Virus record (IMG/VR): IMGVR_UViG_3300029459_000073
Span: 1-7,806 of that record
DNA length: 7,806 nucleotides
Reading direction: 5' to 3' (one strand)
Source of the DNA: a virus
Taxonomy: Duplodnaviria; Heunggongvirae; Uroviricota; Caudoviricetes
Positions 1 through 7,806 of the stretch are shown here, piece by piece (positions within the stretch are counted from its first letter, which is position 1; the number at the start of each line of letters is the position of its first letter). The position numbers and the translations under genes were made by a program. Below the pieces are notes generated by a model, which made no database searches, was not told the DNA's origin, and saw nothing but the letters and a program-made list of their open reading frames with translations.

Positions 1-208
1 CAGCAATATCCATGAAAAACTGCTTCGCCTGCTTTTTCGCCTCAGCTTCGTAAAACTCCAGCGTGGCACCTTCAGTACGGTCAAGACTAATCGCCACATT
101 TGGCAACAACAGTGGCGGATACCCACCAATTTCCAGTGCCACAGTAACAGCTATCTTATCCGGGTAATGATTTATCCCTTTTACAACCAGTTCATATTTT
201 TTATTCAT
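1..208 (-). CDS. Hypothetical protein, partial (first 69 codons; gene continues past window position 1). Not a recognisable endolysin N-terminus.
   Basis: Hand translation of the reverse complement from ATG at 208..206 gives MNKKYELVVKGINHYPDKIAVTVALEIGGYPPLLLPNVAISLDRTEGATLEFYEAEAKKQAKQFFMDIA with no stop before the window edge. GGAGAG Shine-Dalgarno lies about 9 nt upstream. It starts 5 nt after the holin stop, so it is probably co-transcribed. Absent from the ORF track only because it is truncated. Confidence 0.45.
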   Translation of the reverse strand, partial: MNKKYELVVKGINHYPDKIAVTVALEIGGYPPLLLPNVAISLDRTEGATLEFYEAEAKKQAKQFFMDIA

Positions 209-212
209 CGCT

Positions 213-428
213 TTACTCTCCCCGCGCCGCCTTACGACGGTCCTCTCTGATTTTGAAATACAGGTTAGTCAGATATGTCAGCAGCCCAAACAGCAGACTT
301 CCCAGTACGCCTATTGCCGCCCACTGAGACGGGGAAACCCTGTCCAGCAGCTGCAGGAACCAGTAGCCCGTCCCCACCGCTGACGTGGTGTATGACACAC
401 CTGTTGTGATTTTTTCCATCTGGTACAT
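213..428 (-). CDS. S: Class II holin (pinholin), phage 21 S21-like, 71 aa, with dual-start MYQM motif
   Basis: The 71-aa product ([71 protein letters not shown]) closely matches my recollection of the phage 21 / DLP12 EssD pinholin, including the C-terminal [15 protein letters not shown] and the [13 protein letters not shown] segment. Two hydrophobic segments are present. GGAG lies about 9 nt upstream of the ATG at 428. Confidence 0.85.
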
Positions 429-503
429 ACCCCGTCTCCCGCAATCCGGAAGCTCACAACAACAAGTGGGGCATCAGCTCACACCGACAGCCCCTGCGCA
501 TGG

Positions 504-773
504 TTACATCATCATTTCGCCGTCAGGCTGAGGCTCACTGCCACCATCAGGCTGAGACACGACACCATCTGAAACAGCACTGTCACCCGCACCGTCTTCA
601 GGCCCGTGAGCAGCCGTTACCCCCAGCAGTTCATCAAGAATGGCATCCACTTCAGCATCAAGACGCGCCTCAAGATTCTGACGAAGTTGCTGTTTCAGTG
701 CGCTCCTGACTTCTTCAGAGCGCAGAACATCCTTCACTGCTTCAGCAGTGACCAGCGATTTTATTTCTGACAT
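504..773 (-). CDS. Hypothetical small acidic protein (89 aa from internal ATG at 773..771 of the 147-aa ORF)
   Basis: ORF track 504..947. The internal start gives MSEIKSLVTAEAVKDVLRSEEVRSALKQQLRQNLEARLDAEVDAILDELLGV followed by a low-complexity acidic tail. No convincing RBS. It lies between nanS-p and the holin, where Stx phages carry small ORFs. Weak call. Confidence 0.25.
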   Translation of the reverse strand: MSEIKSLVTAEAVKDVLRSEEVRSALKQQLRQNLEARLDAEVDAILDELLGVTAAHGPEDGAGDSAVSDGVVSQPDGGSEPQPDGEMMM

Positions 774-810
774 GGTATTTTCTCGTTGAAAGGTGTTGTT
801 AAGAAAGTTG

Positions 811-993
811 CTACGGAATGAGAGGCTCTTCGGGTTTTGTTCCGGCTGACTGACTGGCACTGATTTTCTCAGCGGCCCTTTTGTCAATCTGTCTGCGCCA
901 GAAATCGCGCACTGCCCTGTACCCACCCGAAAGAAGATACAGCACACAGACCGCCGTACAGAAGTACAGCATCACCTGATGAATAAATGTCAT
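811..993 (-). CDS. Hypothetical small membrane protein (60 aa, one predicted transmembrane helix)
   Basis: ORF track 811..993 (MTFIHQVMLYFCTAVCVLYLLSGGYRAVRDFWRRQ...). A hydrophobic stretch is followed by a basic segment. ATG at 993..991 with a weak RBS. Overlaps the N-terminal extension of the 504..947 ORF in another frame, so only one of the two readings can be right there. Confidence 0.3.
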   Translation of the reverse strand: MTFIHQVMLYFCTAVCVLYLLSGGYRAVRDFWRRQIDKRAAEKISASQSAGTKPEEPLIP

Positions 994-1089
994 AGTTTCT
1001 TACCGTTATGGTTGACAATGAGAACTGTTTTCATTTAAAAACCGATATACGAAAGCATCTTTTCTTTACATTCTCCATTGGGATTACCT

Positions 1090-1127
1090 CCGCCAGCTTC
1101 CGTTCCTGCCGCTGGCGGCTTTTTTTA
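1090..1127 (+). terminator. Rho-independent terminator, plus-strand orientation, abutting the nanS-p stop codon
   Basis: Stem CCGCCAGC (1090-1097) pairs with GCTGGCGG (1111-1118) around a 13-nt loop, followed by seven T (1120-1126) on the plus strand. On the minus strand the hairpin is followed by AGGTAATCC, which is not U-rich, so it is orientation-specific. Confidence 0.5.
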
Positions 1128-3089
1128 TCATGCCGCGGCATCCGCGTTGTTCACTTCCACCTTCACACTGTCAATCAGCAGCGTATATGTCGCCGCCTTT
1201 GATATGCCTGTCAGTTGCAGTTTGTCCGCCGCCCCTGATGCCGGAGATTTCACCAGTGTGAACGGCGTCCCCCGTTTCTCATCCAGTACCGGCGTCACCT
1301 GAATGCTGTTGTTTCCGGCAAACTCAAAAGCCAGTGTGTGCCATCCGTTATCAAAGACCCCGAACGTATCCAGCTTCGCATTCGGCTTCTTGTGGTACAT
1401 CGCGTTCAGGTTCGTCGCATCCGTCTGCAGGAAGAAGGACATCAGCATGTCGTTGCCTTCCTCTGCCAGCGTCACTCCCTCCGGCAGGGACGACAACTGC
1501 CAGTAAATGCCCAGGGCAAACCGATTCGGCACCAGTGAACCCGGCAACTTAAACCGTACGCTCACACGTCCCCCCTTCTTCAGTAACTCCACTCCCTGTC
1601 CGGCTGCATCATGCTCCAGAAACCAGATGTGGTTTTCCGGTTTATTCAGTTGCAGGGCCTTACCTCCCGTAGCCCCCGCATCACTGACCACCGCTTCAGC
1701 AATGTTTTTGTTAACATTGTCTCCGCTCGCCGGTTTGTGATAATAGCGCCAGCCCTGTGATGCCAGGTCTTCGCCGGACGCCAGCAGACTCATCAGGGTT
1801 CGGTTACTGACCGGGGCTTCCGGCTCTCTCTCCGTACCTTCACCGGAAGGTCCGGTGGGCTTCACCGTATCAGGCTGTTTTCCGGTAATGAATTCAGCGG
1901 TTCTCCCGGCATGCACAAGAATCGCCGTTGCCAGACGGTCGGAAATAATCCCACGACGTGCCCATGATCCAAAATGCGTTTTACGGTCGGCCGTCGTCCA
2001 GGTTTTGGCGTCCGTTCGACCACCGGCTCCGTAATACCCAATATCCGCAACATCCGGATCTTCTGACGGCTCGTTGGTACCCACATTTCGCCCGTTTTCA
2101 TCCGTCATAAACGGCACAAAGAAGATTTTTTTTGCGGATTTCGTCTTGTATGCACCATACACCGCATCGTATTGCGAAGAATAAGTCTGCTTCCAGTAGT
2201 AGGTCGTGTCGCCACAAATCCAGGGAACCGATGACGGAGAGCCCCCGAGACACTGACCTCCGAATTCCGACAGGTCAGAACGATATTTTTCCACCATGGA
2301 ATCAAACAGCCCCGGCTGAGTGGCGTATGCACCCTGTTTCAAATCAAACTCGCCCTGCATCCAGACCACTGCAAGCAGAATATTTTTAGGGTTAGCCTTC
2401 AGTGCGGCCTGAGTACGGGTAAGCAGGTCCTTGTACAGTGGCTTATCTACACCCCAGCGTGCCGAGGTCTCGCTTGCGCCGGTGGATTCGCTGAAGGTAC
2501 CTTCATCGCCCGCCAAAAATGCAGAACCACCACGGCAGCACGGAACCAGAAGAATACCGGCATTCGCCGGAATAAACGGCAACAATTTCTTCGCGATATG
2601 TAATCCCTGCCCCACGCATCCATACTGAGCTGCGCTGGCTTTCGGGTGTGAAAACTTACTCAAATCCTGAACATCATGCAGGCAGTGGTCCGCAGGAATA
2701 ATGTCATTGTAGTTACAGGACGCACCACCCGGCGTGACAGTGCTGCGACGCGCCAGCTGTTTAATACGCGGGTCCGGACGGTCATATGTCTCCGGCAGCG
2801 GAAGCCCTTCACCATACGCCATACCGTTTGACTGCCCGGCCAGGGCAACAACAAAGTAATACTCCGGGTTGCTGGTGGTGCTGATAACTGCGCCTTCTCC
2901 ATCCGACGGCTTCACCACCACAGGTGTGGTGACATCACCTTCCGCCGCAATGGCCTGCATCAGGGTATAAGGCGTGATGGCCACCGGACTGCCAAATGGC
3001 TGCCACCCCTCCTTCAGTTTTTGTGTCAGTCGCTCCGCAAGGTCTGACGGCGACGCCGCCCTGACCACGTCATAGTGTTTAAATGCCAT
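1128..3089 (-). CDS. nanS: Prophage-encoded sialate (9-O-acetyl-N-acetylneuraminic acid) O-acetylesterase, NanS-p type, 653 aa
   Basis: The N-terminus MAFKHYDVVRAASPSDLAERLTQKLKEGWQPFG matches the DUF1737 start I recall for the 933W-type NanS-p (the yjhS-like gene downstream of stxB). The central region carries the SASA/SGNH-type block VVALAGQSNGMAYGEG. Strong RBS GGGAGG 5 nt upstream of the ATG at 3089. Single uninterrupted 653-codon frame. Confidence 0.88.
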   Translation of the reverse strand: MAFKHYDVVRAASPSDLAERLTQKLKEGWQPFGSPVAITPYTLMQAIAAEGDVTTPVVVKPSDGEGAVISTTSNPEYYFVVALAGQSNGMAYGEGLPLPETYDRPDPRIKQLARRSTVTPGGASCNYNDIIPADHCLHDVQDLSKFSHPKASAAQYGCVGQGLHIAKKLLPFIPANAGILLVPCCRGGSAFLAGDEGTFSESTGASETSARWGVDKPLYKDLLTRTQAALKANPKNILLAVVWMQGEFDLKQGAYATQPGLFDSMVEKYRSDLSEFGGQCLGGSPSSVPWICGDTTYYWKQTYSSQYDAVYGAYKTKSAKKIFFVPFMTDENGRNVGTNEPSEDPDVADIGYYGAGGRTDAKTWTTADRKTHFGSWARRGIISDRLATAILVHAGRTAEFITGKQPDTVKPTGPSGEGTEREPEAPVSNRTLMSLLASGEDLASQGWRYYHKPASGDNVNKNIAEAVVSDAGATGGKALQLNKPENHIWFLEHDAAGQGVELLKKGGRVSVRFKLPGSLVPNRFALGIYWQLSSLPEGVTLAEEGNDMLMSFFLQTDATNLNAMYHKKPNAKLDTFGVFDNGWHTLAFEFAGNNSIQVTPVLDEKRGTPFTLVKSPASGAADKLQLTGISKAATYTLLIDSVKVEVNNADAAA

Positions 3090-3283
3090 GAATCCTCCCG
3101 GCCTGGATAATATTGTGAGTAAAATGAGGAGCGGGCTGAAGTCCGGAAGTTACAGGACAATGGCAGAAGATAGACAACAGCCCGCAATACGAAAAAGGCC
3201 GCGCTATTGCGCAGAGTGATTACTGTCGGATATTATTCGCCAGCTGAAATATTACTTCACGTTTTGTTGTTTATTCCTTGCCG

Positions 3284-3311
3284 CCCGCGTCTCCCAGCGC
3301 GGGATTTTTTT
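3284..3311 (+). terminator. Rho-independent terminator, plus-strand orientation
   Basis: Stem CCCGCG (3284-3289) pairs with CGCGGG (3298-3303) around an 8-nt loop, followed by ATTTTTTTG (seven T at 3305-3311). Confidence 0.5.
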
Positions 3312-3315
3312 GTCC

Positions 3316-3341
3316 ATAAGAAAGCCCCTCCGGAGAGGGGC
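3316..3341 (-). terminator. Candidate rho-independent terminator, minus-strand orientation, back-to-back with the 3284-3311 terminator
   Basis: Stem GCCCCTC (3324-3330) pairs with GAGGGGC (3335-3341) around loop CGGA. On the minus strand it is followed by TTTCTTAT (complement of 3323-3316). The U-tract is interrupted, so this is a moderate call. Confidence 0.4.
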
Positions 3342-3660
3342 TGGAGAGTGGCGCTATGTGCCATTGCATGGTGCCGGGTGCCTCCCGGTGAGTTCAGTAT
3401 CAGCACCTGAACCCGCACAGAAAGGATAAGGGTCGGTGACAAAACACCAGTTGCTGATTGCCCCTCCGCACAGGGGGATTCACCATGCCAGTTTCTTTTA
3501 ACAAACTCCCCGCAAACCAGACAACAGTCAACCGCCTGAATTGTGAGGTATTTAAAAATTTCAACGGGTAACTGATACCCTGCTAATCGCCTGATGCTTT
3601 CTTTTTCAGCAACGGGAAAGCAACAACCACCACACCCACCAGCCGCCCATTTACCACAAA

Positions 3661-3685
3661 TAAAAAAGCCTTCACTGCGGAAGGC
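3661..3685 (-). terminator. Rho-independent terminator, minus strand, overlapping the stop of the small ORF 3672..3869
   Basis: Stem GCCTTC (3668-3673) pairs with GAAGGC (3680-3685) around a 6-nt loop. On the minus strand it is followed by TTTTTTATATTT (complement of 3667-3656). Confidence 0.5.
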
Positions 3686-3869
3686 GTCTGTAACAACCGA
3701 ACTGATAGTCTGCCAGACCCGCCATAACCAGCTGGGTCAGTATTAACTGGCAGCGTTCGCGTGAAAGGTAAGTATTCTGCGCTATCTCCCCGACTGTCGC
3801 CGGTTCGGTGACGCTTAATTCATTAAACACCACTCTGGCGGTTTCTGTCATATCCTGCTGTTTCAGCAT
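3672..3869 (-). CDS. Hypothetical small protein (66 aa from ATG at 3869..3867), possible helix-turn-helix or winged-helix fold, in the Q to nanS cargo slot
   Basis: ORF track 3672..3992. The 106-aa form begins with GTG inside the U-tract of the upstream terminator, so the internal ATG is preferred; it gives MLKQQDMTETARVVFNELSVTEPATVGEIAQNTYLSRERCQLILTQLVMAGLADYQFGCYRRLPQ. A GGGA motif lies about 9 nt upstream. The ORF is bracketed by minus-strand terminators on both sides. No family recognised. Confidence 0.3.
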   Translation of the reverse strand: MLKQQDMTETARVVFNELSVTEPATVGEIAQNTYLSRERCQLILTQLVMAGLADYQFGCYRRLPQ

Positions 3870-3992
3870 GTCTTTTTCCCTTTTCCGGTTAACGTGACAC
3901 ACCAATAACTCTTGTCGAAAAAGCCAGCAACCTGAAAGAACGGTATTAATAACCACCAGCGAATTTATTGCGCTACTGTATATCGCGGACAC

Positions 3993-4013
3993 AAAAAAAC
4001 CACCTTCCGGTGG
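3993..4013 (-). terminator. tR'-like intrinsic terminator about 80 nt downstream of the Q stop codon
   Basis: Stem CCACC (4000-4004) pairs with GGTGG (4009-4013) around loop TTCC. On the minus strand it is followed by seven T (complement of 3999-3993). The position matches the lambdoid PR'/tR' arrangement immediately after Q. Confidence 0.45.
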
Positions 4014-4019
4014 CTTCCT

Positions 4020-4093
4020 TTTGCGAAAAAAACTTGCGTTTCGCCTCGCGATACAGCTTTGCGAAGCTTATACGGATTGAAGCAGTTTATTGA
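4020..4093 (-). promoter_or_regulatory. Expected location of the late promoter PR' and Q-utilisation (qut) site; exact elements not resolved
   Basis: Positional inference from lambdoid architecture (Q stop, then PR'/qut, then tR'). The best minus-strand -10 candidate is TATAAG (complement of 4072-4067), with a poor -35 that overlaps the Q stop codon. Confidence 0.25.
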
Positions 4094-4657
4094 TCAGTTT
4101 GCAACATTTTTCTCTGTAACAAAAGCCATGCGCATGGGGGCATATAACATAAATTCAGATACCCCCAACCATTGATCAATTCGGCGTCTGCACGTAACCA
4201 ACGACCAATCAGGATGATCTGCATTTAACCTTTCGGCCATTTTCAGTTTGCTCATTCCCCGTCCTTCGTACCTTTGCCGGAGAACATTGATTAGCCCGGG
4301 ATATTCCCCAAGCACCTTACTGATAACGCGATCAATAATCAACGCCTCTGTGTCTGTACAATGTGACAACCAGCTCTTCTGCTTTCCTCTTGTCATATCC
4401 CGAAAAAATGCCTCAAGTTCCGGTTTTTCCAGCCCGGATTTCTTCATTCTGCGCAAAACCTCATTAACTGCTGTTTTCGTCAGCTTTTTCGAAACCAGTA
4501 ACCGGTTAAACATATTTCCGGATTTACCCCCACCGATATACGACCACCGCCCCCACATCCGTAATTTCCCCTGGATCCAGACTGCTTCCAGCGTGTTCAG
4601 GCGTAAATGTTCGCCGCTTTTGCCTGTAATTTCCGGATATATCATATTTACGCTCAC
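4094..4657 (-). CDS. Q: Late-gene antitermination protein Q-like (187 aa from GTG at 4657, or 183 aa from ATG at 4645)
   Basis: It occupies the canonical Q position: directly after rusA (6-nt gap) and directly before a tR'-like terminator and the late/lysis region. The protein family was not matched residue by residue from memory, so the call rests mainly on synteny and size. Confidence 0.6.
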   Translation of the reverse strand: MSVNMIYPEITGKSGEHLRLNTLEAVWIQGKLRMWGRWSYIGGGKSGNMFNRLLVSKKLTKTAVNEVLRRMKKSGLEKPELEAFFRDMTRGKQKSWLSHCTDTEALIIDRVISKVLGEYPGLINVLRQRYEGRGMSKLKMAERLNADHPDWSLVTCRRRIDQWLGVSEFMLYAPMRMAFVTEKNVAN

Positions 4658-4663
4658 TCACTC

Positions 4664-5023
4664 TCAATTTTGTAAATCTTCACACCCAGCCNNNNNNNNN
4701 NNNNNACCAGATACTGGCTGACCACGTACAATATTGATTTCATCAAACTGCTCATCGTCCATTAACAGTCCTGCATGCGTCAGCGCATCCAGCGGCGCTT
4801 TCAGGATATTGTCCAGGTCGCGACGGCGCTTATCCGGTGGCTCTGCCATAATCCTGATTACCAGCCTTCCGGACAGGCTTAATTTCAGCCGCTGCTGGCG
4901 AACAATAAGCGCCACAGCCCGGCGATAACGCTTTCCCTCCTCCGAGATAAAATATGTGCTGCCACGGCGTCGCCAGTAAGTGTTCACCGTCGGCGGGTAA
5001 GGTAAAACCAAATCTATGAGCAT
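4664..5023 (-). CDS. rusA: Crossover junction endodeoxyribonuclease RusA (Holliday junction resolvase), about 119 aa, interrupted near the C-terminus by an N-run
   Basis: MLIDLVLPYPPTVNTYWRRRG...PPDKRRRDLDNILKAPLDALTHAGLLMDDEQ matches the RusA signature I recall from DLP12 RusA (LPWPPS.N.YY..., DRRRRDLDNLQKA.FDALT). Strong RBS AAGAGGTGA 5 nt upstream of the ATG at 5023; the track's start at 5026 is a GTG one codon further up. The C-terminal sequence after 4705 is uncertain because of the N-run at 4692-4705. Confidence 0.85.
   Translation of the reverse strand: MLIDLVLPYPPTVNTYWRRRGSTYFISEEGKRYRRAVALIVRQQRLKLSLSGRLVIRIMAEPPDKRRRDLDNILKAPLDALTHAGLLMDDEQFDEINIVRGQPVSGXXXXXAGCEDLQN
4692..4705. 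other. Run of 14 ambiguous bases (N), an assembly gap or masked bases inside rusA
   Basis: Literal n characters in the sequence. True length and content are unknown. Confidence 0.95.
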
Positions 5024-5035
5024 CACTCACCTCTT

Positions 5036-6082
5036 TTACCCAAGCACGCCAGTTGCAAAGGCGTGATCAAGAAAACGAAAAATTAAATCAACCTGAGAAC
5101 CATGCTTTTCTTCGAACGCCAGAGGATCCGCATGAAGCTCGTTGTGATGCTCCCGACACAGCGGTAGCGTGAAAATATCGTGAGATTTTGTCCCCATTCC
5201 GCCCTGACCATGACCAATCAGGTGATGGGGATCGTCGGCTGGCTTACCACAACACGCACACGGCTGTGTCTTCACCCAGCGTGTGTATTTCTCGTTAACC
5301 CAGCGGCGACGTTTAGGTCGTTTCATGAAAGATTCCGGAGACTCAGGATCAACGGCAATGCTGACCACCGTCTTTTCCTGTGGTGGGTTCTGTTGCTGGT
5401 GGGCGTGAGNNNNNNNNNNNTTTTTTGTGCGCTGTTTCAGTATGCTGGTGGCGGTCTGCTCTCCCGGTACGATGTCGCTTTCACGGTACATTGAGCGGAT
5501 TTTTTCCGCACGCAACCCCAGCGAACGACGTAATACCGCTTCCGGTAGCGCGTCCGCCACCTGATTGTGGACCGCCCACCAGGATAATTCAGCCAGCGAT
5601 AATTCCCGCTCCTGTGTGCCATTCATTGCGTGACGAATGACGTCAATCATCCATGCTGACAAGTTTTGGTGAGCAAGTTGCTCAAGTGATTCGGAGGTCT
5701 GGTCACGCAACTGGTTGTCGCAGTGCCAGCACAACACCATTGCGCCGGTACCATAACGGTGAATGACGGTTTCGCTGTGATGATAATCGCCGTGTGGCCA
5801 CTGGCAGGATTTAATATGGCGCAACAGCCAGTCAGACAATGCACCAGCACCACCAGCAGCACGAATCACCCGTGCGTTACTGAAAAACGGCAGCAATGTT
5901 TTGTCTTCCACCAGCGGCTGGCGAACGGCAGGAACGACCCCGGACGGCAGATTACGCATGCTTTTCGGTTCCGGCTCCACCAGTACCCGGGTATTGTGGA
6001 ATACCGGCATGGATTCACGGCCCGGCTTAACGATCACCAGCCCGAGTTCCGGTACCAGAACAGGTCGAAGTAATACTCGCAC
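5036..6082 (-). CDS. ydfU: DUF968-family prophage protein (YdfU-like) with a C-terminal Cys/His HNH-like motif, 348 aa, interrupted by an N-run
   Basis: Size and position (between the Rem-like ORF and rusA/Q) match the K-12 Qin ydfU as I recall it. The C-terminus carries CACCGKPADDPHHLIGHG...LPLCREHHNELH, a CxxC...HH...CxxHH arrangement. GTG start at 6082 with strong GGAGGT 3 nt upstream; an alternative ATG is at 6010. The internal N-run at 5410-5420 makes the frame across it unverified. Confidence 0.8.
   Translation of the reverse strand: MRVLLRPVLVPELGLVIVKPGRESMPVFHNTRVLVEPEPKSMRNLPSGVVPAVRQPLVEDKTLLPFFSNARVIRAAGGAGALSDWLLRHIKSCQWPHGDYHHSETVIHRYGTGAMVLCWHCDNQLRDQTSESLEQLAHQNLSAWMIDVIRHAMNGTQERELSLAELSWWAVHNQVADALPEAVLRRSLGLRAEKIRSMYRESDIVPGEQTATSILKQRTKXXXXXHAHQQQNPPQEKTVVSIAVDPESPESFMKRPKRRRWVNEKYTRWVKTQPCACCGKPADDPHHLIGHGQGGMGTKSHDIFTLPLCREHHNELHADPLAFEEKHGSQVDLIFRFLDHAFATGVLG
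5410..5420. other. Run of 11 ambiguous bases (N) inside the DUF968 gene
   Basis: Literal n characters in the sequence. Confidence 0.95.
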
Positions 6083-6083
6083 G

Positions 6084-6362
6084 TTACCTCCAGATGCGTT
6101 GCTGGAATGTGCGGGACGGACGCGGTGAGCGTTCGGAGTAAGGAAGCCTGACGGAGATTATCCAGTGACGATAATCGAGGCTGAGGGCTTTCTTAATCTC
6201 GTATCCGTGTCTGCGGTAGCACTGAATTAGCCACTCGGCCTGTTCTTCAGTGCATGGGGGATGCTGGAACCAGTCAGATTTGAAAGTGCGGGAACGCCGC
6301 CCGTGCCTGCTGGCAAAGACGGCAGAATCATCAGAATTGTGTAATTTGGTATCGTGCGCCAT
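6084..6362 (-). CDS. Hypothetical small protein (92 aa from ATG at 6362..6360), possibly Rem-like, translationally coupled to the DUF968 gene
   Basis: ORF track 6084..6491. The 135-aa form would contain the strong terminator at 6435-6461, so the internal ATG is preferred; it gives MAHDTKLHNSDDSAVFASRHGRRSRTFKSDWFQHPPCTEEQAEWLIQCYRRHGYE.... The stop TAA (6086-6084) is followed by C and then the GTG start of the next gene. The position corresponds to rem in my recollection of Qin gene order. Confidence 0.4.
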   Translation of the reverse strand: MAHDTKLHNSDDSAVFASRHGRRSRTFKSDWFQHPPCTEEQAEWLIQCYRRHGYEIKKALSLDYRHWIISVRLPYSERSPRPSRTFQQRIWR

Positions 6363-6434
6363 CGGTTGTCTCTGCTGGCGCAGCAGGTGCCAGTTGTTCA
6401 GGCTGGCGTGCGAATTGTAAACCAGAATGCCAGG

Positions 6435-6461
6435 AAAAAACAAAACCCGCCGAAGCGGGTT
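6435..6461 (-). terminator. Strong rho-independent terminator ending the hok transcription unit
   Basis: On the minus strand: 7-bp stem AACCCGC/GCGGGTT with a UUCG tetraloop (loop complement of 6451-6454), followed by TTGTTTTTTCC (complement of 6443-6433). Confidence 0.6.
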
Positions 6462-6500
6462 ACGTGCGGGTGCGTTGAGGATGCCTGACACATCAGAGGT

Positions 6501-6522
6501 GGCGAGGGATTTCTCCCTCGCC
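6501..6522 (-). other. Perfect 9-bp stem-loop 8 nt downstream of the hok stop codon (candidate 3' mRNA structural element)
   Basis: GGCGAGGGA (6501-6509) pairs with TCCCTCGCC (6514-6522) around a 4-nt loop. No U-tract follows on either strand, so it is not called a terminator. Confidence 0.4.
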
Positions 6523-6529
6523 GGGTCTC

Positions 6530-6685
6530 TTACTCCTCAGGTTCGTAAACTGTGAAGACAGCGACCTCCGTCTGGCCGGTTCGGATTCGTACCTCGCAGA
6601 GGTCTTTCCTCGTTACCAGTGCCGTCACTATGACGGTTAAACAGATGACGATCAGGGCGATTAACATCGCCTTTTGCTGCTTCAT
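6530..6685 (-). CDS. hokD: Hok/Gef-family type I toxin (small membrane toxin), 51 aa, HokD/RelF-like
   Basis: MKQQKAMLIALIVICLTVIVTALVTRKDLCEVRIRTGQTEVAVFTVYEPEE has the Hok hallmark (hydrophobic helix, LTRK.LCE.R motif, conserved Cys) and closely matches my recollection of K-12 HokD (RelF). RBS AAGGAG about 9 nt upstream of the ATG at 6685. The track ORF 6530..6742 adds a 19-codon in-frame upstream extension. Confidence 0.85.
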   Translation of the reverse strand: MKQQKAMLIALIVICLTVIVTALVTRKDLCEVRIRTGQTEVAVFTVYEPEE

Positions 6686-6861
6686 AGCCTGCTTCTCCTT
6701 GCCTTTCGGCACGTAAGAGGCTAACCTACATGTGTCTAGCATGAAATTGGCCTCAGATTAATGTTAAGCGTCTTGCAGGACGCGTAATGTTAACTGGGGC
6801 TTTTCTCTATCTGCCTTTTGGTATTCATGCCTGAGACAGATAGCCTCAAGCACCCGCAGCA

Positions 6862-6889
6862 ATTCTACTTAACTATCCTTTCCCCGCAA
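6862..6889 (-). promoter_or_regulatory. Candidate sigma70 promoter for the hok mRNA
   Basis: On the minus strand: -35 TTGCGG (complement of 6889-6884), 16-nt spacer, -10 TAGAAT (complement of 6867-6862). This predicts a leader of roughly 170 nt, comparable to known hok mRNAs. By-eye match only. Confidence 0.3.
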
Positions 6890-6976
6890 ATCGTTTTTAT
6901 CCCCAGCGACAAATCGAATACACCACCAGCGCCACCGCCATTGCGATCCCTACCGTTGTGAATGCCTCAGGCCAGG

Positions 6977-7321
6977 TCATCGTAAAACATCCTCTGCGCT
7001 TATCAGTCCGTTTCGCTTCAGGTAGTCCATCGCCTTACCCGGCAATTTACAGTCCGGCTTCGTTTTCCTCAGTTGCCAGGTTAACTGCTTTACCAGCATG
7101 GTTAACTCGTCGACCAGACGCTGATGTCCCACTGGTTTGTATTCATGCAATTTACCGGCTGGCTCTGCTGCCAGCGATGCCAGTGCGATTTCCAGAACAG
7201 CAATATCTATCTTATATGTGCGGATGATGTCATGGTCGATTGTGCCCGGTATGCACAGTCTCTGTGCTTCAATAGTCTCCTCTGCGTGAGCTATTAACTG
7301 CTCTCTGGTAAAAGTGGTCAT
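6977..7321 (-). CDS. Hypothetical protein, 114 aa, second gene of a two-gene cassette upstream of hok
   Basis: ORF track 6977..7321 ([114 protein letters not shown]). Its ATG overlaps the stop of the upstream gene by 4 bp (ATGA at 7318-7321), which suggests translational coupling. No family recognised. Confidence 0.5.
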
Positions 7322-7806
7322 GCCGCGCTTCCTTCTTGCTTATTAACGATTACACCGTCATATATTTCATTAAGGTGTCCCCTCAACTCCATGCGCCTTA
7401 ATGCAGACAACATGTAATCGCATTCAACCTGCTTATTTCCAGTAAATGGCTTATCGTCAGGATCACCCCAACAGCAATTACCCTTGGGCCACCCATGTAC
7501 TTTCCGTACTCTTCCGTTAACAACGTGAAGTAATCCCCAGCCAGGTGGTAAATCCTCAATTGAAATAATTCCCGGCTCACTAATAAAGAATCTCCAGTCG
7601 CCCATGCCAAGAGAGGGATTTTTACGGAAACGCTTTTTTCTATCTGCCAACAAGTCAGCACGAGAACACTTCGCCTCTATCAGGCATGATGCTGAATTTC
7701 TGAATCCCATAGCATCTGGCTGTTCTCCGGTACTGGTTACAGCAACAAAGCGGTCATGAAAGCAAACCTTGAACCCGTTGCGCTTAAGGAACCTGTACGC
7801 AATCTG
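7318..7806 (-). CDS. Hypothetical protein, partial (C-terminal 162 or more aa; reading frame open to the window end at 7806), Cys/Trp-rich C-terminal region
   Basis: Hand translation shows the frame of ORF 7318..7710 stays open upstream to 7806 (...[53 protein letters not shown]...[58 protein letters not shown]). The listed ATG at 7710 is therefore probably internal. No family recognised. Confidence 0.5.

Follow-up and report, generated by a model that had tools for sequence, protein, structure and literature searches.

In phage 21 the lysis genes follow one another in the order S21-R21-Rz/Rz1, with the endolysin gene R directly after the holin gene S. The first-pass annotation took this to be the normal arrangement behind S21-type pinholins, which agrees with most cases but not with all of them, since at least 100 records in the phage collection carry a DUF1327 gene against 436 with an S21-type holin (about a quarter) and Escherichia coli K-12 departs from the pattern as well. 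The order in the K-12 Qin prophage is essQ, 4 nt, ydfR (103 aa), rrrQ (177-aa lysozyme) and rzpQ/rzoQ. The sole functional data on the family to which ydfR belongs concern the K-12 protein (Göpel et al., RNA Biology 2026; PMC13232886). A bacterial two-hybrid screen yielded residues 1-72 of YdfR, which correspond to the DUF1327 domain and suffice for interaction with Rne 1-597 and, more weakly, with RNase G (Rng); Rne 1-598-FLAG was co-purified from lysate by Strep-YdfR, and the Strep-YdfR eluate was rich in DNase-resistant nucleic acid (PMC13232886). Overproduction of YdfR altered few transcripts and left growth unimpaired (PMC13232886). Co-purification from lysate without nuclease treatment could reflect an RNA-bridged contact between YdfR and Rne.

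Two other kinds of phage gene are relevant for comparison. Morons are independently acquired accessory genes of the late operon, for example lambda bor and lom, and the classical ones form autonomous transcription units, which the lysogen expresses. The small phage proteins phiKZ Dip, T4 Srd and T7 gp0.7 act on the host RNA-decay machinery in lytic growth. Srd and gp0.7 are modulators of host RNA decay, and Srd contacts the catalytic N-terminal half of RNase E. The part of RNase E that Dip binds is the C-terminal scaffold and not the catalytic domain (PMC4980113).

We analysed a stretch of 7,806 nucleotides (the window) that ends within a gene placed behind an S21-type holin (Table 1). With a probability of about 97%, its first 208 bases hold the start of a YdfR/DUF1327-family gene that belongs to a lambdoid, Stx-phage-like E. 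coli prophage and fills the translationally coupled slot immediately behind its S21-type pinholin gene; the product is soluble, acidic and cytoplasmic, and neither an endolysin nor a membrane protein, and the real lysis enzymes follow in relatives. The chances are about evenly balanced that the whole of our explanation holds, comprising identity, full length, cargo role and mechanism. At the level of annotation the gene is already known, as a member of a named family with a copy in the K-12 reference genome; the novelty implied by the first-pass annotation is hence lost to the existing Pfam, RefSeq and PHROG entries.

Table 1. Features of the window (nucleotide positions and strand) and modules of the DUF1327 proteins (residues).
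Feature	Position	Strand	Basis or remark
YdfR/DUF1327-family gene, 5' part (69 codons + 1 nt)	1..208	-	Pfam PF07041, PHROGs, K-12 YdfR homology
Spacer, holin stop to DUF1327 ATG	209..212	-	4 nt, read from sequence
Shine-Dalgarno GGGGAGAG for DUF1327 gene	216..223	-	inside final holin codons, ends 9 nt ahead of ATG
S21-type class II holin (pinholin type), 71 aa, Met1/Met4 dual starts	213..428	-	Pfam Phage_holin_2_1 E 9e-33
DUF826 small late gene	504..776	-	Pfam PF05696 E 1.4e-32
DUF1378 small late gene	811..993	-	Pfam PF07125 E 1.4e-37
NanS-p-like sialate O-acetylesterase (DUF1737 + SASA + DUF6645), 653 aa	1128..3089	-	Pfam
Terminator-like sites between Q-like gene and nanS-p	3685-3668, 3342-3323, 3214-3199	-	
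DUF1133 / Q-like antiterminator	4094..4657	-	Pfam PF06576 E 6.8e-105; Phage_antitermQ E 1.4e-07
DUF1327 core, two allelic types	residues 1-76		family survey
Optional linker	residues 77-114		family survey
Coiled-coil-like segment, optional insert	after linker		family survey
C-terminal module, one of two alternatives	C-terminal end		family survey

The assignment to the family rests on several lines of comparison. The 69-residue fragment matches Pfam DUF1327 over profile positions 1-69 of 93 (118.3 bits with a cut-off of 25, E 1.7e-34), and homologous DNA is named "YdfR family protein" by RefSeq in every E. coli match. In PHROGs the DUF1327 gene is spread over five families, all of unknown function, with 2091, 1085, 406 and 2735 listed for the fragment. 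K-12 YdfR aligns with the fragment without gaps across all 69 residues (42% identity, E 2e-20). An invariant motif, R44-x2-G47-x2-L50-E-F-Y-E-A55, appears in the window as D43-R44-T-E-G47-A-T-L50-E-F-Y-E-A55; its columns R44, G47 and LEFYEA50-55 are unchanged in alignments of 47 and 22 sequences spanning both DUF1327 subfamilies, and remote members retain [DE][RK]xxGxx[LI]x[FY]YE. The median pairwise dN/dS is about 0.29 (69 codons; 14 pairs from 7 unique alleles, a small sample), a value indicating that the gene is under purifying selection. Taken with the Pfam match of 118.3 bits, it places the reading frame far beyond what chance would be expected to produce. All DUF1327 domains are acidic (pI 4.3-5.4). 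The window gene thus shares with K-12 ydfR the family, the LEFYEA motif and the slot 4 nt behind the gene for an S21-type holin, as well as the position upstream of a 177-aa SAR lysozyme and Rz/Rz1, which for the window is seen in relatives. The two differ in the domain allele (INHYPDK...EIGGYPPLLLP in the window versus VRNFENK...DKERFDGEIF in K-12 YdfR) and in extent, the K-12 protein ending after 103 aa with a short basic tail whereas the window copy most likely extends to a 330-aa multi-module protein.

The gene begins at an ATG (208-206, minus strand) and its reading frame exits the left edge of the window after 69 codons, with the translation MNKKYELVVKGINHYPDKIAVTVALEIGGYPPLLLPNVAISLDRTEGATLEFYEAEAKKQAKQFFMDIA, identical to the residues quoted in the first-pass annotation. 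The ribosome-binding site and start codon reported behind the holin were also found as described, with GGGGAGAG at 223-216 and the ATG at 208 on the minus strand; the spacer that had been given as 5 nt is 4 nt long (209-212), counted from the holin stop codon TAA at 215-213. Because the Shine-Dalgarno sequence sits within the last holin codons, 9 nt before the ATG, the arrangement with its 4-nt spacer implies that translation of the DUF1327 gene would be coupled to that of S. The holin and DUF1327 genes are likewise parted by the stop codon and 4 nt in the five phage records listed for both genes. Among 26 junctions examined, the spacing after the holin stop is 3-4 nt throughout, irrespective of the next gene, and the Shine-Dalgarno sequence is kept at every one, as GGGGAGAG or, in K-12, as GAGGAGAG. 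It is also present at two loci where the lysozyme itself fills the position behind the holin (L022 and L026). At these 26 junctions the slot behind S in Escherichia takes a DUF1327 gene, a stand-alone coiled-coil gene or the lysozyme gene R, and is therefore generic.

Upstream of the holin the gene content is that of a lambdoid late operon. The exact NanS-p protein of the window is present in O104:H4-type prophages, and a NanS-p gene is the usual upstream neighbour of the lysis cassette in Stx-phage-like prophages, whose gene order is given in PMC10462455. An STnc100 element lies between the Q-like gene and nanS-p, a stretch that also holds the terminator-like sites of Table 1. From nanS-p to the DUF1327 gene the minus strand has no strong terminator-like site, and a consensus scan of the same strand near 209-520 gave only chance-level matches to a sigma-70-like promoter for the gene, whose downstream end is outside the window. 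By this gene order the DUF1327 gene lies within a Q-dependent late operon headed by the DUF1133/Q-like gene, and the protein would be made late, alongside the holin, from the Q-dependent late transcript.

The lysis cassette to which this region belongs is conventional, and the gene after the pinholin gives no sign of a new lysis enzyme. The holin is 79% identical to K-12 EssQ and matches those of several Stx2a phages at 100% identity, and public assemblies contain the exact protein in 37,755 index blocks. Relatives that retain an intact lysis region have the DUF1327 gene followed by a 177-aa SAR lysozyme (Phage_lysozyme) and then Rz/Rz1, so that the canonical R and Rz/Rz1 proposed as a check are present; in the best proxy loci R lies about 1.4-2.6 kb further downstream. 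The N-terminus of these lysozymes carries a Lys/Arg-flanked, Gly/Ala/Ser-rich segment, MNAKIRYGLSAAVLALIAAGAPAP, and their motif E35-x8-D44-x5-T50 has a spacing that we take to match the R21 catalytic triad. The same holin-DUF1327-lysozyme order is found in PhiR phages and O104:H4 prophages, among others, and in the Stx1 phage H-19B a 114-aa DUF1327 ORF lies unannotated in the 400-nt S-R gap of the GenBank record. The cassette therefore shares with phage 21 the holin Pfam family and the dual Met starts, and in relatives a lysozyme with a Gly/Ala-rich, SAR-like N-terminus, and differs from it by the extra non-lytic gene in the slot that R occupies in phage 21.

The protein itself has the features of a small soluble domain. 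No SAR, signal or TM segment was found in the 69-residue fragment by hydropathy or in the AF2 model of a relative, in agreement with the earlier observation that the hydrophobic SAR N-terminus is missing: the highest 19-residue Kyte-Doolittle score is 1.14 (residues 22-40, which include E, G and three P), compared with 1.67 for the SAR segment of the neighbouring lysozyme and 1.70 for the holin TMD. AF2 was run on a 114-aa relative (P0002) that is 96% identical to the fragment, with an alignment of 47 sequences. In the resulting model strands span residues 5-14, 18-27 and 38-43 and a helix residues 50-76, followed by a low-confidence tail; the confident domain covers residues 1-76, with a block-mean pLDDT of 76-93 over residues 1-70. 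Residues 22-40 form beta-strands and a loop, and the invariant residues R44, G47 and L50-A55 map to the junction of strand 3 and the helix. According to this model the conserved unit is a compact soluble domain of about 75 aa with three beta-strands and a helix, of which the 69 residues in the window would span nearly the whole. Foldseek searches with the domain against BFVD and PDB returned nothing at E <= 1e-3, and sequence-profile searches of all PDB sequences nothing significant. Profile searches also detected no lysozyme, amidase or peptidase signal, either in the fragment or in any full-length relative (114, 211, 263 or 330 aa), and PADLOC defence models matched neither the 211-, 263- and 330-aa forms nor a 104-aa partner.

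The full length of the window copy was approached through proxies, as no public locus was found that is identical across the whole window end: the exact holin, NanS-p and DUF1378 proteins led to close mosaics, and the exact DUF826 protein to no match. Three loci, L017 (E. coli B1-56), L023 and L025, match the last 212 (or 210) bases of the window with 100% identity; the latter two were found via the exact DUF1378 protein of the window and are 97.9% identical to it over the last 1100 bases. An intact reading frame of 330 aa is present at all three, and because every one of these loci, identical over the last 212 nt, encodes the 330-aa form, the window copy is probably of this modular type as well, in which DUF1327 is followed by a 40-aa linker, then by a coiled-coil-like helical region and finally by a C-terminal module of some 110-150 aa. 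The window itself shows 69 codons, and we infer the 330-aa length from the three proxies with their identical N-terminus, in a region that is highly mosaic. PGAP labels the B1-56 gene as a pseudogene with a missing C-terminus, which looks like an annotation artefact because the 330-aa protein and phrog_1085 match over their full length. The coiled-coil and C-terminal part is found by itself too, in stand-alone proteins of 185-213 aa that are able to fill the same slot behind the holin. The C-terminal extensions are hypervariable; that of the long form has no match in Pfam, NCBIfam, PADLOC or PDB sequences, and the AF2 model of the full 330-aa form (mean pLDDT 51) is confident in the DUF1327 domain only.

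DUF1327 genes are common in E. coli, and the family is found at varied genomic positions. DNA similar to the first 212 bases of the window was detected in 1308 of 5426 complete E. coli genomes; the long form occurs with at least 80% query coverage in 491 of them, and some part of it in 2918. When 1.84 billion cluster representatives were searched exhaustively with a profile, 92 DUF1327 matches were obtained at E <= 1e-3. The remote members consist of the domain only (72-76 aa), and occur in other Enterobacterales, with Yersinia, Sodalis and Pantoea as the genera named. Six remote clusters were sampled, four of which belong to tail modules: directly upstream of a gpL-like tail gene (the M/L region) at the Sodalis locus, and between gpM-like and gpL-like, gpL-like and gpK-like, and gpI-like and gpJ-like tail genes at the others. 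One is located upstream of HNH/terminase genes and one behind a holin-lysozyme-spanin set, and none directly behind a holin. The family is thus not tied to the S/R slot or to lysis genes, and the DUF1327 gene is present or absent among otherwise alike lysis cassettes, with several insertion sites.

Given this presence/absence polymorphism, the generic nature of the slot behind S and the remote members outside lysis cassettes, we lean towards regarding the DUF1327 gene as mobile accessory, 'moron-type' cargo of the late operon that stands outside the lysis mechanism. The first-pass annotation had proposed an extra gene between S and R as cargo, lysis regulator or anti-defence factor; the insertion is indeed seen in relatives with an intact lysis region, and of the three roles cargo fits best because distant DUF1327 members lie outside lysis cassettes. 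With the lambdoid morons the gene shares its presence or absence between syntenic phages, its occurrence at several late-operon positions and, often, an accompanying gene on the opposite strand. Unlike the classical morons, it is coupled to S, and no separate promoter or terminator is evident for it in the S/R slot. The frequent attachment to the holin in Escherichia, with conserved coupling, could nevertheless point to a lysis-related role there.

As to what such cargo might do, the DUF1327 domain would bind a host factor, for which the likeliest candidate is the catalytic N-terminal domain of RNase E in view of the report on K-12 YdfR, and this binding would tune RNA decay late in infection, while the variable C-terminal modules would add to or redirect the activity. 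We put this forward tentatively, with the odds somewhat against it, by homology with K-12 YdfR; for the window gene the link to RNase E is inferred from one study of a homologue of 42% identity. As the domains are acidic, docking on the surface of an RNA-binding enzyme fits better than direct binding of RNA. If the K-12 YdfR result transfers, DUF1327 would be a temperate-phage counterpart of Dip, Srd and gp0.7 and, like Srd, would contact the catalytic half of RNase E, although profile and fold searches of PDB show no similarity in sequence or fold between these proteins and DUF1327.

A different account, which would not exclude the cargo reading, makes DUF1327 one half of a mobile two-gene module together with a convergent ORF, as a toxin/antidote-like, exclusion/defence or anti-defence pair in which expression of DUF1327 would be late and the partner would be transcribed in the lysogen from a promoter of its own. 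A small opposite-strand ORF ends between -53 and +41 nt from the DUF1327 stop in five of the six remote clusters and at many E. coli loci, and this recurrence suggests a putative two-gene cassette, at least for the minimal DUF1327 forms. The 95-aa partner of the E. coli loci L009 and L024 is homologous to those in L037 (E 2e-26) and L039 (E 8e-16), so that partners of 94-96 aa recur although the cassettes occupy three different genomic slots. Hypervariable C-terminal extensions and partners are also what would be expected of arms-race genes. However, a common homology of all antisense partner ORFs was rejected: by BLASTP, phmmer and PHROGs they fall into separate families (at least five unrelated PHROG families without detectable common homology) except for the 94-96-aa one, no partner accompanies the gene in K-12 Qin, in the common 114-aa forms or at the Sodalis locus, PADLOC provides no match, and the convergent small ORFs could be merely co-located morons. 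We therefore hold the pairing to be unlikely. Equally unlikely is its fuller version, in which DUF1327 would be the constant half of a small cassette, with a hypervariable convergent partner, that hops between late-operon slots of Enterobacterales prophages and in E. coli was captured behind the pinholin, where it gained exchangeable effector modules at its C-terminus.

The position behind S also invites the interpretation that the protein regulates lysis, as a cytoplasmic antiholin-like or endolysin-timing factor held in a fixed ratio with the pinholin by coupling and acting, for instance, through binding to the basic C-terminal tail of S. Cytoplasmic antiholins such as T4 RIII do exist; yet S21-type holins bring their own dual-start antiholin, with Met1 and Met4 present in the window holin. 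The place directly behind S in Escherichia, with its conserved 3-4 nt spacer and shared Shine-Dalgarno sequence, would suit such a factor, and so would an acidic domain (pI about 5) opposite a strongly basic cytoplasmic holin tail, but remote DUF1327 members are found beside tail modules, terminase or after a spanin rather than beside holins, and the gene is absent from about 77% of the phage records with an S21-type holin. A genome-wide screen cited in PMC13232886 is said there to show that loss of ydfR affects envelope integrity, which would favour a part in lysis; ydfR is absent from the main text of that screen (Paradis-Bleau 2014), however, and the phenotype is possibly a polar effect of the Keio insertion between essQ and rrrQ on the lysozyme gene. 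Together with the lack of a growth or lysis phenotype on overproduction of K-12 YdfR, these points make a regulator of lysis decidedly improbable.

That the gene encodes an unusual endolysin, a new muralytic class replacing R as the first-pass annotation had considered, is favoured by position alone (the slot is held by R in phage 21, L022 and L026) and we reject it as extremely improbable: no length variant has a catalytic domain or motif, neither the fragment nor the modelled relative shows a signal, SAR or TM segment, what is conserved is a 75-aa domain built of three strands and a helix, no homology to a known endolysin family was found in the full-length relatives, and every relative that retains an intact lysis region has a canonical SAR lysozyme (E35/D44/T50) with Rz/Rz1 behind the gene, all of which bears out the other statement of that annotation, that the gene after the pinholin is not a recognisable endolysin.

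Our preferred reading remains accessory cargo of the late operon, and what the analysis adds to the annotated family is modest: the mobility of the domain between late-operon slots, the generic coupled slot behind S, the modular C-terminal extensions and a partly conserved convergent partner, and not a new kind of system. About a quarter of the phage records that have an S21-type holin carry the gene, over half of the complete E. coli genomes contain its long form at least in part, and classic Stx phages such as H-19B are among its carriers. Were the mobile two-gene cassette real, it would represent a new class of temperate-phage module for host takeover or conflict, affecting late gene expression in Stx phages among others. 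If the RNase E link holds for the phage-borne alleles, the gene may influence the stability of late transcripts in Stx phages, including the stx and lysis mRNAs.

The YdfR-family (DUF1327) ORF of Escherichia coli B1-56 (L017) is intact, encodes 330 aa and is matched across its full length by phrog_1085; hence its pseudogene label in PGAP is likely an annotation artefact, probably arising because the reference model is short. The GenBank record of phage H-19B (AF034975.3) carries no annotation for the 114-aa DUF1327 ORF situated between S and R. In another relative, L016, holin and DUF1327 are called as one fused gene because the Shine-Dalgarno sequence has lost one base of its GGGG run and reads GGGAGAG rather than GGGGAGAG, a loss that represents either a sequencing error or a genuine frameshift.

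Coordinates of features in the window and in the comparison loci
Feature	Location	Strand	Remarks
Hok/Gef family ORF; sok antitoxin RNA	window 6530-6742; window 6680-6855	-	Pfam E 6.3e-22; Rfam 120.7 bits
STnc100 (Rfam sRNA family)	window 3312-3517	-	full-length match, 143 bits
Three terminator-like hairpins	window 3685-3668, 3342-3323, 3214-3199	-	around the STnc100 match
YdfR-family gene	L017:8003-8995 (NZ_AP040249.1 2029569-2030561)		PGAP: pseudogene 'missing C-terminus', 8003-8338 only
DUF1327 ORF, 114 aa	L029:2498-2845 (AF034975.3 about 16461-16808)		phage H-19B, between S and R
Holin-DUF1327 fused gene call, 187 aa	L016:9663-10226		similar fused calls: proteins P0061, P0229
94-96-aa partner proteins	L009:7038-7325; L024:7513-7800; L037:942-1232; L039:4245-4529	- (all)	
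IS element, DDE_Tnp_1 transposase, 326 aa	L023 and L025, 7254-8234		

For a conserved partner family of 94-96 aa, the gene is always convergent and lies just 3' of a 75-76-aa DUF1327 gene, in three distinct genomic slots (the E. coli loci L009 and L024 and the remote clusters L037 and L039). The E. coli members belong to phrog_10490, and their similarity to the remote copies is significant (E 2e-26 and 8e-16).

The window holin (213-428, minus strand) begins with MYQMEK (Met1/Met4), while EssQ of K-12 begins with MKSMDK. The longer S21 product owes its antiholin character to an extra positive charge; since Lys is absent between the two Met codons in the long form of the window holin, the holin/antiholin distinction may be different here, as judged from the N-terminus.

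Upstream of the lysis genes, the NanS-p-like esterase (1128-3089, minus strand; 653 aa) is identical as a protein to the copy in O104:H4-type prophages, whereas the DNA just downstream of its gene (1-1000) has only ~94% identity to the same strains. This difference shows that nanS-p and the lysis genes lie on opposite sides of a recombination mosaic boundary. The stretch between the Q-like gene and nanS-p, with the STnc100 match and its hairpins, is probably the late-promoter leader/terminator region and Q target; it contains no tRNA or stx genes, which sit at the corresponding position in Stx phages. Elsewhere the prophage contains a hok/sok-type toxin-antitoxin locus, supported by Pfam and Rfam matches. 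Two N runs, at 4692-4705 (14 bases) and 5410-5420 (11 bases), break the RusA-like (4664-5026) and DUF968 (5036-6082) ORFs, are read as XXXXX in their translations and presumably reflect masking rather than biology.

At L024 (5558-7800) the lysozyme gene immediately adjoins the holin gene; next comes a second holin copy (6393-6608), behind which lie a stand-alone gene for a coiled-coil/C-terminal-module protein of 213 aa, a DUF1327 gene of 75 aa and an antisense ORF, apparently a duplicated or nested lysis-slot cassette. In L023 and L025, the two loci nearest to the window, an IS element separates the DUF1327 module and antisense ORF from the lysozyme gene, and R and Rz may thereby be uncoupled from the late transcript.

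Follow-up and report, generated by a model that had tools for sequence, protein, structure and literature searches.

The stretch of DNA analysed here (the window, 7,806 nt) belongs to a lambdoid prophage without stx genes and represents its late region, which is read on the minus strand. Along that strand lie, in this order, hok/sok, DUF968, RusA, antiterminator Q, an STnc100-type sRNA, a nanS-p-type esterase, DUF1378, DUF826 and a P21-type holin. A gap of 134 nt separates the stop codon of the esterase gene from the start codon of DUF1378, and within it the plus strand carries a promoter-like site, a short conserved motif and a hairpin followed by a T-run, together called the cassette below (1012-1126); it stands between the esterase and the lysis genes, on the strand opposite to the esterase (Table 1). 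At one end the -35 hexamer is 19 nt from the DUF1378 start codon, which is on the other strand, and at the other end the nanS-p stop codon (TGA on the minus strand, 1128-1130) begins one base past the T-run. An RNA of the predicted extent would be fully antisense to the late mRNA between positions -134 and -54, as counted from the DUF1378 start.

Table 1. Positions of the cassette elements and of neighbouring genes in the window.
Feature	Position	Strand	Basis or remark
P21-type holin	428..213	-	
DUF1378 gene, first of the lysis cassette	811..993	-	Pfam PF07125, E 1.4e-37
-35 hexamer TTGACA	1012..1017	+	read from sequence; 6/6 to consensus
-10-like hexamer TAAAAA, 18-nt spacer	1036..1041	+	4/6 to consensus; weak, without T at position 6
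Predicted transcript, ~80 nt	1047..1126	+	promoter and terminator geometry; 3' end in the T-run
Weak 5' stem-loop GAAAG-CAUC-UUUUC	1051..1064	+	closing G-U pair possible on the plus strand only
Conserved motif TTCTCCAT (RNA UUCUCCAU), candidate seed	1071..1078	+	between the 5' hairpin and the terminator
Terminator hairpin: CCGCCAGC (1090-1097), 13-nt loop, GCTGGCGG (1111-1118)	1090..1118	+	folding
T7 tract: signal for termination, and probably the 3' tail that binds Hfq	1120..1126	+	
nanS-p-type esterase (DUF1737 + SASA + DUF6645)	1128..3089	-	Pfam matches; convergent with the cassette
STnc100-type sRNA	3517..3312	-	Rfam 15 match
Antiterminator Q	4657..4094	-	

An earlier note on this sequence had pointed to TTGACA at 1012-1017, to a weak -10 at a spacing of 16-18 nt and to a strong plus-strand terminator (1090-1127) by the nanS-p stop, and all three are there. 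The -10 has three overlapping candidates, all A-rich and all without a T at hexamer position 6: besides TAAAAA there are TTTAAA (1034-1039, 16-nt spacer) and TTAAAA (1035-1040, 17-nt spacer). A consensus promoter scan made no call at the 1012-1041 site, which follows from the missing final T of the -10. Taken at its best, the site is a candidate sigma-70 promoter with 6/6 matches in the -35, 4/6 in the -10 and an 18-nt spacer. Exact TTGACA is found at 3 sites in the window, where 5.1 +/- 2.3 are expected by chance, so that a lone TTGACA is uninformative.

The terminator stem has 8 bp, 7 of them G-C pairs (RNA arms CCGCCAGC/GCUGGCGG), and is followed by a C and then by T7, so that a G+C-rich stem is succeeded by a T-run on the transcribed strand as in an intrinsic terminator. 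Its centroid fold comes to about -15 kcal/mol; the loop of 13 nt is longer than is typical, and the scan tool gave an alternative inner stem (1106-1118) leading into the same T-run. On the minus strand A7 precedes the hairpin and AGGTAATCCC comes after it, and since no T-run follows there, the terminator is one-way and serves the plus strand only. Promoter and terminator features are each ordinary when taken singly, and the case for an RNA gene therefore rests on comparative evidence.

The 5' end of the predicted transcript was inferred from the -10 hexamer and falls at about 1047-1049, uncertain by a few bases. The weak stem-loop close to this end is absent from the minimum-energy fold of the window variant; in W4-type relatives (e.g. 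L032, L378) the hairpin at this place is a perfect CGAAAG/CUUUCG. The motif downstream of it, UUCUCCAU in the RNA, is pyrimidine-rich, mostly unpaired in the prediction and complementary to the Shine-Dalgarno-like or start-codon-like AUGGAGAA. The whole-RNA fold of the window variant is unremarkable (z = -1.3 to -1.7).

Conservation was assessed on 80 IMG/VR loci retrieved by DUF1378 protein with no cassette criterion, of which 78 could be evaluated. The -35 is TTGACA in 76/78 and TTGACT in 2/78; the hexamer at 18-nt spacing is TAAAAA in 55, TAGAAA in 20 and something else in 3; the internal motif is TTCTCCAT in 77/78 and TTCCTCCAT in the one other; and a hairpin with a T-run of 7 or 8 is found in 76/78. 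Across these loci the T-run ends 114-125 nt from the -35, against 115 nt in the window. Conservation of the hexamers in homologous phages had been named by the earlier note as a check on its proposal, and the retention of the -35, of an A-rich -10 and of the terminator favours a promoter and an RNA. That the internal 8-nt motif TTCTCCAT is conserved as well had been missed there. Another alignment (A2, 44 distinct variants) was collected with a pattern that forced GTTGAC, TTCTCCAT, CCGCCAG and CTGGCGG; its invariant columns are partly an artefact of this collection, and for that reason we relied on the protein-anchored set.

Variation is concentrated near the predicted start (1041-1050) and in the loops. 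TTCTCCAT is invariant in seven clades whose flanking RNA body varies widely, and some clades only ~72-85% identical to the window cassette still retain the -35, the A-rich -10, the motif and the terminator. The extreme cases are L376 and L410, in which the RNA body is almost wholly different from that of the window, and which nonetheless keep TTGACA, TAAAA(C/G), TTC(C)TCCAT and, ahead of T7-8, a CGCCAGC...GCTGGCG hairpin, along with other 5' hairpins at the same place as the window's. Judged by these sequences, the layout of the cassette is kept more strongly than its sequence.

Base-pair changes were examined for covariation. RNAalifold on 25 variants recovered the terminator alone, with no compensatory pairs, and pair counting on 44 variants gave terminator covariation no higher than in shuffled controls. 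Within the anchored set the outer seven pairs of the terminator are invariant and the eighth is C-G in 69, U-A in 3, U-G in 2 and A-A in 2. Both the U-G form of this eighth pair and the G-U pair of the 5' hairpin would be C-A mismatches on the minus strand; the variation at the eighth pair suggests an RNA of the plus strand.

The cassette is widespread. As a 126-nt unit it was found in 305/50,697 phage records at 71% to >99% identity to the window; nearly all 305 are Stx1 or Stx2 phages, and they include VT2-Sakai, VT1-Sakai, P13374 and phiON-2011 (O104:H4), phi191 and the Shigella phage Ss-VASD. Among complete E. coli genomes 967/5,426 carry it, at 2,150 places and in up to 7 copies per genome, and no annotation lies over it in those genomes beyond the end of the esterase gene. 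Sakai, EDL933 (Sp5/933W), O104:H4 strains and ATCC 25922 are among the lysogens with a copy. A search with the cassette pattern through one genome per species, with a single E. coli, returned chance matches only, in unrelated high-G+C genomes.

How much of this similarity reflects selection is a separate matter. Between the window and Sakai Sp5 the cassette is 85% identical, and DUF1378 is 89% identical in nucleotides and 83% at third codon positions; much of the cassette similarity may thus reflect recent common ancestry, as its conservation is no better than that of DUF1378 synonymous sites. The -35 also belongs to a block that shows no variation as far as the DUF1378 start codon; what conserves it could instead be the 5' leader of DUF1378. 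The esterases of the same pair have only 65% protein identity, and 51% at fourfold-degenerate sites; set against the higher identity of DUF1378 and the cassette, this marks the T-run and stop codon as a mosaic junction and indicates that the cassette travels with the lysis side. At first several unrelated genes seemed to adjoin the cassette in relatives, but on translation these were all diverged esterase alleles, and in every relative examined the gene ending at the T-run is a diverged allele of the window esterase.

Known sRNAs occupy the same slot in other prophages. In EPEC E2348/69, PasA and PasC were defined by RIL-seq and Northern blots and are Hfq-dependent (PMC8550237 Table S6). PasA runs from 743499 to 743415 of NC_011601 (85 nt), with a minor form of 236 nt that ends at 743264, and PasC, in prophage PP5, runs from 1290909 to 1290832 (79 nt); each is flanked by the sialate esterase gene and by prophage genes downstream and is encoded on the strand opposite to theirs, in a '> < >' arrangement (PMC8550237). 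In EHEC Sakai, EcOnc51 (Sp12) and EcOnc52 (Sp4) were recorded as Hfq crosslinking peaks (PMC4104026 Table S2), and they are homologues of PasA and PasC. The order of esterase, sRNA and lysis side in E2348/69 and Sakai matches that of the window. In PasA, PasC and EcOnc52 TTGACA lies 100-120 nt from the end of the T-run (115 nt in the window), and the hexamer at 18-nt spacing is CAGAAA or GAAAAA (nAnAAA). The reported 5' end of PasA is within 1 nt of the start expected from its CAGAAA hexamer.

Among the closest known systems is PasC. Like the window cassette it is convergent with a SASA/DUF6645 esterase, with a 3' end 2 nt from the stop codon (1 nt in the window), and its 79 nt compare with the ~80 nt predicted here; its promoter is TTGACA, an 18-nt spacer and CAGAAA, where the window has TAAAAA, and its terminator stem is likewise built on GCCAGC/GCUGGC and followed by U7. 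The junctions are also alike (...GCTGGC-T7-ATTATGCTGCC in PasC, ...GCTGGCGGC-T7-ATCATGCCGCG in the window), so that window and Pas-type have GCTGGC..T7-AT[C/T]ATGC in common where the cassette meets the esterase stop. The differences are in what lies between promoter and terminator, CUACCCGUUUUA standing as the internal motif of PasC and UUCUCCAU as that of the window, and in the neighbouring lysis cassette, which is of another kind in PasC and is DUF1378-DUF826-P21 holin in the window; moreover PasC is Northern-validated and Hfq-dependent, whereas the window RNA is a predicted one.

PasA and its counterpart EcOnc51 (PP2 and Sp12, respectively) share with the window the esterase-holin slot, the orientation, the TTGACA promoter, the GCCAGC...GCUGGC terminator and the U tract. 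PasA is Hfq-dependent and has many RIL-seq partners, among them the 3' end of the esterase mRNA. It differs in that the esterase stop is ~150 nt away and a second unit, resembling EcOnc52, intervenes, while the window has a single unit. The proposed PasA seed, GCCAGCACCU, is located at the 5' arm of its terminator and overlaps the stem there; the window has CCGCCAGCUUCC at that point, with only GCCAGC in common and in another context. EcOnc52 is a 78-nt Hfq UV-crosslinking peak opposite the esterase, with a predicted Rho-independent terminator that abuts the stop codon; its TTGACA precedes the end of the T-run by ~100 nt. It is shorter and has another body (CUCUACAAACAUAUAAGGCCUUUUA), unlike the window in sequence outside the terminator stem, and no Northern blot is reported for EcOnc52 itself. 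Measured against the Pas-type as a whole, the window thus has the GCCAGC/GCUGGC stem with U7 and a predicted length of ~80 nt (with an inferred start site), and the UUCUCCAU motif of window-type cassettes is absent from PasA and PasC.

Tests of sequence homology set the window apart from these families. A covariance model (R1) built from 14 distinct PasA, PasC and EcOnc52 variants gave 8.2 bits (E 1.5) at 1059-1123 on the plus strand, only the second-best match in the window, and the terminator stem alone aligns. Searches with nhmmer between window-type and Pas-type sequences, in both directions, reached a best E of 0.5, in the terminator region only, and BLAST with PasC against the phage records found 32 of them, none among the 305 window-type carriers. 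Membership of the Pas family was rejected on these three non-significant results. Nothing in Rfam 15, which includes AsxR (RF02703), AgvB (RF02702) and STnc100 (RF02076), matched over 1012-1127 at E <= 1; STnc100 and sok match at other places in the window. On the sequence comparisons we treat the cassette as a positional and architectural counterpart of PasA, PasC and EcOnc52 and not as a Pas homologue. The terminator and junction of the two types may still be homologous, with an RNA body that has either been replaced or diverged beyond recognition.

Two further groups of phage RNAs offer a looser comparison. AsxR and AgvB, at 51-60 nt, are short sRNAs that bind Hfq; their genes, convergent with the late operon, belong to the moron region that follows PR' in lambdoid and Stx prophages. 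They lie upstream of the esterase, between stx (or Q) and nanS-p, while the window cassette lies downstream; and they sponge the core sRNAs FnrS and GcvB, whereas nothing points to a sponge role for the window RNA. The OOP RNA of lambda, of 77 nt, has its own promoter and intrinsic terminator, is antisense to a phage operon and pairs in cis with the mRNA of that operon. It differs from the window cassette in its place at the cII 3' end and in acting in cis only, via RNase III, and there is no sequence relationship between them.

For expression of the window type we turned to published data. At the corresponding Sp5 site of Sakai, which the VT2-Sakai offset puts at 1,270,627-1,270,755 on the minus strand, the list of Hfq crosslinking peaks contains no EcOnc (PMC4104026). 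The filter applied to those peaks dropped sites within 100 bp of genes unless they were antisense (PMC4104026), and reads could map to two places, as Sp5 and Sp15 probably carry near-identical copies; in view of the filter and the possible multi-mapping, the absent Sp5 peak is weak evidence. The RNase E CLASH supplements examined showed nothing for the window sequence type. No report of window-type expression was found in the literature searched; among the EHEC-specific sRNAs from unnamed loci of Gruber and Sperandio (2015), one could conceivably be this RNA. Duplexes predicted between the 5' two thirds of the RNA and 12 translation-start regions, STnc100 and the plus-strand RNA at 3240-3311, all in the window, were no better than those of shuffled queries.

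We lean, with moderate confidence, towards the reading of 1012-1126 on the plus strand as a self-contained sRNA gene, a late-region 'moron' of the lambdoid prophage with the layout of an Hfq-type base-pairing RNA. A sigma-70-type promoter (TTGACA, 18 nt, TAAAAA) would start the RNA near 1047-1049 and the hairpin with U7 (1090-1126) would end it after ~80 nt at the nanS-p stop codon, so that it would run against the late operon. The RNA would have a variable 5' end, sometimes with a small hairpin, then the mostly unpaired UUCUCCAU, and then a Rho-independent terminator with a long U tail. With a promoter of its own it would presumably be active in the lysogen while the late operon is silent, and Hfq would be expected to stabilise it. 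We speculate that UUCUCCAU pairs with host or prophage mRNAs where their ribosome-binding or start regions resemble AUGGAGAA; given this complementarity, the likeliest action would be the occlusion of such regions in trans. Since the RNA would be fully complementary to the late mRNA, an action in cis after induction, by processing or by interference between converging polymerases, is possible as well. In either case the terminator would block plus-strand transcription into nanS-p, and a role as an insulator could coexist with the sRNA. With a different body and seed, the targets would probably differ from those of PasA, PasC and EcOnc52.

That the terminator acts by itself is the foremost alternative: it would insulate nanS-p from plus-strand transcription coming from the lysis side, and TTGACA and the A-rich stretch, no working promoter, would have been kept as the DUF1378 leader or by ancestry. 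We consider this unlikely, although it agrees with several of the results. Judged by consensus, only the terminator is strong, the weak -10 drew no call from the scan, and a single TTGACA is expected by chance; the -35 falls within the invariant block by the DUF1378 start, the cassette has diverged about as much as DUF1378 at synonymous sites, and neither the Hfq peak list nor the CLASH supplements gave expression of the window type. An insulator would, however, leave unexplained why TTCTCCAT is retained in L376 and L410, in which the body is otherwise replaced, why these two have 5' hairpins of their own at that place, and why -35 and T-run keep a separation of 114-125 nt; nor did the scan reveal in the window any obvious upstream source of plus-strand transcription that would need a block. 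In EPEC, abundant discrete sRNAs come from analogous cassettes that share both slot and promoter layout with this one. The earlier note had left the choice between a convergent non-coding RNA and an insulator undecided; the conservation of the layout and the sRNAs known from the same slot speak for the RNA, the weak -10 and the lack of covariation support against it, and a convergent small RNA is a plausible reading of the sequence.

It is quite improbable that the conserved elements belong instead to the late mRNA, as a cis element of the minus strand in which the hairpin past the nanS-p stop is a stabiliser or processing site, and GGAGG with ATGGAGAA opens a short leader ORF through which ribosomes are loaded upstream of DUF1378 and the lysis genes. 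On that strand GGAGG does stand 8 nt upstream of ATG GAG AAT (1091 down to 1070), a textbook spacing (GGAGG-N8-ATGGAGAA); ATGGAG is invariant in 7/7 clades, and the hairpin forms equally well in the late mRNA. The mini-ORF that begins here is of unstable length: it has 15 aa in the window but 4 in Sakai, 5-6 in L376 and L410, and elsewhere 25-28, so that from 4 to 28 aa are found among relatives with no conserved stop position, and each of the three changes separating the two closest variants is non-synonymous. In other clades GGAGG becomes GGTGG or GTGAG, the U-G pairs of the hairpin turn into C-A mismatches on this strand, and the T7 that is 3' of the hairpin on the plus strand would have no function, yet it is invariant. 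The only other exact ATGGAGAA in the window, at 2895-2902 on the minus strand within the nanS-p coding sequence, is compatible with chance.

A small protein encoded by the 64-aa ATG ORF at 1008-1202 (+) or elsewhere in the interval is hardly credible: that ORF and one of 36 aa at 1031-1141 (-) do appear in the ORF list, but the former crosses the terminator, runs antisense into nanS-p and has ATT for its ATG in Sakai-type relatives, which rejects it as a gene and agrees with the earlier note, which had seen no credible plus-strand protein gene, and single-base length changes in the A-run and other indels shift the frame between relatives. With the plus-strand start lost and the minus-strand mini-ORF unstable in length, conserved coding was rejected on both strands.

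Returning to the sRNA gene, we tentatively extend the reading to the family, at somewhat less than even likelihood: the window-type cassettes might be a distinct, unnamed family of Hfq-dependent sRNAs that fills the esterase-lysis slot in most Stx phages and in ~18% of complete E. coli genomes, a minority of prophages having PasA or PasC there, and the anti-Shine-Dalgarno-like seed UUCUCCAU could then give a different regulon in the lysogen. The small number of Pas-carrying phage genomes found by BLAST would follow if the slot were filled by a cassette of the same design and unrelated sequence.

That prophage sRNAs lie between esterase and lysis genes is already known; what is new here is a widespread unannotated cassette at this place. 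Prophage sRNAs (AsxR, AgvB, StxS and PasA-D) tie the carriage of phages to the physiology and virulence of their EHEC and EPEC hosts. Were only the terminator at work, the finding would be routine. If the cassette is expressed, the Stx2 phages that matter most medically, and nearly one in five sequenced E. coli, would hold 1-7 copies of an unannotated regulator, seated between a gene for a mucus-sugar esterase and the genes for lysis. The esterase-lysis junction would then be a conserved slot in which sRNA cassettes can replace one another, alike in promoter layout and terminator core and unlike in their seeds, and the concept of such a slot would be useful both for annotation and for understanding how prophage sRNAs diversify.

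Between the Q antiterminator, which it closely follows, and the esterase gene nanS-p, which it precedes, the window holds a full-length Rfam match to STnc100 (see the table), at the position that the PasD/EcOnc13-type sRNA occupies in EPEC and EHEC prophages. Running convergent to it is a plus-strand unit with its own terminator, near-identical to the EPEC RIL-seq sRNA candidate E2348C_1409.E2348C_1408.IGR, a homologue of EcOnc08/21/42 according to Table S6 of PMC8550237. This unit is without any Rfam match; it is also the top match in the window to the covariance model built from 14 distinct PasA, PasC and EcOnc52 variants, at a score that is not significant (12 bits, E 0.26).

Features in the window and in the E2348/69 comparison locus
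Feature	Location	Strand	Details
P21-type holin	213-428	-	two in-frame starts, Met1 and Met4 (ATG TAC CAG ATG GAA AAA...)
Mini-ORF, 15 codons, inside the cassette	1031-1091	- (late-mRNA strand)	GGAGG, 8 nt, ATG GAG AAT...
Unit with terminator	~3244-3311; terminator 3284-3303	+	CCCGCGTCTCCCAGCGCGGG, then A + T7; CACGTTTTGTTGTTTATTCCTTGCC ahead
STnc100 match (RF02076)	3312-3517	-	Rfam, full-length, 143 bits, E 1.5e-32
isrK-like match	6440-6521	-	27.8 bits, under the family gathering score of 50
ORF in hok position	6530-6742	-	placement relative to sok match
sok antitoxin RNA match (RF01794)	6680-6855	-	120.7 bits
Two tandem convergent units, E2348/69 PP2	L002 (NC_011601 740800-745500), 2468-2735	-	PasA + EcOnc52-like second unit

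Together with the hok-position ORF, the sok match would make up a type I toxin-antitoxin locus of the prophage early or nin region. The isrK-like match terminates at a terminator-like site (6461..6444); it may represent a prophage sRNA of the IsrK type that has diverged, or may have arisen by chance. At the other end of the window, the two starts of the holin form a holin/antiholin dual-start arrangement.

In PP2 of E2348/69, the terminator of the EcOnc52-like second unit adjoins the esterase stop, and it coincides with the 3' end (743264) of the published "minor 236-nt" PasA; from this coincidence, the minor form looks like read-through past the first terminator.

Within the cassette, the predicted plus-strand sRNA gene at 1012-1126, the ATGGAG start of the mini-ORF is unchanged throughout the relatives, but the length of the frame there ranges from 4 to 28 codons. 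We read this conservation as belonging to the plus-strand motif UUCUCCAU.

The esterase alleles of the window (1128-3089, minus strand) and of Sakai Sp5 (3352-5289 of the comparison locus L001) have diverged extremely far, to 65% protein identity and 51% identity at fourfold-degenerate sites, while the adjoining cassette and DUF1378 are 85-89% identical between the two. The six other right-hand neighbours that were translated all proved to be esterase alleles, with differing DUF6645 tails. The T-run together with the esterase stop codon appears to mark a point where recombination has joined mosaic blocks.

Follow-up and report, generated by a model that had tools for sequence, protein, structure and literature searches.

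The window, meaning the whole stretch of 7,806 nucleotides analysed here, carries on its minus strand a Q-like gene (4657-4094), an interval of about 1 kb (4093-3090), a nanS-p gene (3089-1128) and a holin gene. Past nanS-p, which matching genomes annotate as a SASA family esterase, Pfam identifies DUF1378 and an S21-type holin; the endolysin lies beyond the window edge and is present in the matching genomes. The interval contains a small conserved gene of DNA-binding type, the known sRNA STnc100 and, probably, a second sRNA facing STnc100, and it is rich in terminator-like sites (seven between 2900 and 4300, compared with 1.8 ± 1.4 in shuffled sequences). It is an ordinary region whose components are largely described already. 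A preliminary description, made from the sequence, had reported that it holds neither a stx-sized open reading frame (ORF) nor a tRNA gene, and this was borne out. The largest ORF in 3090-4093 has 106 codons and is an in-frame extension of a 65-aa ORF. Between Q and nanS-p there is no longer ORF that could be stxA or stxB, and no similarity to the stx2AB block of phage Stx2_14040. ARAGORN found no tRNA genes in the window, Rfam gave no tRNA match at an E value of ≤1, and the T-loop motif GGTTCRANYC is absent. Also confirmed were the bracketing of one small minus-strand ORF (3869-3672) by minus-strand terminators (a hairpin plus U7 at 4013-3990 and a terminator at 3685-3668) and a back-to-back terminator pair (plus strand, 3284-3303; minus strand, 3342-3323). 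The same description took the interval to be otherwise noncoding and overlooked three elements: STnc100 (3517-3312), the probable convergent sRNA (~3243-3311, plus strand) and a remnant of DUF3927 (3633-3583). The back-to-back pair in fact consists of the terminators of the full-length STnc100 gene and of the probable convergent sRNA.

Table 1. Features of the region from nanS-p to the Q-like gene, in window coordinates
Feature	Position	Strand	Description
nanS-p type sialate O-acetylesterase gene	1128..3089	-	Pfam DUF1737 + SASA + DUF6645
Weak terminator-like hairpin in the nanS-p 5' leader	3199..3214	-	Overlaps the -35 of the convergent promoter
Predicted promoter of the convergent sRNA	3207..3236	+	-35 TTGCGC (3207-3212), 18 nt, -10 TATTAT (3231-3236)
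Candidate convergent sRNA, ~69 nt	3243..3311	+	GU-rich 5' part; terminator 3284-3303 + U7
STnc100-family sRNA gene (Rfam RF02076)	3312..3517	-	cmscan; terminator 3342-3323
"Empty slot," 85 bp	3547..3631		blastn breakpoints versus Stx2_14040
DUF3927 3' remnant	3583..3633	-	Last 17 codons VVVVAFPLLKKKASGD + stop; 98.5% identity to the annotated E23 coding sequence
Deletion junction	3632..3649		Imperfect direct repeat GCTGGTGG(C)GGGTGT; from alignments to E. coli E23
Intrinsic terminator overlapping the small-ORF stop codon	3662..3685	-	6-bp stem, then UUUUUUAUUU; -9.5 kcal/mol
65-aa winged-helix protein gene	3672..3869	-	phrog_331; named "TrmB family" or "DprA-like winged helix" by the sources
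First intrinsic terminator after Q, candidate tR'	3990..4013	-	Hairpin GCCACCGGAAGGUGG + U7
Candidate late promoter PR', spanning the Q stop codon	4067..4104	-	Predicted from the sequence
Q-like late antiterminator gene	4094..4657	-	187 aa, DUF1133 type

The assignment of the Q-like gene rests on Pfam (DUF1133, 348 bits; Phage_antitermQ, 31.9 bits against a cutoff of 26) and on its membership in PHROG 753, "anti-termination protein Q-like" (E value of 1e-75). At its stop codon we found a candidate PR' with a -35 hexamer TTGCAA (4104-4099), a 17-nt spacer, a -10 hexamer TTCAAT (4081-4076) and a second -10-like hexamer TATAAG (4072-4067). The hexamers are weak (4/6 and 4/6), and a generic promoter scan made no call there. 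The TTGnnn-17-TTnAAT layout is kept in four diverged DUF1133-Q lineages, Salmonella included, and its position matches that of the PR' of Sakai prophage Sp5, whose start site was mapped by differential RNA sequencing and likewise adjoins the Q stop codon (PMC7547250). When the 88-nt segment 3985-4072 is folded to minimum free energy (-30.4 kcal/mol in total), the hairpin at 4013-3990 forms. Twenty-eight related contigs, with three to four unrelated Q types among them, become homologous to the window from 3960-4016 onward, and for several of these Q types the upstream sequence has a hairpin and U-run at or just before that boundary. The terminator at 4013-3990, the candidate tR', thus marks where the exchangeable Q module ends. 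The Sp5 PR' RNA passes a similar early hairpin and reaches +258 (PMC7547250); by analogy, the PR'-tR' unit of the window could extend over the small ORF.

The small ORF is a real protein gene under purifying selection. Its 65-aa product belongs to phrog_331 (E value of 1.4e-37) and has 334 homologues in Escherichia, Shigella, Salmonella, Klebsiella, Citrobacter and Buttiauxella; measured against Salmonella, dN/dS is 0.04 with dS above 1. The ATG and its Shine-Dalgarno sequence are conserved, as is a AGAGTTATnnGTnTGTCA block upstream of the ORF. The extended 106-aa reading, which would begin at a GTG at 3992, was ruled out because Klebsiella and Salmonella have in-frame stop codons just upstream of the shared ATG. 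A different view is that this stretch encodes no protein and is the main part of a PR'-tR' leader that works as an sRNA, a positional counterpart of StxS. In favor of this view, the ORF sits where Sp5 has StxS, preceded by an early hairpin and followed by a strong terminator, and a terminator overlaps its stop codon. Against this stand the low dN/dS at a dS above 1, the conserved start region with in-frame stops just upstream of it in other genera, the confident fold described below and the phrog_331 membership, and we consider a purely RNA role highly improbable. Moreover, blastn gave no match between the window and StxS (Sp5 1846-2103), which goes with a 144-aa Q, whereas the Q of the window is of the DUF1133 type. 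The roles of protein gene and leader RNA are not mutually exclusive and can coexist.

The preliminary description had suggested that the product might bind DNA, and structural modeling is consistent with that suggestion. The AlphaFold2 model (pLDDT of 90.3) predicts three helices followed by a wing (H-H-H-beta-beta), and Foldseek matched the model to winged helix-turn-helix domains of the IclR/MarR type (TM scores of 0.77 to 0.81). Pfam scores fell below the cutoffs (TrmB, 18.0 bits against 25.6; MarR_2, 14.7 bits against 27), searches of NCBIfam and PADLOC returned nothing meaningful, and a profile of the protein against PDB sequences gave nothing below an E value of 0.3. All Foldseek matches were generic winged-helix domains, the top ones being N-terminal domains of O-methyltransferases of the small-molecule type. 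The latter are suggestive beside the adjacent DNA methylase of related loci, but they were set aside as evidence because IclR/MarR domains fit equally well or better.

In its genomic setting, the winged-helix gene follows several unrelated Q types; with Q genes from at least three unrelated families, it is the gene that comes next after the Q-linked terminator. The gene order in Klebsiella and Salmonella is Q, winged-helix gene, N6_N4 methylase, and outside the lineage with the deletion described below an N6/N4 DNA methylase invariably accompanies this gene. The winged-helix gene lies upstream of the cargo slot and does so in Stx2 phages as well, so it is not, as had been proposed, a candidate for the content of the stx position.

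To define the slot, we aligned the window to an Stx2 phage genome, a comparison that the preliminary description had recommended. In the Stx2a phage Stx2_14040 (LC567818), the sequences matching window segments 3970-3632 and 3546-1899 are separated by a block of 2,837 bp that comprises a methylase gene, three tRNA genes, stx2A and stx2B; with breakpoints at 3632 and 3546, the window has 85 bp at the site of this block. The synteny proposed earlier with the Q-to-nanS-p interval of Stx phages, including the retention of nanS-p, is therefore supported. Stx2 phages (Sakai Sp5/933W and Stx2_14040) share with the window the succession of Q, PR' (a candidate in the window) and terminator, (small ORF), slot, STnc100, convergent sRNA (probable in the window), nanS-p and holin. 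The window differs from them in lacking the methylase, tRNAs and stx and in its Q, which is a 187-aa DUF1133 protein in place of one of 127 or 144 aa. In comparison with Sp5, StxS stands there at the place of the small ORF, and the convergent sRNA of the window is not AsxR.

A closer counterpart of the slot is found in E. coli E23, a non-Stx form whose cargo (methylase, tRNAs, terB and DUF3927) is of a type common in O157 Sp prophages. E23 shares the small ORF, with one conservative difference at the C terminus, as well as the DUF3927 3' end, STnc100 and nanS-p; it differs in having two STnc100 copies and a convergent RNA of the AsxR/AgvB type. Window positions 3970-3632 align with 996-1334 of the E23 locus (L012) and positions 3649-3321 with 3493-3821, so that the two blocks overlap by 18 nt in the window and the 2.16 kb between them, from the small-ORF terminator to about DUF3927 codon 33, is missing. 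The junction repeat is present twice in the long form. Because the slot keeps the 3' end of DUF3927 and the undeleted form is that of E23, the lost cargo was probably not stx, and the immediate ancestor probably carried methylase, tRNAs, terB and DUF3927 as E23 does. The earlier statement that the prophage has "different or no cargo in the stx position" thus stands as far as the 85 bp in place of 2,837 bp is concerned, but the DUF3927 remnant points to a non-stx ancestor.

Two other histories of the slot have to be weighed. The prophage could be a former Stx phage whose slot once held stx and tRNAs. Its flanks do match the Stx2a phage Stx2_14040 (94% on the small-ORF side and ~75-82% on the STnc100/nanS-p side), and stx-negative derivatives exist, among them vB_EcoP_phi296, with three tRNAs directly before STnc100/NanS and no stx. 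We judge this origin very improbable: 49-67 nt from the DUF3927 3' end survive in the window at 98.5% identity to the terB-DUF3927 type of E23, whereas Stx2 phages lack that stretch and are homologous to the window only from 3546 on, beyond the stop codon of DUF3927, and no stx or tRNA remnant was found with ARAGORN, Rfam, the T-loop motif or alignment to Stx2_14040. Alternatively, the short form could be ancestral and never filled, the longer forms having arisen by cargo insertion, as might be expected from the status of the Q-to-S interval as a recognised moron insertion site (PMC4104026) and from the occurrence of several breakpoints (3596, 3563, 3546 and 3641). A truncated DUF3927 coding sequence that lacks a start and is joined at a repeat present twice in the long form is instead the signature of a deletion, and in other genera the methylase comes next after the small ORF; an originally empty slot is, in our estimation, slightly less probable still than a former Stx phage. 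The one feature that sets the direction, the truncated DUF3927 fragment, argues for deletion rather than insertion. We conclude that the interval is very probably the cargo site of a lambda-like prophage, a PR'-proximal "moron" insertion site of the kind found in Stx and other lambdoid phages, from which the cargo has been deleted.

Downstream of the slot, STnc100 was detected over its full length (model positions 1-206 of 206; 143.2 bits against a gathering score of 47; E value of 1.5e-32), in the position that EcOnc27/STnc100 occupies in Sakai Sp5, 75 nt after stx2B (PMC12370729; PMC4104026). A block CTCACAATTCAG-N3-GTTGAC(A/T) is conserved upstream of it; neither a canonically spaced -10/-35 pair nor the 5' end could be placed there. 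In EDL933, eleven STnc100 copies are transcribed, one of them confirmed by Northern blotting (PMC5331693). Given that EHEC strains transcribe homologues of STnc100 (PMC5331693, PMC4104026), the interval is probably more than a conserved spacer lacking a transcribed product. In EPEC, the sRNA PasD, which its authors relate to STnc100, lies directly upstream of a sialate esterase gene in lambdoid prophages (bioRxiv 10.64898/2026.05.13.724894), and the STnc100 gene of the window resembles it in that position.

In O157 prophages, sRNA genes stand in convergent pairs at the PR' moron site, and EcOnc27, by CRAC, and AsxR bind Hfq (PMC4104026). The window shares with these pairs (EcOnc27 with AsxR, AgvB or EcOnc03) the facing of two sRNA genes, one of them a candidate here, between moron and esterase ORF, the back-to-back terminators, and a predicted promoter homologous in its -35 and spacing. 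Sp5 has STnc100 and AsxR back to back, and alignment puts the window elements at matching positions: TTGCGC-18-TATTAT corresponds column for column to the sequence upstream of AsxR (TTGCGC-18-TAAAAT), and the terminator (-13.4 kcal/mol in the window) falls in the same column. These correspondences suggest that the plus-strand RNA of ~69 nt is a probable sRNA at the AsxR/AgvB position but of a different allele. It lacks the conserved 42-nt 3' region of AsxR and AgvB (RF02703/RF02702), and its predicted length exceeds theirs, with a 5' part rich in GU; its resemblance to AsxR in alignment is only loose, and the Rfam models of AsxR, AgvB and Esr41 gave no match at an E value of ≤10 in the 181 nt from 3180 to 3360. 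The sequence is conserved, unannotated, in 992 of 5,426 complete E. coli genomes (18%), with almost no variation with which to test structure. The GU-rich 5' part resembles the GcvB seed.

The same arrangement occurs in phage PhiR5_1 (PV340545) and in 199 of the 5,426 complete E. coli genomes, where the small ORF, scar, STnc100 and nanS-p are 97-99% identical to those of the window; there the upstream Q module encodes a 127/131-aa protein, and the annotation calls the elements no more than "hypothetical protein." E. coli 2012EL-2448 is one strain with this arrangement. The exact 35-nt junction is present in 28 IMG/VR contigs, behind 131/127-aa, Q82-like and DUF1133 Qs, and had no match among GTDB representative genomes. 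The best whole-window match among the E. coli genomes reaches only 94% identity over 89% of the window, which indicates that the window is a mosaic.

On these comparisons, recombination at the 12-18-nt imperfect repeat very probably removed ~2.2 kb, namely, the N6/N4 DNA methylase gene, tRNA-Ile/Arg/Arg, terB and two thirds of DUF3927 from its 5' end, and the deleted allele was later shuffled behind several unrelated Q modules. Read along the minus strand, the resulting order is the DUF1133-type Q, the candidate PR' across its stop codon, a leader of ~80 nt to the terminator at 4013-3990, the winged-helix gene with its own terminator, the deletion scar, the convergent pair of STnc100 on the late strand and the probable ~69-nt RNA on the opposite one, the nanS-p leader, nanS-p and the lysis genes. 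Following the paradigm of lambda and Stx phages, PR' transcripts in a lysogen would stop at the first terminator, with the later ones as backup. STnc100 would probably be made from its own promoter and the convergent RNA from the predicted one, both as riboregulators of the Hfq type. After induction, Q would load onto RNA polymerase at PR', and the Q-loaded polymerase would pass all four terminators of the minus strand and go on to transcribe nanS-p and the lysis cassette.

That the winged-helix protein and the ~69-nt RNA have functions of their own is a tentative proposal, which we hold to be rather unlikely. In that event, the protein could be a dedicated controller of the N6/N4 DNA methylase or of late-operon read-through, and its gene, like StxS, might be expressed in lysogens from within a PR'-tR' unit; the RNA could stand for a new class of alleles among the prophage "anti-sRNAs" or riboregulators. 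The practical value of the analysis is in annotation, and lambdoid late regulation as now understood stays unchanged. In stx-negative prophages, the spacer between Q and nanS-p looks empty yet contains a known riboregulator, a second, probable one and a conserved small regulator-like gene, elements that genome pipelines call "hypothetical" or leave unannotated. The exact junction offers a simple marker for separating lineages that have lost a methylase-tRNA-terB-DUF3927 cassette from true ex-Stx phages, which is useful for inferring the history of STEC and EPEC prophages.

The genes of the window, taken along the minus strand, make up a lambdoid late region (see table). In outline the preliminary description was right: the region resembles that of Stx phages and its toxin position is empty. 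Scans for ORFs, tRNAs (ARAGORN), RNA families (Rfam) and terminators located the elements of the reported 1-kb gap between the Q-like gene and nanS-p, including the terminators named there. The longest ORF in this interval is 106 aa, no tRNA was found by ARAGORN or Rfam, the T-loop motif is absent, and terminator-like sites are enriched (7, compared with 1.8 ± 1.4 in shuffles). Two short runs of N (masked bases), at 4692-4705 in the RusA gene and at 5410-5420 in the DUF968 gene, give X in the translations and have no bearing on the finding.

Features of the late region and of the interval between the Q-like gene and nanS-p
Feature	Position	Strand	Evidence or remark
hok/sok	6855-6680	-	Rfam sok, 120.7 bits
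DUF968 gene	6082-5036	-	
RusA gene	5026-4664	-	
Q-like antiterminator gene, 187 aa	4657-4094	-	Pfam DUF1133, 348 bits; Phage_antitermQ, 31.9 bits (cutoff 26); PHROG 753
Candidate PR' -35, TTGCAA	4104-4099	-	17 nt to the -10, across the Q stop codon
Candidate PR' -10, TTCAAT	4081-4076	-	
Q-to-nanS-p interval	4093-3090	-	
Hairpin + U7	4013-3990	-	
Terminator at small-ORF end	3685-3668	-	
Back-to-back terminator pair	3342-3323 and 3284-3303	- and +	
NanS-p-type esterase gene	3089-1128	-	DUF1737 + SASA + DUF6645
DUF1378 gene	between nanS-p and holin gene	-	
S21-type holin gene	428-213	-	

Outside the interval, 6530-6855 (-) is a hok/sok type I toxin-antitoxin locus, whose 51-aa Hok-like ORF ends at 6530 (MKQQKAMLIALIVICLTVIVTALVTRKDLCEVRIRTGQTEVAVFTVYEPEE) and is annotated as hokD in the matching E. 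coli genome. Just 3' of hok, Rfam gives a weak match to IsrK at 6440-6521 (-), with 27.8 bits for a gathering score of 50; the hit overlaps the start of ORF 6491-6084 and is probably no more than a terminator-like hairpin. The stretch from nanS-p to the holin gene, 429-1127 (-), holds DUF1378 and a DUF826-like ORF and has no Rfam family match; in EPEC, the sRNAs PasA and PasC have been reported from this position.

By blastn, the Stx2a phage Stx2_14040 matches the window in two collinear blocks. Window 3970-3632, with the small ORF (3869-3672, minus strand) and its terminator, corresponds to positions 1825-2163 of the phage locus (94.1% identity), and 3546-1899, with the sRNA gene STnc100 and nanS-p, corresponds to 5001-6669. 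Between the blocks, Stx2_14040 carries 2,837 bp comprising a DNA methylase gene, tRNA-Met/Arg/Arg, stx2A and stx2B, whereas in the window the blocks are 85 bp apart (3631-3547). This puts the small ORF 5' of the slot; proposed earlier as the coding candidate within it, it is also present in Stx2_14040 and is not replacement cargo.

The origin of the slot is indicated by E. coli E23, an undeleted relative with the order Q (273 aa), the same small ORF, DNA methyltransferase, tRNA-Ile/Arg/Arg, TerB, DUF3927, STnc100 (two copies) and esterase. Window 3970-3632 matches E23 locus positions 996-1334, and 3649-3321 matches 3493-3821 (98.5%). These alignments overlap by 18 nt, an imperfect repeat found as GCTGGTGGGTGT on the left and as GCTGGTGGCGGGTGT inside DUF3927, and 3' of the junction the last 17 codons and stop of DUF3927 are kept (3633-3583). 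Because a truncated coding sequence is joined at a repeat that is present twice in the long form, we infer a deletion of ~2.16 kb; the sequence comparison thus indicates that the slot is the scar of a terB/DUF3927-type cassette. The DUF3927 stretch is absent from Stx2 phages, which align with the window only from 3546 onwards; this argues for an immediate ancestor of the terB/DUF3927 type rather than an Stx phage. The lost cargo was probably something other than stx. Of the earlier proposal of "different or no cargo" in the stx position, the second half holds, with the correction that the empty slot appears to be a deletion scar.

Other configurations were also seen. In phage vB_EcoP_phi296 (4193-4972 of the locus), STnc100 and NanS come directly after tRNA-Met/Arg/Arg, and stx, terB and DUF3927 are absent; this differs from the window, so there has been more than one route to an empty slot. 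One 73-aa database protein (P0093), which carries the annotation DUF3927, shares the first ~54 residues of the small ORF at 100% identity and looks like a fusion made by another deletion between the small-ORF and DUF3927 genes. Downstream, the nanS-p leader and first ~110 nt (3214-2982, minus strand) are 91% identical to the Sakai Stx2 prophage Sp5, compared with ~70% for the remainder of the gene; such a sharply conserved block might serve as an anchor for recombination or as a regulatory leader.

The small ORF is a genuine gene, judging from its conservation. It belongs to phrog_331 (E = 1.4e-37), has 334 homologues in Escherichia, Shigella, Salmonella, Klebsiella, Citrobacter and Buttiauxella, shows a dN/dS of 0.04 against Salmonella (dS 1.39), and keeps its ATG and Shine-Dalgarno sequence. 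A 106-aa extension was rejected, as other genera have in-frame stops just 5'. The suggestion that it encodes a DNA-binding protein gained support from a confident AlphaFold2 model (pLDDT 90.3) of a winged helix, for which Foldseek returned IclR- and MarR-type wHTH domains (TM 0.77-0.81). Pfam scores for TrmB and MarR fall below the cutoffs, too low to assign it to either family, and a putative DNA-binding regulator is the most likely reading. An N6_N4 DNA methylase gene lies ~150 bp 3' of the winged-helix gene in Klebsiella and Salmonella prophages, E23 and Stx2_14040; in the window this partner is deleted. Throughout the Klebsiella and Salmonella loci the methylase gene always follows, while the preceding Q family varies (PF06323 or DUF1133), and in Salmonella the Q and winged-helix genes are separated by a further moron, 139 aa and lipoprotein-like, which has terminators of its own.

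The preliminary description saw the small ORF as the only coding candidate in the interval; cmscan identified a full-length match to the known sRNA STnc100 (RF02076) at 3517-3312 (-) (143.2 bits, gathering score 47; E = 1.5e-32). The terminators bracketing the small ORF and the back-to-back pair are present as described; the pair, however, marks the ends of two sRNA genes, one known and one probable, its minus-strand half being the STnc100 terminator. No STnc100 promoter was resolved in the window. In Sp5, STnc100 lies 75 nt 3' of stx2B (3923-4128 of the locus, 207.7 bits), in agreement with PMC12370729 and with EcOnc27 of Tree et al. (PMC4104026). EDL933 has 11 copies, all transcribed in LB and one verified by Northern blotting (PMC5331693), and the EPEC sRNA PasD, directly 5' of the sialate esterase gene, has been related to STnc100 in a 2026 preprint (bioRxiv 10.64898/2026.05.13.724894). 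E23 carries a tandem, diverged STnc100 pair 5' of its esterase gene (3595-3821 and 4078-4300), 98.5% and ~92% identical to the window copy.

The interval probably encodes a second, convergent sRNA. In Sp5, the strand opposite STnc100 carries AsxR (RF02703, 88 bits), set back to back against the STnc100 terminator, and in a nine-locus alignment window 3207-3311 (+) occupies exactly this position. The -35 hexamer TTGCGC (3207-3212) is common to both; 18 nt past it the window has TATTAT (3231-3236) where Sp5 has TAAAAT, and the plus-strand terminator with its U7 aligns with that of AsxR. The predicted RNA would be ~69 nt (about 3243 to 3311). Neither the AsxR nor the AgvB Rfam model matches it, which argues for a different allele in the same slot; the E23 convergent RNA, by contrast, is of the AsxR/AgvB/EcOnc03 type. 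The predicted RNA is kept in 992 of 5,426 complete E. coli genomes and annotated in none. "Convergent sRNA pairs" between a moron and a conserved ORF, forming related, non-identical groups, occur in many O157 prophages (Tree et al., PMC4104026). A weak hairpin at 3214-3199 (-) overlaps the -35 of the predicted promoter.

The contiguous small ORF, scar and STnc100 were found in 199 of the 5,426 genomes (best identity 99.2%, strain 2012EL-2448) and in temperate phage PhiR5_1. The exact 35-nt junction was matched in 28 IMG/VR contigs; no GTDB representative genome contains it. Upstream of it in those contigs lie 131/127-aa Q genes (12), Q82-like Q (8), DUF1133 Q (5) and another Q (1), and homology to the window begins at 3960-4016; several Q types have a hairpin and U-run at or just before this boundary. 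Q, its promoter and the first terminator therefore behave as one exchangeable module, and the DNA from ~3970 downstream another.

Mainly because of this boundary, we place a candidate PR' at 4104-4067. Its hexamers are weak and a generic promoter scan made no call, but four diverged DUF1133-Q lineages, Salmonella included, all have the layout TTGnnn-17-TTnAAT. By dRNA-seq, PR' of Sp5 starts ~22 nt past the Q stop codon (PMC7547250), and our independent recomputation from the +173 RNase E site and the +258 3' end agrees. The Sp5 transcript runs on past an early hairpin of similar kind, as far as +258, and gives StxS, whereas the equivalent stretch of the window holds the small ORF. Under the lambda/Stx paradigm, PR' would be constitutively active in the lysogen, with transcripts ending at the first hairpin and the terminators at 3685-3668, 3342-3323 and 3214-3199 as back-up; STnc100 (probably) and the convergent RNA (on its predicted promoter) would be made independently of PR'. 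Upon induction, Q-modified polymerase would read through these terminators into nanS-p and the lysis genes.

All of these elements are of kinds already described, in an arrangement present in hundreds of sequenced genomes.

Follow-up and report, generated by a model that had tools for sequence, protein, structure and literature searches.

A probable pair of facing small RNA genes, of a kind already known from Shiga-toxin prophages, upstream of nanS-p in a lambdoid late region

Mapping of Hfq-bound RNA in E. coli O157:H7 Sakai described "convergent sRNAs" lying between a moron gene and a conserved downstream ORF (Tree et al. 2014, Mol Cell, PMC4104026); the "conserved hypothetical phage ORF" of that work is nanS-p. 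The example given there is AsxR (EcOnc02), which faces EcOnc27 on the 3' side of stx2B. In the same dataset, EcOnc08 and EcOnc21 (both from prophage Sp4) and EcOnc42 (from Sp15) were treated as one homologous RNA of ~271 nt on northern blots (Table S2, PMC4104026). This RNA faces EcOnc05 (~222 nt), and its EcOnc08 Hfq peak was the stronger one, seen in 5/5 datasets (PMC4104026). Other studies have touched on the same neighborhoods: stx1AB was described as "bookended" by EcOnc42 on its 3' side (Sy et al. 2020), STnc100 was noted just downstream of stx2 (PMC12370729), and nanS-p was found to be induced by mitomycin C in parallel with stx2a (PMC10462455). The function of EcOnc42/21/08 was given as unknown in a 2021 review (PMC7873438).

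The window analyzed here is a 7,806-nt stretch of DNA in which all convincing genes lie on the minus strand, and it represents the entry to the late region of a lambdoid prophage (Table 1). The region of interest is the intergenic stretch between the phrog_331 ORF and nanS-p, whose minus-strand ATG has its first base at 3089. We consider it very probable that 3146-3517 holds two facing sRNA genes, located in the moron slot of the late operon between the Q region and nanS-p. The gene pair is one already known in Shiga-toxin prophages of E. coli O157 and not a new insulator or operator, as had been proposed for this site; what appeared to be an insulator plus an operator is a site documented as an sRNA hot-spot in Shiga-toxin-type prophages. 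This analysis itself showed what the two genes are and where they lie, that their terminators are conserved, and how the locus divides into alleles. No tRNA genes were found across the whole window, and in many relatives tRNAs are located further upstream. A plus-strand small ORF at 3088-3219 (43 aa) was considered as a gene, had neither a PHROG match nor a Shine-Dalgarno sequence, and was treated as non-coding.

Table 1. Coordinates of the features described in the window
Feature	Coordinates	Strand	Basis
hok/sok-like module: sok	6855->6680	-	Rfam
hok/sok-like module: MokW-like ORF	6742->6530	-	
DUF968 gene	6082->5036	-	
RusA gene	5026->4664	-	
Q antiterminator, DUF1133 / Phage_antitermQ type	4657->4094	-	
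phrog_331 ORF	end at 3672	-	
STnc100-family sRNA gene (equivalent to EcOnc05 and EcOnc27 of E. coli O157 Sakai)	3312..3517	-	Rfam RF02076
Intrinsic terminator of the STnc100-family sRNA: 8-bp stem 3342->3323, then UUCUUAUGGAC	3312..3342	-	pattern scan, fold, Rfam
Hfq-bound plus-strand sRNA EcOnc08/21/42, minimum extent; antisense to nanS-p leader	3146..3311	+	probe and Hfq peaks
Intrinsic terminator of the plus-strand sRNA: 7-bp stem (3284-3290 with 3297-3303), 6-nt loop, A + U7	3284..3311	+	
Predicted short form of the plus-strand sRNA, ~69 nt; counterpart by position of AsxR, AgvB, and EcOnc03	3242..3311	+	inference
Internal promoter candidate: -35 TTGCGC (3207-3212), 18-nt spacer, -10 TATTAT (3231-3236)	3207..3236	+	
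Hairpin CUGCGC-AAUA-GCGCGG (3214->3199), then CCUUUUUCG; ~110 nt upstream of nanS-p ATG	3189..3214	-	pattern scan, fold
7-bp inverted repeat CGCAATA (3183-3189) / TATTGCG (3205-3211), 15 nt apart	3183..3211	.	exact in window
Upstream promoter candidate for a long RNA (~194 nt): ATGCCA, 17 nt, GATAAT; overlaps nanS-p start codon	3083..3111	+	
nanS-p Shine-Dalgarno, GGGAGGA	3099->3093	-	
nanS-p, sialate O-acetylesterase; DUF1737 + SASA + DUF6645 domains	1128..3089	-	
DUF826 gene	947->504	-	
Holin S	428->213	-	

A pattern scan for terminators and a consensus promoter scan were applied to the region 2800-4800. The pattern scan returned 7 terminator-like sites, compared to 2.3 +/- 1.7 in shuffles, and these included both of the facing terminators discussed below. 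Hairpins listed in the late direction were 4013->4000 (just after Q), 3685->3668, 3342->3323, and possibly 3214->3199.

The minus-strand gene belongs to the STnc100 family. The Rfam model RF02076 was matched over its full length (1-206 of 206) with 143.2 bits and an E value of 1.5e-32, where the gathering score is 47, and the same model was also found at the equivalent position in Sakai Sp4, Sp5, Sp10, and Sp15 when Rfam was run on those loci. The unit lies after Q and ahead of nanS-p and the holin, and its transcription follows the phage late direction. Measured against the STnc100 / PasD family (RF02076; Zhu, Shabalina and Storz 2026 preprint), the minus-strand RNA of the window fits the full model, and no difference was found. 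Sakai coordinates were carried over after the shift from NC_002695.1 to.2 had been calibrated with AsxR, AgvB, the probes, and the PR' start site of Sy et al. (~0 at Sp4 and ~+136 from Sp5 onward), which places the EcOnc05 Hfq CRAC peak at ~3333-3441 on the minus strand. The last helix of the RF02076 match is the minus-strand terminator of the original prediction. Its arms AGCCCCTC and GAGGGGCT (3323-3342), with TTCTTATGGAC next on the minus strand, form a G+C-rich 8-bp hairpin directly followed by a U-tract, the sequence pattern of a Rho-independent terminator. The hairpin folds at -18.0 kcal/mol (z -2.8), and the U-tract is interrupted (UUCUUAU).

StxS, or lambda 6S RNA, the PR' transcript ending at tR', offers a second comparison. 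Like it, the STnc100 unit is a short late-strand RNA with an intrinsic terminator, and the likeness would extend to a terminator that Q-modified polymerase reads past and to Hfq binding as a by-product of antitermination control. However, StxS sits directly after PR', and the counterpart of its position in the window is probably the terminator at 4013->4000. The STnc100 unit lies ~500 nt further downstream, beyond another ORF and another terminator.

The plus-strand gene corresponds to EcOnc08/21/42. The northern probe of Tree et al., AATAATATCCGACAGTAATCACTCTGCGCAATAGC, is the exact reverse complement of 3203-3237 (35/35 bases), so the RNA it detects is a plus-strand one; the probe sequence likewise has a match in Sp4 and Sp15 of Sakai. 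In calibrated Sakai coordinates, the Hfq CRAC peaks EcOnc21 and EcOnc42 fall at ~3146-3231 and EcOnc08 at 3237-3309, all on the plus strand. Identity to the Sakai loci is 92-97%: 91.8% to Sp4 over 2953-3558, 93.75% to the Sakai chromosomal locus over 2996-3395, and 97.1% to VT1-Sakai (the Sp15 sequence) over 3050-3395. Expression and Hfq binding were shown by others, in Sakai, and at this level of identity the CRAC and northern data suggest that the plus-strand RNA of the window would likewise be expressed and Hfq-bound. Its terminator pairs CCCGCGT with GCGCGGG and continues with A and T7 (3305-3311), so that here too a G+C-rich hairpin (7 bp) runs into a U-tract (U7); the fold is at -13.4 kcal/mol (z -2.3). 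This terminator is the 3' end of the Hfq-bound sRNA EcOnc08/21/42. Both terminators of the original prediction are thus real by their number above shuffles, their folds, and their conservation. The plus-strand transcription unit that it had ending at 3311 is supported by the 3' edge of the EcOnc08 peak at 3309 and by the probe match.

Nothing substantial separates the window from the published pair EcOnc08/21/42 versus EcOnc05 of Sakai Sp4 and Sp15 (PMC4104026). The position between the moron/tRNA region and the nanS-p homologue and the orientation both match, and the sequence identity, the probe match, and the STnc100-type partner are all present. The window represents a different prophage, where a DUF1133-type Q and the phrog_331 ORF lie upstream in place of stx or tRNAs. 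In its plus-strand terminator the base following the stem is A and not C, which leaves one pair fewer. In Rfam, the plus-strand RNA has no family, and only sub-threshold chance matches were returned (anti-hemB, 15.9-19 bits; OmrA-B, 15.1 bits). A trans-acting or sponge function, in which it would base-pair with a core-genome sRNA, may be suggested by analogy with the anti-sRNAs AsxR and AgvB, an analogy of position only. Two other RNAs were considered for the locus and rejected: Esr41 is encoded elsewhere, on SpLE1, and HnrS (EcOnc10-12, 66 nt, multicopy) sits ~5 kb deeper in the late region.

The T-run on the plus strand stops at 3311 and the STnc100 match at 3312, so that the two 3' ends abut within ~0-6 nt. 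The locus therefore has opposed sRNA units with abutting intrinsic terminators between a moron region and the conserved downstream ORF, which is the arrangement of the described convergent pairs. Each terminator would primarily form the 3' end of its own sRNA, the hairpin and U-tail being the usual Hfq-binding module. In a lysogen, the late-direction hairpins would, as a by-product, halt unmodified polymerase ahead of nanS-p and the lysis genes, and the plus-strand terminator would keep antisense transcription from the upstream moron and Q region. Q-modified polymerase would pass the late-direction terminators. Such read-through fits both the layout and the mitomycin-C induction of nanS-p (PMC10462455), and the earlier expectation that late transcription under Q antitermination would continue across the region is borne out to that extent. 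The insulating effect assigned to this site is real but a by-product, because the terminators primarily make the 3' ends of the published convergent sRNAs (PMC4104026).

An alignment of related loci (A1) showed that the plus-strand gene occupies an exchangeable position. The left flank is common to all loci up to GCGCAG (3209-3214), the right flank begins ~12 nt before the STnc100 hairpin, and unrelated alleles lie between the two. The window carries type A, while the published sequences of AsxR/EcOnc03 and AgvB correspond to types B and C. Rarer alleles were represented by L012 and L082, and 48 further loci have a ~630-nt allele with a ~111-codon antisense ORF (phrog_4407) converging on the STnc100 hairpin. 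The plus-strand gene would then be a cassette in a slot between the shared -35 flank, whose TTGCGC overlaps the right arm of the inverted repeat, and the STnc100 terminator. In the Rfam run on Sakai, STnc100 has an abutting neighbor on the opposite strand in two prophages, AsxR in Sp5 and AgvB in Sp10. At the type A loci of Sp4 and Sp15, it stands alone because the type A sRNA has no Rfam family; a family model for it would be a modest but useful contribution to EHEC/EPEC sRNA biology.

AsxR (RF02703), AgvB (RF02702), and EcOnc03 occupy the same slot and strand as the window sRNA, antisense to late transcription. They share with it the -35 flank, a -10 in equal register, and a hairpin with U-tail abutting the STnc100 terminator. 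In contrast, neither the body nor the terminator is related to theirs in sequence, and the window lacks the ~42-nt 3' region conserved in AsxR and AgvB (GTATCTCATGC..GCCCGAACCCAyTCGGGC). The AsxR and AgvB models gave no match in the window at E <= 1, nor in 3170-3330 at E <= 10, although they score 88-97 bits on Sakai Sp5 and Sp10. The published transcript of the window allele is ~271 nt, whereas theirs are 51-60 nt.

The original prediction also placed a plus-strand promoter inside the slot, which would give a transcript of about 70 nt. The positions of its hexamers were right, but the -35 matches the consensus at only 3/6 bases and the promoter was not called by the consensus scan, so that its support comes from the comparison with related loci and not from the consensus. 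The -35 lies inside the flank common to all alleles, and TATTAT occupies the same alignment columns as TAAAAT in the AsxR/AgvB alleles and TAGTAT in L012, within surrounding sequence that differs (A1). The 5' ends of AgvB and AsxR mapped by RLM-RACE (CGATAAC.. and CGATTAT..) are 5 nt past the -10 hexamer and aligned with A3242. Because both the -10 and these mapped ends are aligned, the prediction of a ~69-nt RNA is reasonable, and we regard such an RNA from the internal promoter as plausible. The stronger of the Hfq peaks, EcOnc08, falls on this span. The published probe is wholly upstream of 3242 and could not detect this short form. Since the probe does detect RNA, plus-strand transcription also begins further upstream, and the inverted repeat and the internal promoter are themselves transcribed. 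The upstream candidate at 3083-3111 was the only promoter-like site in 2800-4800, where one found compared to 1.9 expected is chance level. Neither the predicted ~69 nt nor the ~194 nt that this candidate would give agrees with the ~271-nt size seen on northern blots.

A more speculative reading of the type A allele, somewhat less likely than not, is that it encodes two nested RNAs, a ~69-nt Hfq-type sRNA on the AsxR/AgvB promoter scaffold and a 5'-extended form antisense to the nanS-p leader. Prophages would, in this view, use the slot bounded by the shared -35 flank and the STnc100 terminator as an exchange site for antisense cassettes, either one of several sRNA alleles or a small ORF, while the frame of promoter and terminator stays fixed. 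The short form would so far have escaped detection because the sole published probe lies upstream of its start, and a check for it would be a modest but useful addition to EHEC/EPEC sRNA biology. The long form may have a cis-antisense effect on the nanS-p leader.

It is rather unlikely, though a serious competitor, that only the ~271-nt RNA is made, that the internal promoter is a chance match, and that no ~69-nt sRNA exists. The long RNA would then pair in cis with the nanS-p leader in the late mRNA, possibly including the ribosome-binding site and first codons, and damp or process the expression of nanS-p and the lysis genes. The only transcript published with the 3203-3237 probe is indeed ~271 nt, and an RNA of this length ending at 3311 would start near 3041, inside nanS-p, and cover the Shine-Dalgarno and ATG; that probe, however, is blind to anything starting at 3242. 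The second Hfq peak (EcOnc21/42, 3146-3231) lies upstream of the predicted short start, whereas the stronger peak, present in all five datasets, coincides with the predicted short RNA. The internal -35 hexamer is weak, yet the -10 is held in register across otherwise unrelated alleles, with the AsxR/AgvB 5' ends mapped 5 nt downstream. Finally, the AsxR and AgvB loci have the common upstream flank and yield only the 51-60-nt RNAs (PMC4104026).

We consider it highly improbable that the site is an insulator making nanS-p an autonomous, self-regulated moron, with the palindrome at 3183-3211 serving an unknown DNA-binding regulator as its operator. The two terminators do sit on the upstream side of nanS-p and would block non-antiterminated transcription both ways, but both terminators are already explained as sRNA 3' ends. 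The palindrome, whose left arm is 94 nt from the nanS-p ATG, was correctly located and is exact in the window. Perfect 7-bp inverted repeats with a 3-20 nt loop nevertheless number 21 in the window compared to 18.6 in dinucleotide shuffles, which is chance frequency, and the palindrome is not part of the minimum-free-energy fold of 3178-3216 (z -0.5). Across 44 distinct homologues, the inner five pairs are mostly kept, while the outer two read TA..TA (12), TT..AG (16), or TA..AG (15). The half-sites diverge (CGCAATT vs CGCAACT), so the repeat is not kept as a DNA dyad, and the variation is compatible with weak pairing in the plus-strand RNA instead. In the Sakai data the palindrome also lies inside an expressed, Hfq-bound RNA. 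The operator proposal is not sustained on these grounds.

The idea of nanS-p as a moron with its own regulation fares no better. On the minus strand, the stretch from 3311 to 3090 yielded no sigma-70-like site that could serve nanS-p in the consensus scan, which detects consensus-type promoters only, and nanS-p is induced along with the late genes (PMC10462455). A moron in the sense of Juhala et al. 2000, with its own upstream promoter and own downstream terminator, is thus not what we observe.

A further minus-strand hairpin, 3214->3199, overlaps the right arm of the palindrome and was absent from the original prediction. It folds at -9.1 kcal/mol (z -2.0). Among the 44 homologues, 3199-3204 pairs with 3209-3214 in 98.1% of cells when read as minus-strand RNA and in 78.4% when read as plus-strand RNA, a bias that arises because G-to-A changes retain G-U pairs on the minus strand only. 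With its U5 tail, the hairpin is possibly better read as a second late-direction terminator or a nanS-p leader structure, a suggestion drawn from few independent changes.

Comparative alignment of nanS-p upstream regions gave a divided outcome for the features of the original prediction: both terminators are conserved in hundreds of related loci, but the palindrome only partly in the 44 homologues. Scanning IMG/VR for the exact minus-strand hairpin GCCCCTCCGGAGAGGGGC returned at least 120 stretches with a match. These loci were chosen solely by that hairpin, which introduces no bias toward the plus-strand terminator. Among the matches listed, 55 of the 122 occurrences with enough flank had a plus-strand hairpin and T-run directly adjoining, and in all 55 of these the nanS-p start was within 450 nt. 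The adjoining hairpins, again among the matches listed, comprised 17 distinct sequences in at least six stem families, with folds of -9.9 to -19 kcal/mol, all then followed by T5-T9. Examples of the stem families are CCCGCG..CGCGGG, GCCCGA..TCGGGC, GCCCGTTAC..GTAGCGGGC, CCCGCGC..GCGCGGG, and GCCCGCAT..ATGCGGGC. Changes on both sides that preserve pairs were observed in the plus-strand terminator (RNAalifold and pair counts). In the MAFFT columns the type A terminator register misfits the AsxR/AgvB alleles, with stems shifted by 2 columns (+2 slide control), and each hairpin was therefore also scored individually. Structure is kept while sequence is replaced, as expected for a working terminator.

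It is barely credible that the hairpin at 3284-3303 acts instead in the late mRNA of the minus strand, for instance as a nanS-p leader stem for processing or stabilization, since although a self-complementary hairpin also forms in the late transcript and the neighboring 3214->3199 has a minus-strand pairing bias, what is conserved beside the stem in every allele is the plus-strand T5-T9 (on the minus strand, an A-run upstream of the stem), U-G at 3290/3297 (26 sequences) and 3285/3302 (15 sequences) pairs on the plus strand only, 80.7% of cells pair in the plus-strand reading compared to 65.7% in the minus-strand one, and it is the plus strand that carries the Hfq peak.

The 256-nt core of the locus (3090-3345) is widespread in E. 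coli, being present in 1,283 of the 5,426 complete genomes with up to 7 copies per genome, yet 39 of the 40 RefSeq records sampled had no annotation under the match. It was also found in 296 phage records. The segment follows stx1B, stx2B, tRNA clusters, or a TerB-like gene, and these varied upstream genes indicate that it moves together with the 5' end of nanS-p, including at loci that have only a truncated nanS-p.

Immediately 3' of the stop codon of Q, the DUF1133-type antiterminator gene, two hairpins with T-runs were found on the minus strand at 3995-4093, the second of which (4013->4000) appeared in the scan output on the plus strand only. The pair is probably a PR'-tR' unit, the counterpart in position of StxS or lambda 6S, the PR' transcripts ended at tR'. 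For the phrog_331 ORF that lies next (see table), no Pfam match was found; its start is likely the ATG at 3869, and with its own terminator it looks like a moron.

Minus-strand features after Q and in the hok/sok-type module
Feature	Coordinates	Strand	Remarks
First hairpin after Q	within 3995-4093	minus	GCGAAACGCAAGTTTTTTTCGC
Second hairpin after Q	4013->4000	minus	CCACCGGAAGGTGG then T7
phrog_331 ORF	within 3668-3992	minus	between Q and STnc100 gene
Terminator of phrog_331 ORF	3685->3668	minus	GCCTTCCGCAGTGAAGGC then TTTTTTATTT
MokW-like host-killing ORF (phrog_251)	6742->6530	minus	70 aa; overlapped by sok match

The 97% homology of 3050-3395 to the Stx1 prophage VT1-Sakai ends at ~3395, in the middle of the STnc100 sRNA gene (3517->3312); this point marks a putative mosaic junction within the sRNA. 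Among the IMG/VR matches listed, 67 loci carry the STnc100-type terminator without an adjacent plus-strand terminator, and in 48 of these the slot before the esterase gene nanS-p is occupied by an ORF of ~111 codons (phrog_4407), which is antisense to late transcription and convergent on the STnc100-type hairpin. One example, L113 (minus orientation), has ~632 nt from the hairpin to the nanS-p start. The exact hairpin occurs twice, on the same strand and about 465-490 nt apart, in eight loci (L022, L023, L026, L037, L062, L064, L071 and L073), which suggests tandem STnc100/PasD-like units.

Within the nanS-p leader and the region of EcOnc21, the Hfq peak of a plus-strand sRNA, an imperfect inverted repeat pairs GCGGGCTGAAGTC (3131-3143) with GACAACAGCCCGC (3173-3185) over 13 nt at 85% complementarity, with 29 nt between the arms. 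It exceeds in size the 7-bp palindrome CGCAATA/TATTGCG that the original prediction had offered as a possible operator.

Elsewhere in the window, a hok/sok-type toxin-antitoxin module was observed at 6530-6855 on the minus strand, with an Rfam sok match of 120.7 bits at 6855->6680. Just 3' of its hok-like ORF, the clean terminator AACCCGCTTCGGCGGGTTTTGT forms the end of a weak, sub-threshold isrK-like match (6440-6521, minus strand; 27.8 bits against a gathering score of 50).

Follow-up and report, generated by a model that had tools for sequence, protein, structure and literature searches.

Does the hok gene in this prophage stretch keep its own regulatory RNA elements, or is it a remnant of the kind found at hokD of Escherichia coli K-12? 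A preliminary description of the stretch, 7,806 nt of a Caudoviricetes virus record (IMG/VR IMGVR_UViG_3300029459_000073; the whole of it is called the window here), had proposed that this copy retains such elements, unlike K-12 hokD, and had pointed to a promoter with a long leader, an in-frame upstream ATG, a palindrome flanked by direct repeats and a Sok-like antisense RNA. In our analysis the region from about 6889 to 6441 on the minus strand is very probably a complete hok/mok/sok type I toxin-antitoxin cassette, and we are equally confident that it is a close allele of hokW-sokW from the Stx phages 933W and Sp5. The cassette is an ordinary, already known module in a lambda-like prophage; what may be new is limited to a hypervariable Sok tail and an apex-extended Sok hairpin.

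The genomic neighbours match the nin/Q region of lambda-like prophages, with a 114-aa ORF upstream and, downstream, a rem-like ORF, DUF968 (ydfU-like), RusA and the Q antiterminator. Elsewhere in the window, an STnc100 RNA match was recorded at 3312-3517 (Rfam). Of 5426 complete E. coli genomes, 3807 contain the stretch 6430-6960 at a coverage of at least 80%, and PGAP names the gene hokD in them; the 98.3%-identical chromosomal match in E. coli NMBU-W12E19 bears the same PGAP label. As a locus it matters little, being routinely annotated, widespread in E. coli and represented by a 93.5%-identical copy that has been characterised experimentally.

The hok mRNA and its leader

The following elements were assigned to the hok-sense strand:

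6530..6685, minus strand: hok toxin gene, 51 aa plus stop, with a Shine-Dalgarno (SD) sequence AGGAG at 6699-6695
6530..6742, minus strand: mok frame, 70 codons, ATG at 6742-6740, in frame with hok and extending it by 19 codons
6862..6889, minus strand: predicted hok/mok promoter, read from the sequence, with -35 TTGCGG (6889-6884), a 16-nt spacer and -10 TAGAAT (6867-6862)
6441..6855, minus strand: predicted full-length hok mRNA, about 415 nt, from a start near G6855 to the intrinsic terminator
6844..6855, minus strand: predicted tac (translational activator) element GGGUGCUUGAGG at the mRNA 5' end, paired with fbi in the fold
6468..6480, minus strand: predicted fbi (fold-back inhibitory) element CCUCAACGCACCC in the 3' UTR, complementary to tac with one bulged C
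6749..6800, minus strand: predicted hairpin sequestering the mok RBS, the complement of the Sok hairpin, with the anti-SD GCCCCAG (6800-6794) against CUGAGGC
6502..6521, minus strand: 3' UTR stem-loop GCGAGGGAGAAAUCCCUCGC, paired in the full-length fold
6444..6461, minus strand: intrinsic terminator AACCCGCTTCGGCGGGTT followed by a T-run, called by the terminator scan; homology between loci ends just after it

The hok ORF matched Pfam HOK_GEF (PF01848) over the full 42-position profile, with E = 6.3e-22 and 77.3 bits against a cut-off of 22. The 19-codon in-frame extension from an ATG at 6742, given in the preliminary description, was confirmed, and this ATG is the mok start codon: it is preceded by GAGG 8 nt upstream, the 70-codon ORF continues through hok, and both length and position are those of the mokW annotated in 933W. 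Every full-length homologue has the mok ATG, followed by an ORF that never closes before the hok start; its frame relative to hok varies. Most alleles have the in-frame 70-codon form, 12 loci carry a 19-codon mok ORF whose stop overlaps the hok start, and in 2 loci mok lies in the +1 frame with 67-68 codons. An ORF that is always open to the hok start in a variable frame agrees with published work in which the act of translating mok counts, not the Mok product (PMC9841398).

The promoter at 6889-6862 and the leader of about 170 nt proposed in the preliminary description also held: the hexamers are present, TAGAAT is nearly invariant in about 80 related loci (the region upstream of the -35 is mosaic), and the first RF01794 base is G6855, 7 nt after the -10, which gives 170 nt from G6855 to the hok ATG at 6685. 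A covariance search, proposed earlier as a check together with leader folding and alignment to hok/sok of plasmid R1 and to hokA-hokE, returned a full-length RF01794 match on the leader at 6855-6680 (Rfam, cmscan; 120.7 bits, E = 7e-28, model positions 1-157). The gathering score of this family is 59, the match is on the hok-sense strand, and its score exceeds those of K-12 hokC, hokB and hokE. The family is named "sok", and its 157-nt model matches the hok-sense leader in every locus tested, K-12 included, while K-12 sokC is annotated on the strand opposite the RF01794 match. The match thus identifies a hok/sok leader and not the strand of the Sok transcript. Matches below threshold were recorded for isrK (27.8 bits), ceN48 and anti-hemB.

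Hundreds of prophages share this leader at 93-98% conservation, and its promoter, mok ATG, sok promoter, tac and fbi remain intact in them; TAGAAT, tac, fbi, the mok ATG and the hairpin are conserved across about 80 phage loci and 23 genome stretches. Homology between loci starts at the promoter and stops just past the terminator, which marks the cassette as a discrete module. The predicted full-length mRNA folds at -171.7 kcal/mol (z = -8.2), and the pairing of tac GGGUGCUUGAGG with fbi CCUCAACGCACCC appears in both its minimum-energy and its centroid fold. In homologues tac is invariant or shows only wobble-compatible changes; the commonest fbi variant falls at the bulged C and another preserves a G·U pair. 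When the leader is folded in isolation, tac forms a local hairpin (alignment columns 3-13/19-29). The mok SD GAGG (6754-6751) is paired to GCCCCAG (6800-6794) in the predicted hairpin at 6749-6800, whose pairs in alignment columns 56-62/100-106 are conserved in 57 leaders; by analogy, this hairpin corresponds to the mok SD/ucb stem of R1 (PMC9841398). By the same analogy, the stem-loop at 6521-6502 is likely to be the protective 3' hairpin of the processed, truncated hok mRNA (PMC9841398).

RNAalifold analysis of 57 distinct leaders found a double change in one of 34 predicted pairs, with a covariation term of -0.78. The homologues are too similar for compensatory covariation, so that the structures rest on conservation and thermodynamics, and covariation in these 57 leaders speaks neither for nor against them.

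Homology to R1 hok/sok and to hokW-sokW suggests how the cassette would work. Transcription from 6889-6862 would yield a stable mRNA of about 415 nt in which tac at the 5' end pairs with fbi at the 3' end, giving a closed RNA with the mok RBS hidden in the 6800-6749 hairpin. Slow 3' trimming would take off fbi and let the leader refold, whereupon mok (ATG 6742) would become translatable, with hok translation coupled to it. Sok (6734-6804, plus strand), a small antisense RNA of low stability, would be transcribed from a promoter of its own within the leader; its 15-nt single-stranded tail would pair across the mok start codon and RNase III would cut the Sok-mRNA duplex, so that no toxin would be made as long as Sok is produced. 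If Sok synthesis stopped, for example on prophage loss or induction, Hok would be made and the inner membrane damaged. The underlying tac/fbi/ucb/dcb mechanism has been described for R1 (PMC9841398).

The predicted Sok RNA and its terminator hairpin

The elements belonging to Sok overlap the mok start and the leader hairpin:

6699..6727, plus strand: predicted sok promoter, with -35 TTGCCT (6699-6704), a 17-nt spacer and -10 TAACCT (6722-6727)
6734..6804, plus strand: predicted Sok RNA, 71 nt, comprising a 15-nt single-stranded 5' tail (6734-6748), a hairpin (6749-6800) and UUUU
6759-6767 and 6785-6793, no strand assigned: direct repeats TAATGTTAA, 100% identical, the predicted middle-stem arms of the Sok hairpin
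6768..6783, no strand assigned: imperfect palindrome GCGTCTTGCAGGACGC with one mismatch, the predicted apex extension of the Sok/Sok-target hairpin
6729..6748, no strand assigned: hypervariable patch of 20 nt, the Sok 5' tail being the complement of the mok start region

The Sok coordinates were transferred from the sokW misc_RNA of AF125520 through a gap-free alignment. A Sok-like RNA on the plus strand had been suggested at around 6690-6830; homology to sokW supports the strand and the RNA, and places its predicted span at 6734-6804 instead. The sok promoter and terminator, which had not been found by eye, can now be assigned, as predictions, to 6699-6727 and to the hairpin plus UUUU at 6749-6804. 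The promoter stretch is identical in the window and 933W. In a promoter-less sokW construct, primers YO-421/YO-422 replace AGGTTA, which unmasked toxicity (PMC8621323). The AGGTTA replaced by YO-421 is the complement of TAACCT, and the window has the identical sequence; sharing the mutated site supports the assignment of the promoter to 6699-6727 and of the start to G6734. More generally, the predicted Sok elements are identical or nearly identical to the experimentally verified sokW, although simple scans call neither promoter nor terminator. A sigma-70 consensus and terminator scan of 6380-7000 gave zero promoters, flagging neither the hok/mok promoter, missed because of its weak -35, nor the sok promoter, and its sole terminator was that of the hok mRNA, the Sok hairpin being missed because its stem is interrupted. 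With weak -35 hexamers in both promoters and an interrupted Sok stem, these assignments rest on homology and conservation, and the start sites and the Sok 3' end in the window are predictions transferred by homology.

The predicted Sok RNA folds at -28.7 kcal/mol (z = -5.1), and none of 200 shuffles folds as well. Its hairpin at 6749-6800 has 23 bp, interrupted, with a lower stem GGCCUCAG/CUGGGGCU, then the middle stem, then the apex, and is nearly invariant among homologues (pi 0.023). Both the palindrome at 6768-6783 and the repeats at 6759-6767 and 6785-6793 are present as the preliminary description gave them. In the folding model they are not a separate element; palindrome and flanking repeats are one structure, the long Sok terminator hairpin. 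Folding of the Sok strand joins UUAAUGUUA to UAAUGUUAA in 9 bp, among them U·G and G·U pairs, since the repeated motif is self-complementary once G·U is allowed, and the apex is GCGUCU-UGCA-GGACGC, that is, 6 bp with a UGCA loop. The hok strand has C/A mismatches at the repeat positions and forms a weaker hairpin (-17.6 kcal/mol, z = -5.6), so that perfect pairing belongs to the Sok strand.

Relative to the RF01794 consensus the palindrome appears as a 16-nt insertion (cmscan). In an alignment with other loci, the window, 933W, E. coli NMBU-W12E19 and one plasmid-borne "hokD" carry the apex; K-12 hokC, hokB and hokE lack it, as do the two plasmid hok loci compared (IncF and IncHI, with divergent leaders). 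A wider set of 84 sequences, made up of these four apex carriers and 80 IMG/VR loci, contained it 76 times. With one genome taken per species, the extension turned up in Escherichia coli, E. albertii, E. ruysiae, Shigella and seven Kluyvera species. The Kluyvera hok coding sequence has diverged and the hairpin outside the search pattern is nearly unchanged; the apex itself was set by that pattern, and its identity in Kluyvera is not independent evidence. Among the loci compared, only the prophage hokW/"hokD" lineage, in Escherichia, Shigella and Kluyvera, has this apex extension of 18-20 nt. With it the Sok helix would reach about 23 bp, a length that may adjust how fast RNase III turns Sok over or how far Sok depends on Hfq; such tuning may in turn set the rapid loss of SokW on prophage induction.

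Alternative explanations for the leader and the palindrome

The locus could instead be a decayed, unregulated remnant of the hokD type, as in the Qin prophage of K-12, with a leader that is leftover relE sequence or junk. The PGAP label of the nearest homologues would suit this, as would the identity of at least 98% that the window shares with K-12 hokD (relF) across the hok SD, coding sequence, 3' UTR, fbi and terminator; downstream neighbours are also common to both, a rem-like ORF followed by ydfU/DUF968. The K-12 alignment begins only at about 6701, however, some 17 nt upstream of the hok ATG, and beyond that point K-12 has relE/relBE fused, with neither hok promoter nor tac, and with no mok start, sok promoter or Sok. 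Here the window has some 155 nt of leader with a full-length RF01794 match, whereas the K-12 hokD locus gives zero RF01794 match (hokC, hokB, hokE and 933W do match), and the high conservation of the prophage leaders, with all elements intact, argues against decay as well. Nor is the window of the relBE-hokD fusion type, having a full leader and, as upstream neighbour, a 114-aa hypothetical ORF and not relE. The RF01794 match together with the break in K-12 homology refutes the relE-remnant reading, which the preliminary description had named as part of the outcome that would count against it, and we regard a decayed locus as barely credible. Since K-12 homology ends at about 6701 and K-12 has no RF01794 match, the window is, on this sequence comparison, the intact form of the truncated K-12 hokD, and its leader is no relE remnant; it would show K-12 hokD before relBE replaced the leader.

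Two other readings concern the palindrome. That two perfect 9-nt direct repeats surround a 17-nt segment, which cmscan reports as a 16-nt insertion against the family consensus and which hokB, hokC, hokE and the divergent-leader plasmid hok loci lack, could be taken as the footprint of a small insertion without a role, a target-site duplication left by a mobile-element remnant or miniature palindromic element. Yet both repeat copies align to RF01794 stem positions, so that neither is extra, and they pair together over 9 bp through G·U wobbles in the Sok strand. Without the apex, Sok would have a stem of just 6-7 bp, far below the length of those in SokB, SokC and SokE, and the apex is near-identical from Escherichia to Kluyvera despite hok divergence, with the qualification that the search pattern set the Kluyvera apex. 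An empty-site allele, with one copy of TTAACATTA and no palindrome, was not found in IMG/VR, which lends no support to an origin by insertion and target-site duplication. A transposon footprint was rejected on these grounds (stem positions, mutual pairing, no empty site in IMG/VR) and is improbable. A very well conserved 16-bp near-palindrome might also be a DNA operator at which a phage or host regulator switches sok or hok on prophage induction, and no mechanism accounts so far for the RecA-dependent loss of sokW after mitomycin C treatment (PMC8621323). This element, however, overlaps neither promoter, since the predicted start of sok is 34 nt and that of hok about 72 nt upstream of it; G·U pairs on the Sok strand against A/C mismatches on the hok strand point to selection on RNA, and by-eye inspection of the window sequence revealed no LexA-like or other known operator motif. 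Its position off both promoters and the strand asymmetry led us to reject the operator, which we consider still more improbable than the insertion footprint. The Sok terminator hairpin is thus the reading we retain for palindrome and repeats.

The Sok tail and comparison with known systems

Among 62 distinct full-length transcripts, nucleotide diversity (pi) in the patch at 6729-6748 was 0.32. Over the same 62 transcripts it was 0.010 in the hok coding sequence, 0.016 at hok third codon positions and 0.023 in the Sok hairpin. Diversity in the patch is some 30 times that of the hok coding sequence, between identical flanks, and the patch comprises at least 11 Sok tail alleles with a median of 7 mismatches in 15 positions between alleles.

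One and the same DNA encodes Sok and its target, so any change keeps their complementarity and alters specificity. The Sok-tail patch may therefore behave like a specificity cassette and may be under diversifying selection. If so, the Soks of co-resident prophages would not cross-protect, a situation analogous to plasmid incompatibility; orthogonal tail alleles could then account for the coexistence in one genome of several prophages with hok, none of which would cancel the addiction module of another. In five genomes with multiple copies the tails were all different in four and included an identical pair in one, a comparison that is not statistically decisive given the allele frequencies. We found no description of Sok-tail allelism or cross-talk in prophage hok loci in the literature checked. 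The joint reading, in which the tail acts as a specificity cassette and the apex as a tuning element, is possibly undescribed; we offer it tentatively and think it rather doubtful as a whole.

The closest known system is hokW-sokW of Sp5/933W, where Takada et al. (2021, PMC8621323) found HokW to be toxic and sokW, transcribed from its own promoter, to neutralise it. Neutralisation depends partly on RNase III and Hfq, and northern blots detected both hokW and sokW RNAs, with sokW gone after prophage induction (PMC8621323). Against activity of the copy in the window, Pedersen and Gerdes reported no post-segregational killing by the chromosomal hok loci that they tested (cited in bioRxiv 10.1101/2025.08.07.668861), so that its activity is no more than likely. 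933W (AF125520) has 93.5% nucleotide identity to the window over 476 nt, and its record annotates mokW (213 nt), hokW (156 nt) and sokW, a 71-nt plus-strand antisense RNA. Like the window, it has a 70-codon in-frame mok, a 51-aa Hok and an identical sok promoter, and its 71-nt Sok forms the same hairpin with the apex palindrome, one loop base differing. The two differ in the Sok 5' tail/mok start patch, where they carry different alleles (GUCUAGCAUGAAAUU against GUUCAGCAUGGAUUG), and at the 3' end, where 933W is without the terminator sequence of the window; they also differ in position, close to the right end of the linear phage record in 933W and within the nin region in the window.

Plasmid R1 differs in having hok and mok in different frames. 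By the RF01794 consensus, its type of Sok hairpin is without the apex extension. The architecture of R1 hok/sok (parB) is otherwise the same, with a Hok/Gef toxin, an overlapping mok and Sok over the mok start, and it shares the tac/fbi long-range pairing and 3' processing logic (PMC9841398), although HokW, the close homologue of the window's toxin, is only 44% identical to R1 Hok (PMC8621323). The chromosomal K-12 loci hokC(gef)/mokC/sokC, hokB/sokB and hokE/sokE, which were compared along with the plasmid loci and which place the apex in the hokW/"hokD" lineage only, all give full-length RF01794 matches on the hok-sense strand; K-12 mokC is likewise an in-frame extension, of 69 codons. SokB, SokC and SokE each consist of a 5' tail, a hairpin and a U-tail, and as annotated they measure 57-60 nt, with stems of 14-17 bp at -21.6 to -24.6 kcal/mol, whereas the predicted Sok of the window, at 71 nt, about 23 bp and -28.7 kcal/mol, is longer because of its apex extension.

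Variation at the Sok tail and in the mok frame

The 5' tail of the predicted antisense RNA Sok, which is complementary to the region around the mok start, lies in a hypervariable patch of 20 nt (6729-6748 of the window) with a nucleotide diversity of 0.32, versus 0.010 for the hok coding sequence. The flanks are identical, whereas the patch itself occurs as at least 11 alleles, every one of which keeps the mok ATG. In four of the five genomes carrying multiple hok/sok copies the tails were all different, a comparison that is not statistically decisive given the allele frequencies. The patch may act as a specificity determinant limiting cross-protection among co-resident prophage hok/sok copies.

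Near-identical loci also differed in the frame of mok relative to hok (window 6742-6683; compared loci L012, L031 and L008). Three arrangements were observed: an in-frame mok of 70 codons in the majority of loci, the window included; a 19-codon ORF stopping on the hok start in 12 loci; and a mok of 67-68 codons in the +1 frame.

Leader exchange and tandem loci

Two IMG/VR loci, L054 and L067, encode a Hok 98% identical to that of the window, yet their leader differs, measuring 154 nt versus the usual 176-177 nt, lacking the lineage-specific apex palindrome and carrying a different hairpin sequence. Because a near-identical Hok is here joined to a different leader, leader and toxin gene recombine independently.

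A tandem arrangement was found in Enterobacteriaceae bacterium MGYG-HGUT-00110 (L102), where two hok/sok loci, both with the apex and with different Sok tail alleles, are separated by 562 nt:

L102 773-947: first tandem hok/sok locus, with the second about 560 nt further on

The E. coli-type hok locus was additionally encountered under other host names. PP818812.1 (hit H26), titled 'Actinobacillus phage vB_Apl-pPE4', holds a 96.2%-identical copy, and short contigs bearing the locus occur in several non-enterobacterial assemblies (Xanthomonas pisi, and Veillonella and Haemophilus MAGs); these cases probably reflect host mis-assignment or contamination. Within the window itself, ORF translations show runs of X at about 5400-5420, which suggests that the DUF968/ydfU-like gene is broken by a short run of N (bases masked or unknown).

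RNA family matches and a possible recoding motif

Two further elements, one outside hok and one within it, were located on the minus strand:

3312-3517, minus strand: strong Rfam match to STnc100 (RF02076; 143 bits, E = 1.5e-32)
about 6547-6544, minus strand: UACG motif, formed by hok codon Tyr47 (UAC) and the following G

Comparison with genome stretch L002, which holds the homologous prophage, places the STnc100 match downstream of Q, the antiterminator gene. The 3' UTR of the hok mRNA, comprising a stem-loop and terminator (6440-6521, minus strand), gave a below-threshold match to isrK, a Salmonella Gifsy-1 sRNA (27.8 bits, E = 0.006; gathering score 50), reflecting either chance or distant kinship among the 3' ends of prophage nin regions.

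The UACG motif falls on the penultimate Tyr codon of hok, and homologues share it; for the equivalent sites in the hokB, hokC, hokD and hokE mRNAs, adenosine-to-inosine recoding by TadA has been reported (bioRxiv 10.1101/2025.08.07.668861).
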